Assembly: GCA_021818475.1 (NCBI GenBank) | Contig: JAKADZ010000001.1 | Coordinates: forward strand, 72,562-136,561 | DNA: 64,000 nucleotides | Source of the DNA: Nanobdellota archaeon | GTDB lineage: Archaea > Nanobdellota > Nanobdellia > Pacearchaeales > GW2011-AR1 | Direction: 5' to 3' | Shown: piece after piece, positions 1 to 64,000 of the stretch | Layout: each line of letters begins with the position of its first letter | Position numbering within the stretch: the stretch's first letter is position 1 | The notes under the pieces: generated by a model | Databases searched by the model: none | What the model saw: the letters and a program-made list of their open reading frames with translations, nothing else | What the model was told of the DNA's origin: nothing | Program-made: the position numbers and the translations under genes

Positions 1-114
1 ATCTTTCCATGCCCAGTAGAATCCTCCTTTAACTTTTATTTTTTCAAAATTTATTCTGAATGCGCCGTCAGGTGTTTCTTCACTTTTCTCTTTATGTTTA
101 ATTTTATTATTCAT
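1..114 (-). CDS. hypothetical protein, N-terminal part only (runs off window start)
   Basis: An ATG at 114-112 (minus) opens the frame MNNKIKHKEKSEETPDGAFRINFEKIKVKGGFYWAWKD, which stays open to position 1. It lies 1 nt downstream of the stop of ORF 116..559. No family recognised. Confidence 0.3.
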   Translation of the reverse strand, partial: MNNKIKHKEKSEETPDGAFRINFEKIKVKGGFYWAWKD

Positions 115-115
115 T

Positions 116-559
116 TTATTTCTCTCCTTGTTTATGCCAGTCCCAGAATACTTTCATCTGATGGCTTCTCCAGTTTCCGTTCTCGCTTTTTAAAAATTCT
201 TTTTCTTTTTCCTTTGCAACAGGATGCGCTTCATTATCAGTGTTAAGCCCGTAAGTTTCAACTAAAAATCTTTCGACAGCTTCGTGAATGCATAGCGACC
301 TGAATTCTTTTAACTTATCTTTTTTATTGAAATATCTGTCTATGACAATTTTTCTTATTCTTCTGCTCCATTCTCCGACGTGAGGCTGTTTTTTTACAGT
401 AATTCTGTCGGAAATTCTGTGCCCGTAAAAATCAAAAGAAACTCTATCTTTTGTAAATTTTATATTTGTAACAGGAGACTTCATAAATTCTTTCATAAGC
501 TCGCGATGAGCATTTCTTGTTCTCTTTTTTACTCTCTCACTCTCTTTTATTTTTTTCAT
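116..559 (-). CDS. hypothetical protein
   Basis: 147-aa ORF in the track, K/E-rich, tightly packed with neighbouring minus-strand ORFs. No family recognised. Confidence 0.55.
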   Translation of the reverse strand: MKKIKESERVKKRTRNAHRELMKEFMKSPVTNIKFTKDRVSFDFYGHRISDRITVKKQPHVGEWSRRIRKIVIDRYFNKKDKLKEFRSLCIHEAVERFLVETYGLNTDNEAHPVAKEKEKEFLKSENGNWRSHQMKVFWDWHKQGEK

Positions 560-608
560 ATTAGGAAGAGGGGAGGGGAATTTTTAAATGTTAATTTTGA
601 ATTATTAG

Positions 609-971
609 TCAGAATAAAGATATTTTTAAGTAAATAGATAGAAGAATTACTCCAATTATTGAAAAAGACCCATACAAGTAATAACAAAATTGATAAAATT
701 TTGTTGGCAGACTCCATTTTGGAAAATATGCAATAACAGCAATTAGTCCAACAATGGAACCTATATTAAGATAACCTTGTATCAATAAGGGTAATGTTGT
801 CCAAACCGGATAAAATATTTGCCACAATAAAAGTGCATTAATAAAAATAGCAATCCGTCCAATATGTCCCTGTCTAAATTCTGCTATTCCAGCAATAAAT
901 ACTCCGATTAAACCCAATAAAAAAACTACTCTAGGAATATCCAGAATTAAATTTGGAAAAAGAGCTATCAT
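609..971 (-). CDS. small integral membrane protein
   Basis: 120-aa ORF made almost entirely of hydrophobic helices (about 4 TM segments). No family recognised. Confidence 0.55.
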   Translation of the reverse strand: MIALFPNLILDIPRVVFLLGLIGVFIAGIAEFRQGHIGRIAIFINALLLWQIFYPVWTTLPLLIQGYLNIGSIVGLIAVIAYFPKWSLPTKFYQFCYYLYGSFSIIGVILLSIYLKISLF

Positions 972-1003
972 CTTTTTTTTAAATTATTTCAACTTTAAAT
1001 AAT

Positions 1004-1441
1004 TTATTCTTCCATTACTCGCTTCGCGATATTTTCGATATCTTTATTTGTCCTTTTTCTTGTACATTCTTTTTTAATTTTTTCAAATTGAGAATCTAAT
1101 AAATCTGTGTCAACTCCTTCTTTTTGATACCAAACTCTAAGCATCGCTTCCCTTATTACAAAAGCAAAATTATGCTGATTTATCTTTTTTTGAAAAGAAT
1201 TTTTAAATACTACAAGATAAATTGCAAATCCACACACTATTATAAAAAGCATTATAGTGCGTATTGTTATATCTGAAATAAAATTAGATATTATCGAGAA
1301 TAAACCTATCATCGCCGAGAAAAGTATTGACATAATACTGATAAAAGAAGATAAACTTTCTTGATGGTTGGCTTTATCTAACTCTTGATGTTTTTTCCAA
1401 TAATCTATTTTTTTGTCTAAATCTTCTTTTTTCTGTTGCAT
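1004..1441 (-). CDS. hypothetical membrane protein
   Basis: 145-aa ORF with a charged N-terminus, two central hydrophobic helices (SILFSAMIGLFSII, IMLFIIVCGFAIYLVVF) and a charged C-terminus. Confidence 0.55.
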   Translation of the reverse strand: MQQKKEDLDKKIDYWKKHQELDKANHQESLSSFISIMSILFSAMIGLFSIISNFISDITIRTIMLFIIVCGFAIYLVVFKNSFQKKINQHNFAFVIREAMLRVWYQKEGVDTDLLDSQFEKIKKECTRKRTNKDIENIAKRVMEE

Positions 1442-1492
1442 TTTATTTTATTTTTCCATTAGACTTTTTAAGAATTATTGTGCTAACAAGAT

Positions 1493-1584
1493 CTATTCTT
1501 TCTTCATCCCCTTAATATGTAAATCGTGCATTCATTTGGCTCGAAGAGACGAATGACATTTGAACTTCATTCAAATCACGAACT
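1493..1584. repeat. hairpin module plus displaced diverged copy of the Lhr C-terminal codons
   Basis: Core hairpin TCATTTGGCTCGAAGAGACGAATGA at 1532-1556. A second hairpin (7-bp stem) lies at 1558-1576. Positions 1493-1531 (minus) read ATGCACGATTTACATATTAAGGGGATGAAGAAAGAATAG = MHDLHIKGMKKE*, which mirrors the real Lhr end MHELHLKGIKE*. Confidence 0.65.
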
Positions 1585-4161
1585 TCACTCTTTTATTCCT
1601 TTCAAATGAAGTTCGTGCATTCTTTTCAAGAATGCCTGTTTGTCTTCTATCTTTATCATGTCAGAATGCCCCTGCATTATAATTCCCAATGCAAACGGAC
1701 TTGGAAGTTCAGTATCCCTGATTTTTATCTTAACTCTTCCTTCTTTTATCCACTGCAGAACTAATTTCGCATTTTCAATATCCATTAAATCTTCAAGAAC
1801 TTCTCTTCTCGCTTCCCTTAAAATAGGAAATTCAGATGAGATTTTCTTAACTGCTGCAAGAACAAAATGAGATTTCATATTCTGTTTTCCTACTGATTTT
1901 TTCATTCCTCTGTAAGTTTTTAGAATCATCATAGACCTTGTCGCGCAATGTCTGAATCTCCTCGCCAAAACATCAGTTCTCTCAACAGCTTCTTTCAAAA
2001 CTTCCTCAAGATTTTCAGGTTTCAGAAAATTCATAACTTTCTCAATGTTCATTTTTTCTCCTGCGATGTAAAAACTGCTGTCATTAATTCCCATCTCAAC
2101 ATCTCTTCCTCCTGCCCTGCCAAGCAAAAATCCGATTGCTCTGGATAAAACATCGTTGACTCTTCTTCCATACATGCTGTGAAAAATCAGATAATTCTTT
2201 TCTGAATTGTATCTCTCAACCAATAAATTGCCTGAATGAGGAATCTCAAGATAATTATGCTGTTCATAAAAATAATTGTAAATTGAATCTGCTGTTGAAT
2301 TATCAACATAAAGATGTTCTTTTATCAGTTCGATTATCTCTGATTTTTTAACCTTATTTTTGAATCGGTCATTCATCAATGTTCTGAATTTATTAATTTC
2401 AATTGCAGAATCAAAACTAAGCGGAAGCATTTCGCTAAACCATGAAGGAATAGTCGGCGAGCGGTCAACAGCAGGCCTTACATAAACATTCATCCCCCTA
2501 GTGTAAAGATAAATATATTTCTTTCCTCCCAAAACAAAAACATCTCCTTTCTTCATTCTTTCCAAAAATCCCTCGTCAATTGCCCCAATAGGTTCATTGC
2601 TTGGAGACATTTTTACTGTGATAAAAGATTCTTCGGGGATTGTTCCGATATTTGTAAGGTAAAGAACCCTCGCCATTTTGCCTTTCTTGCCTATCTGTTT
2701 GGTTTTTTGGTCATACCATATTTTTGCATAAATATTATTTTTCTCAAGCGCATAATCCCCAGCAAGATAACTTATCACGTCATAAAAATCATTTCTTGTA
2801 AGATTTGAATAGCAATAGCTTTTTTTTACCAAAGAAAATAATTCCTCTGCATCCCATATTTTGTAAATAGACATTCCGAATATCTGCTGACTAAGAACAT
2901 CAAGGCAATTTTTCGGAAAATAAATTCTGTTTATCTTTTTTTCAATCATCTCTTTCTGGATTATACTGCATTCAACTAAATCATCCCTGTCCAGAATTAT
3001 GAATCTTCCCTTTGCTATCTCGTGAAGTTTATGCCCCGCCCTTCCCAATCTTTGCAAAGCTCTTGCACTTGATTTCGGACTTCCAAGCATTATGACCAAA
3101 TCAATAAATCCAATATCAATTCCCAGTTCCAAACTGGTTGAGCATACAACTACTTTCAGTTTTCCGTCTCTCAATTTTTCTTCAATCTCAAATCTATGCT
3201 CTTTGCTTAATGAAGAATGATGAGCTGCAATATTATCGTCGCCGTATTCGGTTGGAAATTTTTCTTTGAGATGATTGACTACCCTTTCTGTAGCTGAACG
3301 CGTATTTGTAAAAATCAAAGTTGTCTTATGTTCTTTTATCATAGAATCAATTAAATCGTACACACTGGTTCCGCCAAGGTCTCCACTGATTAAATCCCCG
3401 ACACCTATAACTTTTGTGTCAAGTTTTTTATCAAGTTTTACATTAGCAATTAAAACCTCCCTGTCATCAGATATCCCGACTAAATATTTTGCAACTTCTT
3501 CAAGAGGAGCAATTGTTGCGCTCAGTCCGATTTTAACCGGCCATACCTGGCTTACTTCATTAAGCCTTTCTAAAGTTAAACTCAGATAAACTCCCCTCTT
3601 ATTGTCTAAAGCGTGAATCTCGTCGACAATGCAAAATTCAGTCATTCTTAAATAATCAATAAATTTTTTTGTTGTTAATAAGATTGCAAGAGATTCGGGA
3701 GTTGTAACAAGAATGTGAGGGGATTTTCTTGCCATCTGATTTCTTTCTGCAACAGTTGTATCTCCAGTTCTGAGCCCGACTCTTATTTTCTGAAGTTTAA
3801 TCCCTTTTGCTTCTGCAAGTTTGTAAATATCCTCGAGAGGCTCAATTAAATTTTTGTGAATATCATTGCTCAATGCTTTTAATGGAGAAGTGTAAACCGC
3901 ATAAATGTGATCATCAAGCTGATTTTTTTCTGCAAGCATGACTAAATAATTAATAATTGCAAGAAATGCGGTAAGAGTCTTGCTGCTTCCTGTTGGCGCA
4001 GATATCAAAATATTTCTTCTTTCCCAGACATTCATTACTCCGTATTTTTGAGTGATTGAGAAATTTTTAAATTTTGAAAAGAACCATTCTCTGACGAGCG
4101 GATGCAGAATTCCAATTATTTCTTTGTCTTCTCTTGGCTCAGTTTCAAATATTTGTGTCAT
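1585..4161 (-). CDS. lhr: Lhr-type superfamily 2 ATP-dependent DNA helicase
   Basis: 858 aa. Helicase motifs APTGSSKT (I), DEIH (II), SAT (III) and QRLGRAGH (VI). The long C-terminal region is typical of Lhr-core proteins. Confidence 0.9.
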   Translation of the reverse strand: MTQIFETEPREDKEIIGILHPLVREWFFSKFKNFSITQKYGVMNVWERRNILISAPTGSSKTLTAFLAIINYLVMLAEKNQLDDHIYAVYTSPLKALSNDIHKNLIEPLEDIYKLAEAKGIKLQKIRVGLRTGDTTVAERNQMARKSPHILVTTPESLAILLTTKKFIDYLRMTEFCIVDEIHALDNKRGVYLSLTLERLNEVSQVWPVKIGLSATIAPLEEVAKYLVGISDDREVLIANVKLDKKLDTKVIGVGDLISGDLGGTSVYDLIDSMIKEHKTTLIFTNTRSATERVVNHLKEKFPTEYGDDNIAAHHSSLSKEHRFEIEEKLRDGKLKVVVCSTSLELGIDIGFIDLVIMLGSPKSSARALQRLGRAGHKLHEIAKGRFIILDRDDLVECSIIQKEMIEKKINRIYFPKNCLDVLSQQIFGMSIYKIWDAEELFSLVKKSYCYSNLTRNDFYDVISYLAGDYALEKNNIYAKIWYDQKTKQIGKKGKMARVLYLTNIGTIPEESFITVKMSPSNEPIGAIDEGFLERMKKGDVFVLGGKKYIYLYTRGMNVYVRPAVDRSPTIPSWFSEMLPLSFDSAIEINKFRTLMNDRFKNKVKKSEIIELIKEHLYVDNSTADSIYNYFYEQHNYLEIPHSGNLLVERYNSEKNYLIFHSMYGRRVNDVLSRAIGFLLGRAGGRDVEMGINDSSFYIAGEKMNIEKVMNFLKPENLEEVLKEAVERTDVLARRFRHCATRSMMILKTYRGMKKSVGKQNMKSHFVLAAVKKISSEFPILREARREVLEDLMDIENAKLVLQWIKEGRVKIKIRDTELPSPFALGIIMQGHSDMIKIEDKQAFLKRMHELHLKGIKE

Positions 4162-4190
4162 CTTGTATAATCTAGGAGTGATACTAAAGG

Positions 4191-4198
4191 TTTATAAA
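4191..4198 (+). promoter_or_regulatory. TATA box (TTTATAAA), possibly bidirectional between lhr and the ArsR-family gene
   Basis: The palindromic TTTATAAA lies 21 nt upstream of the second ATG (4220) of the ArsR ORF and 30 nt from the lhr ATG (4161, minus). The same box and spacing recur at many genes in this window. Confidence 0.4.
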
Positions 4199-4210
4199 TC
4201 TATATGAAAT

Positions 4211-4624
4211 ATGTTTCATATGAATAAAAAGACATACGAGATTAATCCTTACTTTAATCATAATAATTATAACATATTCTTTACAAATCTTGCTAACCCT
4301 CTTAAGATAGGAATAATACTTTCCTTAAGGATGAAAGAAAAAAATGTCAGCGAATTAGTCAAAGACTTAGGCGTTGAGCAAAGCAAACTTTCTCATGCAT
4401 TAAAATCTTTGAAAAGCTGTAATATTGTAAATATGAAACAAAATGGAAAAGAAAGAATTTATTCTTTAAACAGGGATACAATTCTTCCAATGTTAAGCCT
4501 TATCGACAAACATGCTAATATTCATTGTAAATGTTCATCCTGCATGAAAGGATGTGATATCAGCCATGAGCACAAATTCAGTGGGAAATTCGAGCGGAAG
4601 AAACCGGAGGTGTCGTCGCAATGA
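4211..4624 (+). CDS. ArsR/SmtB-family winged-helix transcriptional regulator with Cys/His-rich tail
   Basis: wHTH segment NVSELVKDLGVEQSKLSHALKSLKSCNIVNMKQNGKERIYSL and a metal-ligand-like tail HCKCSSCMKGCDISHEH. The start may be the ATG at 4220 (leaderless). The last ~17 codons come from repeat module 4571-4620. The stop overlaps the nifS ATG. Confidence 0.8.
   Translation: MFHMNKKTYEINPYFNHNNYNIFFTNLANPLKIGIILSLRMKEKNVSELVKDLGVEQSKLSHALKSLKSCNIVNMKQNGKERIYSLNRDTILPMLSLIDKHANIHCKCSSCMKGCDISHEHKFSGKFERKKPEVSSQ
4571..4620 (+). repeat. short form of the dispersed module (5' motif ACAAATTCAGTGGGAA + 3' motif AAGAAACCGGAGGTGTCGTCGCA)
   Basis: Near-identical ends to 27326-27375, and to the two ends of the long copies at 8167-8265 and 47524-47632. 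Contains GGAGGTG 9 nt upstream of the nifS ATG. Confidence 0.6.
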
Positions 4625-5772
4625 AAACAATATATTTTGACAACGCTGCAACGACAAGAGTCGACGATGAAGTTTTGAAAACAATGCTTCCTTATTTTAC
4701 TGAGAATTATGGAAATGCCTCTTCAATTCATTTCAAAGGCCAGGAAGCAAAAGATGCAATGGAAAAAAGCAGAAAGATAATCGCAAAAGCTTTGGGGGCA
4801 AAAACTGAAGAAATAATTTTTACTTCAGGGGGAACAGAATCAAATAATCTTGCATTGAAAGGATTATTCTTCTGGAATAAAGAAAATAACACGGGCAAAG
4901 ATCACATAATCACAACCAAAATCGAGCATGATTGTATTCTAAACACCTGCAAATGGCTGGAAAGACAGGGAGCAAAAGTAACTTATCTTGACGTTGACGA
5001 AGAAGGATTTGTCGATTTAAACCAGCTTGAAAAATCAATAACTGATAAAACAATTGTTGTTTCAATAATTCATGGGAATAATGAAATTGGGACAATACAG
5101 GACATGGAAAAAATTGGGAATATCTGCAGGAAGAAAGGAGTTTTATTCCATACTGATGCATGCCAAAGTTTCACAAAAACTTTCCTTGATGTTAAAAAAC
5201 AAAATCTTGATTTAGTAACATTAAATTCGCATAAAATACACGGGCCAAAAGGAGTCGGAGCGTTATATATTCGTGAAGGAATAAAAATAGTCCCTCTGAT
5301 GCATGGCGGAGGCCATGAAAGAAAAATAAGAAGCGGAACAGAAAATGTTTCCGGAATAGTCGGATTTGGAAAAGCAGTTGATATTGCAAATAAAAAAAAT
5401 GTTGAAAAAATGATTAAATTAAGAGATAAATTAATTGAAGGAATATTAAAAATCCCAAAAACAAGACTTAACGGGGCTAAAGAAAAAAGGCTCTGCAATA
5501 ATATAAATGTCTCTTTCAGCAACATAGAAGGAGAATCAATTAGTGGTTATCTGGAGACTCATGGCATCTGCACTTCTACAGGAAGTGCCTGTGCATCACA
5601 TTCATTGGAAACAAGTCATGTTTTGAAAGCAATCGGACTGCCTCCGGTTCAGTCAAACAGCACATTAAGAATCAGTATAAGCAAATATACCACCGAAGAA
5701 GAAGTTGATTATTTTTTAAAAGTTCTTCCTGGAATAGTTGAAAAATTAAGGAGGATGTCTCCAATAAAATGA
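4621..5772 (+). CDS. nifS: cysteine desulfurase (NifS/IscS type, class V aminotransferase)
   Basis: 383 aa. Motifs SGGTESNN, PLP-lysine context SHKIHGPKG and catalytic Cys loop STGSACAS. Confidence 0.92.
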   Translation: MKTIYFDNAATTRVDDEVLKTMLPYFTENYGNASSIHFKGQEAKDAMEKSRKIIAKALGAKTEEIIFTSGGTESNNLALKGLFFWNKENNTGKDHIITTKIEHDCILNTCKWLERQGAKVTYLDVDEEGFVDLNQLEKSITDKTIVVSIIHGNNEIGTIQDMEKIGNICRKKGVLFHTDACQSFTKTFLDVKKQNLDLVTLNSHKIHGPKGVGALYIREGIKIVPLMHGGGHERKIRSGTENVSGIVGFGKAVDIANKKNVEKMIKLRDKLIEGILKIPKTRLNGAKEKRLCNNINVSFSNIEGESISGYLETHGICTSTGSACASHSLETSHVLKAIGLPPVQSNSTLRISISKYTTEEEVDYFLKVLPGIVEKLRRMSPIK

Positions 5773-5824
5773 CACTTATTCATTCGCTAAATAAATTATC
5801 AAATGAGAGAATGAGCCCGATACA

Positions 5825-6064
5825 ATGAAAGAGTTAAGCAAATTAGTTCCTGGAGAAGAAGGAGTTATATCTGATATAACTTGTACTCGTGAACTTGCAA
5901 GCAGATTAATGACGATGGGAATTTATCGGGGAAATAAAATAACAATGCTTCGCGCTGCTCCTTTCGGAGGCCCACTCGAAGTTGACGTAGGATATAATGT
6001 GCTAATCAGAAAATCTGAGGCAAGATATGTTCAAGTAGAAAAATTGGAGGAAAATTTAAAATGA
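5825..6064 (+). CDS. feoA: FeoA-domain protein
   Basis: 79-aa SH3-like FeoA pattern (LVPGEEGVISDI...RLMTMGIYRGNKITMLR...GPLEVDV). No feoB in the window. Confidence 0.8.
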   Translation: MKELSKLVPGEEGVISDITCTRELASRLMTMGIYRGNKITMLRAAPFGGPLEVDVGYNVLIRKSEARYVQVEKLEENLK

Positions 6065-6345
6065 AAACAAAAACAAAAAAAGAAACAAAAACAAAAAAAC
6101 CAGTAAAAAAACCGGTTAAAAAAAGTGTAAAGAAGAAAGATGCAATTACTAAAAATATGATTTTTGCAGAATTGCTTGAAAAGCATCCTGAATCAGCAAA
6201 CACTTTATTTGAAAGTGGTCTGCATTGCATTGGTTGCGGAGGAGCAATGTATGAATCAATTGAGCAGGGCTGTATGGCCCACGGATTCTCAAAAAAGGAA
6301 ACTGATGAGTTGATTAAAAAATTAAACAAAGAAGAGAAAAAATGA
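6061..6345 (+). CDS. DUF1858 / hybrid-cluster-protein-associated redox disulfide domain protein with Lys-rich N-terminus
   Basis: The core ITKNMIFAELLEKHPESANTLFESGLHCIGCGGAMYESIEQGCMAHGF matches the DUF1858 CxxC pattern. The start overlaps the feoA stop (ATGA). Confidence 0.7.
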   Translation: MKTKTKKETKTKKPVKKPVKKSVKKKDAITKNMIFAELLEKHPESANTLFESGLHCIGCGGAMYESIEQGCMAHGFSKKETDELIKKLNKEEKK

Positions 6346-6863
6346 AAGAAATAACTAAAATATTGTCGGATGAACACAAAAATATTCTCATAGTAGTCGA
6401 AGCTTTATCCAATAAATGTAAAAAATTATCTAAAGAAGAAATTGACCGGGAGTTCTTCGGAGATGTTATAGATTTTATCAAAAATTATGCGGATAAATAT
6501 CATCATGCTAAAGAAGAAGACATTCTTTTCAGAGAATTCTGCAGGGAAGCAGAGGGAGGAAAGGTTCACTGCAATCCCGTAGAACAGATGCTTTATGAGC
6601 ATAATCTTGGAAGAGAATTCGTGAAGCAAATTGAGAAGGGACTTAAAGACAGCAATAAAAGTGAAATCAGTGAAGGGGCTGAGAGATATTCTCAATTGAT
6701 ACAGGAGCATATCTTCAAAGAAGACAATATACTTTATCCAATGACAGAAGAATATTTAGATGAGAACATTCAGAAGAAAATGCTTGATGAATTTAAGAAG
6801 ATTGAACAAAAAAGAAAAAAAGAAATAGAAAAATATCTAAATTTTGTGAGGTCTTTAAGATGA
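6342..6863 (+). CDS. hemerythrin-like (HHE cation-binding) domain protein
   Basis: Repeated His/Glu ligand pattern (SDEHKNIL, YHHAKEEDILF, YEHNLGREF, QEHIFKEDNILYP). Start/stop overlaps with both neighbours. Confidence 0.75.
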   Translation: MKEITKILSDEHKNILIVVEALSNKCKKLSKEEIDREFFGDVIDFIKNYADKYHHAKEEDILFREFCREAEGGKVHCNPVEQMLYEHNLGREFVKQIEKGLKDSNKSEISEGAERYSQLIQEHIFKEDNILYPMTEEYLDENIQKKMLDEFKKIEQKRKKEIEKYLNFVRSLR

Positions 6864-7255
6864 CATTAAATTATTCAAAAAAAGTTATACAAAACTTTCA
6901 GAACCCAAAAAACCTCGGAGAAATAAAAAATGCCGACGGAATCGGCAAAGTCGGAAATCCGGTCTGTGGTGATGTAATGTGGCTTTATATTAAGGTTGAA
7001 AAAAATGACAAAGGCAAGGAGATTATCAAAGATATAAAATTCAAAACATTCGGGTGTGCTGCTGCAATTGCAACTTCATCAATGATAACCCAGCTTGCAA
7101 AGGGAAAAACTATAGAAGAAGCTGAAAAAATTTCAAAAAGTGATGTGGCAGAATCTCTTCAGGGACTTCCCCCAATTAAAATGCATTGTTCTAATCTTTC
7201 AAGCGATGCTCTTAGGGCAGCAATAAAAGATTATAAAAGTAAAAAGAAGAAATAA
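6860..7255 (+). CDS. iscU: Fe-S cluster assembly scaffold (IscU/NifU N-terminal type)
   Basis: The three conserved Cys contexts are present: GNPVCGDVM, FGCAAAIATSS and MHCSNL. Confidence 0.9.
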   Translation: MTLNYSKKVIQNFQNPKNLGEIKNADGIGKVGNPVCGDVMWLYIKVEKNDKGKEIIKDIKFKTFGCAAAIATSSMITQLAKGKTIEEAEKISKSDVAESLQGLPPIKMHCSNLSSDALRAAIKDYKSKKKK

Positions 7256-7290
7256 ATAAATTTATATACGCTGATTTTAGGAATTTAGCA

Positions 7291-7764
7291 ATGGAAAATA
7301 AACATGTTGGTATGTTGGTGATTGGTATAGCAGTTATGGTCGCAGTTATAGTTATGATATTCAATTTTGCTCTCCAGGATATAGTAGGTGAAACATGTTC
7401 GATGGGGAAAACCTGTTCAATGTACAAAACAATTTCTGTCCAGACGGGGATAAGTTTAAGCATAGTGGGGATTTTATTGGTCACTGGAATTGTGCTGCTT
7501 TTTGTCAAACCAAAAGAGAAAATAGTAATAAAAACAATTAAAGAGAAAAAAAAGAAATTAAATCTTGACGGGCTTGAGAAGAATGAAAGAGAGATCATTA
7601 ATCTTCTTCAGAAAGAGAACGGGGCAATTTTTCAGAGCACCCTGATGGAAAAATTAGGAATTGGAAAAGTTGGCATAACAAGATTGCTTGATAAACTTGA
7701 AGCTAAACAGTTTATTGAAAGGAAAAGGCGCGGCATGAATAATATAGTTGTTCTTAAAAATTGA
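7291..7764 (+). CDS. membrane-anchored winged-helix (MarR/TrmB-like) DNA-binding protein
   Basis: Two N-terminal TM helices, then a C-terminal wHTH (EREIINLLQKENGAIFQSTLMEKLGIGKVGITRLLDKLEAKQFIERKRRG). Confidence 0.65.
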   Translation: MENKHVGMLVIGIAVMVAVIVMIFNFALQDIVGETCSMGKTCSMYKTISVQTGISLSIVGILLVTGIVLLFVKPKEKIVIKTIKEKKKKLNLDGLEKNEREIINLLQKENGAIFQSTLMEKLGIGKVGITRLLDKLEAKQFIERKRRGMNNIVVLKN

Positions 7765-7818
7765 TTATATTATATTTAGACTACTAATCTTAAAAATTCT
7801 AATCTCATTAATTCTATA

Positions 7819-8169
7819 ATGAGCAAGATTAGAAGCAGGCAAAGAGGAGCAAAACTGAATAAATCAAAACATTATAGGATTATTCTGGGAAAAAAAGAAA
7901 TAACTATTCCGGGGAAAAAATTAACTGATAAAGAGATTACTTTTTTTAGGGGAGAAAACAAATATTTTTGTGGCTACTTAAGACAACCTCATCTTTATTT
8001 TGGTAAATTCACCGGGCTTTGCGCTTTATGCGATTTTGGAGCTTGTGATTATCTGCATATTTTTAATTCATTACAAAATTCATGTCCTGTTTATCAACGG
8101 GAAGTTAAAGAAATGGAAGAATATGAGCGTGAAAGATTGGAACATGAAACAATTTATCGTCAGACTTGA
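7819..8169 (+). CDS. hypothetical Cys-containing protein
   Basis: 116-aa ORF with a basic N-terminus and a Cys cluster (CALCDFGACDYLH...SCP). No family recognised. The TGA stop abuts repeat module 8167-8445. Confidence 0.5.
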   Translation: MSKIRSRQRGAKLNKSKHYRIILGKKEITIPGKKLTDKEITFFRGENKYFCGYLRQPHLYFGKFTGLCALCDFGACDYLHIFNSLQNSCPVYQREVKEMEEYERERLEHETIYRQT

Positions 8170-8445
8170 CCCACTATTAAAGGGAAGGTCAGGCCGAGCA
8201 TTTGCACGAATGCAGAAAATATCAATCGCAATGAGTGCGGGTGCGAGTTTAAGAAACCGGAGGCGAGCGATTTCGCGAGTGCCGGAAATTTAGTTTTCTT
8301 TTACACGTTAGCTTTTCTTTCTGCATTTCTATGCAGAATGGGCGGGATTCCACTCGCACTTTTTCTAAAAGAAAAACCACGCAATGAGCGAGGTCGGGAG
8401 GTGTTGTCGCAGAAACTAGTTTCACCAAAGGGATATTAAAGATTT
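8167..8445. repeat. mosaic GC-enriched intergenic repeat (long module, copy 1)
   Basis: Positions 8174-8260 match 47531-47617 almost base for base (GGGAAGGTCAGGCCGAGCATTTGCACGAATGCAGAAAATATCAAT..AATGAGTGCGGGTGCGAG). Also present are GATTTCGCGAGTGCCGGAAAT (compare 47432-, 53083-), CAATGAGCGAGGTCG (compare 53116-) and a second GGAGGTGTTGTCGCA end. Confidence 0.7.
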
Positions 8446-8461
8446 TTTTTCTTGGGTTTTC

Positions 8462-17392: not shown

Positions 17393-19834
17393 ATGAAACT
17401 ATCAAAAAACAAATATTCTAAAATAAAAGAGATTGAAATGACAGGAAAATTATATACTAAACCGAAGGATTTGGAGAAAAAAATTTCTGACTGGGCTGAA
17501 CCATCTTTTTCTGAAGCAGGAATCAGTATTCTGAATTTAAGATATCTTACAAAAGATGAATCAGGAAAAGTTATTGAAACTCCAAAAGAAATGCTTTATC
17601 GTGTTGCTCATGTTGTAGGGCAGATTGATTCTGATTACGGAGACTTTAATCCCGATGAAACAGAAAAAGAATTTTACGATTTAATGGCGTCGGGAAAGTT
17701 TCTTCCCAATTCTCCGACGTTAAGAGGAGCAGGACTGAACATAAATTTATCTGCATGTTATGTTGTTCCGGTTGAAGACAGCAGAGAAGGAATTTTCAAA
17801 GAAGCATTATACGGAGCAGTGGAAATCCAGGCTCATGGCGGAGGAACAGGATTTAATTTTTCAAAATTAAGGGCAAAAGGATCGTTAATAAGCTCAACAA
17901 AGGGGCAGGCTTCTGGTCCTGTTTCATTTATGAAAGATTTTGATGTAATAATCGGCAGAACAATCGCACAGGGCGGAACACGGCAGGGAGCGAATATGGG
18001 AATCTTAAGGTATGACCATCCGGATATTGAACAATTTATTTCATGCAAAGAAAAAAAAGGAGAAATTTCAAATTTTAATATTTCCGTCGGAGTTACAGAA
18101 GACTTTATGAGAAAAGTTATTGCAGGAGAGGATTATGATATCATTGATCACAAAGGAAAAGTTGTAGGAAAGAAAAATGCAAAACAAATTTTTGATAAAA
18201 TTGTTAATAATGCATGGAAGAGAGGCGACCCGGGAATAATTTATCTTGACAGAATAAACAAGAGAAATCCCACTCCTGATCTTGGAGCAATAACCGGGAC
18301 AAATCCGTGCGGGGAGCAGCCGCTGCTTGATTTTGAAGCATGCAACCTGGGTTCAATCAATTTGAGGAGTTTCATCAAGGATAAACAAATAGACTGGGAA
18401 GGACTTGAGAAAGCAGTTTATTCTTCTGTCCACTTTTTGGATAATGTAATTGATGCAAATAAATTTCCGCTTGAAAAAACAGAAAAAGAAAAAAGAGAAC
18501 TCGAGGAAGTTTTAAGTCGCCATCTGACCGATGAAGAACTTATATCTTCCATAATAAAAGAATATTCCGTATCTCCGATAGAAAAAATAGTAAAGGGGAA
18601 CAGAAAAATAGGACTCGGAGTTATGGGTTTTGCAGATATGTTATCTTCTATGGAAATTGGATATGGTTCTGATGAATCTTTTGAACTTGCAGAAAAAGTG
18701 ATGGAATTTATTCATAAAAAATCACAGGAAGGTTCTGTCAGATTAGCAGAGACCAGAGGAACTTTCCCAAATTGGAAAGGAAGCATTTATGATCCTGAAA
18801 GCAAAAATTTCCTTGGAGAATTCTTGAAATTAAGAAATGCAAGTGTCAGCACAATTGCGCCGACAGGAACTATATCAACTGCCCTCGGAGTTTCTGGAGG
18901 AATAGAACCGCAGTTTTCAGTTGCTTACACAAGAAAATCTGTTTATGATGAAAATGGAATTGCGAAAATAGAAAGTTTCATAGTTGACAGAGAATTTGAA
19001 AAACTTGCAAGAAGGGAGGGATTTTTCAGCCAGGAGTTATTGGACCAAATCAGTGAGAACAAAGGTTCATTATTGGGAGTAAGAAAACCAAAAAATGTTT
19101 CTGCAAAAAGATGGGCGGAGATAAAAGATTTATTTTTAGTTGCTAATGATTTATCTTATGATGAGCATATCAGAATGCAGGATGATTTTCAAAAGCATGT
19201 TGATAATGCAATCAGCAAGACAATAAATCTCCCAGAAGATGTCGATGAGGAAACTGTAAGAGGAGCATATTTAATGACTTTGGAAACAGCAGTAAAAGGG
19301 ATAACTGTTTACAGGGACAATTCAATAGAAAACCAAACTCTTTCTGCAAAGAGACAAGTCCAGCTAGAAAATGGAGAACGCCCTTCAGTTATCGGAACAA
19401 CAATAAAACAAAAAACTCCTTTTGGAAATGCATTCATAACCTTAAATGTTTTCAAGGATGATCCAACAACACCTTATGAAGCATTTATTACAATAGGAAA
19501 AGGCGGAAAAGATATCGACGCTATTGCAGAAGGTTATGGAAGGATGGTTTCATTATCATTCAAGAGAGGAGTTAAGATAGAAGAATTAGCAGAACAATTG
19601 CAGGGGATTAACGGGGAAAGTGTTGCAGGTTTAGGCCCGAACAAAGTCAGTTCCATTCCGGATGCATTCGGCAAAGGATTGATTGAAGCATATTCTCAGA
19701 TAAATAATACAAAAACGAAATTGAAATCTTCTGAACTATCCGGAAATTTTTGTCCTACCTGCGGTTCGAAAATGATAATGGTTGAGGGCTGTCAGAAATG
19801 TTCAAATCCTTCATGTGGTTATGCTAAATGCTAA
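17393..19834 (+). CDS. nrdJ: class II (adenosylcobalamin-dependent) ribonucleotide reductase
   Basis: Active-site context TNPCGEQPL, plus STIAPTGT and the C-terminal Cys-rich Zn-finger tail CPTCGSKMIMVEGCQKCSNPSCGYAKC. The track ORF starts at TTG 17357. The ATGs at 17393 and 17438 are more plausible starts. Confidence 0.92.
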   Translation: MKLSKNKYSKIKEIEMTGKLYTKPKDLEKKISDWAEPSFSEAGISILNLRYLTKDESGKVIETPKEMLYRVAHVVGQIDSDYGDFNPDETEKEFYDLMASGKFLPNSPTLRGAGLNINLSACYVVPVEDSREGIFKEALYGAVEIQAHGGGTGFNFSKLRAKGSLISSTKGQASGPVSFMKDFDVIIGRTIAQGGTRQGANMGILRYDHPDIEQFISCKEKKGEISNFNISVGVTEDFMRKVIAGEDYDIIDHKGKVVGKKNAKQIFDKIVNNAWKRGDPGIIYLDRINKRNPTPDLGAITGTNPCGEQPLLDFEACNLGSINLRSFIKDKQIDWEGLEKAVYSSVHFLDNVIDANKFPLEKTEKEKRELEEVLSRHLTDEELISSIIKEYSVSPIEKIVKGNRKIGLGVMGFADMLSSMEIGYGSDESFELAEKVMEFIHKKSQEGSVRLAETRGTFPNWKGSIYDPESKNFLGEFLKLRNASVSTIAPTGTISTALGVSGGIEPQFSVAYTRKSVYDENGIAKIESFIVDREFEKLARREGFFSQELLDQISENKGSLLGVRKPKNVSAKRWAEIKDLFLVANDLSYDEHIRMQDDFQKHVDNAISKTINLPEDVDEETVRGAYLMTLETAVKGITVYRDNSIENQTLSAKRQVQLENGERPSVIGTTIKQKTPFGNAFITLNVFKDDPTTPYEAFITIGKGGKDIDAIAEGYGRMVSLSFKRGVKIEELAEQLQGINGESVAGLGPNKVSSIPDAFGKGLIEAYSQINNTKTKLKSSELSGNFCPTCGSKMIMVEGCQKCSNPSCGYAKC

Positions 19835-19840
19835 AATAAA

Positions 19841-20398
19841 ATGACAATTCTTTCTGATTCAGAAATTCTAAAACAAATGAAACTTGGGAATATAGTAATA
19901 AATCCCTTCTACAGAGAATGTCTCGGAAGCAATAGTTATGATGTTCATCTTGGAAAATTTCTCACATTCTATTTGGATGAGATTCTTGATGCAAAAAAAG
20001 ATAATCCAACGAAAACAATTTTAATTCCAGAAGAAGGATTTGTTTTAGAACCAGATCATTTTTATCTTGCATCTACAATGGAATATACCGAGACTCACGG
20101 ATTCGTTCCTTTTTTGGATGGGAAGAGCAGCACAGGTAGATTGGGAACTTCAATTCATGAAACTGCAGGAAAAGGAGACGAGGGATTTAAAGGATACTGG
20201 ACTCTGGAGATGAGAGTGGGACATAAAGTAAGAATTTATTCCGGAATGCCCATCGGGCAGATAATTTATCAGAAGATTGTGGGTGAAGTCTTAAATCATT
20301 ACGATAAAAAATCAAATTCAAAATATTCAAATCAGGGAGAAAAACCAGTTGCTTCAATGATGTGGAAAAATTTTGGCAAAGATCCTATTTGGAGATAA
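19841..20398 (+). CDS. dcd: dCTP deaminase (dUTPase superfamily)
   Basis: 185 aa. N-terminal ILSDSEILK, NSYDVHLG, GKSSTGRLG and the EGFKGYWTLEM pattern are typical of Dcd. Confidence 0.9.
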   Translation: MTILSDSEILKQMKLGNIVINPFYRECLGSNSYDVHLGKFLTFYLDEILDAKKDNPTKTILIPEEGFVLEPDHFYLASTMEYTETHGFVPFLDGKSSTGRLGTSIHETAGKGDEGFKGYWTLEMRVGHKVRIYSGMPIGQIIYQKIVGEVLNHYDKKSNSKYSNQGEKPVASMMWKNFGKDPIWR

Positions 20399-20417
20399 TA
20401 TATTTTAAAAATAAAGA

Positions 20418-20888
20418 TTAAAATCTTCTATAACTCAAAAAAGAATAACCTGTTTTTTTAGTTTCATTAATTAAATTCCATTCATTCCAATTAACCTCGG
20501 GGAAAAAAGTGTCTCCTTCATAATTTTGATGGACTCTTGTTATTTCCAATCTATTTGAAATGGGTAAGAATAATCTGTAAATTGTTTCTCCTCCTATGAT
20601 ATAAGCCTCTTCATCTTCAGTGAAGTTTAATGCTTCTTCTATTGTTTTTGCAATATAAATTTCATGAAAATTATTTAAAGTATTTGTTATAACAATATTT
20701 TTTCTTTGTGGAAGAGGTTTCCCTAATTTTTTTATTATTGATTCAAAAGTTTTTCTTCCCATAATTACTGGATGATTTAAGGTTAAATCTTTAAAATGTT
20801 TCATATCTTCAGTAATATCCCACGGAATTTCTCCCTTATTTCCGATTATATTATTTTTAGAAATAGCCGCAATTATTGTTAAACCCAT
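20418..20888 (-). CDS. folA: dihydrofolate reductase
   Basis: IAAISKNNIIGNKGEIPWDITEDMKHFKDLT, VIMGRKTFESI and IIGGETIY. The ATG at 20888 lies 1 nt after the thyA stop. The track's longer ORF starts at a TTG inside thyA. Confidence 0.88.
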   Translation of the reverse strand: MGLTIIAAISKNNIIGNKGEIPWDITEDMKHFKDLTLNHPVIMGRKTFESIIKKLGKPLPQRKNIVITNTLNNFHEIYIAKTIEEALNFTEDEEAYIIGGETIYRLFLPISNRLEITRVHQNYEGDTFFPEVNWNEWNLINETKKTGYSFLSYRRF

Positions 20889-20889
20889 T

Positions 20890-21756
20890 TCACACTGCAA
20901 TATCAAGTTTTATAGAGGGATGACTTTGATAATCTTTCAGTGTAGTATCTTTATATTTCCAATCAAAAATTGAATTAAATCTTTCTGTTTCTATCGAAGG
21001 TAAATCCAAAGGTTTTCTACTTAATTGTTGCTTTGCTCCTTCAAGATGATTTTTATAAACATGAACATCGCCTAGGAATCCAATTAATTTTCCTTCTTTA
21101 AATCCAGATTCTTTTGCTAATAGATGTAATAACAATCCATAACTTGCAATGTTAAATGGCAATCCAAGCATTGTATCGACAGAGCGCTGATTCCATAATA
21201 AATTTAATTTGTCTTTAATAACTGTAACTTGAAACCCATAATGGCAGGGAGGAAGAGCCATCTCTGAAATTTTCTCGGGGTTCCATGCAGAAACAATCAT
21301 CCTTCTATCGTTGGGATTTTTCTTTAAGGTGTTTACAACTTTTTCTAACTGATCAACTCCTTTACCTTCATAATTTGAATCAAAACTATCATAATCCGCA
21401 TTCCAATGTCTCCACTGAAAACCATAAATCGACCCTAAATCTCTTTCTTCTTTCATTTTTATTTTTGATTCTTCATCATTTCCATAAGGAACTTTTTTTG
21501 GATTGCACCATTCATCCCAAATATGATTTTCTCTTTCCTGAAGCCAGGCTTTATCCGTAAGTCCTTTGATAAAAAACTCTAGCTCGCTTGCAATTCCCTT
21601 AAAAAACATTTTTTTGGTTGTTAATAATGGAAAGCCTCCTGACATGTCATGTTCAAACATAACTCCTGCAATTGCAATAGTATCAATACCAGTTCTGTTT
21701 TCTTTCCATTCCCCTTTTGTTAAGATATTATCAAGAATTTCTAGATAAGCCTCCAT
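20890..21756 (-). CDS. thyA: thymidylate synthase (ThyA type)
   Basis: 288 aa. Motifs RTGIDT, catalytic Cys context LPPCHYGFQ, RSVD and the C-terminal IAV. Confidence 0.95.
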   Translation of the reverse strand: MEAYLEILDNILTKGEWKENRTGIDTIAIAGVMFEHDMSGGFPLLTTKKMFFKGIASELEFFIKGLTDKAWLQERENHIWDEWCNPKKVPYGNDEESKIKMKEERDLGSIYGFQWRHWNADYDSFDSNYEGKGVDQLEKVVNTLKKNPNDRRMIVSAWNPEKISEMALPPCHYGFQVTVIKDKLNLLWNQRSVDTMLGLPFNIASYGLLLHLLAKESGFKEGKLIGFLGDVHVYKNHLEGAKQQLSRKPLDLPSIETERFNSIFDWKYKDTTLKDYQSHPSIKLDIAV

Positions 21757-21814
21757 AATTACAATTATTTATTCTAATTTTTAAACATTTATGGGATAGA
21801 TAGCATTCATAACT

Positions 21815-21822
21815 TTTATAAA
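21815..21822 (+). promoter_or_regulatory. TATA box for thioredoxin gene
   Basis: TTTATAAA lies 21 nt upstream of the ATG at 21844. Confidence 0.45.
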
Positions 21823-21843
21823 ACCTGGTGTCTCTAAATAGTG

Positions 21844-22167
21844 ATGGTAGAGAGTGTAGAAGAATTAAACTCGAAAGACTTCGATGAATTTGCAAAAAAA
21901 GGATTAGTATTCATAGATTTCTTTGCCGAATGGTGTATGCCCTGTGTAATGATGGGACCGGTAGTTGAAGAAGTCAGCGAGAGTTTTAAGGGAAAAATAA
22001 AATTCGGAAAAGTTAACATCGGAGAAAATGAATCCTTGTCAAAAAAATTTAATATATCTTCAATACCTAATTTTGTTCTCTTGAAAGATGGAAAAGTTAT
22101 TGAGCAATTTGTCGGGGCAATGGATGAAGAAGAATTAAAAGATAAATTAAGAAAATTTGCAAAATGA
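21844..22167 (+). CDS. trxA: thioredoxin
   Basis: Thioredoxin fold pattern with active site WCMPC (C-M-P-C), plus FGKVNIGENESLSKKFNISSIPNFVLLKDGK. Confidence 0.9.
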   Translation: MVESVEELNSKDFDEFAKKGLVFIDFFAEWCMPCVMMGPVVEEVSESFKGKIKFGKVNIGENESLSKKFNISSIPNFVLLKDGKVIEQFVGAMDEEELKDKLRKFAK

Positions 22168-22340
22168 CATTAACTGAAAAATTAATTTCGAAACCTGCTT
22201 TCAGAATCGGAGCTGCATTAACTCTCGCAGGAATTTTATCTTTCAGCATTGCAACATGTATTAATACAGTTTACAGATTAGAAAATCAGATAGATAATTA
22301 TTTGGAAAGCATGTACTTAAACAATCTCGAAAATAAATAG
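22164..22340 (+). CDS. possible 58-aa single-pass membrane protein (below ORF-track cutoff)
   Basis: The ATG at 22164 overlaps the trx stop (ATGA). It encodes MTLTEKLISKPAFRIGAALTLAGILSFSIATCINTVYRLENQIDNYLESMYLNNLENK*, which has one hydrophobic helix. I translated it by hand. Confidence 0.35.
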   Translation: MTLTEKLISKPAFRIGAALTLAGILSFSIATCINTVYRLENQIDNYLESMYLNNLENK

Positions 22341-22345
22341 AATAT

Positions 22346-22353
22346 TTTATAAA
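22346..22353 (+). promoter_or_regulatory. TATA box positioned for the first (fragmentary) tRNA-Lys 5' copy
   Basis: TTTATAAA lies 24 nt upstream of 22378. There is no comparable box in front of the intact tRNA at 22540. Confidence 0.45.
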
Positions 22354-22377
22354 TTAAATTTTTCTACATTTAATAAA

Positions 22378-22539
22378 GGCTCCGTAGCTCACTGGGTTTC
22401 TTTAAAAAAGAAACTACAATGGTAGAAATGCTTAAAACGCATTCATTCGCTACTTCGCCAAAAGAAAAGGCTCCGTAGCTCAGCCTGGTTAAACTCAAAA
22501 CAGGAAGTTTTGGTAAGAACCATTCAGCTACATTACAAT
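22378..22539 (+). repeat. two extra 5' fragments of tRNA-Lys separated by filler containing a degenerate CGAATG hairpin module
   Basis: GGCTCCGTAGCTCA at 22378 and GGCTCCGTAGCTCAGCCTGGTTA at 22469 are identical to the first 14 and 23 nt of the intact tRNA at 22540. The upstream flank motif CTACAT..A.AAT is also duplicated. The module TCATTCGCTACTTCGCCAAAAGA lies at 22443-22465. Confidence 0.7.
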
Positions 22540-22614
22540 GGCTCCGTAGCTCAGCCTGGTTAGAGCACTGGACTTTTAATCCAGGTGTCGGGGGTTCAAA
22601 TCCCCTCGGGGCCA
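22540..22614 (+). tRNA. tRNA-Lys (anticodon TTT)
   Basis: Hand-folded cloverleaf: acceptor GGCTCCG/CGGGGCC (one G-U), D stem GCTC/GAGC, anticodon stem CTGGA/TCCAG, loop CTTTTAA, T arm GGGGG-TTCAAAT-CCCCT. CCA is not encoded. Confidence 0.9.
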
Positions 22615-22625
22615 TGAAGGATTGA

Positions 22626-23471
22626 ATGGACTCGAGTGAGAAATTTCCTATTTCGACCTCGGGACCACATAAAAAATATAAAATGATAATTGAATTTTTA
22701 TTAACAATATTAATCGTAGGAATAGTTACTTCAGGATTAAATATAAAATTCGACAGGTTTTTTGCAATATTATTATTGATTTTTCTTTTTGGATTTACAA
22801 TTTTTGATGCGGTTAATATTTTCCTCTGGATTATTATGTTGGGTTCATTAATGATTTTGATTAAGAATAAAGAGAAAATTTCTGAACTTCCAAAAAATAT
22901 GAAAATAAGACTGTTTGTTTTGGTTCCATTTTTAACGTTGCTGGCTTCGCTTTTAGGGAGTTATATGTTTAGTGTATCACCTCAATCTGTCTTGATGACA
23001 GTTTTGGGTATTCTGGCCGCATTGTACGGGTTAAGATTAATCTTTATACATTTCAAAGAGCAGGAGCTTCAATTTGAAAAGGGGCATCCGAAAATAACAA
23101 AAGGGTGTGGATTTTTTGGGCCTATTGTAAGCGGGTTATCCATTGGATTTATCGGAACATCTCTTAAATCATTGAAAATTCCTTTCGCAATCAAAATAGG
23201 AAAAATGAATTCAAAACAGGTTTATTTAGGTAATGCAATAACTGCCTTTTTTGCATCATCATTCGCAATTATCTTTCATTTTTTACTGAAACCAATCGCC
23301 CCAAATATATTTTACCAGCAGATGTTACTGGGTATGGCACTTTGGACAGGAATGCATTATACCTCAGAACTCACAGACATTTTTTTCAAGAATAAATGGA
23401 AAAAGATTTTTCAAATTTTAATAGGAATTATTTTAATGGTAGTTTCAATTAAAATTTTTATGTCATTTTAA
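22626..23471 (+). CDS. polytopic membrane protein (possibly TauE/SafE-like permease)
   Basis: 281 aa with about 8 hydrophobic helices. The family assignment is only by general resemblance. Confidence 0.65.
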   Translation: MDSSEKFPISTSGPHKKYKMIIEFLLTILIVGIVTSGLNIKFDRFFAILLLIFLFGFTIFDAVNIFLWIIMLGSLMILIKNKEKISELPKNMKIRLFVLVPFLTLLASLLGSYMFSVSPQSVLMTVLGILAALYGLRLIFIHFKEQELQFEKGHPKITKGCGFFGPIVSGLSIGFIGTSLKSLKIPFAIKIGKMNSKQVYLGNAITAFFASSFAIIFHFLLKPIAPNIFYQQMLLGMALWTGMHYTSELTDIFFKNKWKKIFQILIGIILMVVSIKIFMSF

Positions 23472-23578
23472 TTGGAAAAATTTCTTTTCTGAGCTCGCAC
23501 CCGAAACATTTAAAAACTAACTTTTGCTGTTTTTTATTATTCCAAAGTTGTTAAAGTTTAGACCTGTCTTTAACATAA

Positions 23579-23586
23579 ATTATAAA
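23579..23586 (+). promoter_or_regulatory. TATA-like box for the rpoH-rpoB-rpoA operon
   Basis: ATTATAAA lies 20 nt upstream of the rpoH ATG (23607). Confidence 0.4.
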
Positions 23587-23606
23587 AACAACTCACCTAC
23601 TAAAAG

Positions 23607-23801
23607 ATGCATATTCTTCAACCAAAACACATAAAAATGAGTGAAAAAGAAGCAGAGGAACTTCTAAAAAATTTAAATATTGCTAAAGCACAATTACCAA
23701 AAATTCTTTCAACTGATACTGGCCTTCCTGAAGGATGTGCCGTCGGTGATGTAATTAAAATAGAACGGAAAACAGGTGTCTATTACCGGGTTGTTGTATA
23801 A
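23607..23801 (+). CDS. rpoH: DNA-directed RNA polymerase subunit H (Rpo5/Rpb5 C-terminal domain)
   Basis: 64 aa. HILQPKHIKMSEKEAEELLKNLNI...LPKI...D......GDVIKIER....G..YYRVV is the RpoH pattern. It sits at the head of the rpoB/rpoA genes. Confidence 0.9.
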   Translation: MHILQPKHIKMSEKEAEELLKNLNIAKAQLPKILSTDTGLPEGCAVGDVIKIERKTGVYYRVVV

Positions 23802-23852
23802 TGACAGAAACAGAAATTTCAGCACAAATAAAAATTCAGGGGAATTTTCATA

Positions 23853-26800
23853 ATGGAAAAAAATAATCATCTTATAGTAAAGAAATATCTCGAAGACCAT
23901 TCACTTGTCGAATCAAATATAATCTCTTTTAATGAATTCATTGAACACCGAATGCAGGAGCTTGTTGAAGAAGTTTCTGAACAAATTACAAATGAAGAAT
24001 TTGAAATAACTTTGGGAAAAGTCAAGGTAGAAAAACCAAAAGTAATTGAAGCTGATGGAAGTTCATCATTAATTCTCCCATACGAAGCGAGATTAAGAAA
24101 CTTAACTTATTCTGCACCTGTCACACTTGAAATCACAATTAAAAGAGGAGACCAGGTGGATTCAGACGTAGTAGAAATTGGAAGAATTCCTGTGATGGTA
24201 AAGAGCAAGGTATGTAATACTTTTGGAATGTCACAGCAGGAATTAGTTGATTCTTACAATGACCCATTGGATCCCGGGGGATACTTTATTATCAATGGAA
24301 ATGAAAGAGTAATGGTTATGGCAGAGGACCTCGCTGAAAACCAGCCTTTCATAGAAAATAACAGCAAGGGAAATTTAAATTTAAGATTATTCTCACTAAA
24401 AGGAACTTACAGAATTCCGATAACAATTTCAGAAAGCAAAGAAGGAATGATTGACTTGTCATTCAGCAGATTCAAAGACCTGCCGGCAGTTGTTGTTCTA
24501 AAAGCTCTCGGGCTGACAAAAGAATCCGACATTGCAAAATACATCGGAAAAGAAACAGATTCTGTAATTGTTAATTTATACGAATTTGTAAATCTTGCAA
24601 CAAAAGAAGACGCTATGATGTTCATTGCAGAAAAAACAGGACTGCAGGGGACAAAAAAAGAAATTCTCGACAGAGTAAAGCAGAGAATCGATTCTTATCT
24701 TCTTCCTCACATCGGCCAGAAAAAAGAAGACAGAATGAACAAAGCCGTAACAATCTGTAAACTAATAAAACAATTCTTAATTGCAAAAGAAAATCCGGAG
24801 CTTAAAACAGACAAAGACCATTATTCAAATAAAAGGGTAAGACTTTCAGGAGATCTTCTTGCAAATCTTTTCAAAGTTAATCTCGGAATTTTAATAAGAG
24901 ACATACAGTATTCTATTCAAAAATCATCAAAGAGAAAGAAATTCTTTTCTTTGAAAGTAATCGCAAAATCAACATTATTCTCTCACAGAATTGAATCAGC
25001 AATTGCAACAGGAAGCTGGACAGGGGAAAGAACAGGAGTAACCCAGAATATGGATAAAACAAATTATCTTGCAATGATTTCTCAGCTTCAGAGGGTTTCA
25101 AGTATGCTTGCTTCTGACCAGGAAAATTTCCCTGCAAGAACACTGCACCCAACTCATTATGGAAGATTCTGTCCGATAGAAACACCTGAAGGAACTGAAA
25201 TCGGTCTCAGAAAAAATCTTTCAATATTAAGCAAAATTTCTACAAGAGTTGAACTTGATGGAACAAAATTCATAAAAGATTTGGAATTAATCGGACTTGA
25301 CCCAGAGGGATTTGAAGGAGCAGATGTATTATTCAACGGAAGATTTATCGGTTCAGTAAAAAACAGAGAAGATTTCGTGAAGAAAATAAAAGAAAAAAGA
25401 AGAGCAGGAGACTTGCCTGTTCAGATGAGTATAAGAAATGACCAGGGATTTAATAATGTATTAATTTCAACAGAACCCGGAAGAGTTTTACGTCCTTTGA
25501 TTATTGCAGATAATGGAGTTTCAAGATTAAAAAACGAACACAAGTTACAGATTGAACAAAATGAATTAAAATGGAATGATTTGTTAAACAAAGGAATCAT
25601 AGAATATCTAGACGCTGCTGAAGAGGAAAATGCTTTAGTCTCTTTATATGAAGGAGAATTAACTCCTGAACACACTCACCTTGAAATCGACAGCATGGAT
25701 TTATTCGGAGTTGTAACAAGTTTAGTTCCATATGGAAATCACGATCAGAGTTCAAGACTTAACAGAGGAAGCAAGACTCAAAAACAGTCATTGGGAATTT
25801 ATTCTGCAAATTATTTATGCAGACTTGATACAGATGTTTCAATATTACAATATCCACAAAGACCTTTGGTAAGGAGTTTTGTTTATGATACATTAAACAC
25901 TTATCCTGCAGGACAGAATTTAGTCGTCGCTGTAATGACTTATGAAGGTTACAATATGGAAGATGCTCTTGTATTGAACAAGGGTAGCGTTCAAAGAGGA
26001 GTCGGAAGAAGTTTCTATTTCCGCCCATACTCTGCATTAGAAATGAATTATGCCGGGGGATTAAAGGATGAAATAGTAGTACCCGAAAAAGATGCATCAG
26101 GTTACAGAACAGAAACAAGTTACAAATTCCTTGAAGGAGATGGAGTTGTTTACCCTGAAGCACAGGTTAATGAAGGGGAAGTTTTAATCGGAAAAATGTC
26201 TCCTCCAAAATTCCTTTCAGAACAAAGAGAAATTTCAATCAGAACAAAAAAAGAAACAAGCGTTACAATGAGGCAGGAAGAGAAAGGAACTGTCGACGGC
26301 GTTTTCATTACAGAAGATTCAGAGGGAAATAAAATTATTCAGGTCAGAACAAGAGACCAAAGAATACCCGAACTTGGAGATAAATTCGCCACATCACACG
26401 GACAGAAGGGAGTTGTTGGTATGATAATCCCCCAGGAAGATATACCGTTCACATCAAGAGGAGTTCATCCTGATGTAATATTCAACCCTCATGGTTTGCC
26501 TTCGAGAATGACTGTCGGTTATTTATTAGAATTACTTGCAGGAAAAGTTGCAAGTTTAAGCGGCGAACCGGTAGATGGAACATCATTCTCAGGAACAAAC
26601 AAGAAAGAATTGGAAGAAAATTTAAAAGAACTTGGTTTCAGATATGACGGAAAAGAAACAATGTATAACGGGATTACAGGGGAAAGAATGACTGTAAAAA
26701 TCTTCGTCGGAAATTTATATTATCAAAAATTGAAATATATGGTAGGCAACAAGATGCACGGACGTGCTTCAGGTAAAGTTGCATTATTAACAAGACAGCC

Positions 26801-27107
26801 AATTGAAGGAAGAGCAAGAGGAGGAGCATTAAGATTAGGGGAGATGGAACAGGAAGCACTGGTTGCTCACGGAGCTTCTTTATTGCTGAAAGAAAGATAC
26901 GATTCAGATAAAGTTGTCCTTCCAATCTGCACTAAATGCGGAAGCATAGGAATCGACGACAATATTTCAAATAAATTAGTATGTCCAATGTGCGGCAGCG
27001 AAGATATCGAACCAGTGGAAATGTCTTATGCATTCAAGTTGCTGCTTGAAGAATTGCAGGGCTTGCATATTCACACATCATTCGGACTAAAAAATAAATA
27101 TGAATAA
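23853..27107 (+). CDS. rpoB: DNA-directed RNA polymerase subunit B (unsplit)
   Basis: 1084 aa. Conserved blocks include GDKFATSHGQKGV, HGLPSRMTVG and LGEMEQEAL, plus a C-terminal Zn ribbon CTKCGS...CPMCGS. Confidence 0.97.
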   Translation: MEKNNHLIVKKYLEDHSLVESNIISFNEFIEHRMQELVEEVSEQITNEEFEITLGKVKVEKPKVIEADGSSSLILPYEARLRNLTYSAPVTLEITIKRGDQVDSDVVEIGRIPVMVKSKVCNTFGMSQQELVDSYNDPLDPGGYFIINGNERVMVMAEDLAENQPFIENNSKGNLNLRLFSLKGTYRIPITISESKEGMIDLSFSRFKDLPAVVVLKALGLTKESDIAKYIGKETDSVIVNLYEFVNLATKEDAMMFIAEKTGLQGTKKEILDRVKQRIDSYLLPHIGQKKEDRMNKAVTICKLIKQFLIAKENPELKTDKDHYSNKRVRLSGDLLANLFKVNLGILIRDIQYSIQKSSKRKKFFSLKVIAKSTLFSHRIESAIATGSWTGERTGVTQNMDKTNYLAMISQLQRVSSMLASDQENFPARTLHPTHYGRFCPIETPEGTEIGLRKNLSILSKISTRVELDGTKFIKDLELIGLDPEGFEGADVLFNGRFIGSVKNREDFVKKIKEKRRAGDLPVQMSIRNDQGFNNVLISTEPGRVLRPLIIADNGVSRLKNEHKLQIEQNELKWNDLLNKGIIEYLDAAEEENALVSLYEGELTPEHTHLEIDSMDLFGVVTSLVPYGNHDQSSRLNRGSKTQKQSLGIYSANYLCRLDTDVSILQYPQRPLVRSFVYDTLNTYPAGQNLVVAVMTYEGYNMEDALVLNKGSVQRGVGRSFYFRPYSALEMNYAGGLKDEIVVPEKDASGYRTETSYKFLEGDGVVYPEAQVNEGEVLIGKMSPPKFLSEQREISIRTKKETSVTMRQEEKGTVDGVFITEDSEGNKIIQVRTRDQRIPELGDKFATSHGQKGVVGMIIPQEDIPFTSRGVHPDVIFNPHGLPSRMTVGYLLELLAGKVASLSGEPVDGTSFSGTNKKELEENLKELGFRYDGKETMYNGITGERMTVKIFVGNLYYQKLKYMVGNKMHGRASGKVALLTRQPIEGRARGGALRLGEMEQEALVAHGASLLLKERYDSDKVVLPICTKCGSIGIDDNISNKLVCPMCGSEDIEPVEMSYAFKLLLEELQGLHIHTSFGLKNKYE

Positions 27108-27306
27108 AATGGGAAAAATAATAATGGAAAGTTTAATAGTAGAAAACGAAGAAAACAGATTAGCAAAACTATCTAATATTGTACAAGATTTTGAATTTTC
27201 AAAGAAATCTGGAATAGTTTTGCAAGAGCCAAAAAACGCAATACCTCTTACATTGCCTGACTATTTACCAACTAAACCAGAAGACAATTTAATTAATTAC
27301 GAATAA
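27100..27306 (+). CDS. hypothetical 68-aa ORF between rpoB and rpoA
   Basis: The ATG overlaps the rpoB stop by 8 nt. No family recognised. Its position inside the otherwise tightly coupled rpoB-rpoA junction is unusual. Confidence 0.35.
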   Translation: MNKMGKIIMESLIVENEENRLAKLSNIVQDFEFSKKSGIVLQEPKNAIPLTLPDYLPTKPEDNLINYE

Positions 27307-27325
27307 AATGAAAATCAGTCATGAA

Positions 27326-27375
27326 CAACAAATTCAGTGGGAAGTTGATGCACAAGAAACCGGAGGTGTCTTAGC
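27326..27375 (+). repeat. short form of the dispersed module directly upstream of rpoA
   Basis: CAACAAATTCAGTGGGAAGTTGATGCACAAGAAACCGGAGGTGTCTTAGCA matches 4571-4620 at both ends and differs only in the central ~11 nt. GGAGGTG lies 8 nt upstream of the rpoA ATG. Confidence 0.6.
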
Positions 27376-30300
27376 ATGGTAATAGAAACAAAACCAGTCA
27401 AGAAAAGTGTAAGCGAAATAAGATTCGCTCTTCTTAGTCCTGACAACATCAAAAAAATTTCAGTTGCAAAAATAGTAACTCCCGAATTATATAACATTGA
27501 TGGTTATCCTGTCGACGGAGGTTTGATGGATTTAAGACTTGGAGCAATTGATCCAGGTGTAAGATGTAGAACTTGCGGAGGAAGATTAAAAGAATGTCTT
27601 GGCCATCCAGGCAGTATTGACCTTGCTCGTCCGGTGATTCACCTAAAATATGTTCCATTGATTGAATTAGGACTAAGATGTTTCTGTAAAGAATGCGGAA
27701 AATTATTGCTTTCTGACAAGGATTTGGAAAAATATTCAATGAGCGAGAGAGCAAAGAAAGCAAAAGATGCAAAGAAATGCCCTCATTGCGGTGCTGTTCA
27801 TGAAAAAATAAAACTTGATAAGCCGACAAGTTTCTTCGTCGGAAAAACAAGGCTTTTCCCAACTGAAATAAGAGAGATGCTTGTAAATATTCCAAATGAA
27901 GAACTGAAGAAGATAGGAATAAATACGACTACATGCCGTCCTGAATGGGCAATCCTTACAATGCTACTTGTTCCACCTGTAACAATTCGTCCTTCAATTA
28001 TTTTAGAATCAGGAGAAAGAAGTGAAGATGATTTGACTCACAAACTTTCAGACATAATCAGAGCAAATCAGAGACTTTGGGAAAACCTTAATGCAGGAGC
28101 TCCTGAAGTTATTATAGAAGACCTATGGGATTTATTGCAGTTCCACGTAACAACATTCTTTGATAACAGCGTCGCTAAAATTCCTCCTGCAAGACATAGA
28201 AGCGGACAGCCATTAAAAACAATAATGGAAAGAATCAAAGGTAAAGAAGGAAGAATAAGAAAGAATCTCGCAGGTAAAAGAGTAAACTATTCTGCAAGAA
28301 CAGTTATTTCTCCAGATCCGCAGATAGCAATAAATGAAGTCGGAATTCCTTTTGAAATTGCAAAAGTAGTAACTGTTGCAGAAGGAGTTACTGATTTAAA
28401 TATTGAAAAATTAAAGAAATTAATTCAAAAGGCAGATGAATATCCGGGAGCAAATTATATTATAAGACCCGACGGAAAAAGAAAAAAGATTACTGCTGAT
28501 TTGAAAGAAGAAATAATTAATGAAATAACACCCGGCTACAAAGTTGAAAGACATCTGCAGGACGGGGATGTTGTATTGTTTAACCGTCATCCTTCTCTTC
28601 ACAGAGGAAGTTTGATGGCCCACTTCGTTCGTGTATTGCCCGGAAGAACTTTCCGACTTCACCCCGCAGTTGCTGCGCCATACAACGCTGACTTCGACGG
28701 AGATGAAATGAATATTCACTCACCGCAGACAGAAGAAGCAAGAGCAGAAGCGAAGATTCTTTTGGATGTAAAAAGAAATTTATTCTCTCCAAAAAATAAC
28801 ACCAACTTAATCGGATGTATTGGAGATGCCATAACTGGAAATTACCTATTAGGAACAGAAGAATTTTCAAGAGATTATGCAAATCAGATTTTGTTCAAAT
28901 CTGAAATTAACAAGCAAATAACAAAGAAAACTGTAAGTGGGGCAGAAATTTTCTCAGCAATACTTCCAAAAATAAATTTCTCAAACGACTACATTCAGAT
29001 AAAAGATGGCGAGGTTACAAAAGGAATAATCAACAAAACATTATTCGGAAGTGAAGATGGGGAATTGATAAAAGAACTTGAAAAACAAATTGGAATAAAT
29101 GAAACATTTGAAATAATAAAGAAAGCGTTCACTCTCGGAATAAAATATTTATCAGACAAGGGAATCACAATCTCATTAGAAGATTTAGATCTTGATCAGA
29201 GTGTTATTGACGCGGGTGAAGAAGTAATTAAGAAAGCAGAAAAGAAAACAGAAGAAATAATTGAACAGTATAAGAAAGGAGAACTTGAGAGAATTCCGGG
29301 AAAGACCGACGAGGAATCAAGAGAAATAAGAATTCTTCAGACATTAAATGAAGTAAGAACAAAGATCGGGGAAATCGTCAAGGAGAAATTCCCTAAAGAT
29401 AATCCTGTTAATGATATGATTCAGTCAGGAGGCGGAGGAAATATACTGAATATTACTCAGATGGCTTCTTGCGTCGGACAGCAGGCTTTATGGGGCAGAA
29501 GAATTGATATTGGTTATGACAAAAGAACATTATCTTTCTTCCACAAAGGAGATCTATCTCCTCATTCAAGAGGATTTATAAGAAGTTCATTCATTAAAGG
29601 ACTTCGCCCTGATGAATTTTTCTTCGGAGCAGTTACAGGAAGAGACTCACTCATGGATACAGCATTAAGAACTCCAAAATCAGGATATTTATACAGAAGA
29701 CTTGCAAATGCACTGCAGGATTTGAGAGTGGAATATGACGGAACAGTAAGAGACAGCAACAATAATATAATACAGTATAAATATGGCGACGACGGAGTTG
29801 ATGTTTCAAAACTTCATATGAATGAACAGGTTGCTCCAGGAGAATCAATAGGAATCGTTACTGCACAGTCTTTCGGGGAACCATCAACACAAATGGCTCT
29901 TAACGTATTCCACTTCGCAGGAGTTCAGGAAATGCAGGTCACCAGCGGTCTTCCAAGATTAATTGAAATTTTCGACGCAAGAAAAAAACCTTCTTCACCA
30001 AAGATGGATATTTACTTGAAGAAAGAATATAACAACGAGAAAGATGCAAAAGTTTTCGCTGAAAAAATAAAAGAAGTAACATTAAAAGAAATTGCCTCAG
30101 AAATCAATTTGAATTTTAGTGATAAAACAATAACTATTGTAATAGATAAAGAAGGACTGAAACAAACACACAGTTCAATCAAAACAGTGGTAGAAAAATT
30201 GAATGACCTGGGATTCAGAGCAAAGGAAAAAGAAGATTCAATTTTGTTAAATGCGTCTGAATTTTCATTCAAAGAAATTTATCAGCTTAAAGAAAAATTA

Positions 30301-30873
30301 AAGAAAACAATAATTTCAGGAATAAAGGGAATCAAACAGATTTTGATTGTCAAGAAAGATAAAGATTTCATTGTCATGACTCTTGGAACAAATCTCAAGA
30401 AGATAATAGAACTTAAGGAAGTTGATACCGAGAGAGTTATTTCAAATGACTTCTATGAAGTTGCAGATATTTTCGGAATTGAAGTTGCAAGACAGCTGAT
30501 AATGGATGAAATTTACAACGTCATAAACACTCAGGGTCTTGATATAAATGAAAGACACCTAAAGTTAGTTTCAGATGCAATGACAAATACAGGAGAAGTA
30601 AAAGGAGTAACAAGAATGGGAATTATAACTCAAAAATCTTCAATACTTGCAAGAGCAACTTTCGAAACTCCGGGAAAACAATTTATTAATGCTACAATAA
30701 AAGGAAGCAAGGACAGATTGATAAGTGTAGTTGAAAATATCATGCTTAATCAGCCAATTCCCGTCGGAACAGGACTTCCAGGTCTTCTTGTAAAAGTAAT
30801 AGGACCGTTGACAAAAAAAGAATCAGAGAAGAAAACTGCAAAGAGCGAAGTAGTTGAGGAAACGAACAAATAG
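27376..30873 (+). CDS. rpoA: DNA-directed RNA polymerase subunit A, A' and A'' portions fused in one ORF
   Basis: 1165 aa, continuous. It contains the Zn motif CRTCGGRLKECLGH, the catalytic NADFDGDEMN, the bridge-helix region GAVTGRDSLMDTALRTPKSGYLYRRL (all A' features), and then the trigger-loop region GEPSTQMALNVFHFAGV...GLPRLIEIFDARK (normally the N-terminus of A''). Confidence 0.95.
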   Translation: MVIETKPVKKSVSEIRFALLSPDNIKKISVAKIVTPELYNIDGYPVDGGLMDLRLGAIDPGVRCRTCGGRLKECLGHPGSIDLARPVIHLKYVPLIELGLRCFCKECGKLLLSDKDLEKYSMSERAKKAKDAKKCPHCGAVHEKIKLDKPTSFFVGKTRLFPTEIREMLVNIPNEELKKIGINTTTCRPEWAILTMLLVPPVTIRPSIILESGERSEDDLTHKLSDIIRANQRLWENLNAGAPEVIIEDLWDLLQFHVTTFFDNSVAKIPPARHRSGQPLKTIMERIKGKEGRIRKNLAGKRVNYSARTVISPDPQIAINEVGIPFEIAKVVTVAEGVTDLNIEKLKKLIQKADEYPGANYIIRPDGKRKKITADLKEEIINEITPGYKVERHLQDGDVVLFNRHPSLHRGSLMAHFVRVLPGRTFRLHPAVAAPYNADFDGDEMNIHSPQTEEARAEAKILLDVKRNLFSPKNNTNLIGCIGDAITGNYLLGTEEFSRDYANQILFKSEINKQITKKTVSGAEIFSAILPKINFSNDYIQIKDGEVTKGIINKTLFGSEDGELIKELEKQIGINETFEIIKKAFTLGIKYLSDKGITISLEDLDLDQSVIDAGEEVIKKAEKKTEEIIEQYKKGELERIPGKTDEESREIRILQTLNEVRTKIGEIVKEKFPKDNPVNDMIQSGGGGNILNITQMASCVGQQALWGRRIDIGYDKRTLSFFHKGDLSPHSRGFIRSSFIKGLRPDEFFFGAVTGRDSLMDTALRTPKSGYLYRRLANALQDLRVEYDGTVRDSNNNIIQYKYGDDGVDVSKLHMNEQVAPGESIGIVTAQSFGEPSTQMALNVFHFAGVQEMQVTSGLPRLIEIFDARKKPSSPKMDIYLKKEYNNEKDAKVFAEKIKEVTLKEIASEINLNFSDKTITIVIDKEGLKQTHSSIKTVVEKLNDLGFRAKEKEDSILLNASEFSFKEIYQLKEKLKKTIISGIKGIKQILIVKKDKDFIVMTLGTNLKKIIELKEVDTERVISNDFYEVADIFGIEVARQLIMDEIYNVINTQGLDINERHLKLVSDAMTNTGEVKGVTRMGIITQKSSILARATFETPGKQFINATIKGSKDRLISVVENIMLNQPIPVGTGLPGLLVKVIGPLTKKESEKKTAKSEVVEETNK

Positions 30874-30888
30874 AGGAATATATAAAAC

Positions 30889-30896
30889 TTTATAAA
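30889..30896 (+). promoter_or_regulatory. TATA box for nusA-like gene
   Basis: TTTATAAA lies 22 nt upstream of the ATG at 30919. Confidence 0.45.
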
Positions 30897-30918
30897 ACGA
30901 ATCATTCTTCAAATTAAA

Positions 30919-31335
30919 ATGGTGAACACACTAGATATACAGGATATAATGCATTTGAATTTGTTTAGTCAGGTGACCCGAATAAACACAAGGTTCTGCA
31001 TGAAATATAATAATGCAATAATTTTTTGCGTTCCAAAAAGTTTTTTGAATAAAGCCGTCGGAGAAGGCGGAAAAAATCTAAAAAGGTTAAGCGAGACTTT
31101 CGGAAAAAAAGTAAGAATAATTGCATTGCCGAGGGGAATTCAGGATGCAAAAGGATTTATTCAGACAATTATCAAACCTCTGACATTCAAAGATTTCGAA
31201 ATAAAAGGGAATGAGATAATAATCACTGCAGGAATTCAGAACAAAGCAGCATTAATAGGAAGAGAAAAAAGAAGACTTATCGAACTCCAAAGAATTGTTC
31301 AGGATTATTTTGGAAAAGAACTGAAAATAATTTAA
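30919..31335 (+). CDS. nusA: archaeal NusA-like KH-domain protein
   Basis: 138 aa with two KH-like GxxG contexts (GEGGKNLKRL, ALIGREKRRL). It occupies the conserved position between rpoA and rps12. Confidence 0.85.
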   Translation: MVNTLDIQDIMHLNLFSQVTRINTRFCMKYNNAIIFCVPKSFLNKAVGEGGKNLKRLSETFGKKVRIIALPRGIQDAKGFIQTIIKPLTFKDFEIKGNEIIITAGIQNKAALIGREKRRLIELQRIVQDYFGKELKII

Positions 31336-31345
31336 CTCGGAAAGT

Positions 31346-31353
31346 TTTATAAA
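31346..31353 (+). promoter_or_regulatory. TATA box for rps12-rps7
   Basis: TTTATAAA lies 21 nt upstream of the ATG at 31375. Confidence 0.45.
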
Positions 31354-31374
31354 TCAATTTTATCATTTGTTAAT

Positions 31375-31797
31375 ATGGGATTAAAGACAGCAAAAAAATT
31401 AATGGGCAACAGAAAAAAAGCCCGATGGAAAGACAAGAATTATATTGCGAAAACTCTTAATTTGTACGCTAAAGCCGATCCTCTTGAAGGAGCAAATCAG
31501 GCTAAGGCAATTGTTCTGCAGAAAGTTCAGAAGGAAGCAAAACAGCCAAATTCAGCAATGAGAAAATGCTGCAAAGTTCAGCTTACAAAAAACGGAAAAT
31601 CTGTAACTGCATTCATTCCAGGAAATCTCGCTCAAAGATTCATTGAAGAACACGACGAAGTTTTAATTCAGAGAATCGGCGGAAAGCAGGGACGTTCAAA
31701 AGGAGATATTCCCGGAGTTCGATTCCAGGTTATTCAAGTAAATGATCAGCCATTGGAAAGATTAGTCCACGGCAAGATTGAAAAGGGAAGAAGATAA
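31375..31797 (+). CDS. rps12: 30S ribosomal protein uS12
   Basis: 140 aa. Conserved PNSAMRK and [15 protein letters not shown] blocks. Confidence 0.95.
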
Positions 31798-32405
31798 TGG
31801 CAGAGAATAATTACAATTTTAAAATATTTGACTTGTATGATATTTCACAAATTGAAGTAAAAGATTTGGGATTGAAACCTGTGATAAATCTTCAGCCAAA
31901 ATTAGTTCTTAATTCTCACGGAAGAAACGTCCAGAAATTCGGCGCAGTAAAAGTAAATATTATTGAGAGGTTAATGAACAGAATCGGAATTGCAGGACAC
32001 AGAGGAAAAAAACATAAGATAGAAAAAGGAAGCGCAGCAGGAAAATATTCTAAGAATATGAAAATAATTCTTGAAGCATTCAAATTAATAGAGAAGAAAA
32101 CAGGAAAAAATCCGGTAGAAGTTTTGGTAAGAGCAATAGAAAATTCAGCACCAAGAGATGAGATTACGGTTATTGAATATGGGGGAGCAAGATACCCTCA
32201 GGCAGTGGATGTTTCTCCGATAAGAAGAGTAAATCTTTCTCTAAGATGGATGATTCAGGGAGCATCAGACAAAGCATTCAACAAGAAAAAAACTTTGACA
32301 GAAGGAATTGCCGAAGAGATAATGCTTGCAGCAGACAACAGCGGAGATAGTTTCGCCTGCAGAAAGAAAAACGAATCTGAAAAGCAAGCCGACTCAGCAC
32401 GATAA
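31797..32405 (+). CDS. rps7: 30S ribosomal protein uS7
   Basis: 202 aa with the archaeal uS7 pattern (NIIERLMNRI, VLVRAIENSAPRDE, YGGARYPQAVDVSP.RR). The start overlaps the rps12 stop. Confidence 0.95.
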   Translation: MAENNYNFKIFDLYDISQIEVKDLGLKPVINLQPKLVLNSHGRNVQKFGAVKVNIIERLMNRIGIAGHRGKKHKIEKGSAAGKYSKNMKIILEAFKLIEKKTGKNPVEVLVRAIENSAPRDEITVIEYGGARYPQAVDVSPIRRVNLSLRWMIQGASDKAFNKKKTLTEGIAEEIMLAADNSGDSFACRKKNESEKQADSAR

Positions 32406-32640
32406 ATTTAACAAACTTTTTGAGTTTTGTTGAAAAAATTAATTTTGTTTTTATAAATGTTCAATATATCATCACCTCAGAATTTTCTCTCTTAAAAAAT
32501 TTTTGCAAAATTATGTCCTTTGATAAAAGAACTTTCCCAGTTAAAATAAAAAGATATTCTGATTTTATAAGATCTTGGTATAATAAAAAATATTTTTCTA
32601 ATATAATAATCCTTAAAAATAAATTAATTATTTTCTAAAT

Positions 32641-32961
32641 ATGAAAAAAACTAGATTTGAACAAATTAAAAGAGATTATCTTAAAGGAAGAAAACGACTT
32701 GAGAATATTGCTGTTGGAAGTTTAGTTTGGGAAGAAGTTGGTCATGGGGGCTGGGATATGGATTATCATCCTGCAGTTGTCAAATCTGTAAATGTTGATG
32801 AAGATTATATTGAGGTACTTGACGTCAGTGATAGGAATCAGGAAAAAAGATATACTTCTTTTTTAACTAGAGAAGAAATGGTAGCAAAAGGATTTTCAGA
32901 AGAATCTATTGAAGAGGATTATAAAAAATATGCAGAAGTTATTAAGACTTTAAAAAAATAA
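32641..32961 (+). CDS. hypothetical protein
   Basis: 106-aa ORF and first gene of the insert between rps7 and aEF-2. No family recognised. Confidence 0.5.
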   Translation: MKKTRFEQIKRDYLKGRKRLENIAVGSLVWEEVGHGGWDMDYHPAVVKSVNVDEDYIEVLDVSDRNQEKRYTSFLTREEMVAKGFSEESIEEDYKKYAEVIKTLKK

Positions 32962-32962
32962 A

Positions 32963-33187
32963 ATGACAATTGAATATAACGAGTATCAGCGTTCAGAAGA
33001 TTGTGCAAAAGAAATTTATTCTGATTTAAAAAAATTACCCTTGGAAATAAGAGAACACTTGCAATTAATGGTCCAGGAATCTCCAATCGCCGTCAGAGAA
33101 ATGCCCATTAATGAAGCAATAAAAAGATGCACTAAAAGAAGAAGCCCGTTTTTAGATGTTTCAGATTTAGTCGAACTGGACGATTAA
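32963..33187 (+). CDS. hypothetical protein
   Basis: 74-aa ORF, 1 nt after the preceding stop. No family recognised. Confidence 0.45.
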   Translation: MTIEYNEYQRSEDCAKEIYSDLKKLPLEIREHLQLMVQESPIAVREMPINEAIKRCTKRRSPFLDVSDLVELDD

Positions 33188-33233
33188 TTCTTCGAAGAAA
33201 CATTTAAATAGAAAATTTAATATCTTTATAGTA

Positions 33234-34133
33234 ATGAAAAAAGAGGGGGCATTCGCAGTTTTAATTATATTCCTAATTATTATTTTCTCTGAAGGAATAT
33301 CCGCAACATCTTATTGCATTAATCCTGTTGTTTCAGATATAAGCCCAAGTTCAATAGGAATAGACCAGGAATTCACCGTCGGTATTTTGCTTGACAACTG
33401 CGGAGATCAGGCGCCGCAGAATATAACCTTTGAATTAAAAGACATAAGCCCGGAGATAACAGTTAAAGAACCATTAGTCAGGAATTTAACAGAAATAGGT
33501 TCATTGGGAGACAGGTTTCTTCTTTATCACATGAAAACTTCAAATCAGATAATTCCGGGAGATTATTATATAAATTATAAGCTTGAATATTCCGGCGGAG
33601 ACGGAATTATTTACCCAAAAGAAGGAAGTTTCGTTGTTACAGTAACCGGAAATAAAGCAGAATTAAGCATAGCCTCTTCAAAAACAAATCCTGTAATGCC
33701 ATTGCAGGGCCAGGCAGTTGAATTAACATTAAGAATTGAAAATTATGGAAAGGGAACTGCAAATTCAATAAGAGTTTTATTAAATCATAATTTTTCAGGT
33801 TCAAGAGAAGCATTTATCGGAACACTCTCTCCTGATGAAGACGGTCCGGCAGTTTTCACTTTTATTCCCAAAAAAAATGGAGACTATATAATCCCGGTAA
33901 AAATTTTTTATCAGGACGATTTTGGGCAAAAAGAATTTGATACAAGTGTTGAAGTCTATGTTTCAGAAGCAGATTCAGGATGGCTTTACATATTATTTGG
34001 GGCAATAATCATTCTCATAATAGGAACACTGATTTTCTATTTATTCAAGATAAAAAGAACCAAAGAAAAAATAATACATCAGCTTCTGAGGGGAAGTCAT
34101 CCCGAAAAGAAAAAAATTTTGAAGAGAAAATGA
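33234..34133 (+). CDS. secreted, C-terminally anchored protein with two CARDB-like beta-sandwich domains
   Basis: Signal peptide (AFAVLIIFLIIIFSEGISA), two similar ~110-aa modules, a C-terminal TM helix (WLYILFGAIIILIIGTLIFYLF) and a basic tail. It lies immediately upstream of the ABC permease. Confidence 0.75.
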   Translation: MKKEGAFAVLIIFLIIIFSEGISATSYCINPVVSDISPSSIGIDQEFTVGILLDNCGDQAPQNITFELKDISPEITVKEPLVRNLTEIGSLGDRFLLYHMKTSNQIIPGDYYINYKLEYSGGDGIIYPKEGSFVVTVTGNKAELSIASSKTNPVMPLQGQAVELTLRIENYGKGTANSIRVLLNHNFSGSREAFIGTLSPDEDGPAVFTFIPKKNGDYIIPVKIFYQDDFGQKEFDTSVEVYVSEADSGWLYILFGAIIILIIGTLIFYLFKIKRTKEKIIHQLLRGSHPEKKKILKRK

Positions 34134-34134
34134 A

Positions 34135-35349
34135 ATGTTTAAAGATGTTAAAGTCGGATTCCTCACTGCAAAAAGTTCTGTAAAAAGAGGGAATAAAAAA
34201 ACAACTATATTCATAATTTTCGTTCTTTCTCTGATTTTCCTTAATCTAATTTTTTTGCCTTCACTGATAAACGGAATGATGAAATTATTTGTGGGATTTG
34301 TGCAGGATTATGCATATGGTGATGTTGTAATAGAACCTGCAGACGGGAATGTTTATATTAATGATGCAGATAATATTCTCACAAAAATAAGAAGCCTGAA
34401 TGATGTGGAAGCTGCTGCAAAAAGGCTGACGGTAGGGGCGTCGCTGGCGTATGAACAAAAAGAAGTGGGAGTCACGATTTTGGGGGTTGTTCCGTCGGAT
34501 GAAGAAAAAGTTTCATTATATCCTTATATTGTTAAAGAAGGAGATTTTTTGGGGGACTTATCCAGAAATGAAATTATAGTGGGGGCGATGATTGCAGGAA
34601 CCGGTCCGGGTTCAGAAATTTATGATAATCTGGGAGAAGTAAAAATCGGGTCACTTATTAATGCCACTTACGGGAATAATTTAAAAAAAATCTATAAGGT
34701 AAAGGGAATTCAGGAAGGAACTTTTGAATTGACTGATTTAAATGCCTTGGTTAGTTTTAAGGAACTGGAATCTGTTTTGGGAATTGAAGGAGAGCATAAA
34801 GCAAGCTCTATTGTGATAAGAGTTCAAAAAGCAGGCGAAGAAGCCGACGTGAAAAGTCAGATTTTAGGAATGGGAATCAAGGATAAAGTTTTCACGTGGC
34901 AGGAAAAAGCAGAAGTGCTTATAAAACAAGCAACTCAAAGTATGAGCACCCTTGATATAGTGTCAAAAATAGTCAGTCTAATTATCGGAGCTTCTCTTAT
35001 TTTTATTGTAAATTATATTAATACTTTAAACAGAAAAAAAGAAATCGGAATACTAAAAGCAGTTGGAGTGAGTCCTGCTTCAGTAATTATTTCTTATATT
35101 TTTATAAGCCTGTTTTATGTAATGATGGGAATAATATTAGGATTGGTTCTGTTTTTATTTTTGACTTTATATTTGCAGACAAACCCAATCACATTCTATG
35201 GTTCACTGAAAATTTACCCTGTTCTTGAACTTAGCCTGTTAATGCAGAGTATATTAATTATGATAACTATGTCATTGATTGCAGGCTTCCTGCCTTCATG
35301 GTTAGTCACAAAGGAGAGCATACTTGATGCAATCTGGAGCAGAGAATGA
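34135..35349 (+). CDS. ABC transporter permease, FtsX/MacB-like
   Basis: 404 aa. It has an N-terminal TM helix, a large extracytoplasmic domain, then three C-terminal TM helices with the FtsX-type segment (KKEIGILKAVGVSPASV). Confidence 0.88.
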   Translation: MFKDVKVGFLTAKSSVKRGNKKTTIFIIFVLSLIFLNLIFLPSLINGMMKLFVGFVQDYAYGDVVIEPADGNVYINDADNILTKIRSLNDVEAAAKRLTVGASLAYEQKEVGVTILGVVPSDEEKVSLYPYIVKEGDFLGDLSRNEIIVGAMIAGTGPGSEIYDNLGEVKIGSLINATYGNNLKKIYKVKGIQEGTFELTDLNALVSFKELESVLGIEGEHKASSIVIRVQKAGEEADVKSQILGMGIKDKVFTWQEKAEVLIKQATQSMSTLDIVSKIVSLIIGASLIFIVNYINTLNRKKEIGILKAVGVSPASVIISYIFISLFYVMMGIILGLVLFLFLTLYLQTNPITFYGSLKIYPVLELSLLMQSILIMITMSLIAGFLPSWLVTKESILDAIWSRE

Positions 35350-36047
35350 AATCAGAAGAACCAATAATCAAAATCAGAAATTTAAAGAGGCATTATAAAA
35401 CCGGAAAAGTAATTGTAAAAGCATTAAACGGAGTTTCATTTGATGTAAGAGAAGGTGAATTTTTGGCGATTATGGGGCCAAGCGGAAGCGGTAAAACAAC
35501 GCTGCTGAGGATTCTTGGGCTGATAGATAAACCCACAAGCGGACAATACACAATAAAAAATTTGGACGTAGTCAACCTGCCCGAAGAAGAAAAAATTTTT
35601 TACAGGCTGACGCAGCTGGGCTATGTATTCCAGGATTATGCGCTGGTCAATGAGATGAGTGCAATTGAAAATGTTTACATTATCTCCCTCATGGAAGATC
35701 TCTCAAAAGAACAATCACAGGAAACTGCAAAATTAGCCTTAGAAAGAGTCGGGCTAGGGGATAAATTAGACAGAATTCCTGATCAGCTTTCAGGAGGGGA
35801 AAAACAAAGAGTTGCAGTAGCAAGAGCAATTTCAAAAACACCAAAAATATTATTTGCCGACGAGCCTTGTGCAAACCTTGACACAAAAACCTCAAGACAG
35901 ATGCTTGAAATTTTCAAGATGCTGAATGAAAAATACGGCCAGACAATAGTAATGGTTACTCATGAAGACTGGCATACAGAATTTGTTTCGAGGATTATTA
36001 ATCTGAAAGACGGAAGGATAACAAGTGATAAAAAAGTATACAAGTGA
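35346..36047 (+). CDS. ABC transporter ATP-binding protein (MacB/LolD-type)
   Basis: Walker A GPSGSGKTT, Q-loop, signature LSGGEKQRV, Walker B ILFADEP and H-loop VTHE. Confidence 0.95.
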   Translation: MKSEEPIIKIRNLKRHYKTGKVIVKALNGVSFDVREGEFLAIMGPSGSGKTTLLRILGLIDKPTSGQYTIKNLDVVNLPEEEKIFYRLTQLGYVFQDYALVNEMSAIENVYIISLMEDLSKEQSQETAKLALERVGLGDKLDRIPDQLSGGEKQRVAVARAISKTPKILFADEPCANLDTKTSRQMLEIFKMLNEKYGQTIVMVTHEDWHTEFVSRIINLKDGRITSDKKVYK

Positions 36048-36114
36048 AATATATTCCCAAAAAAAATTTTCAAAACCTTTTTAAACTATTTTTCTTAAAA
36101 CTATTTATACGAAT

Positions 36115-38307
36115 ATGGCAGAAAAAGAAACACAATTGCAGAAAATTCAGAGACTCAATTCTAGTCCGAAGAATATCAGAAATATAGCGACAAGCGCGCA
36201 CATTCACCACGGCAAGACTGCATTAACAGATAATCTTCTTGCAGCATCTGGTTATATGGCTGCAAAAAATGCAGGAAACCTTGAAGAAGGAATGGCAACA
36301 TGGCAGCACTCAGATGAACAGGAAAGATTAATGACTGTCGACGCTGCTAACGTTTCTATGGTTCACGATTTTCAGGGTGAACAGTATTTAATTAATTTAA
36401 TTGATACCCCAGGTCACGTCGATTTCGGAGGAAATGTTACAAGGGCTATGAGAGCTATCGACGGAACAATCGTTTTGGTATGCGCTGTCGAGGGAATAAT
36501 GCCCCAGACAGAGACAGTTATCAAACAGGCATTGAGAGAAAGAGTTCAGCCGGTTTTATTTATCAATAAAGTTGACAGATTAATCAAAGAAATGAAACTG
36601 ACTCCAGAAAGCATGCAGCAAAGATTTGTAAAAATCATCAATGAATTTAATGATTTAATTGCAAAAATTGCAGAACCTGAATTTAAAGAAAAATGGCTTG
36701 TTAATATTAATGATGGAAGTGTTGCATTCGGAAGTGCGAAAGAAAACTGGGCATTGTCAGTTCCGTTTATGAAAAAAAATGGAATTACTTTCAAAGATAT
36801 TTTTACATTAGTTGAAATGAACGACGCTGACAGAAAAGAATGGACATGGAAAAATGCGCCGTTATATGAAGTTCTTTTGGATATGGCAGTAAAACATTTA
36901 CCTAATCCTTTAGAAGCACAGAAATACAGAATTCCAAAAATCTGGAAAGGAGATTTAGATTCTGAATTCGGGAAAGATTTAATGAACTGCAATCCAAACG
37001 GAAAAATTGGTTTTGTCATCACAAGAATTGTAATCGACCCTCGTTCAGGAAAAGAAATTTCAGCAGGAAGATTATTCTCTGGAACATTAAGAAATGGTAT
37101 GGATGTTCATCTTAACTTGGCAAACAAAGAACAAAAAGTTCAGCAGATATTTGTATACAATGGAGTAAAGCCCGAACAGATTGATGAAATCGGTCCTGGA
37201 AATGTATTAGCAATTTCAGGAGTTACAGGAGAAGCTGGAGAAACTGTAACAGTAGGTCCTGAAACTCCTTTCGAAGAATTGAAACATATTTTTGAACCGG
37301 TAGTTACAAAGTCAATTGAAGTAAAAAAGATGATGGACTTGCCAAAGCTCGTCGAGATTTTGAAACAGGTCGCAAAAGAAGACCCTTCTGTTAAAGTTGA
37401 AATTAATGAACAGACAGGAGAATCTTTAATTTCAGGAATGGGGGAACTTCATCTGGAAATTATTGAAAACAGAATTAAAACCGAGAAAGGACTTGATGTA
37501 AAAACTTCAGCACCTATCGTAGTATACAGGGAAACAGTCAATAAAGAATCACCTTCTGTCGAGGGAAGAAGTCCAAACAAACACAATAGTTTCTTTATTT
37601 CAGTCGAGCCTTTGGAAGATGATGTTTATGAAGCAATCAAAAGCGGAGAAATTCCCGAGGGAAGAGTCAAGAAAAAGAGCGGAGAACTTGCAACAAAATT
37701 CTCAAGATTCCCCGAATGGGATAACGAAACTGTAAAGAGCATCAGGGATATTTACAAAGGAAATGTTTTCTTCGACAAAACAAAAGGAGAAGTTCACATC
37801 GGTGAAGTTATCGAAATGGTATTGGACGCTTTCGAAATGGTTATTGACAAAGGACCATTGGCAAGAGAACCATGCACCAAGATGAAAGTTTCTCTTATGG
37901 ATATCAGACTTCACGAAGATGCAATTCACAGAGGTCCTGCTCAGGTTTACCCTGCAGTAAGGGAAGCAATGACTGAAGCAATGAAACAGGGGGACGCTTG
38001 TCTGCTTGAACCGGTCCAGATTCACCTAATTGAAGTTCCCGACAGATTTATGAACACAATCACAAGACTAGTCGGAGGCAAGAGAGGACAAATGCTTGAA
38101 GTATCTCAGGAAGGAGATGAAACACAAATAAGAGCAAAGATTCCCGTCGCTGAAATGATTGGATGGAGCAATGACTTGCGTTCTGCAACAGAAGGAAGAG
38201 GAGTTTCATCACTGGCAGATCAGTTATTCGAAAAAGTTCCTCGTTCTTTGACTGATGAAATCGTTAGAAAGATCAGAGAAAGAAAAGGTTTAGCCGAAAA
38301 CCAGTAA
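36115..38307 (+). CDS. fusA: translation elongation factor 2 (aEF-2)
   Basis: 730 aa. G1 AHIHHGKT, G3 DTPGH, NKVDR and the diphthamide-region HEDAIHRG. Confidence 0.97.
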   Translation: MAEKETQLQKIQRLNSSPKNIRNIATSAHIHHGKTALTDNLLAASGYMAAKNAGNLEEGMATWQHSDEQERLMTVDAANVSMVHDFQGEQYLINLIDTPGHVDFGGNVTRAMRAIDGTIVLVCAVEGIMPQTETVIKQALRERVQPVLFINKVDRLIKEMKLTPESMQQRFVKIINEFNDLIAKIAEPEFKEKWLVNINDGSVAFGSAKENWALSVPFMKKNGITFKDIFTLVEMNDADRKEWTWKNAPLYEVLLDMAVKHLPNPLEAQKYRIPKIWKGDLDSEFGKDLMNCNPNGKIGFVITRIVIDPRSGKEISAGRLFSGTLRNGMDVHLNLANKEQKVQQIFVYNGVKPEQIDEIGPGNVLAISGVTGEAGETVTVGPETPFEELKHIFEPVVTKSIEVKKMMDLPKLVEILKQVAKEDPSVKVEINEQTGESLISGMGELHLEIIENRIKTEKGLDVKTSAPIVVYRETVNKESPSVEGRSPNKHNSFFISVEPLEDDVYEAIKSGEIPEGRVKKKSGELATKFSRFPEWDNETVKSIRDIYKGNVFFDKTKGEVHIGEVIEMVLDAFEMVIDKGPLAREPCTKMKVSLMDIRLHEDAIHRGPAQVYPAVREAMTEAMKQGDACLLEPVQIHLIEVPDRFMNTITRLVGGKRGQMLEVSQEGDETQIRAKIPVAEMIGWSNDLRSATEGRGVSSLADQLFEKVPRSLTDEIVRKIRERKGLAENQ

Positions 38308-38362
38308 GGCTAAATCATTCATTCGTCAAAGCCAAATGAAAGGACTTGCTGAGAATCAGTAA
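38289..38362. repeat. stop-spanning hairpin, CGAATG-type hairpin module and displaced synonymous copy of the aEF-2 C-terminal codons
   Basis: TTTAGCC (38289-38295) pairs with GGCTAAA (38308-38314) across the stop codon. The core TCATTCGTCAAAGCCAAATGA lies at 38319-38339. Positions 38339-38362, AAAGGACTTGCTGAGAATCAGTAA, encode KGLAENQ*, identical to the real C-terminus. Confidence 0.7.
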
Positions 38363-38378
38363 AATTTCTAAATAAAAA

Positions 38379-38630
38379 ATGACAACCAAAGGATTACTCC
38401 AACTTTGTGAAATAAATCTTGAAAAATTAAGAAAAGGTGAACTTTCCTCAGAAGATTTTTATGAAATTTACAGAGAACATATTAAAAATCACGAAAGTGA
38501 AATTGAAAGATTAAGTGAAGAAAATGAAAAATACCGAAGAGGAGCAAAATATCTAAAACAAGAAATTAAAAAAATAAAAACAGAACTCTCTGATTTAGAA
38601 TTTAATTATACAAGTTTGTTTGAGAATTAG
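38379..38630 (+). CDS. hypothetical coiled-coil protein
   Basis: 83-aa ORF, K/E-rich with heptad-like sequence. No family recognised. Confidence 0.45.
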   Translation: MTTKGLLQLCEINLEKLRKGELSSEDFYEIYREHIKNHESEIERLSEENEKYRRGAKYLKQEIKKIKTELSDLEFNYTSLFEN

Positions 38631-38664
38631 TAATCTCCGACGAAAAAATTAATTTTTATTTGAA

Positions 38665-38952
38665 TTAATCGTAATCAGAAATTTTATAATCACAAATTTC
38701 ACATCGGTAAACTGTTATTTCAGAACAGTCTCCAAGTTTTATTGTTCCATCATATGCCATACTTTTAACCCCGCATTTTTCACAGAATCTTTTCCCATTT
38801 GGAGTTTTAGGCATTGAATTACGAAGTTCTTCTTCGAGTTTTGAAATTTCCCCTCGGTATAATGAAATTTTTGGATTAATCTCTTCAGATAAAATTTTGT
38901 ATATCTCTCCTTTTTTTCTGAATTTTTCTTTTTGTCTTTCAGTTAATGCCAT
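38665..38952 (-). CDS. hypothetical zinc-ribbon protein
   Basis: 95 aa with an N-terminal coiled segment and C-terminal CEKCG...CEIC (CxxC-N22-CxxC). Confidence 0.55.
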   Translation of the reverse strand: MALTERQKEKFRKKGEIYKILSEEINPKISLYRGEISKLEEELRNSMPKTPNGKRFCEKCGVKSMAYDGTIKLGDCSEITVYRCEICDYKISDYD

Positions 38953-39070
38953 GTTAAGTTTTTTCTCCTCGGTTTTCTACCATGCTAGGTTCTTTTTTCA
39001 AAAGAACCCGCTTTTTAAAGATGATTATTCTCCGAGGGAATATCGTCTAGTTTTTTCAATAACCAAAACA

Positions 39071-39078
39071 TTTATAAA
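39071..39078 (+). promoter_or_regulatory. TATA box for aEF-1alpha gene
   Basis: TTTATAAA lies 21 nt upstream of the ATG at 39100. Confidence 0.5.
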
Positions 39079-39099
39079 TAATATTTTTTAATAACTTTT

Positions 39100-40386
39100 A
39101 TGGCTAAAGAAAAACCAAACATGAATGTTGTCTTCGTAGGACACGTTGACGCTGGAAAGTCAACTACAGTCGGAAGACTTATGTTCGATTCTGGAATTGT
39201 TTCTGAACAGGAAATGAAGAAATTGAAAGAGGAAGCTGAAAAGCTTGGAAAAGCTGGTTTTGAATTCGCTTACGTTATGGATAAGGTTAAGGAAGAAAGA
39301 GAGAGAGGAGTTACAATCGATTTAGCTTACAAGAAAATTATGACTCAAAAGTTCCAGGTTACAATCATCGACGCACCAGGTCACAGAGACTTTGTCAAGA
39401 ACATGATTACAGGAGCTTCACAGGCTGATGCTGCTTTCCTTGTAGTTGCTGCTACAACAGGAGTAGAACCTCAGACAAAAGAACACCTGTGGCTTTTAAG
39501 AACAATGGGAGTAAAGAATATCGCTGTTATAATCAATAAGATGGACGCCGTTAATTACGACGAAGCAAAATACAACAAAGTAAAAGAAGATGTTTCTGCT
39601 CTATTAAAAACAGTTGGAGTTAATGTTGAAAAAACAAACTTCATCGCTGCTTCAGGACAACAGGGAGACAATGTTGCCAAGAGATCTGACAAAATGGGCT
39701 GGTACAAAGGACCAACAGTAGTTGAACAGATTGACTTATTCCCTGCTCCAGAATTACCAACTAATCTTCCAATGAGAATGCCAGTTCAGGATGTTTATGA
39801 AATTACAGGAATTGGAACTGTTCCGGTTGGAAAAGTAGAAACAGGAGTTATGAAAGTTGGACAGAAAGTTATGGTATTACCAGGAAGAACTGGAAAAGGA
39901 GTTGCTGGTGAAATCAAGACAATTGAAATGCACCATGAAGCAATGCCAGAAGCACTTGCTGGAGATAATGTTGGAGTAAACGTAAGAGGAATTGGAAAGA
40001 AAGACCTTGCAAGAGGAGATGTTATCTGCGATGCATCTGCACCAATCCCAGTTGTCGACGAATTTATTGGAATAATTACAGTAATAAATCACCCAACCGT
40101 TTTAGCTAAGGGTTACACACCAGTATTCCATGTTCATACTGCTCAGGTTCCATGCCAGTTCGTAGAGTTAATCGCTAAAATCAACCCTGCAACAATGGAA
40201 GTTCTTCAGGCAAATCCAGACTTCCTTAAGAATGGGGACACTGCAAGAGTAAGAATAAAACCTCAGGGAAACTTGTGCCTTGAAACTCAGAAAGATAATC
40301 CTTACATGTCAAAATTCGCAGTAAGAGATGCAGGTCAGACTGTTGCTGCTGGATTATGCACAGAAATTGTTAAGAAAAAACAGTAA
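39100..40386 (+). CDS. tuf: translation elongation factor 1-alpha (aEF-1alpha / EF-Tu family)
   Basis: 428 aa. G1 [10 protein letters not shown]3 DAPGH and NKMD. Its GC content and codon usage look typical of a highly expressed gene. Confidence 0.97.
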
Positions 40387-40438
40387 GCTTTCTTGTTTAG
40401 ATATAAATTCTTTTAAAGATAAATAATTCTTATTTAAT

Positions 40439-40693
40439 ATGTTCCAGAGACATTGCTTATCTGAAATAGAACAATTAAGGCAGATAGTTTTAACATCAGT
40501 CAGGGAAAAAGATGAATATAGCATGAATTTTGGTTTAAACAGGTTATCTCTTCTTTATTTAAACGAATTCCTTCTTTATTCTAAAGAAATCGATGAAACT
40601 TTGTTAACAACAGATAAGGATAAAATTAGAGGAAAAATGTCATCTATGATGGACGACTGGAGATGGTTAATTGAAGTAAGAGGGGAAAACTGA
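40439..40693 (+). CDS. hypothetical protein
   Basis: 84-aa ORF. Its stop overlaps the next ATG (TGATG). No family recognised. Confidence 0.5.
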   Translation: MFQRHCLSEIEQLRQIVLTSVREKDEYSMNFGLNRLSLLYLNEFLLYSKEIDETLLTTDKDKIRGKMSSMMDDWRWLIEVRGEN

Positions 40694-41079
40694 TGGAATT
40701 TGAACGTTTAAACCGGGAAGTAATTTACTGGGAAAAAGGGCCTGAAGGAGAAATAAAAAAAATGAAAGTATTCCATCATCTGCCCTATGAAGAAGACATA
40801 TTTAAAATAGATAGCAGAATTGTTAATATGACGTTAGAAGGATGTCAAAAGGAAGAATTAATCGGAGAAATGAATAATTTACGTAGATTGTTGTTTAATT
40901 CCTATCTTGAATTTTCCGATTATATCCTGTATCTTGGAGAAATAAAAGATCATGCACATTCAAAAGATAAAAAACAAGTCGATGAAGTTTTAAAATTTTT
41001 TACAAGGAAATATAGTATCTGCGGAAGAGAAATGGACAATATTCTTAAAGCAATGGAATCTCTCGGATTCAGAGCGTAA
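40693..41079 (+). CDS. hypothetical protein
   Basis: 128-aa ORF, translationally coupled to the preceding ORF. No family recognised. Confidence 0.55.
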   Translation: MEFERLNREVIYWEKGPEGEIKKMKVFHHLPYEEDIFKIDSRIVNMTLEGCQKEELIGEMNNLRRLLFNSYLEFSDYILYLGEIKDHAHSKDKKQVDEVLKFFTRKYSICGREMDNILKAMESLGFRA

Positions 41080-41130
41080 TATATATTTTTTCTCATAAAA
41101 ATTTTTAAACTAAAATATTTTTCTCCAAAT

Positions 41131-41271
41131 ATGGAAGAAAATAAAAAAGAGTGCCTGTTTTTGGTTTCAATAACCGGGAATAATATTCATTTTGAAGTTC
41201 CTGTAAACAGCCTTGGGGATTTTGAAAACCTCGACGACATTCTGAGAAGACTGAAAAAAAAGTTGTCTTAA
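41131..41271 (+). CDS. possible 46-aa ORF (below track cutoff)
   Basis: Hand translation: MEENKKECLFLVSITGNNIHFEVPVNSLGDFENLDDILRRLKKKLS*. The stop lies 1 nt before the ATG of the next ORF. Confidence 0.3.
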   Translation: MEENKKECLFLVSITGNNIHFEVPVNSLGDFENLDDILRRLKKKLS

Positions 41272-41272
41272 G

Positions 41273-41656
41273 ATGTTAAGAGAATTGCCTGCAAGACAAA
41301 TTGAAGGAGATGATTTCAGGAGAATCTTTTCCGGAGATAACCTGCGTCTTTATGTCTGGTATCTCTCAGGAAACTATAGGAATGAAGAAGATATAATGGG
41401 ATTTCAGCTGTGTTTTGAAGAGGGAGATCAAATTGTTCATCTAAAAAAATCGCTAATCTGGAAAAAAAGAGGGGGTTATATTCTTGAGGATGATGACGAA
41501 CCAACAGGGAGTTTTGACCAGGATTCAGTATTAATTTCATTATCTCAAAACAGATTAAATAATCAGGAACTTGCAGAAAAATTTTCGAATTCAGGGAAAA
41601 ATATCGACGAGAAAATCAGAGATTTTGTTTTTAAAAAAATTGAAGAATATGAATAG
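41273..41656 (+). CDS. hypothetical protein
   Basis: 127-aa ORF. No family recognised. Confidence 0.55.
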   Translation: MLRELPARQIEGDDFRRIFSGDNLRLYVWYLSGNYRNEEDIMGFQLCFEEGDQIVHLKKSLIWKKRGGYILEDDDEPTGSFDQDSVLISLSQNRLNNQELAEKFSNSGKNIDEKIRDFVFKKIEEYE

Positions 41657-41695
41657 AAATATATTATAACCTCTTTTTCACAAATCAGGAGAAGG

Positions 41696-41859
41696 CTCTC
41701 AAAGGGAAAACATATTAAAGAAAATTTTAGGTGTTCTCATCAGCCTTGAGCAGTCTCTTAAAGGGAAAACATATTAAAGAAAACCGATTAGGTGTTCTCA
41801 TCAGCCTTGAGCAGTCTCTTAAAGGGAAAACATATTAAAGAAAACCGATTAGGTGTTCT
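41696..41859 (+). repeat. tandem repeat, about 2.7 copies of a 59-61-nt unit
   Basis: The unit is CTCTTAAAGGGAAAACATATTAAAGAAAACCGATTAGGTGTTCTCATCAGCCTTGAGCAGT, with copies starting at 41696, 41755 and 41816. Copies 2 and 3 are identical over their shared length, and copy 1 differs in the AAATTTTAGG segment. Confidence 0.9.
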
Positions 41860-42082
41860 TTAGTTGAACAAACGCGTTAAATTTTTTTTATGAATTATTT
41901 TTTCCTATTGGAGAAATCTGACGAAGTCAATTTCATAGCAATTTATAACCAAAATTTCTAAAAAAATTTTTGCAAATCATTTTGTATTGAAATTTTTCCG
42001 GTGAAGGGAGAACAAAGAAATCAGAATGATAAATACAATAAACAATAATAATCCTTAAATACTAATCATTAATAATTTTTTT

Positions 42083-42643
42083 ATGCTAAGAAAAGAGATG
42101 ACAAAAGTCGAGATTGAAAAAGAATTATCTGGCAAAGGAGATTACGTTTTAATAGACAATATGACAAGATTTCTTAAGGAAAATCTTCCTCTTGATATAA
42201 AAAGATTTGTCTACCTTAAATTAGTCGAGGTCTATGAAAGGAGAAAAATGTTTGCTGATGCAGGTGCAGTTTATGACAAATTAATTGAACTCTCTCTTAC
42301 TCCAACAGATAAAGTTAATTACAGAACAAAAGCAACTGAGTGCTATATCAAATCAGGATTTTATGACAAAGCAGATTTATCGATGAAAAATCTTTCAGGT
42401 GAAGCAAAACTTTCTGAAAAAGCAAAGATAAATTCTTCGATGAAAGATTTTTACAAATCCCAGGCGGAACAGTATGAAAAAGAAAAAAGAAGAGCAAGAG
42501 CAATACAAACCTATCAAAAACTCCTGACATTAAATCTTCTTGACGTCGAGAAAGATGAAATAAACAAAAAACTACTCACCCTTTACAAAGAAACAGGAAT
42601 GATAAGAGAGTTCATGGATATGCGAAAAAAATTAGGTTTGTAA
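42083..42643 (+). CDS. hypothetical helical-repeat (TPR-like) protein
   Basis: 186-aa ORF with repeated helix-pair pattern (YLKLVEVYERRKMFADAGAVYDKLIEL, ATECYIKSGFYDKA, AIQTYQKLLTLN). The family call is weak. Confidence 0.55.
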   Translation: MLRKEMTKVEIEKELSGKGDYVLIDNMTRFLKENLPLDIKRFVYLKLVEVYERRKMFADAGAVYDKLIELSLTPTDKVNYRTKATECYIKSGFYDKADLSMKNLSGEAKLSEKAKINSSMKDFYKSQAEQYEKEKRRARAIQTYQKLLTLNLLDVEKDEINKKLLTLYKETGMIREFMDMRKKLGL

Positions 42644-42676
42644 ATAATTTAAAAAATTTATTCAGTTCTTATAATC

Positions 42677-42922
42677 ATGGCAATTGAAAAAATTCTTTCA
42701 AATGAAATAAATTATGATTTCATATTTCCGAGAGTAAAATTGAGAGTTCATTGTTCTTGCGGAAAAGATTACACAATCCGCCAGAAACTTAATTCAAGAC
42801 ATGGCAATAACACTGCAGAAACTCATGGTTACAAATGTCGGGAATGCAAAGAAACCTCTTATATTCAATACACTGGGACAGGAGCAAAAATTGTAACTGA
42901 TGAAATCCTTAATAAAGAATAA
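42677..42922 (+). CDS. hypothetical zinc-finger protein
   Basis: 81 aa with CSC...H...C.EC Cys/His spacing. No family recognised. Confidence 0.5.
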   Translation: MAIEKILSNEINYDFIFPRVKLRVHCSCGKDYTIRQKLNSRHGNNTAETHGYKCRECKETSYIQYTGTGAKIVTDEILNKE

Positions 42923-43091
42923 GTTTAAAAATCCCTTTTCTATAATAGTTTTGTAGAAATATCTATTGATTAGATTATATCACTTTCACATTCACATTTC
43001 CTTTTGGAAAAGTAGAACTACAGAGAGGTTGTAACTGTAGATATTTCTTGAAATCATAGATTTCAAATTAAATAAACAGGAAAATAAAAAC

Positions 43092-44264
43092 ATGGCAAAA
43101 ATAAGCCCGGTATCAATAAAATATATGATACATGCAAATTTTTCAGCAGAGGGAGCTTTGGAAAAACCCGACGTAATCGGAGCTATCTTCGGTCAGACAG
43201 AAGGTCTTTTGGGAGCAGAACTCGAGATGAGAGAATTGCAAAAAGAAGGTAAAATCGGAAGAATTGAAGTGGACTTGCATAAAGAAGGAAAAAATACTGT
43301 AGGAGTCGTTAAAATTCCCACAGCTCTTGACCAGTCTGAAACAACTTTAATCGCCGCTGCAATTGAAACTATCGAAAGAATAGGCCCTTGTGATTCCCAG
43401 ATAACTGTCGAAAGAATCGAAGATGTCAGAGGAAGCAAAAGGGATTACATAATTGAAAGGGCAAAAAAGTTGATGAGTGAGATTCACGGAACAACCGATT
43501 CAAGAGAAATATCTGCTGAGATTAAGGAATCTGCAAAGATTGCCGGAATCAGAGAATACGGAGATAACAAACTTCCTTGCGGAGACATTTCCGGAAAGGA
43601 ATTAATTGTTGTTGAAGGAAGAGCAGATGTTGTAAACCTTTTAAGAAACGGGGTCAATAACGTCATAGGAATGAACGGAACAAAACTTCCTGATGAAATC
43701 AGAGAATTGGGTAAGGAAAAAGAAATTACTCTTTTCGTAGACGGAGACAGAGGAGGAAAACTCATCGCCCAGAACGTTACTGAAAACGCAAATGTAACAT
43801 ATATCGCCACAGCTCCAGACGGAAAAGAAGTTGAAGAGCTTACTGGCAAAGAAATTTTAATGAATTTGAGAAAAAAAGTCCCGGTAAAGGACTTTTTTTC
43901 AGGTTTTTCAGAAAAGAAAAAATCATACTCAACTGAATCAAAAGAAGAAAGAACAGAAAAAAAAGCAGAAGAACCATTTGATTTGACTGCTGAAAAAAAA
44001 GAAAAATTGAAAAAAATTTCAAAACAAAATGAAGGAAACGGAAAAGCAATAATTCTCGACAGCAATTTAAATGAAATAAAAAGCGTTTCAGTCAAAACAT
44101 TGGTCAGCACACTAAAAAGATTCAGAACAAAGATAACCGCATTAGTTATTGACGGAACCGCAACAACACCAATAATAATTTCTGCTGAGGAAGTTTCATG
44201 CAAGGTTATCGTAGCAAAGAACTTCGGAACAACTGACACAAATATTAAATTATTAAGCTTGTAA
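43092..44264 (+). CDS. dnaG: archaeal DnaG-type primase (TOPRIM domain)
   Basis: N-terminus IKYMIHANFSAEGALEKPDVIGAIFGQTEGLLG is characteristic of archaeal DnaG. The TOPRIM block is LIVVEGRADVVNL...LFVDGDRGG. Confidence 0.9.
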   Translation: MAKISPVSIKYMIHANFSAEGALEKPDVIGAIFGQTEGLLGAELEMRELQKEGKIGRIEVDLHKEGKNTVGVVKIPTALDQSETTLIAAAIETIERIGPCDSQITVERIEDVRGSKRDYIIERAKKLMSEIHGTTDSREISAEIKESAKIAGIREYGDNKLPCGDISGKELIVVEGRADVVNLLRNGVNNVIGMNGTKLPDEIRELGKEKEITLFVDGDRGGKLIAQNVTENANVTYIATAPDGKEVEELTGKEILMNLRKKVPVKDFFSGFSEKKKSYSTESKEERTEKKAEEPFDLTAEKKEKLKKISKQNEGNGKAIILDSNLNEIKSVSVKTLVSTLKRFRTKITALVIDGTATTPIIISAEEVSCKVIVAKNFGTTDTNIKLLSL

Positions 44265-44271
44265 AAAAGTA

Positions 44272-44550
44272 TTATTTGTATTTATATAAACCAAAACTAT
44301 AACTTATTTCATCAATGAAATCTCCAAACATTTCATGTTGAGTATGAATCACAGCTAAATCCGAATCGTAGTTTCTGGCAATTTTTTCAATTCTCTTTCT
44401 CAATTTTCGTTTAATACTTGAATCAAAAATTCCCTGGACAGGATTAAGTTTTACTTCTCCGACGAATTCAAGTTCTTTAAAATCCAGATTGAGTAATTTC
44501 GCATTTTCTAAAGAAAGTATTATACAGGTTCCCAAATCTCTTTGTCCCAT
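44272..44550 (-). CDS. hypothetical protein
   Basis: 92-aa ORF. No family recognised. Confidence 0.5.
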   Translation of the reverse strand: MGQRDLGTCIILSLENAKLLNLDFKELEFVGEVKLNPVQGIFDSSIKRKLRKRIEKIARNYDSDLAVIHTQHEMFGDFIDEISYSFGLYKYK

Positions 44551-44600
44551 AGAAAATAAAATTAAGGATGATTTATAAGTTTTAGTTTATTTAACTAGTT

Positions 44601-45419
44601 ATGATTATGACAAAATCAGATTCGAACATTAATTTTGGCCCTTCGGGCCTCGGTCCTGTTAAAGATGCAATTTCAAATCTTGAAATGTATCATCAGCTCG
44701 GATTAAAAGCATGTGAAGTGGCTTTCACTTATGGTATATACATTAAGGAAAAAGAAGATGCAATAAAGATAGGAAAAAAAGCAGAAGAGCTCGGAATAAA
44801 ATTAAGTATTCATGCCCCTTACTGGATTAACTTAAATTCTAAAGAGAAAAAGAAAGTCGAAGAAAGCAAAAAAAGAATTTTAGACTGCTGCAAAATTGGA
44901 ACATTAATGAAAGCTTATCGGGTTGTATTTCACACAGGATTTTATTCCGGGATGGATAAGGAAGAAGCTTATGAAAATATTAAAAAAAGAATTTTGGAAA
45001 TCCAGGAAGGAATGAAAAAAGAAAAATACACTCCAAAATTAGCTCCGGAAATAATGGGAAAAGTAAATGTTTTTGGAAGTGTGGAAGAAATTTCGAGACT
45101 TTCAAAAGAAACCGGCTGCTCTTTCTGCATAGATTTCGCACACATTCTTGCAAGGTACAAAAGTTATCGCATAAAAGAGACACTTAGTGAATTTAAAGAA
45201 GCAAAAGAATTGCACATTCATTTTTCCGGAATTGAATATGGAGAAAAGGGAGAAAAAAACCATAAGAAAACCCCTGAAAAAGACCTGAAAACTCTCATAT
45301 CTGAACTGCCAAAAAATAAAGATATTGTAATCATAAATGAATCACCTTATCCGGTAGAAGATTCTGTTCTTGGATTAGCAATAAGCAGGCGTGACCACAC
45401 TCTTAAAGGGAAAACATAA
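44601..45419 (+). CDS. nfo: AP endonuclease family 2 / endonuclease IV-like TIM-barrel protein
   Basis: SIHAPYWINLNS, VVFHTG and FCIDFAHI match the metal-ligand blocks of endonuclease IV-like enzymes. The last ~6 codons (HTLKGKT*) lie within repeat copy 45400-45447. Confidence 0.65.
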   Translation: MIMTKSDSNINFGPSGLGPVKDAISNLEMYHQLGLKACEVAFTYGIYIKEKEDAIKIGKKAEELGIKLSIHAPYWINLNSKEKKKVEESKKRILDCCKIGTLMKAYRVVFHTGFYSGMDKEEAYENIKKRILEIQEGMKKEKYTPKLAPEIMGKVNVFGSVEEISRLSKETGCSFCIDFAHILARYKSYRIKETLSEFKEAKELHIHFSGIEYGEKGEKNHKKTPEKDLKTLISELPKNKDIVIINESPYPVEDSVLGLAISRRDHTLKGKT

Positions 45420-45447
45420 TAAAGAAAACCGGTTAGATGTTCTTTAC
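45400..45447 (+). repeat. solo copy of the 41696-type unit
   Basis: CTCTTAAAGGGAAAACATAATAAAGAAAACCGGTTAGATGTTCTTTA matches the first ~45 nt of the tandem unit, including the terminal GTTCTTTA seen in the last tandem copy. Confidence 0.65.
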
Positions 45448-45548
45448 CGTAGACAGAAGTAGTTTTACTCAAAAAATAAATAACATGTCCCCGCTTGTTA
45501 CTTACAATTAGTAATGTAAAAGTAGGAAATATATGTTGTCACCATAAA

Positions 45549-45556
45549 GTTTATAA
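45549..45556 (+). promoter_or_regulatory. TATA box for the S-layer-like gene
   Basis: TTTATAAA lies 55 nt upstream of the ATG at 45612. This is one of the few genes here with a predicted 5' leader. Confidence 0.45.
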
Positions 45557-45579
45557 ATGATTTTCCTCTTGAATTTTTA

Positions 45580-45598
45580 CAGAAGACAAAGTCTTCTG
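45580..45598 (+). promoter_or_regulatory. perfect 8-bp stem / 3-nt loop hairpin in the predicted 5' leader
   Basis: CAGAAGAC-AAA-GTCTTCTG, read directly. It lies between the TATA box and the ATG of the S-layer-like gene. Confidence 0.5.
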
Positions 45599-45611
45599 CA
45601 ATTAAAATAAA

Positions 45612-46769
45612 ATGAATACAAAGATGAATACAAAAAGAACTTTGGTTTCTTTTTTGTTAGTTGCAAGTGTTTTGTTGTTGGCTAGCGCAGTTAGTGCTGC
45701 TACATATGACCCAACTTCATTGACTGTAAAAGTTAATGGTGACCAGGTCACTCCATTGGCAACAACTGACTTAGGTGCTGTTACTGCAGGAAATACCTTA
45801 ACTGTTGAAGTTAAGTTTAATGCTACAGATAACACTAACCTTAAGGTTAAAGCAACACTTGAAGGATATAGCAATGATGTTGTTGTTAGCAGTCCATCAT
45901 TCGATGTTGAAAATGGGCAGACTTACACACAAACTTTAACATTGACTGTTCCTTCAGACTTTGCAAGTGACTCAGTAACTGGCGATTTCCCATTGACTAT
46001 ACAAGTAGGCGATGAAGATCAGGTTGCTGTAGGAACTTTGCATGTTCAAAAACCATCTTACGATGTTGCTATTAAGTCAATAATGGCTGATAGTACATTC
46101 TCTGCTGGACAATCTGTTCCAGTTCAGGTTCTATTAAAGAACGATGGTTACAATGACTTAAGTGACTTGTATTTGACTGTTGGAATCCCTGAATTGAACA
46201 TCCAAAAGACTGTTTATGTAGGAGATTTGGTTAACGTTGAAAACGTTGACACAGACAACAAGGCTACTGCAAGTGCTACAGTTTACTTAGACATCCCATA
46301 CGATGCTAAAGCTGGAGCAGATACACTTTCAGTTATTGCAAGTAATGACGACACAAAAACTACTGCAACACAGGCTGTAACAATAACAAACAGTATACCT
46401 GATATCGCTATGAAATCAGGAAATGATTTAGTATTGCTTAACCCTACAAACCAGTTAAAGGTTTATACAGTTGCATACAATTCAAATACTGAATCTGTTG
46501 TTGTACCTGCTGCTTCAAGTAAGACAGTTTCAATAGACACTCCAACAAGCGGTGACTACAAATTTGACGTTACTGTTTCAGAAGGAACTACTGTTTTGGA
46601 TACTGTTAACTTCAGCGGTTCAGCTCAATCAACTATGGACTTAACAAGCCCGGTTTTCGTATTGACAGTTATACTGGCAATCGTTTTCTTGGTTTTGTTG
46701 GTTGTATTGGTTGTTTTGATAACAAAGAAACCACAAAAAACTGAAGAGTTCGGTGAAAGTTATTACTAA
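45612..46769 (+). CDS. S-layer-like / major surface protein candidate (signal peptide, beta-rich ectodomain, C-terminal TM anchor)
   Basis: Signal peptide LVSFLLVASVLLLASAVSA. The ectodomain is T/V/S/D-rich with a CARDB-like segment. The C-terminal TM helix is VFVLTVILAIVFLVLLVVLVVLI, followed by KKPQK. Its composition differs from neighbours in the way expected for a highly expressed gene, and T-rich tracts follow the stop. Confidence 0.75.
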   Translation: MNTKMNTKRTLVSFLLVASVLLLASAVSAATYDPTSLTVKVNGDQVTPLATTDLGAVTAGNTLTVEVKFNATDNTNLKVKATLEGYSNDVVVSSPSFDVENGQTYTQTLTLTVPSDFASDSVTGDFPLTIQVGDEDQVAVGTLHVQKPSYDVAIKSIMADSTFSAGQSVPVQVLLKNDGYNDLSDLYLTVGIPELNIQKTVYVGDLVNVENVDTDNKATASATVYLDIPYDAKAGADTLSVIASNDDTKTTATQAVTITNSIPDIAMKSGNDLVLLNPTNQLKVYTVAYNSNTESVVVPAASSKTVSIDTPTSGDYKFDVTVSEGTTVLDTVNFSGSAQSTMDLTSPVFVLTVILAIVFLVLLVVLVVLITKKPQKTEEFGESYY

Positions 46770-46876
46770 ATAAGTAAATAATTTTTATTTTATTTTTATT
46801 TTATTTTTATACTCTTCAAAAAGAGGTGATAATTTTTTATATAAATATTTAAAAAATATTTTCTCTTTAAAAAATT

Positions 46877-47293
46877 ATGAATGGATATGATGACATTGAT
46901 AGATTAGGATTAATTCTAAGCTTAAACACAGTTAGGCATTACATTAAAAATAAAACCAGTCCGATAACAAAAACCACACAATTTTATATCGATGAAACAA
47001 GCCAATTTTTCAGAACATTAAAAGAGAATGCTATGGGTTGCCTATATCCCCGAAAGAGAACTATAGACTTTGCTTCTGGATACATCTTCGCAGATAAATT
47101 CAGGGAAATAAATGACATAATTTCTCCGATTATAGATCCAAATTCAAGAGAAGAATTTTTAAGAAGAGTAAGAAAAATAAGGGGGATTGAAAAACAATTA
47201 ATAGAATTAAAAGAAAACACAAAAGATTTTTATGAAACTGCAAATGCAGAGGAATTAGCAGAAATTTGCAAAAAAATAGGTTTAATATTATGA
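46877..47293 (+). CDS. hypothetical protein
   Basis: 138-aa ORF. No family recognised. Confidence 0.5.
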   Translation: MNGYDDIDRLGLILSLNTVRHYIKNKTSPITKTTQFYIDETSQFFRTLKENAMGCLYPRKRTIDFASGYIFADKFREINDIISPIIDPNSREEFLRRVRKIRGIEKQLIELKENTKDFYETANAEELAEICKKIGLIL

Positions 47294-47307
47294 TTTTATC
47301 AACCAGT

Positions 47308-47632
47308 CTTTTTTTTCTTTATCGCCCTTTTTTGAAATATAATAATTAATCAATTTTATCTAAAACCCGCATTAAAAATTTTCCCCATTAATAATTTTCA
47401 TCGGAAATTTTTCCTCAACGAAAGTGAGTGATTTCGCGAATGCCAGAAATATTAAATGCAATGAGCTGGGTCGCGAATTAGGAAAAATTTCATTTATCTC
47501 AAAAAATTCTTATCAGGCATGACCACAAATTTAGTGGGAAGGTCAGGCCGAGCATTTGCACGAATGCAGAAAATATCAATGGTAATGAGTGCGGGTGCGA
47601 GTTAACGAAACCGGAAGTGTCGTCGCATTTTT
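47308..47632 (+). repeat. composite GC-enriched intergenic repeat (module B followed by long module A, copy 2)
   Basis: Positions 47308-47515 align with 52975-53195 (for example GATTTCGCGAATGCCAGAAATATTAAATGCAATGAGCTGGGTCGCGAAT versus ...CCAAAAATATTAAATGCAATGAGCGAGGTCGCAAAT). Positions 47524-47632 align with 8167-8265. The repeat fills the whole spacer between ORF 46877..47293 and smc. Confidence 0.7.
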
Positions 47633-47657
47633 TGCACTTTTCCTCCGGATGTATCGT

Positions 47658-50534
47658 TCACTTTTTTTCCTGATTATCAAGTTTCAAACTTACAACTTTC
47701 GAAATTCCCTCAGACATGCTTATTCCGTAAAGATTTGTAGAGTTAGCCATTACTTCATCATTGTGTGTGATAACTATATACTGTCCTTTCTGCATATATT
47801 TTTTCAAAAGTTCCCCCAGTCTTTCTGAATTTCTTTTATCCAAAGCAGCATCAATTTCATCAAAAACATAAAAAGGATATGGTTTAAGTTCCTGAATCGC
47901 AAAAATTAAAGACAAAGCAACAAGAGTTTGCTCTCCTCCTGAAAGGGATTTAACATCAAAATATTTCCCGTGTCCTGTTTTGACAGTTATATTAACTCCC
48001 CCATTAAACGGCTCTTTCTGATCTTCCAGGTCAAGGGAAACAGTCCCCTTCTGGCTAAGCTGGGAGAAATTTCTGGAGAAAATTTCATTAAGCGAATTAA
48101 GGGTCTGCAAAAATGTTTTCTTCTTCTTAATATCAATCTCATGGATTATCTTCAAAATTCCATCTTTCTCCTTGGCGATAGTATCAGTTTTTTCTTTAAT
48201 GGAATCGTATTCTTTTTTTATCTCATCATAAACTTCAAGGGAACGAAGATTAACACTCCCAATCTGTGAAAGCATTTCCTGAGTCCTGATTAATTTTTCA
48301 GAAAGTATTTCCTTACTGGCTTTGATTATTTCCACATTAGGGAAGTCAAGCATTTCAGTCTCAAAATTCTCAATCTCTGCATTTATTTTGGCGGATTCAA
48401 TTTTCAGATTGTTAAATTCGCTTTCAAAATTATAAATTGTATTTTGTTTCTTTGAAATTTCTATTTCAGAATCACGGATATTTCTCTGCAGTGAATCTCT
48501 TTCTAAGATCATTTTCTTGAATTTTTCAGTAAGCTCAAATTCCTGTTTTTTCTTTTTTTCAAGGGCACTTTCTTTTTCAGTCATTCCTTTTTTAACTTCT
48601 CCAAGTTCAGAAGCCAGATCTTCCTCTTCCCTGAAAATCTGTTTGAGGGAAATTCTTGAGCGCTCAAGTTCTCGGGCTTTAAAGGAGATTTCAGAATCAA
48701 CATTCTCCTGATTTCTTAAAGACATTTCCTGAACTTCAATCCTCGCAGTCTCATATTTCTGCTCAATGTTAGAATTTTCATCAAACGAGCTCCCAAGAGT
48801 TTTTTCTCTCTTATTTAATTCAGCAAGCTCTCCCTTAAGGTAATCAATTTTCTCCTGCAAAACTTTCATCTGATTTTGTTTATCATGAATGCTTGAAATT
48901 TTCATAAGGTCTGAATTTCCTCTGGCGATGTCGGTATTAAGCTGTTCAATTTCCTGATTCAGGATATTTTTTTTGTTATAAATTTCATTAATTTCTTTGT
49001 CGGAATTTTCAACTTCTTTTTCAAGAGCTTCTATTTTTTCATGAATCTCCCCGTGGATAGAATCAATATGTTCTTTGGTAATCCTGCTTTTGCAAAGGGG
49101 ACAGATATCCATTTTTGAAATTTTTTCAATAGTTTTTTTCTCTTTGTCAATTTCAATTTCATTTGCCCCTGACAATTTTTCTAGGGAGATTTCTCTTTTA
49201 ATAAGGCTCTCAAGAAGATTTTTCTTTTCTGAAATTGAACTTTTCAGGATGTCAATTTTTTCCGGAGTCATTTTGGCATCTGAAAGCTCCTGGGATACGG
49301 ACTTAATTTGTTTAAGCAAAAAATCAGATTCATTAAGATAAGAATTCATCGTATTATTTTTATCCTGAATTCTTTCTTTAAGAGATTTTAATTCAGATTT
49401 TATCGTATAAAATTTCTTTCTCTGTTCCTCTAGTTTTTCAAGTTCACGTTTTTTCGTCTCAATGTCTTTTTGATTTTTTATAACTGAAGGCGCGCCTTTT
49501 TGCATTTCTTTTATCTGCAGTTCGAGATTACGGATAGTTTCCTGAACATCAACTTTCTGTTTGGATAATGAATTAATTTTATTCTCATGACTTTCTCTTC
49601 GGACATTCATACCTGCCAAATCAGCCCTTAAATCTGCAATTTCTTTATTCAGTCTTTCCTGCTCTAATCCTGTTGATTTCTGGATAGTGGAATTTATCGT
49701 AGATATTTTAGATTCAAGATTTTCTATTGAAGTTCTTATTTCCAGAATTATCTTTTTTTCTTTTTCAATTTCCTTTGTCTTGTTTGAAATTTTTGAATTA
49801 ATTTCCTCGGAAATTTTTTTCTTCTGGGCGATATCAGAATAAATAATGCTTGCTTTGAACTTTTTTACATCTGACTCTAATTTCTTGAATTTCAAAGCCT
49901 GCTGTCTTTCTTTTTCAAGATTATTAAGATAAATTGTTCTCTCACGAAGAATTGCCAGCACATCTTTCAGTTTTTCCTCGGTTTTTTCAAGTTCGCTGAG
50001 AGATTTTTCTTTCCTCATTTCATATACAGAAATTCCTGAAACTTCCTCGATAACTTTCCTTCTTTCTTCAGGCTGCATTCTTACAAAATTCTGAATTTCT
50101 CCCTGAAGGACTATGTTAAATCCGTTTGGATCAATCCCTCCCTGAGCAAGCAGAGATAAAACATCCTGCCTGGTTTTGGTTTCGGAATTTATTCTGTAAA
50201 TGCTCTGTCCGTTTCTTCTTACAATTCTTTTTATCAAAATTTCATCACTTTCAACAGAAAAAGTTCTGTCAGAATTGTCAAGAACAATTTCAACAATTGC
50301 TTCTTTTGCAGGCGCAGCAGCCTTGCTTCCGAGAAAAATTAAATTGCCCGCCTTTGCAGCCCTCATTGATTTTATGCTGAGTCTTCCGAGAACAAAACAT
50401 AATGCATCAGATACATTGCTTTTGCCGCTTCCATTTGCTCCGACAATAACATTTATTCCTGAAGAAAGAGGGATTTCTGTTTTTCTAACAAAACTTTTGA
50501 AACCATGCATCACCAATTTTTTTATATAAATCAT
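47658..50534 (-). CDS. smc: chromosome segregation protein SMC
   Basis: N-terminal IKKLVMHGFKSF and Walker A GANGSGKSN, long coiled coils, a hinge region, and C-terminal LSGGEQTLVALSLIFAIQ plus Walker B FYVFDEIDAALD. The track ORF has 5 extra N-terminal codons (start 50549). Confidence 0.93.
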   Translation of the reverse strand: MIYIKKLVMHGFKSFVRKTEIPLSSGINVIVGANGSGKSNVSDALCFVLGRLSIKSMRAAKAGNLIFLGSKAAAPAKEAIVEIVLDNSDRTFSVESDEILIKRIVRRNGQSIYRINSETKTRQDVLSLLAQGGIDPNGFNIVLQGEIQNFVRMQPEERRKVIEEVSGISVYEMRKEKSLSELEKTEEKLKDVLAILRERTIYLNNLEKERQQALKFKKLESDVKKFKASIIYSDIAQKKKISEEINSKISNKTKEIEKEKKIILEIRTSIENLESKISTINSTIQKSTGLEQERLNKEIADLRADLAGMNVRRESHENKINSLSKQKVDVQETIRNLELQIKEMQKGAPSVIKNQKDIETKKRELEKLEEQRKKFYTIKSELKSLKERIQDKNNTMNSYLNESDFLLKQIKSVSQELSDAKMTPEKIDILKSSISEKKNLLESLIKREISLEKLSGANEIEIDKEKKTIEKISKMDICPLCKSRITKEHIDSIHGEIHEKIEALEKEVENSDKEINEIYNKKNILNQEIEQLNTDIARGNSDLMKISSIHDKQNQMKVLQEKIDYLKGELAELNKREKTLGSSFDENSNIEQKYETARIEVQEMSLRNQENVDSEISFKARELERSRISLKQIFREEEDLASELGEVKKGMTEKESALEKKKKQEFELTEKFKKMILERDSLQRNIRDSEIEISKKQNTIYNFESEFNNLKIESAKINAEIENFETEMLDFPNVEIIKASKEILSEKLIRTQEMLSQIGSVNLRSLEVYDEIKKEYDSIKEKTDTIAKEKDGILKIIHEIDIKKKKTFLQTLNSLNEIFSRNFSQLSQKGTVSLDLEDQKEPFNGGVNITVKTGHGKYFDVKSLSGGEQTLVALSLIFAIQELKPYPFYVFDEIDAALDKRNSERLGELLKKYMQKGQYIVITHNDEVMANSTNLYGISMSEGISKVVSLKLDNQEKK

Positions 50535-50579
50535 AATAACAAGAGACAAAAGATATTTTTAAAGTTTAATGGGATGATT

Positions 50580-50849
50580 TTATCTTAATCTTAAGCCTAA
50601 TATGAATATAATTGCACAACAAATAAAATTTAAACCGGTTACAATTCTAACCAAAACATCCTGTAATATGAACAAGGAATATAAAAACACAATCACCGAA
50701 CTTAAAGTCCAGATAAAATAAGAAGTGAGGTTCGCGCTTTTTTTCTTATGGATTAACAAATCTTTCATTGTGGGAAGATATCCAATAGTAGCAATAATCC
50801 CCGTGCTCGCATATGCAATCATCAACAATTTTAATAATAATTCAACCAT
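50580..50849 (-). CDS. 3-TM PQ-loop / SemiSWEET-like small membrane protein
   Basis: 89 aa with three helices. IGYLPTMKDLLIHKKKSANLTSYFIW resembles the PQ-loop motif region. Medium-low certainty. Confidence 0.5.
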   Translation of the reverse strand: MVELLLKLLMIAYASTGIIATIGYLPTMKDLLIHKKKSANLTSYFIWTLSSVIVFLYSLFILQDVLVRIVTGLNFICCAIIFILGLRLR

Positions 50850-50873
50850 AAATCAGATAAGATTTTTGAGTTT

Positions 50874-51176
50874 TTAAGTATTAATAGAACCATACAATAA
50901 TTCAATTGCTTCAATTGCTTCAATTGTGTGGAATTCACCGCCATTTCGATAAAAAGTTTTTCCATCTGAATAAGTTACAGAATCTACTCTTTCAAAAAGA
51001 TGTTCAGCCCCAGATAATATTTCCCCTGTCATTGGTCTTAAACAAGGTTTATTCAATGTATAACCGATACAATCCCCTGATCCTAAATCTCTACGGATTT
51101 CTCTACAACTTTTTACATTTTGTATTATAAACAAACAAGTTTCTTTCCAATTTGTTAGATCTAATTTGATTGCCAT
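50874..51176 (-). CDS. hypothetical protein
   Basis: 100-aa ORF directly abutting the rnhB stop. No family recognised. Confidence 0.5.
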   Translation of the reverse strand: MAIKLDLTNWKETCLFIIQNVKSCREIRRDLGSGDCIGYTLNKPCLRPMTGEILSGAEHLFERVDSVTYSDGKTFYRNGGEFHTIEAIEAIELLYGSINT

Positions 51177-51848
51177 TTAAGCAGCTTCCAGTTTTTGTTG
51201 TTCAGCTACAGAGCACGCTTCTCTCCATGTGCTCCAGGTTTTTCTGAATATTCCGTCATCTTTGTGATTTTTCAGATTTTTCTCTAAAAATTTTTTCGTA
51301 TTAGGATCTGAACAATAACCAGAACCAATTTCACTGCCATATTGTTCCCTTAATTTATCCATTTCTGTTTCTCTGACGCACTTTGCAAGAATTGATGCTG
51401 CAGAGACAGCAACGTATTTGACATCTGCCTTGTGTTCACAGACTATTTCAAGATTTGAAAGATTGTCTATTTTTGTCATGAAAAAATCTCTCCATTTTTC
51501 TATATTTACTGAAGGGCAATCAACGATTACTTTTATTTTGTTAAATCCTTTATTTATCTTATTTACAACATCCGCCATTTTCATAGCTTCCAGAGAATTC
51601 AGATTTATTCCGTCATGATTCTTGCCGTCAATTTCATTAGGGTAAGCTAATACAATTTCAAAAGTTTCAGCGACGTCTTTTATCTGTTCAGAAAGAAATT
51701 CTCTCCGTTTTTGGGTTAATTGTTTGGAGTCTTTTACGCCTAATTTTTTTAATTTCTTCTCGACATTTTCATCAATCAGGCATCCTGCTAAGACCATCGG
51801 CCCTATAACCGGCCCTCTTCCAGCGTCATCAATTCCTAATATTAGCAT
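51177..51848 (-). CDS. rnhB: ribonuclease HII
   Basis: N-terminal GIDDAGRGPVIGPMV (catalytic DxG...), DSK, and the ASILAK block. Confidence 0.93.
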   Translation of the reverse strand: MLILGIDDAGRGPVIGPMVLAGCLIDENVEKKLKKLGVKDSKQLTQKRREFLSEQIKDVAETFEIVLAYPNEIDGKNHDGINLNSLEAMKMADVVNKINKGFNKIKVIVDCPSVNIEKWRDFFMTKIDNLSNLEIVCEHKADVKYVAVSAASILAKCVRETEMDKLREQYGSEIGSGYCSDPNTKKFLEKNLKNHKDDGIFRKTWSTWREACSVAEQQKLEAA

Positions 51849-51882
51849 AGAACTCAGACATTTGCAACGTTTATAAATTTAA

Positions 51883-52353
51883 TTAGAAAGGAATCTTATA
51901 TTCTTCTTCAGGAAGTTCCATTTTTTCGAATCCAAAAAAAGCTCTAACTTCATTGTTTGGGAATACTATTGAATTTTCATATGAATAACCTTCAGTAAGT
52001 CTATGATAAATAAGATCTCTAAATGCAGTATCATATTGATATTTATATTTCGGGGTTCGAATATCTAAATCTCTGTCCAAACCATTAACAATTCTCTCTA
52101 AAGCTTTTTCAAATAATTTCCTTTTCCCACGATTATGCAAAGAATAGAGATGAGAATACCACTCGGGGTTATGGGAATCAGCTACCCTGATTTTATGATC
52201 ATGATGAGTTTGAACCGGGGCAGGAGTCAAGACAACACTAAGTCTTTTAGAAGATAACTCTTCATATAAAAATTTACTTTCCTGAATAAAAAATTCTCTG
52301 ATAGAATCCGGCAAATAAGAAAGTCTTTTTTCCGGAGCCCAAACCTCTTTCAT
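51883..52353 (-). CDS. hypothetical protein
   Basis: 156-aa ORF. No family recognised. Confidence 0.55.
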   Translation of the reverse strand: MKEVWAPEKRLSYLPDSIREFFIQESKFLYEELSSKRLSVVLTPAPVQTHHDHKIRVADSHNPEWYSHLYSLHNRGKRKLFEKALERIVNGLDRDLDIRTPKYKYQYDTAFRDLIYHRLTEGYSYENSIVFPNNEVRAFFGFEKMELPEEEYKIPF

Positions 52354-52447
52354 TTCAAGGAACAGAATCGGCTATTTTTAAGGATTTATTCAGTCATAAA
52401 ATGATATTTTTTATTGCAGTTTTTCACGGAATTTCCTAAAAAGAAAC

Positions 52448-52455
52448 CTATAAAA
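52448..52455 (+). promoter_or_regulatory. TATA-like box for the tRNA pair
   Basis: CTATAAAA lies 24 nt upstream of the tRNA-iMet 5' end (52480). Confidence 0.45.
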
Positions 52456-52479
52456 GGAGAAATATCTCTTCAATATTAT

Positions 52480-52597
52480 AGCGGGGTGGAGCAGCCTGGA
52501 GTGCTCGTCGGGCCCATAAGCAAATCCGTAGGTTTGTATTCCTACGCTGTCGCATAGGAAACCCGAAGGTCGTGTGGTTCAAATCCCACCCCCGCTA
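52480..52597 (+). tRNA. initiator tRNA-Met (anticodon CAT) with ~42-nt intron at the canonical 37/38 position
   Basis: Acceptor AGCGGGG/CCCCGCT (A1:U72) and anticodon stem TCGGG/CCCGA (three G-C pairs 29-31:39-41) are initiator hallmarks. The loop is CCCATA, followed by the intron at ~52519-52560, which contains its own hairpin CGTAGG/CCTACG. The T arm has one extra nucleotide (GTGTGG versus CCCAC). Confidence 0.85.
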
Positions 52598-52617
52598 TTC
52601 CATAAAATGGAAATTAG

Positions 52618-52688
52618 CCCCTCATAGCATAGTGGTAATGCAGTCGGCTGTAGACCGGCGTATCCAAGTTCGATTCTTGGTGAGGGGA
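52618..52688 (+). tRNA. tRNA-Tyr (anticodon GTA)
   Basis: Acceptor CCCCTCA/TGAGGGG with the archaeal/eukaryal C1:G72 identity pair, D stem GCAT/ATGC, anticodon stem GTCGG/CCGGC, loop CTGTAGA, T arm CCAAG-TTCGATT-CTTGG, discriminator A. Confidence 0.92.
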
Positions 52689-52960
52689 TATAATTCGGTT
52701 AAGCGAAGCGAAATCGAATTCATTAAAGAATCGAACGTAGTTTCATTTGGCTCGAAGAGACGAATGAGAGGGAACGAGCGAAGCGAAGTGAACTCCGATT
52801 CTTGGTGAGGGGACTTTTATATTCCGCAAATAGAAAATAATTCCCTGTTGGGCGGGCGAGAGTTTTCGCGATGGTAAGGTCAGTGTTAAGTGGGCGGGGG
52901 CTCGAGCTGGTGAGGGGACTTTATTATTTCACGAATAGAAAAATAATTCCGTTCTGTGCA
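52689..52960 (+). repeat. two inserts, each followed by a repeated tRNA-Tyr 3' end plus original downstream flank
   Basis: CGATTCTTGGTGAGGGGA at 52796-52813 is identical to the tRNA 3' end, and TGGTGAGGGGA recurs at 52908-52918. Both are followed by a similar ~45-nt flank (CTTT.AT.ATT.C.CG.AAATAGAAAA.TAATTCC). Insert 1 (52689-52794) carries the core TCATTTGGCTCGAAGAGACGAATGA (52743-52767) and an inverted copy of the T-arm (AAGAATCGAAC). Insert 2 (52851-52907) is GC-rich. Confidence 0.75.
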
Positions 52961-52974
52961 GGAGAGAATTTTAA

Positions 52975-53251
52975 CTTTTTTCTTTATCACCTCTTTTTGA
53001 AAGGTGTTTATAAATTTTAATAACCTTCGGAGATTTACTCCTTTAACAACTTTTATCGGAAATTTTTTCTTTCCGAAGGTGAACGATTTCGCGAATGCCA
53101 AAAATATTAAATGCAATGAGCGAGGTCGCAAATCAGAAAAAATTTTATTTATCTTAAAAATTTCTGAAAGAAATTTTTGCATTTTTTTCTATTAGTATGA
53201 GAAGAAATAAATGAGTGAGGTTACGATTTAAGAAAACCGATTAAGTGTTCT
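52975..53251 (+). repeat. composite intergenic repeat (module B copy 2 plus truncated module A 3' end)
   Basis: Aligns with 47308-47515. The following AATGAGTGAGGTTACGATTTAAGAAAACCGATTAAGTGTTCT parallels AATGAGTGCGGGTGCGAGTTTAAGAAACCGGAGG of the long module and the AAGAAAACCGATTAGGTGTTCT of the 41696 tandem unit. Confidence 0.65.
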
Positions 53252-53388
53252 CCACTAACGAAATATTTAAAAAAGAAAATTACAGAATAAAATTATAAAG
53301 AGGGGAAAATGAAGGAATTAAAAGAAAAAGAAGAAGAGGAAGAAGAGGAAATTTTTGACGACGTCATTGACGACCTCGAACTTGACAG

Positions 53389-54291
53389 TTAACGTATTCC
53401 CAGCGTTATTTTATTGTTTTCTTTATTTATCTCGCTGAAGTTTGTTTCTATAACTAGGTTTATATTATTCACATTTAACTGAGCAACCCAGATATTGCTT
53501 ATATGCAAAGAAATCCCGTTGCCAATTTCAACAGGATTAATATCTATCTTTCGGATAAGATTATTATCTGCATATATTGCAACATCAGAAGAATTTGCAT
53601 CGGCAAGCCCGACATTTAATATATTCATATCGAGATTAAGGAATCTGCCGCTCATGGTAGCAGAAGCATTTTCAAATATTAAATCAGGATAACTGGGAAT
53701 TGAGTATAAATCATTAAGCAGTTTCAGTGTATCATCCCCTATGGTCTGGTCGCAGTTACTGACATTATACATTATATTTGCAGGGTTCACCGAATGGTTA
53801 AATCCCAAAACATGGAGAAGTTCGTGAATCGCGATATTTGGTTTGGGGCAATCAGAATTTCGTATAAGCAAAATTTCCCCTGAAGTAATTATATTAAAAT
53901 TTCCTGCAACAATTATCTGTTTTGGCCCCCCTTCTCCTGCAACGAACATCCCATTTTCAATTTGATTTCTGTCTTCACATGTAACAGTTATTTCTTCATT
54001 ATTATCAACGGGATAAAAGACCAAAGGAGTAAGATTCTCCATTATTGTAAATGCATTTTCCATGTCATTTTGCTTCTGAAGAGGACAGGTGCTTGAAATT
54101 CTGTAAGAAATGTCAGGGCTTGAAAACCTCATGTTTGGGTAATACTGCATAACCGAACTGCCATCGATGCTGAAGTTGGTATTATTGTATTTTACCTCAA
54201 AACTTACCGGATTTGTTGGAAGCATGTAAAAAAATAAACTTGCAAAAATAATCAGCAAAAATGCCCCGACAAAAATCAACCTCCAATTCAT
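53389..54291 (-). CDS. secreted metzincin-type zinc metalloprotease with C-terminal CARDB-like domain
   Basis: N-terminal signal/anchor (WRLIFVGAFLLIIFASLFFY), the zinc motif HELLHVLGFNH (HExxHxxGxxH), and a C-terminal beta-sandwich-like segment. Confidence 0.8.
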   Translation of the reverse strand: MNWRLIFVGAFLLIIFASLFFYMLPTNPVSFEVKYNNTNFSIDGSSVMQYYPNMRFSSPDISYRISSTCPLQKQNDMENAFTIMENLTPLVFYPVDNNEEITVTCEDRNQIENGMFVAGEGGPKQIIVAGNFNIITSGEILLIRNSDCPKPNIAIHELLHVLGFNHSVNPANIMYNVSNCDQTIGDDTLKLLNDLYSIPSYPDLIFENASATMSGRFLNLDMNILNVGLADANSSDVAIYADNNLIRKIDINPVEIGNGISLHISNIWVAQLNVNNINLVIETNFSEINKENNKITLGIR

Positions 54292-54364
54292 AAGTTAAAT
54301 TATAATTCGTCTTTTATAAATTATGCGTTAAAAAAATAAAAAAAAGAAATAGCTGAAAACCGGT

Positions 54365-54520
54365 TTACCAGTCCTCGTCATCAGATGATGAAGTTTCTTC
54401 TTCCTCTTCGTCTTCATTCCCGTCTTCGTCTTCTGATTCTTCATCTTCTTCGTATTCATCTTCAGATGAAGTTTCTTCGTCTTCGTATTCTTCATTTGCG
54501 TCTTTTTTGTTTTTTGCCAT
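54365..54520 (-). CDS. possible 51-aa extremely acidic protein (below track cutoff)
   Basis: Hand translation of the minus strand: MAKNKKDANEEYEDEETSSEDEYEEDEESEDEDGNEDEEEEETSSSDDEDW*. It is on the same strand as, and upstream of, the metalloprotease gene. The plus-strand track ORF 54385..54591 is its mirror image. Confidence 0.4.
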   Translation of the reverse strand: MAKNKKDANEEYEDEETSSEDEYEEDEESEDEDGNEDEEEEETSSSDDEDW

Positions 54521-54641
54521 TTGAAATAAATTACCTCATAATTTATTTGAAGTTTGAGAAGAAAAATCCTTTTTTAAAGCTTTTGATTTAGATTTTGAAA
54601 GATGTAAGTAGTTTTTTATACCGGAAATTCATAAAAGAAAT

Positions 54642-55283
54642 ATGATATTGAATTTCCTTACAAATATATTTGATCTAATGACCAATGCTGACAAGATTTT
54701 AACTTTAATTCTTCAGCAGTATGGAGTTTTAATTTATCCGTTTATTTTCTTATTTATTTTTATAGAAACAGGTTTAGTGGTAACTCCTCTTATTCCGGGG
54801 GATTCACTTCTCTTCATATCAGGAACCTTAGCAGCAAAAAATTTGATAGATGGTTATCTGGTTTTTGTTTTAGCAGCCTTAGCTGCAGTAATAGGGGATA
54901 GTGTAAATTATGGAATAGGAAATTTCCTTGGCAAAAAAGCATATAATTGGAAGTGGATTAAAAAAGAATATCTTGAAAGAACGCAGGAATTTTATAATAA
55001 ACATGGAAAGAAAACAATAATCCTGGCGAGATTTGTTCCGATAATAAGAACCATTGCTCCGTTTGTCGCAGGAGTTGGAAAAATGAAATATAGGGAATTT
55101 TTTAGTTTTAATGTAATCGGCGGAATTTTGTGGACAGCAATCTTTATTTCAGCAGGATTTTTCTTCGGAAACATTCCATTTATTCAGGAGCACCTTTCAA
55201 TAGTTGTCTTTTTAATAATAGCAGTCTCTCTAATTCCCGTATTAATTGAATATTTAAAACATAGAAAGAAAAAAAATCAATAA
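54642..55283 (+). CDS. dedA: DedA-family (VTT domain) membrane protein
   Basis: 213 aa. Characteristic PLIPGDSLLF, FLGKK and ILARFVPIIRTIAPFVAGV blocks. Confidence 0.88.
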   Translation: MILNFLTNIFDLMTNADKILTLILQQYGVLIYPFIFLFIFIETGLVVTPLIPGDSLLFISGTLAAKNLIDGYLVFVLAALAAVIGDSVNYGIGNFLGKKAYNWKWIKKEYLERTQEFYNKHGKKTIILARFVPIIRTIAPFVAGVGKMKYREFFSFNVIGGILWTAIFISAGFFFGNIPFIQEHLSIVVFLIIAVSLIPVLIEYLKHRKKKNQ

Positions 55284-56230
55284 GATTCTGTTTCTAAGAA
55301 AATCTTTTTATCAACAGAATATACAAATTTTCCTTCAGAATAATCTATTGATATAATGCTGCCTTCCGGAATGCTGTTATGCATTTCAAATTCATAATTG
55401 GAATCAGAAACCAATCTGTCAAGGTTATTCTGAATATTTCTTGCTCCCCATAATTTTGGATTTCCCATTTGGATAATTTTTCCCTGTGCTTTCTCGCTAA
55501 TTCCAATCTGATAATGTTTAAGCTCATCATTAATGATGTCTATATTTTTCCATAAAATTTCAAAAAGATCAGAATCATTTAAGGGGTTGAATGTAACAAA
55601 ATCAACAATTCTTCCAAGAAAAGCTTCTCCAATGCCCTGTTCCCGTAATATTGAAATAATTCTTCTCTTCTCAATTTCCGAAGTTGATATTTGTAAATCA
55701 GTAAAACCAATTTCTCTTCCTCCGGTTTCAGACGCTTTATTTCCGGTATTGCTTGTAAAATACATAAAACCTTTGAATGGAATTTGCAAACCATCATGAC
55801 TGGTTAAAAAAGAATCCCCGAGGAAATTAGTCAATGACTGGCATATGCTTGGATGAACCTTGTCTATTTCATCGAATAAGATTATTGACTCTGGATTTTT
55901 TCTTATGAATTTCTGTAGTATTCCCCCGTTAGGATCATATCCAACATAACTGGGAGGAGCGCCAAATAATTCCCTAGCAGTATGTTCCTGCCCATATTCA
56001 GAACCCTGTAAAGTAAGAAGAGGAATTTTCAGTTCTTCCGCAATAAATGTGACAGAACTTGTCTTGCCTACTCCAGATGGACCAAGAAGGTAATAACTTG
56101 AAATCCTGTTTTTAGGCATTCCCCTGTGTTTTATATTTATGAATGGTCGGATTATTTGTTTTACCGCATCTTTCTGACCGATGACTTCTTCATTTAAAAC
56201 TTCCTCTAAAACATCAAAAGCAGATTCCAA
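55277..56230 (-). CDS. stand-alone Clp/Hsp100 NBD2-like AAA+ ATPase
   Basis: VIGQKDAVKQI, Walker A GPSGVGKT, YVGYDPNGG, Walker B ILFDEIDKVHP and sensor-1 TSN reproduce the ClpA/ClpB D2 module order. The only in-frame start is a TTG, and the frame is reachable by a -1 shift from ORF 56206..56568. Confidence 0.85.
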   Translation of the reverse strand: MESAFDVLEEVLNEEVIGQKDAVKQIIRPFINIKHRGMPKNRISSYYLLGPSGVGKTSSVTFIAEELKIPLLTLQGSEYGQEHTARELFGAPPSYVGYDPNGGILQKFIRKNPESIILFDEIDKVHPSICQSLTNFLGDSFLTSHDGLQIPFKGFMYFTSNTGNKASETGGREIGFTDLQISTSEIEKRRIISILREQGIGEAFLGRIVDFVTFNPLNDSDLFEILWKNIDIINDELKHYQIGISEKAQGKIIQMGNPKLWGARNIQNNLDRLVSDSNYEFEMHNSIPEGSIISIDYSEGKFVYSVDKKIFLETESY

Positions 56231-56568
56231 AGCAATTTGTTCAATGGAAATTTTTTTCTCCTCCTCTTTTTTTCTCCTGTCTTAATTGGTTCCGGTCTTT
56301 CAAAATTAAAATTGGTATTAACTCTCCTGCGGATTTTATTGAATTCAAGTTCAGGATTTAAACTTACAATCCGGCTATAAAGATTAATCATAGAATGATA
56401 AGTAAGTTCATAAGAAGGGCAATGTGAAAACCAGGAAACAACTTGCGGAATGTATTTGATTTCATTTAAAATCTGCTCGATGGAAAATTTTTCAAGTTTC
56501 TCGGCAATTTCTTCCTTCGAAAATCTTTTTATCTCAACCAATAAAGGATTGATTGTATTCTCATTCAT
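56206..56568 (-). CDS. hypothetical protein, likely the N-terminal domain of the AAA+ ATPase (frameshift-linked)
   Basis: 120-aa ORF overlapping the ATPase ORF by 25 nt. The overlap region contains A AAA AAG in the zero frame. No family recognised. Confidence 0.55.
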   Translation of the reverse strand: MNENTINPLLVEIKRFSKEEIAEKLEKFSIEQILNEIKYIPQVVSWFSHCPSYELTYHSMINLYSRIVSLNPELEFNKIRRRVNTNFNFERPEPIKTGEKKRRRKKFPLNKLLWNLLLMF

Positions 56569-56621
56569 TATCAGGGGGAGATAACTGAGATATATTTAAA
56601 GATATATGTGCTTATGGATAA

Positions 56622-57488
56622 TCAGGCCCTTATTCTTCCTTCCTGCCAGTCCTTCAGAATCAGTCTTGCAGTCTTGTCTTCATCGACGAGATTTCCTTTT
56701 TTCAAAATTCCTTTTTTTCTTCCAAGTTTTTCTATCAGTTCCTCTGAATTTCCCTTTGCAGAAATTCCGTAAAATTTTTCTATCAAAGCAGAAAATTCTT
56801 TCATTAAATCATTGACGGCAATTTCAGGATTTTTAATCTGGCTGTATGATCTCGCCCCGACTTTTGTATGTCGCGAAATAGCTGCCAAATTTGAACTAGA
56901 GTATTCCTTTGAAGAAATAACTCCCGGACTGTCCAGCAAAACTATTTCCGAAGTAAGATTTGCCTTTTGAATCCCTCTTGTAAATCCTGCATCGGCACCT
57001 GTTCCTGCAATCGGTTTCCCGACGAGAAGATTGATTATCGAACTCTTTCCGGTGTTTGGATATCCAACAATCCCAACTGTGACCTTTCCAAGTTTTTTAT
57101 CAACTTTGTCTTTCACATTATAAGAAGTGATTTTAATTTTGTTCCTCAGCTCTTTCCCCCCTTTTCTATCAGGGCATGACACAAAAACTCTCGGAGAGAG
57201 GGAAATCATTTGTTTGTCAATTTTCTTCATGTCAATCAGGTCAGACTTGTTAAAAACGTAAATTATTTTTTTCCCTGATTCAATAATCTTCTTTTCAAGC
57301 TCCGGATTTCTTGTTTCATTGATAAATCTTGCATCCAAAACTTCAAGAATTATATCAGACATCTGGATAATTTTATCAGCAAGTTCGGGATATTTCGGCC
57401 TTTCCTTTTTCATATTCCCCAATTTAGTTGAACGGGAAACCATTGAAGATGCGTGTTTTTTTCCATATGAAAATTTTTGTCTTTGCAT
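56622..57488 (-). CDS. circularly permuted GTPase of the YlqF/RbgA (ribosome biogenesis) family
   Basis: Motif order is G4 NKSD, then G1 GYPNTGKSS, then G3 DSPG. The track ORF extends to 57527, but a TTTATAAA box at 57510-57517 lies 21 nt upstream of the ATG at 57488 (MQRQKF...), which favours that start. Confidence 0.88.
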   Translation of the reverse strand: MQRQKFSYGKKHASSMVSRSTKLGNMKKERPKYPELADKIIQMSDIILEVLDARFINETRNPELEKKIIESGKKIIYVFNKSDLIDMKKIDKQMISLSPRVFVSCPDRKGGKELRNKIKITSYNVKDKVDKKLGKVTVGIVGYPNTGKSSIINLLVGKPIAGTGADAGFTRGIQKANLTSEIVLLDSPGVISSKEYSSSNLAAISRHTKVGARSYSQIKNPEIAVNDLMKEFSALIEKFYGISAKGNSEELIEKLGRKKGILKKGNLVDEDKTARLILKDWQEGRIRA

Positions 57489-57570
57489 GATAATCATAAG
57501 AATCGCGGGTTTATAAAATTTAGACAATCGATTAATTTAAATATTATTTTTTCCGAATATATTTATTAGA

Positions 57571-60500
57571 ATGTTAAAAGAGGGTGAAGAGGTTAAAATT
57601 AATGAAAAGTTCTGTTCAGAACCCCCAAAAATCTTAAGCCTGAAAAAAATATTTTTTCTGATTTTTACAGTTTTTTTTATTTCGATAATAAATGCTGCAG
57701 GGTATATCCCGACTAATTACACCACTTTTATTTTGCATAATGAATCAGATTCTTTATTTACAAACTACAAAATTATGCAAAATACTTCAGTCGATGCAGG
57801 CTTATCTACAGAGTCACTTTCTTTGGCAACAAATGGGAACACGTATTGTTTTGCAACAGAATGGATTTCTCCAAGTTATCCATTGGCAGGATTATTCAAC
57901 GGAACATGGACATTTAATATGTATTCAAACTGTTCAAAAAATTTAGCGAATAATCAGTATTATACTTTAGCGAGAATTGTCAAAGTAAACAGCACCGGTG
58001 AATATAATGTAACAAACACGACGACAAATGGAGTCGCATGTGCAACAGGTGCCCCAGTATTAAAAAGCTGGACATATTTGGTCCCGTATAACGAAAGTTT
58101 AAATTTAACCGCAGGAGAAAGAGTTGGAGTTCAATTTTGTATCAGAATTGCAGGGGGTGCAGCCGCAACAACAAGAATGCAATGGGAAGATAATTTCCCG
58201 TCGAGCGTCAATATCCCTGTTCAGCTTTTTGACAATCAGCCTCCATTGGTAAATGTTTCTTCCCCTATATTAAATTACAGATATCCAAACGGAACTATTT
58301 TAGTAAATTTCTCGGCGATAGACACAACAACCGCAATCTCGAGTTTATGGTTTAACAACGGAACAAATAATATAACTTACACTTCCCCGGTTTATATCAC
58401 TCTTGCAGCAGGCAATAAAAGTCTCTTTTTTTATGCAAATGATTCTGTCAACAACTTAAATTACACTCAGGTAAATTTCACAATAAATCAGGCGCCAAAT
58501 CTTTCTGCGATATATGCATACCCAAGTCCGATAAAAGGAGGGAATACAATCACAATCAATGCAACTGTGTCAGATTTAAACAATGATTCGCTGTCCTTTT
58601 ATTGCACTGAACTTAATCAGTCACCTATTTCTGCAAACAGTTATTGTACAGGAGGAAATACCAATATGGCATCACCTTACAATTTATCATGCACTTATGC
58701 AACTACAGCAGACAGTTCAACCCATACTGTTTATTGCAGAGCATTTGACGGACTGGCATATTCATCAACTGTTAATACTACTTACACAACTAATTCCACA
58801 GTATTAACAACCTCCGTAATAAGTGTGGCGGGAGACACTGCGCCAAGTTATATTGATAATGTAAATGACGGAAGAACAGACATTTTGGTTTCAGGACAGA
58901 ATGGAATGAGCTGCAGATGGAGCCCAAATGATTTATCATATTCTTCAATGAGCAATGACTGCACAATTTCTGGAAGTATTGCAAATTGTTCAGTAACGGG
59001 AATATCACAGGGATTTAACACTGAACATGTTTCGTGTATGGATTCGTTAGGAAATGAGCAGAATGCAAATCAGAATCTTGATATCTCTTTTTACCTAGAT
59101 TACACTGCCCCGACAACAAGCGACAATTCCAGTTCAGCAGTACATCTCCCCGGATATTCTGCAATGATTTTAGAATCAGATAATGTAGACCCGGATCCAA
59201 AGACATATTACTGTGTTGATACAACCAACACTTGTACACCGACAAATGCTATTGATAACGGCAGTTCAGTTACCTTTAATACAAGAGGAACAAATTACCT
59301 GAGATATTATTCAGTGGATTTTGCAGGCAACACCCAATCAGTGCAGAGCAAAACAATCAGCATCAATCAGCTTCCAACTTTTATTTCAGCAGGAGATAAT
59401 GCAGATACAATTCAGGGAGGAACTCAGGTAAGTGTCTATACAGTTTCATCAGATAATGATACAGGACAAACCCTTAGTTTATTTGTCTGCAAATCAAGCG
59501 GAGCAAATTCTTCAGGATGCGCAGGAGCAACATACTGCAATTCAACAGGAACAGTAAACCCGGGATGCAGTTTCTATTCCGAAAATGATTCTGCAACTCA
59601 TAATTGGTATGTTTACATCTACGATTCATTGGGGGAAGCAGCATCAAATAATCCAATGACAGGAAGTTACACAACTGATTCAACAGCTCCGGTTATAACT
59701 ATTACAAGCCCGTCAGCAAATCAGATAATTCCTGGAAACTCTGCAACTTTTACAATGGTTGTAAACGAGCCATTAAGCTGGGCGGCATATTCAATAGACG
59801 GAAATCAGAATGTAACAATGACCAACATATCCGCATTCACCTGGACTCAGACAAATACAAGCATATCCAATAAAAACAATTACACCGTCACGTTTTATGC
59901 AAATGACAGTTATAATAATCTCGCGCAATCAACAATAAATTTCACCATAGATTCAACGAGAACAGACACAACTCCTCCGGTAATTACAATCTTAAGTCCG
60001 GTAAATAATACTTATTACACAACCTCAACAATTTTACTGAATATAACAACAGATGAAGCATTATCCTGGGCAGGATATAAATTAGATTCAGGAGCACTTA
60101 CTAATTTAGGGAATGTCTCAAGTATAGAATGGAATGGAACAATAACCACAACAGAAGGAGCACATAATATCACATTTTATGCAAATGATTCTTCAAGCAA
60201 CAAAAATCAGGCAAATGAAACAGTTCCTTTTTATGTTGATTTAACAAACCCCCAGATAAATTCTTTTTCATGTACAACTCCTGTAAATGACAGCGCCAAT
60301 GTAAATTGCTCAGCTTCAGTTTCAGATTCAGTCGGACTTGGATATGCAATAATAAATTATAATTCAACAGGAGCATGGCAGAATTCATCACAAATAAATC
60401 TTGCAGGAACATCTTCTTCATTTAATTATACAATTTCTGCGGGTAATACAACTCCAGGAAGCTTCGGAGTTAATTTATATCTTTTTGACAATGCAGGAAA

Positions 60501-63012
60501 TCAAAATTTAAGTGCTGCAACAGTGAATGTGTTAGATGACATGGCCCCGGGAATTTATAATATAACTTATCTGCCGAATACAACCGCAGGATTAGACCCC
60601 GGGATTCCTGTAAATATTAATGCAACAATTCTGGAGAATTACAATATCTCTTCTGTTTCTCTTATGTGGATGAATTTAAGCGACGGAGTCTGGCAGACAG
60701 TTCAGATGACAAATAATTCTGCGATACCAAATCAGCAGACCTCAAATATAATTTACAATGCAACATTTATCCCGCAAAATGGCACATACATTTTCAGGAT
60801 TAACGCAACAGATTCTGCAGGAAATAATAATTTATCTTCAAATTACACATTAGATGTTGAGAATGATACAAGTTACTGGAATTCAAGCAGTATACCTGCT
60901 ATAAAATCAATAGTCTACAATGACAGGAATACGACGAACAACCTCGGACTCTTATATCTGAATAATACGGGAGATACGACCCTGATATTTAATGTTTCTC
61001 TCAATTCTTCGTCGATAGGGAGCAGATTAAATATTAATTATACAGGAAATCAGAATGCAAGTTATACTCTTGCACCAAATCAGAATATAACTCTGACTGT
61101 TCTTGCAGATACAACAGGATTGACATCAAATTTATATCCTTATGGAATAACAATAAATTCTCAGGCAGGAACAACGGATTATTCTAACCAGTTAAATATC
61201 CAAACCTCATCAGGACCTTATCTTTCAACATCGATAACACAGTATTCACCCAGCGTTACGAGAGGCCAAACTGATGTGGAATTAGTGGCAGGCGTTTCTA
61301 ATTTCGGAAGCCAGGATGCATCAGGAGTTTCATTAAGCTGGACTCTCCCATCAGGATTTACACTTACTTCAGGTAGCCTTTCAAGAACATTCGCATCAAT
61401 TCCAGTAGGTTCAACATTCACAGACACAATTAAAGTGTCGGTTTCAGACAGCATAACTGATGCACAGGTAAATTTAAGCGCTGCAGCATTAGCATCTGAT
61501 GGAACTAATTCAACTGATTCAAAAATAATTTCAATATCAAACCCGATAATTCAGACCCAGACAGTAACAGTAGGTGGCGGGGGAGTAGTAAGCGGAGGAG
61601 GGCTGATAAATGCAGTTGTTGCGCCGACGGTATATAGTCAGGAAGTAGAAGTTGTCAGGGGAACAGAAAATACATTTAAGGTGGAAGTTCAAAATAATTA
61701 TGTCGGAACAACATTGGGAAATATTTCATTAAACATTGCTGGGTTCCCAAGCCAATACGTCTCCATTTCTCCTGACTCAACATCAAATCTTTCTTATGGG
61801 GATAAAAAAGTTTTCACGGTAAAAGTTTCTGCACCGTCTTACTCCGGTTATGAAATTCATGACTTAGTTGCAAGTATTTCCGGGACTATGAGTAATGCAA
61901 ATTTTACAAAGAGTTATTCTGAGACACAGAATATAAAATTGACAATACAGCAGGTTTCAAAAACAGATGCAGAAGCAAAATTGCAGCAGGCAGTTCAGGC
62001 TATTCAGGATATGAAAGGAAAAAATTTTACAACTTCCTCTGTTGAAGAAATGCTTACAAATGCACAATACTGGCTTAACACTGCAAAAATTTATCAGGGT
62101 TCAACGAATTTTTCAGATGCTATAATCAAGCAAAAACAGACCGCATTTCAGGCAGATGATTTGCTAAGAAGAGATATTGCCGCGCTGTATGACCCAAAAA
62201 GTAATTATCTTCTTGTCGGCGGAGTTATATTCGGTTCAAATAATTATAATAATCAGAGCTCATTGAGAAGTTTGATGAATGGCAATGCAGTTTTTGCAAG
62301 CACTTCAGTGGAAGATATAATTGATTTAGGGGTAGCTGCATTTGAAAGGGGAGATTATTCATCTGCAATGTCAAGAGCAGAACAGGCAAGAGATCTTCTG
62401 ATATTAGAAAGGAAAGGCAATTTGCTGTTTTTCATTTATACTTACTGGGAATTTTTGCTTCTCGGATTAATATTATTCTCCGCAGTTGGGGCAGTCGGGT
62501 ATAGGAAATATCAAAAGGTAAGAATAGCAGACAGGATAAAAAGTTTGGAAGAAAGAGAAGAAACTATTGATAAGAAAAAAGCAGATGCGGAAAGACAATA
62601 TTTCGCAGGAAAAATTTCTGAATCAGAGCACAGATTATCTCAGATGCAGTATGATGAAGAACTTGCAAAAATAAAAAAATTAAGGGGAACTCTTGCAAAT
62701 AAGAGGATAAAATTAATTATTCCTGCAAAAGTGAGTGAAGATTTAGACAGGGAAACTAAAACAGTAGAAAATGAAATAAAAAAGATACAGGAAAAATATT
62801 ACAAAGATAAAACTCTATCCGGAAATGAATACAAAACACAGTTTGAGGGATTAAATGAAAGGCTTGCAGAAATAGAAGATGAAAGAATGAAACTGCATTT
62901 ATCAAAAAACAAAGAAAAAAAATCATTCTTTCCAAAAAGGAGAAATAAAAAAGAAGAAGAAATAAAAAAGAAGATTGAACAAATCTTGAAGGAGAAAAAT
63001 GAAAAGAAATAA
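57571..63012 (+). CDS. giant (1813 aa) surface protein: N-terminal signal anchor, many beta-sandwich modules with very dense N-x-S/T sequons, helical module, TM helix, K/E-rich cytoplasmic tail
   Basis: Single uninterrupted ORF. N-terminal hydrophobic segment IFFLIFTVFFISIINAA, repeated ~100-aa N/T/S-rich modules, TM helix YWEFLLLGLILFSAVGAVGY near residue 1620, then a charged tail. Confidence 0.9.
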   Translation: MLKEGEEVKINEKFCSEPPKILSLKKIFFLIFTVFFISIINAAGYIPTNYTTFILHNESDSLFTNYKIMQNTSVDAGLSTESLSLATNGNTYCFATEWISPSYPLAGLFNGTWTFNMYSNCSKNLANNQYYTLARIVKVNSTGEYNVTNTTTNGVACATGAPVLKSWTYLVPYNESLNLTAGERVGVQFCIRIAGGAAATTRMQWEDNFPSSVNIPVQLFDNQPPLVNVSSPILNYRYPNGTILVNFSAIDTTTAISSLWFNNGTNNITYTSPVYITLAAGNKSLFFYANDSVNNLNYTQVNFTINQAPNLSAIYAYPSPIKGGNTITINATVSDLNNDSLSFYCTELNQSPISANSYCTGGNTNMASPYNLSCTYATTADSSTHTVYCRAFDGLAYSSTVNTTYTTNSTVLTTSVISVAGDTAPSYIDNVNDGRTDILVSGQNGMSCRWSPNDLSYSSMSNDCTISGSIANCSVTGISQGFNTEHVSCMDSLGNEQNANQNLDISFYLDYTAPTTSDNSSSAVHLPGYSAMILESDNVDPDPKTYYCVDTTNTCTPTNAIDNGSSVTFNTRGTNYLRYYSVDFAGNTQSVQSKTISINQLPTFISAGDNADTIQGGTQVSVYTVSSDNDTGQTLSLFVCKSSGANSSGCAGATYCNSTGTVNPGCSFYSENDSATHNWYVYIYDSLGEAASNNPMTGSYTTDSTAPVITITSPSANQIIPGNSATFTMVVNEPLSWAAYSIDGNQNVTMTNISAFTWTQTNTSISNKNNYTVTFYANDSYNNLAQSTINFTIDSTRTDTTPPVITILSPVNNTYYTTSTILLNITTDEALSWAGYKLDSGALTNLGNVSSIEWNGTITTTEGAHNITFYANDSSSNKNQANETVPFYVDLTNPQINSFSCTTPVNDSANVNCSASVSDSVGLGYAIINYNSTGAWQNSSQINLAGTSSSFNYTISAGNTTPGSFGVNLYLFDNAGNQNLSAATVNVLDDMAPGIYNITYLPNTTAGLDPGIPVNINATILENYNISSVSLMWMNLSDGVWQTVQMTNNSAIPNQQTSNIIYNATFIPQNGTYIFRINATDSAGNNNLSSNYTLDVENDTSYWNSSSIPAIKSIVYNDRNTTNNLGLLYLNNTGDTTLIFNVSLNSSSIGSRLNINYTGNQNASYTLAPNQNITLTVLADTTGLTSNLYPYGITINSQAGTTDYSNQLNIQTSSGPYLSTSITQYSPSVTRGQTDVELVAGVSNFGSQDASGVSLSWTLPSGFTLTSGSLSRTFASIPVGSTFTDTIKVSVSDSITDAQVNLSAAALASDGTNSTDSKIISISNPIIQTQTVTVGGGGVVSGGGLINAVVAPTVYSQEVEVVRGTENTFKVEVQNNYVGTTLGNISLNIAGFPSQYVSISPDSTSNLSYGDKKVFTVKVSAPSYSGYEIHDLVASISGTMSNANFTKSYSETQNIKLTIQQVSKTDAEAKLQQAVQAIQDMKGKNFTTSSVEEMLTNAQYWLNTAKIYQGSTNFSDAIIKQKQTAFQADDLLRRDIAALYDPKSNYLLVGGVIFGSNNYNNQSSLRSLMNGNAVFASTSVEDIIDLGVAAFERGDYSSAMSRAEQARDLLILERKGNLLFFIYTYWEFLLLGLILFSAVGAVGYRKYQKVRIADRIKSLEEREETIDKKKADAERQYFAGKISESEHRLSQMQYDEELAKIKKLRGTLANKRIKLIIPAKVSEDLDRETKTVENEIKKIQEKYYKDKTLSGNEYKTQFEGLNERLAEIEDERMKLHLSKNKEKKSFFPKRRNKKEEEIKKKIEQILKEKNEKK

Positions 63013-63916
63013 AAAAATAATCCTTCTGATTGGAATAAGTTTATTCTTCATTTTTCTGGGGCAGATAAATCTGGGAAATTGTTTTTCCGAGAATTCAACT
63101 GGAAATTATACCCGTACAGAAGTGTTAATCGAATTGAATAAATCAGTTGAACTGATAAATGAAATGAAAGAGAATAATTTTTCAGTAGGTTATGTAAATG
63201 ACACTCTTACCGATGCGCTCATGATTTTAAAACAGGTCGATTATGCAGAAATACTCCGAGGAAATGTAAATGCAACAAATATTGAAAAATTTAATGCGCA
63301 GAATGCATTAAGCTTGATAGATTGGGAAGATTTAACTTATAATGATGTTATAAATTACACCGAGGAAATACAATCTAGAAGAGACCAGGCATTTGAAATT
63401 TATGATTCTCTTACTATTATAAAAATAGAGATTGAAAAATATAAGAGTCAGGGGATAAATATGAATGAATCAATAAATATTTTCAATCAGGCAAATGATT
63501 CATTTTATGGAGACAGGTATGGCGAAGCAGAGAATTTAATAAATCAGGCAAGACAAAGTATAGACACCACAGTGTCAGGTTCTTCTTCCGCAGGACAATT
63601 CAAAAAATATGCAGTTGCAGTTGTTGAAAAAGATTGGTATTATATTTTGGGAATATTGATAATTGCAGGATTTGCAGCGTATGTATTAAGCAGAAGAGTA
63701 AGGAAGAAAAAGCTTGAAAAAAAAATAAAAGATATGAAAGCAGAACTTGATGCACTTTCTAATCTGGAAAAAAAAGCCCAGACAGAACGGTTTAAAGAAA
63801 ATAAAATATCCGAATTAACTTACAGAATACGGATGAAAAAATATCAGGAAAGAACAAACTGGATAAAAGAGGAAATCCCCGTATTAGAATCAAGATTAAA
63901 AAAATTTAAAAGATAA
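62999..63916 (+). CDS. secreted/anchored protein paralogous to the C-terminal module of the giant protein
   Basis: Signal peptide (IILLIGISLFFIFLGQINLGNC), a helical ectodomain, TM helix WYYILGILIIAGFAAYVL and a K/E-rich tail. It shares strings with the giant protein (MKxxNF, GDxYxxAxxxxxQAR, KISExxxR). Overlaps the upstream stop by 14 nt. Confidence 0.75.
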   Translation: MKRNKKIILLIGISLFFIFLGQINLGNCFSENSTGNYTRTEVLIELNKSVELINEMKENNFSVGYVNDTLTDALMILKQVDYAEILRGNVNATNIEKFNAQNALSLIDWEDLTYNDVINYTEEIQSRRDQAFEIYDSLTIIKIEIEKYKSQGINMNESINIFNQANDSFYGDRYGEAENLINQARQSIDTTVSGSSSAGQFKKYAVAVVEKDWYYILGILIIAGFAAYVLSRRVRKKKLEKKIKDMKAELDALSNLEKKAQTERFKENKISELTYRIRMKKYQERTNWIKEEIPVLESRLKKFKR

Positions 63917-63935
63917 AGAAACTTTAAAATAAAAG

Positions 63936-64000
63936 ATGAGTAAAAAAAAGAAGGTGGAAAAAACTGATATTAAGTTTGATAAGCCGGTAGTGTGGACTCC
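63936..64000 (+). CDS. hypothetical protein, N-terminal part only (runs off window end)
   Basis: The ATG at 63936 opens MSKKKKVEKTDIKFDKPVVWT..., which stays open to the window end. Confidence 0.3.
   Translation, partial: MSKKKKVEKTDIKFDKPVVWT

What the first reader, a model, noticed from the sequence alone, without database searches (positions are those of the whole stretch)
52668..52960. tRNA-Tyr 3' end and its downstream flank are reiterated twice, each time behind a GC-rich insert
Seen directly:
- After the intact tRNA-Tyr (52618-52688) comes a 106-nt insert.
- Then CGATTCTTGGTGAGGGGA (52796-52813), which matches the tRNA 3' end 18 of 18, plus about 45 nt of flank.
- Then a 57-nt GC-rich insert.
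- Then TGGTGAGGGGA (52908-52918) followed by a similar flank (CTTTTATATTCCGCAAATAGAAAATAATTCC versus CTTTATTATTTCACGAATAGAAAAATAATTCC).
- Insert 1 contains the same 25-nt hairpin core as the Lhr locus. It also contains an inverted copy of the tRNA T-arm (AAGAATCGAAC, the reverse complement of GTTCGATTCTT). This parallels the target-complementary stems at the two protein-gene loci.
- No integrase or other mobility gene is nearby.

Inference: two successive events each displaced the old tRNA end. The pattern resembles nested att-site remnants of integrative elements, but with miniature cargo.
Basis: partly seen in the sequence, partly recalled or inferred. Interest (0 to 1): 0.75.

Follow-up and report, generated by a model that had tools for sequence, protein, structure and literature searches.

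The report
Nested insertion scars behind tRNA-Tyr
Small hairpin-bearing DNA pieces were inserted at least twice into the end of a tRNA-Tyr gene of a tiny DPANN archaeon, each bringing a fresh copy of the gene's end and pushing the old end downstream, and the same thing happened at three essential protein genes nearby.

Summary
An intact tRNA-Tyr (52618-52688) is followed by a 107-nt insert and an 18/18 copy of its 3' end. Then come about 94 nt and a third, partly decayed copy (52902-52918) with a similar flank. Independent assemblies give the same sequence. A sister genome with the identical tRNA has no repeats, and another contig has exactly one.

The locus belongs to a wider pattern. The hairpin TCATTCG-N(7-13)-CAAATGA occurs four times in the window (0.02 expected), each time at a duplicated gene end: Lhr, IscS, EF2 and tRNA-Tyr. 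At the protein genes the in-gene end and the displaced end encode the same peptide and stop through different codons (EF2 P=1e-5). The two copies therefore evolved in different lineages. A relative has 0.85-1.3 kb of gene cargo at the same EF2 junction and at DnaG.

Best reading: nested scars of miniature, non-autonomous insertions that replace a gene's end. This is akin to archaeal integration into the 3'-distal part of tRNA and EF-2 genes, and to fungal mitochondrial "mORF" C-terminal replacement. No integrase, casposase or nuclease lies in the window, so the enzyme is unknown. I class it as a new variant of a known kind, of moderate to high interest.

The parts
52618..52688 (+). Intact tRNA-Tyr(GTA), the only functional copy. 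Its last 18 nt (52671-52688, T-loop CGATT to discriminator A) form the reiterated segment.
   Evidence: ARAGORN; Rfam RF00005 62.4 bits. The sequence is identical in L007 and L009.
52689..52795 (+). Insert 1, 107 nt and the youngest. It contains hairpin 52693-52719; an inverted copy of the T-arm at 52726-52736; the 26-nt H hairpin core at 52742-52767; and subterminal direct repeats AGCGAAGCGAA.. at 52702-52721 and 52777-52795.
   Evidence: Fold -27.3 kcal/mol, z=-2.83. H motif located.
52796..52813 (+). Displaced copy 2 of the tRNA-Tyr 3' end, 18 of 18 identical.
52814..52907 (+). Insert 2, the older element. It is a 31-nt AT-rich flank (52814-52844) followed by a G+C-rich module (52845-52907) homologous to the dispersed 'F' repeat family and to the element at the same place in L009.
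   Evidence: Alignment A1; nhmmer fragment hit 52854-52871 (only E=2.1); G+C 0.63; fold of 52845-52918 z=-2.82.
52902..52918 (+). Displaced copy 3 of the tRNA-Tyr 3' end. The last 11 nt are exact. The T-loop and T-stem part has decayed (TCGAG-C-TGG against TCGATTCTTGG).
52919..52972 (+). Flank 2, about 80% identical to flank 1 plus the first 22 nt of the F-like module. It is probably the left part of a still older, truncated element of the same kind.
   Evidence: blastn 52803-52866 against 52908-52972, 80% over 65 nt, E=7.5e-7; the repeat finder family D16.
1493..1622 (-). Lhr locus with the same architecture. In-gene end 1585-1620 (MHELHLKGIKE*); an inverted copy of that end; H hairpin 1532-1556; displaced end 1493-1531 (MHDLHIKGMKKE*). 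A 10-nt direct repeat TCGTGCATTC lies at 1524-1533 and 1613-1622.
5752..5828 (+). IscS/NifS locus. In-gene end RMSPIK* (5752-5772); H hairpin 5780-5806; displaced end RMSPIQ* (5808-5828), with the serine codon TCT against AGC.
38284..38362 (+). EF2 locus. In-gene end KGLAENQ* (38284-38307); GGCTAAA, complementary to TTTAGCC in that end; H hairpin 38319-38339; displaced end KGLAENQ* (38339-38362). The two ends differ at 6 nt, all synonymous.

Best explanation
**What the repeats are**
The repeats are scars of at least two, probably three, successive insertions at one site of the tRNA-Tyr gene. That site is the ~18-20 nt running from the T-loop to the 3' end.

Each incoming piece was a small non-coding module of about 95-110 nt. 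Each carried its own copy of that segment at its gene-proximal end, so the tRNA stayed intact. The resident end, and everything behind it, was pushed downstream and became a dead relic. The most distal relic is therefore the oldest. Insert 1, which carries the hairpin shared exactly with the Lhr locus, is the youngest.

**The same process at other genes**
The same thing happened at the 3' ends of EF2, IscS and Lhr in this genome. In a relative it happened at EF2 and DnaG with 0.85-1.3 kb of gene cargo.

**Most likely mechanism (inferred)**
The new ends are functional, differently coded versions of the old ones, so the inserted DNA most likely came from related archaea. I think entry was targeted to the conserved gene end in one of two ways:
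- break-induced, homology-anchored recombination with an illegitimate join right after the hairpin, as in homing of fungal mitochondrial mORF elements; or
- a recombinase or casposase acting in trans.

The modules themselves are non-autonomous.

**Shown versus inferred**
- Shown: the anatomy, the empty site in a relative, the recurrence at other genes, and the foreign or selected nature of the new ends.
- Inferred: the order of events, the enzyme, and the role of the hairpin.
For: - **Anatomy.** The sequence reads intact gene, insert, 18/18 copy, insert, decayed copy with a similar flank.
- **Empty site.** L007 has the same synteny and an identical tRNA but no repeats.
- **One-insert state.** L009 has one insert with a homologous right end abutting a 17/20 copy of the tRNA end.
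- **Hairpin distribution.** TCATTCG-N-CAAATGA occurs 4 times against 0.02 expected. Each occurrence is at a duplicated gene end, and none is found in about 80 kb of relatives.
- **Selection on both copies.** The in-gene and displaced protein ends encode the same peptide and stop with different codons. Random substitutions reproduce this with P=1e-5 for EF2, 1.3e-3 for IscS and 0.018 for Lhr.
- **Displaced EF2 end is ancestral.** The displaced end and its flank match L016's native end at 22 of 24 nt, plus the flanking ATTTCT.
- **3'-end specificity.** A scan for duplicated C-terminal tails found 5 real cases against 0.6 in shuffles. The matching scan for N-terminal heads found none.
- **Cargo-bearing versions.** L016 has larger versions at the same EF2 junction and at DnaG.
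- **Precedents.**
  - Archaeal elements integrate into the 3'-distal part of tRNA and EF-2 genes.
  - They reconstitute the ORF and form tandem arrays (PMC4779613, PMC6563490).
  - Fungal mORFs insert a foreign C-terminus and leave the native one downstream (PMC3630166).
Against: - No recombinase, casposase or endonuclease gene was found in the window or within the inserts.
- The cargo ORFs in the relative have no recognisable domains.
- No free element or attP was found in viral contigs.
- All seven inserts in this window are 55-125 nt. That uniformity is odd for random deletion remnants.
- Flank 1 resembles flank 2, which needs the extra assumption of an older element.
- The hairpin is in the opposite orientation at tRNA-Tyr compared with the three protein genes.
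- No close strain with 0, 1 or 2 inserts was available. The comparators are at about 62% identity for the neighbouring protein and about 93% for EF2.
Confidence: 0.6

Rival explanations
1. **Classical site-specific integration, then deletion.** Full-size integrative elements (tyrosine integrase or casposon) entered at the tRNA-Tyr 3' end. Nearly all of each element was later deleted, leaving attL and attR with about 100 nt between them.
For: - The direct repeats run from the T-loop to the tRNA 3' end, the gene-proximal copy is intact, and the repeats are nested.
- Known archaeal elements use 3'-distal tRNA and EF-2 targets and stack in tandem.
- A relative has kb-size cargo at the same EF2 junction.
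Against: - The same hairpin, 26 of 26 identical at two loci, sits at four unrelated targets. One integrase would not serve all of them.
- All inserts in the window are 55-125 nt, and none is intermediate or large.
- No integrase or cas1 fragments were found.
- The identical core at the protein genes is only about 5-11 nt, and its length varies. That does not fit a fixed-length casposon target-site duplication.
Confidence: 0.2
2. **Local duplication.** Replication slippage or template switching at the tRNA-Tyr 3' flank made the repeats, followed by divergence. No foreign DNA or mobile element was involved.
For: - The spacings of 125 and 105 nt are similar, and flank 1 resembles flank 2.
- Inverted copies of adjacent sequence, such as AAGAATCGAAC, are typical of template switching.
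Against: - Units 2 and 3 are similar over only 65 of about 105 nt, so this is not a simple tandem repeat.
- Insert 1 shares 26 exact nt with a locus 51 kb away.
- L009 has a homologous module at the same site.
- At EF2, IscS and Lhr the two copies differ by selected, synonymous changes, including Ser TCT against AGC. Local copying cannot produce that.
Confidence: 0.07
3. **A functional RNA or regulatory array.** The downstream tRNA-end copies and hairpins would be maintained because they act as promoter modules, processing or termination signals, tRNA-fragment decoys, or pieces of a split or intron-containing tRNA.
For: - The F-family modules contain a BRE/TATA-like A-rich stretch (AAAATATTAAAT), and in L009 the module lies just upstream of a gene start.
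- Insert 1 and the G+C-rich part of insert 2 fold better than shuffles, z about -2.8.
- The distal 11-mer is conserved between the window and L009.
Against: - No Rfam family matches even at E<=10.
- The tRNA is complete without the inserts.
- By eye there is no bulge-helix-bulge arrangement and no exon1-exon2 helix.
- No CCCCTCA partner exists for the distal acceptor strands.
- L007 and L020 do without the array.
- The third copy is decaying by substitution and 1-nt deletions.
Confidence: 0.1
4. **Assembly artefact.** The arrangement would be a strain-variant chimera.
For: The source is a metagenome assembly, and duplicated ends with synonymous differences could in principle be two alleles mis-joined.
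Against: - The locus is identical in contigs from different samples. The flanking gene was also found in Logan and NCBI records.
- The EF2 locus has the same gene layout in two assemblies from different samples (L013, L014), and 6 further similar places were not shown. I did not compare that intergenic sequence base by base.
- The hairpin insert between the copies belongs to neither putative allele.
- L009 and L016 show the same kind of structure in unrelated datasets.
Confidence: 0.02

Closest known systems
Archaeal integrated elements and casposons that target the 3'-distal part of tRNA genes and of the aEF-2 gene (Krupovic et al. 2016, PMC4779613; 2019, PMC6563490)
   Same: - The target classes match: tRNA 3' end, EF-2 3' end, and 3' ends of other protein genes.
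- Direct repeats of the target flank the insert.
- The gene is reconstituted by element-derived sequence.
- The same site is used repeatedly, giving arrays.
- Rarer 5'-distal tRNA integration is also known, which may parallel the tRNA-Lys locus here.
   Different: - The inserts are only 55-125 nt and carry no Cas1, PolB or integrase.
- There are no long terminal inverted repeats, only 7-nt inverted arms.
- Repeat length varies from about 5 to 20 nt of exact identity.
- The remainder of each duplicated protein end is recoded rather than identical.
- One hairpin module occurs at four different targets.
- The host is a DPANN (Pacearchaeota-like) archaeon.
Fungal mitochondrial mobile ORF (mORF) elements: Allomyces macrogynus atp6; Glomus atp6, atp9, cox2 and nad3 (Beaudet et al. 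2013, PMC3630166)
   Same: - A foreign C-terminal coding end is inserted in frame.
- The native C-terminus is left downstream as a relic.
- The copies are much less alike at the DNA level (63.5% for atp6) than at the protein level (91% for atp6).
- The native copy matches close relatives.
- The arrangement is explained by horizontal transfer and homing.
   Different: - Those elements carry a LAGLIDADG or GIY-YIG endonuclease ORF. The window's inserts carry only hairpins, and the relative L016 has ORFs of unknown function.
- This is an archaeal chromosome rather than an organelle.
- A tRNA gene is affected here too.
CIMEs and MITE-like non-autonomous derivatives of integrative elements; REP/RAYT and IS200/IS605-derived hairpin elements (from my own knowledge, not tested here)
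   Same: - Small, multi-copy, hairpin-containing non-coding modules lie just downstream of genes.
- They would depend on an enzyme encoded elsewhere.
- A relative's genome encodes an IS200-type Y1 transposase flanked by hairpins.
   Different: - REP and IS200/IS605 elements do not duplicate or replace the target gene's end.
- CIMEs are kb-sized and tied to one att site.
- The window hairpin is unrelated in sequence to the L016 IS200 hairpins.

Membership tests
Tyrosine-integrase integrative element (attL/attR at a tRNA gene) | Direct repeats of the tRNA 3' part flank the insert, and the gene-proximal copy completes the tRNA. | tested here: met
   18/18 repeat plus a decayed third copy, and an intact proximal tRNA.
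Tyrosine-integrase integrative element (attL/attR at a tRNA gene) | An integrase gene, or a fragment of one, lies within or next to the element. | tested here: not met
   The inserts are 94-107 nt. Pfam finds no integrase in any window ORF.
Tyrosine-integrase integrative element (attL/attR at a tRNA gene) | An empty site exists in related genomes. | tested here: met
   L007 has the identical tRNA-Tyr and no repeat. L020 has none either.
Tyrosine-integrase integrative element (attL/attR at a tRNA gene) | A free or circular form exists that carries attP. | tested here: inconclusive
   Viral-contig scans for the tRNA end, the hairpin and the F motifs found nothing. Other collections could not be searched again.
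Casposon | Cas1 casposase and a family B polymerase. | tested here: not met
   None in the window.
Casposon | Terminal inverted repeats, and a target-site duplication of fixed length that is identical at the time of insertion. | tested here: not met
   There are only 7-nt inverted arms (TCATTCG/CAAATGA). Exact repeats measure 18 nt at the tRNA and 10 nt at Lhr; at EF2 and IscS I read them by eye as only about 5-6 nt. The rest of each protein end is recoded.
Casposon | The target is the 3'-distal part of a tRNA gene or of aEF-2, with tandem re-use of the site. | tested here: met
   Literature.
Homing 'mORF' element with C-terminal replacement | The in-frame inserted C-terminus differs from the native one mainly by synonymous changes, and the native C-terminus is retained downstream. 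| tested here: met
   EF2, IscS and Lhr. The displaced EF2 end resembles a relative's native end.
Homing 'mORF' element with C-terminal replacement | An endonuclease ORF is encoded between the two ends. | tested here: not met
   There is no ORF in the window's inserts. The L016 cargo ORFs (193 aa and 254 aa) have no significant Pfam, PHROG or PDB match.
MITE or other non-autonomous transposon | Multi-copy, with conserved termini and a short target-site duplication of constant length. | tested here: inconclusive
   The hairpin has 4 copies with invariant 7-nt arms and variable interiors. The F family has at least 4 full copies. The flanking duplications vary in length and are gene-specific.
Archaeal BHB intron, or split or permuted tRNA gene | The tRNA is incomplete without joining the pieces, and a bulge-helix-bulge motif lies at the junctions. 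| tested here: not met
   The tRNA-Tyr is contiguous and scores 62 bits. Predicted folds and inspection by eye show no BHB geometry. The distal copies have no 5' partner.

The most novel reading that the evidence does not exclude
The H and F modules may be a previously undescribed class of miniature mobile element in DPANN archaea. Each would insert specifically into the last codons of essential genes, or the last nucleotides of tRNA genes. Each would carry a recoded replacement end together with a stem complementary to that end. Targeting or stabilisation might work through base-pairing, in a way that could be programmed for each gene. Repeated insertion next to the intact gene would then build repeat-insert-repeat arrays, formally similar to leader-proximal spacer acquisition.
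Probability: 0.15. Interest if true: 0.85.

Novelty: new variant of a known kind. Interest (0 to 1): 0.6.

Why it matters
- **Genome plasticity in a streamlined archaeon.** Essential, highly conserved genes (EF2, IscS, Lhr, tRNA-Tyr) have repeatedly had their 3' ends swapped for foreign, synonymously recoded versions, with only a small hairpin as visible cargo.
- **If the modules are mobile in their own right.** They would be the smallest known elements that replace a gene's end. They would mark inter-lineage DNA exchange in uncultured DPANN archaea. They would also offer a natural example of how an element can sit inside an essential gene without harming it.
- **For annotation.** The relics can be mistaken for tRNA fragments or pseudogenes. 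The in-gene ends can also mislead phylogenies.

Tried and rejected
- **BHB intron or split tRNA.** The tRNA is complete. I saw no exon1-exon2 helix or bulge geometry, and the T-arm complement lies in the 5' half of the insert.
- **Diversity-generating retroelement.** The differences between copies are not adenine-specific, and no reverse transcriptase is present.
- **Simple tandem duplication.** Similarity covers only 65 of about 105 nt.
- **In-situ decay of an identical target-site duplication.** Rejected on the all-synonymous differences and the Ser TCT/AGC switch.
- **Known RNA families.** None found at E<=10.
- **Metagenome scan with the tRNA-Tyr 3' half.** It gave one locus, L009.
- **Viral-contig scans** for the tRNA end, the hairpin and the F motifs: nothing.
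- **Contigs of homologues of the flanking 156-aa protein.** L008 and L010-L012 did not reach the tRNA locus.
- **The closest relative by RNase HII (93%, L019).** The contig ended inside the neighbouring gene.
- **Foreign tract inside EF2.** Sliding identity showed only a weak dip in third-position identity over the last 31 codons.
- **Duplicated N-terminal ends of protein genes.** None found.
- **Cargo ORFs of L016 and L009.** No significant family or structure match.

Full report

The window is from an AT-rich archaeon. Its best named EF2 relatives are Candidatus Pacearchaeota, Woesearchaeota and Nanoarchaeia. The genes are core housekeeping ones, including RNA polymerase B and A, S12, S7, EF2, EF1-alpha, ribonucleotide reductase, SMC, Lhr and DnaG.

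ARAGORN and Rfam find one tRNA-Tyr(GTA) at 52618-52688. Its last 18 nt, CGATTCTTGGTGAGGGGA, recur exactly at 52796-52813 after a 107-nt insert. TGGTGAGGGGA recurs at 52908-52918.

52803-52866 aligns with 52908-52972 at 80% over 65 nt (E=7.5e-7). The third copy also still shows the T-loop CGA when two 1-nt gaps are allowed, giving 52902-52918. Both events therefore duplicated the same ~18-20 nt, from the T-loop to the discriminator base.

Insert 1 holds the reverse complement of the T-arm at 52726-52736. It also holds a 26-nt stretch identical to 1531-1556, next to the Lhr gene.

The 1036-nt intergenic region is identical in contigs assembled from other samples (L001, L002). An artefact is therefore unlikely.

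**2. Comparison with relatives**

- **L007** is a syntenic sister contig (NCBI GCA_902385925.1). Its neighbouring protein is 62% identical. It has the gene order M10 peptidase, tRNA-Tyr, tRNA-Met, 161-aa gene, a further 310-aa gene, then RNase HII, and an identical tRNA-Tyr. It has no repeated end, and the intergenic region is 493 nt.
- **L020** is another relative. It has a different tRNA-Tyr sequence followed by a 216-aa ORF, and no repeat.
- **L009** is a JGI contig with the identical tRNA-Tyr. After the tRNA come 121 nt and then TTCGAGTTGTGGTGAGGGGA, which matches the tRNA end at 17 of 20. The sequence to the left of that copy is homologous to the window's second insert and to a dispersed repeat family, which I call F.

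States with zero, one and two or more inserts therefore exist, and the space behind this tRNA varies between lineages.

**3. The locus is one of a set**

The hairpin motif TCATTCG-N(3-20)-CAAATGA occurs four times in the window against 0.02 expected. It does not occur in about 80 kb from relatives. The four sites are downstream of Lhr (1532-1556), IscS/NifS (5780-5806), EF2 (38319-38339) and tRNA-Tyr (52743-52767).

At the three protein genes the order, in the direction of the gene, is always the same:
1. the in-gene end with its stop codon;
2. a short segment complementary to that end;
3. the hairpin;
4. a second, displaced copy of the last codons with a stop.

| Gene | In-gene end | Displaced end | P that random substitutions keep this much amino-acid identity |
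|---|---|---|---|
| EF2 | KGLAENQ* | KGLAENQ* (6 nt differences, all synonymous) | 1e-5 |
| IscS | RMSPIK* | RMSPIQ* (Ser TCT against AGC) | 1.3e-3 |
| Lhr | MHELHLKGIKE* | MHDLHIKGMKKE* | 0.018 |

The two copies therefore diverged while both were under selection as real gene ends, which means in different lineages.

RKGLAENQ is invariant in the 52 EF2 homologues whose C-termini I listed (P0009-P0060), except for one KGLSENQ. The displaced EF2 copy and its flank (AAAGGACTTGCTGAGAATCAGTAA|AATTTCT) resemble the native end of relative L016 (AAAGGACTTGCTGAAAACCAGTAA|ATTTCT). This points to the displaced copy being the resident one.

A scan for duplicated C-terminal tails found five cases against 0.6 in shuffles. 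The matching scan for N-terminal heads found none.

**4. The same process with cargo**

In L016 the EF2 stop is followed by about 850 nt containing ORFs of 36 and 193 aa. After those comes a displaced ..KG(C)LAENQ* at the same junction.

DnaG in L016 ends IKLMSL*. A displaced NKLMSL* lies 1334 nt downstream. Between them are a 254-aa ORF and an IS200-type Y1 transposase flanked by hairpins. The cargo ORFs have no recognisable domains.

**5. Anatomy and order of events at tRNA-Tyr**

- Insert 1 (52689-52795) has a left hairpin, the T-arm complement, the H hairpin and a pair of subterminal direct repeats. It folds better than shuffles (z=-2.83).
- The older element (52814-52907) is an AT-rich flank followed by a G+C-rich F-like module.
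- Flank 2 (52919-52972) repeats the flank and the first 22 nt of that module. It is best read as the truncated left part of a still older element.
- Full F copies lie at 8191-8250, 47422-47481, 47545-47604 and 53076-53135, with further fragments elsewhere.

**6. Mechanism**

What is shown: DNA carrying a replacement gene end was inserted just upstream of the resident end, repeatedly, at several conserved genes.

What is inferred: the new ends are foreign, the targets are all conserved genes, and no recombinase is nearby. I therefore favour entry of DNA from related archaea, targeted to the gene end. This could be break-induced, homology-anchored recombination with an illegitimate join right after the hairpin. 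That is how fungal mitochondrial mORF elements create the arrangement of foreign C-terminus, ORF and native C-terminus (PMC3630166). Alternatively it could be a recombinase or casposase acting in trans.

Several features speak for site specificity rather than random microhomology:
- the EF2 junction is the same in two lineages;
- the tRNA segment is the same in three events.

One hairpin module at four unrelated targets speaks against a single classical integrase.

**7. What is already known**

Archaeal integrated elements and casposons are known to do the following (PMC4779613, PMC6563490):
- target the 3'-distal part of tRNA genes and of aEF-2;
- rebuild the ORF with their own sequence;
- stack in tandem.

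The principle is therefore known. The new aspects are the miniature, enzyme-less modules, their shared hairpin, the recoded ends carried with them, and their occurrence in a DPANN genome.

**8. Rejected ideas**

I rejected BHB introns or split tRNA, diversity-generating retroelements, simple tandem duplication, neutral decay of a target-site duplication, and assembly artefact. The reasons are given in the tried-and-rejected field.

**9. Verdict**

The enzyme and the role of the hairpin remain open. I class this as a new variant of a known kind, with interest 0.6.

Noticed in passing
window 52480-52597 (+): There is an initiator-like tRNA-Met(CAT) with a 42-nt intron at the canonical 37/38 position (about 52519-52560). 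ARAGORN and Rfam both missed it. With the intron removed, ARAGORN calls tRNA-Met. The orthologues in L007, L009 and L020 have no intron.
   Followed up: partly
window 22375-22562 (+): The 5' end of tRNA-Lys(TTT) (gene 22539-22615) is reiterated twice upstream. AAAGGCTCCGTAGCTCA lies at 22375-22391. A 23-nt exact copy lies at 22469-22491. The spacings are 91 and 71 nt. The first spacer contains GCATTCATTCG, which resembles half of the H hairpin. This may be the 5'-side counterpart of the tRNA-Tyr array.
   Followed up: partly
window 8191-8250, 47422-47481, 47545-47604, 53076-53135 (+); fragments at 8262-8289, 8379-8399, 53210-53230: A dispersed intergenic repeat family, 'F', has the consensus ..ATTTCGCGAATGCC-AAAAATATTAAATGCAATGAG-G+C-rich-CGAG. 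It has a dyad CATTYG/CRAATG and a BRE/TATA-like stretch. All copies are on the + strand. It is present in L009 but absent from about 80 kb of other relatives. It could be a portable promoter or a miniature element.
   Followed up: partly
window 41668-41860 and 45372-45446 (+): Three tandem units of about 61 nt, two of them identical, contain AAAGGGAAAACATATTAAAGAAAACCGATTAGGTGTTCT. A fourth copy lies 3.6 kb away, and a related piece lies at 53226-53252. They look like repeated promoter or leader modules.
   Followed up: no
window 8150-8185 versus 47505-47540: The 95%-identical repeat pair 8182-8261 / 47536-47615 extends leftwards in diverged form. At 8.1 kb that extension covers the stop-codon region of ORF 7819-8169 (CGTCAGACTTGACCCAC against TTATCAGGCATGACCAC). 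The module may therefore supply that ORF's end.
   Followed up: no
window 53310-53393 (+): An unannotated 27-aa highly acidic ORF, MKELKEKEEEEEEEIFDDVIDDLELDS*, is conserved together with its promoter region in L007 and L020. It converges on the M10 peptidase gene.
   Followed up: partly
L016 3490-3786, 9114-9299, 12242-14435: Relative L016 has small ORFs of unknown function wedged between RpoB and RpoA and between S12 and S7. It also has HicA/HicB toxin-antitoxin genes between EF2 and EF1-alpha. The core operons of these archaea seem to be common landing places for small cassettes.
   Followed up: no
window 12151-12495 (-): A MazF/PemK-type toxin gene (Pfam 2.6e-33) lies among housekeeping genes.
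   Followed up: no
EF2 homologues P0067 and P0073: Some Pacearchaeota-like EF2 proteins are about 1200 aa long and contain an intein with a LAGLIDADG endonuclease domain. EF2 is therefore a target of other selfish elements in this group as well.
   Followed up: no
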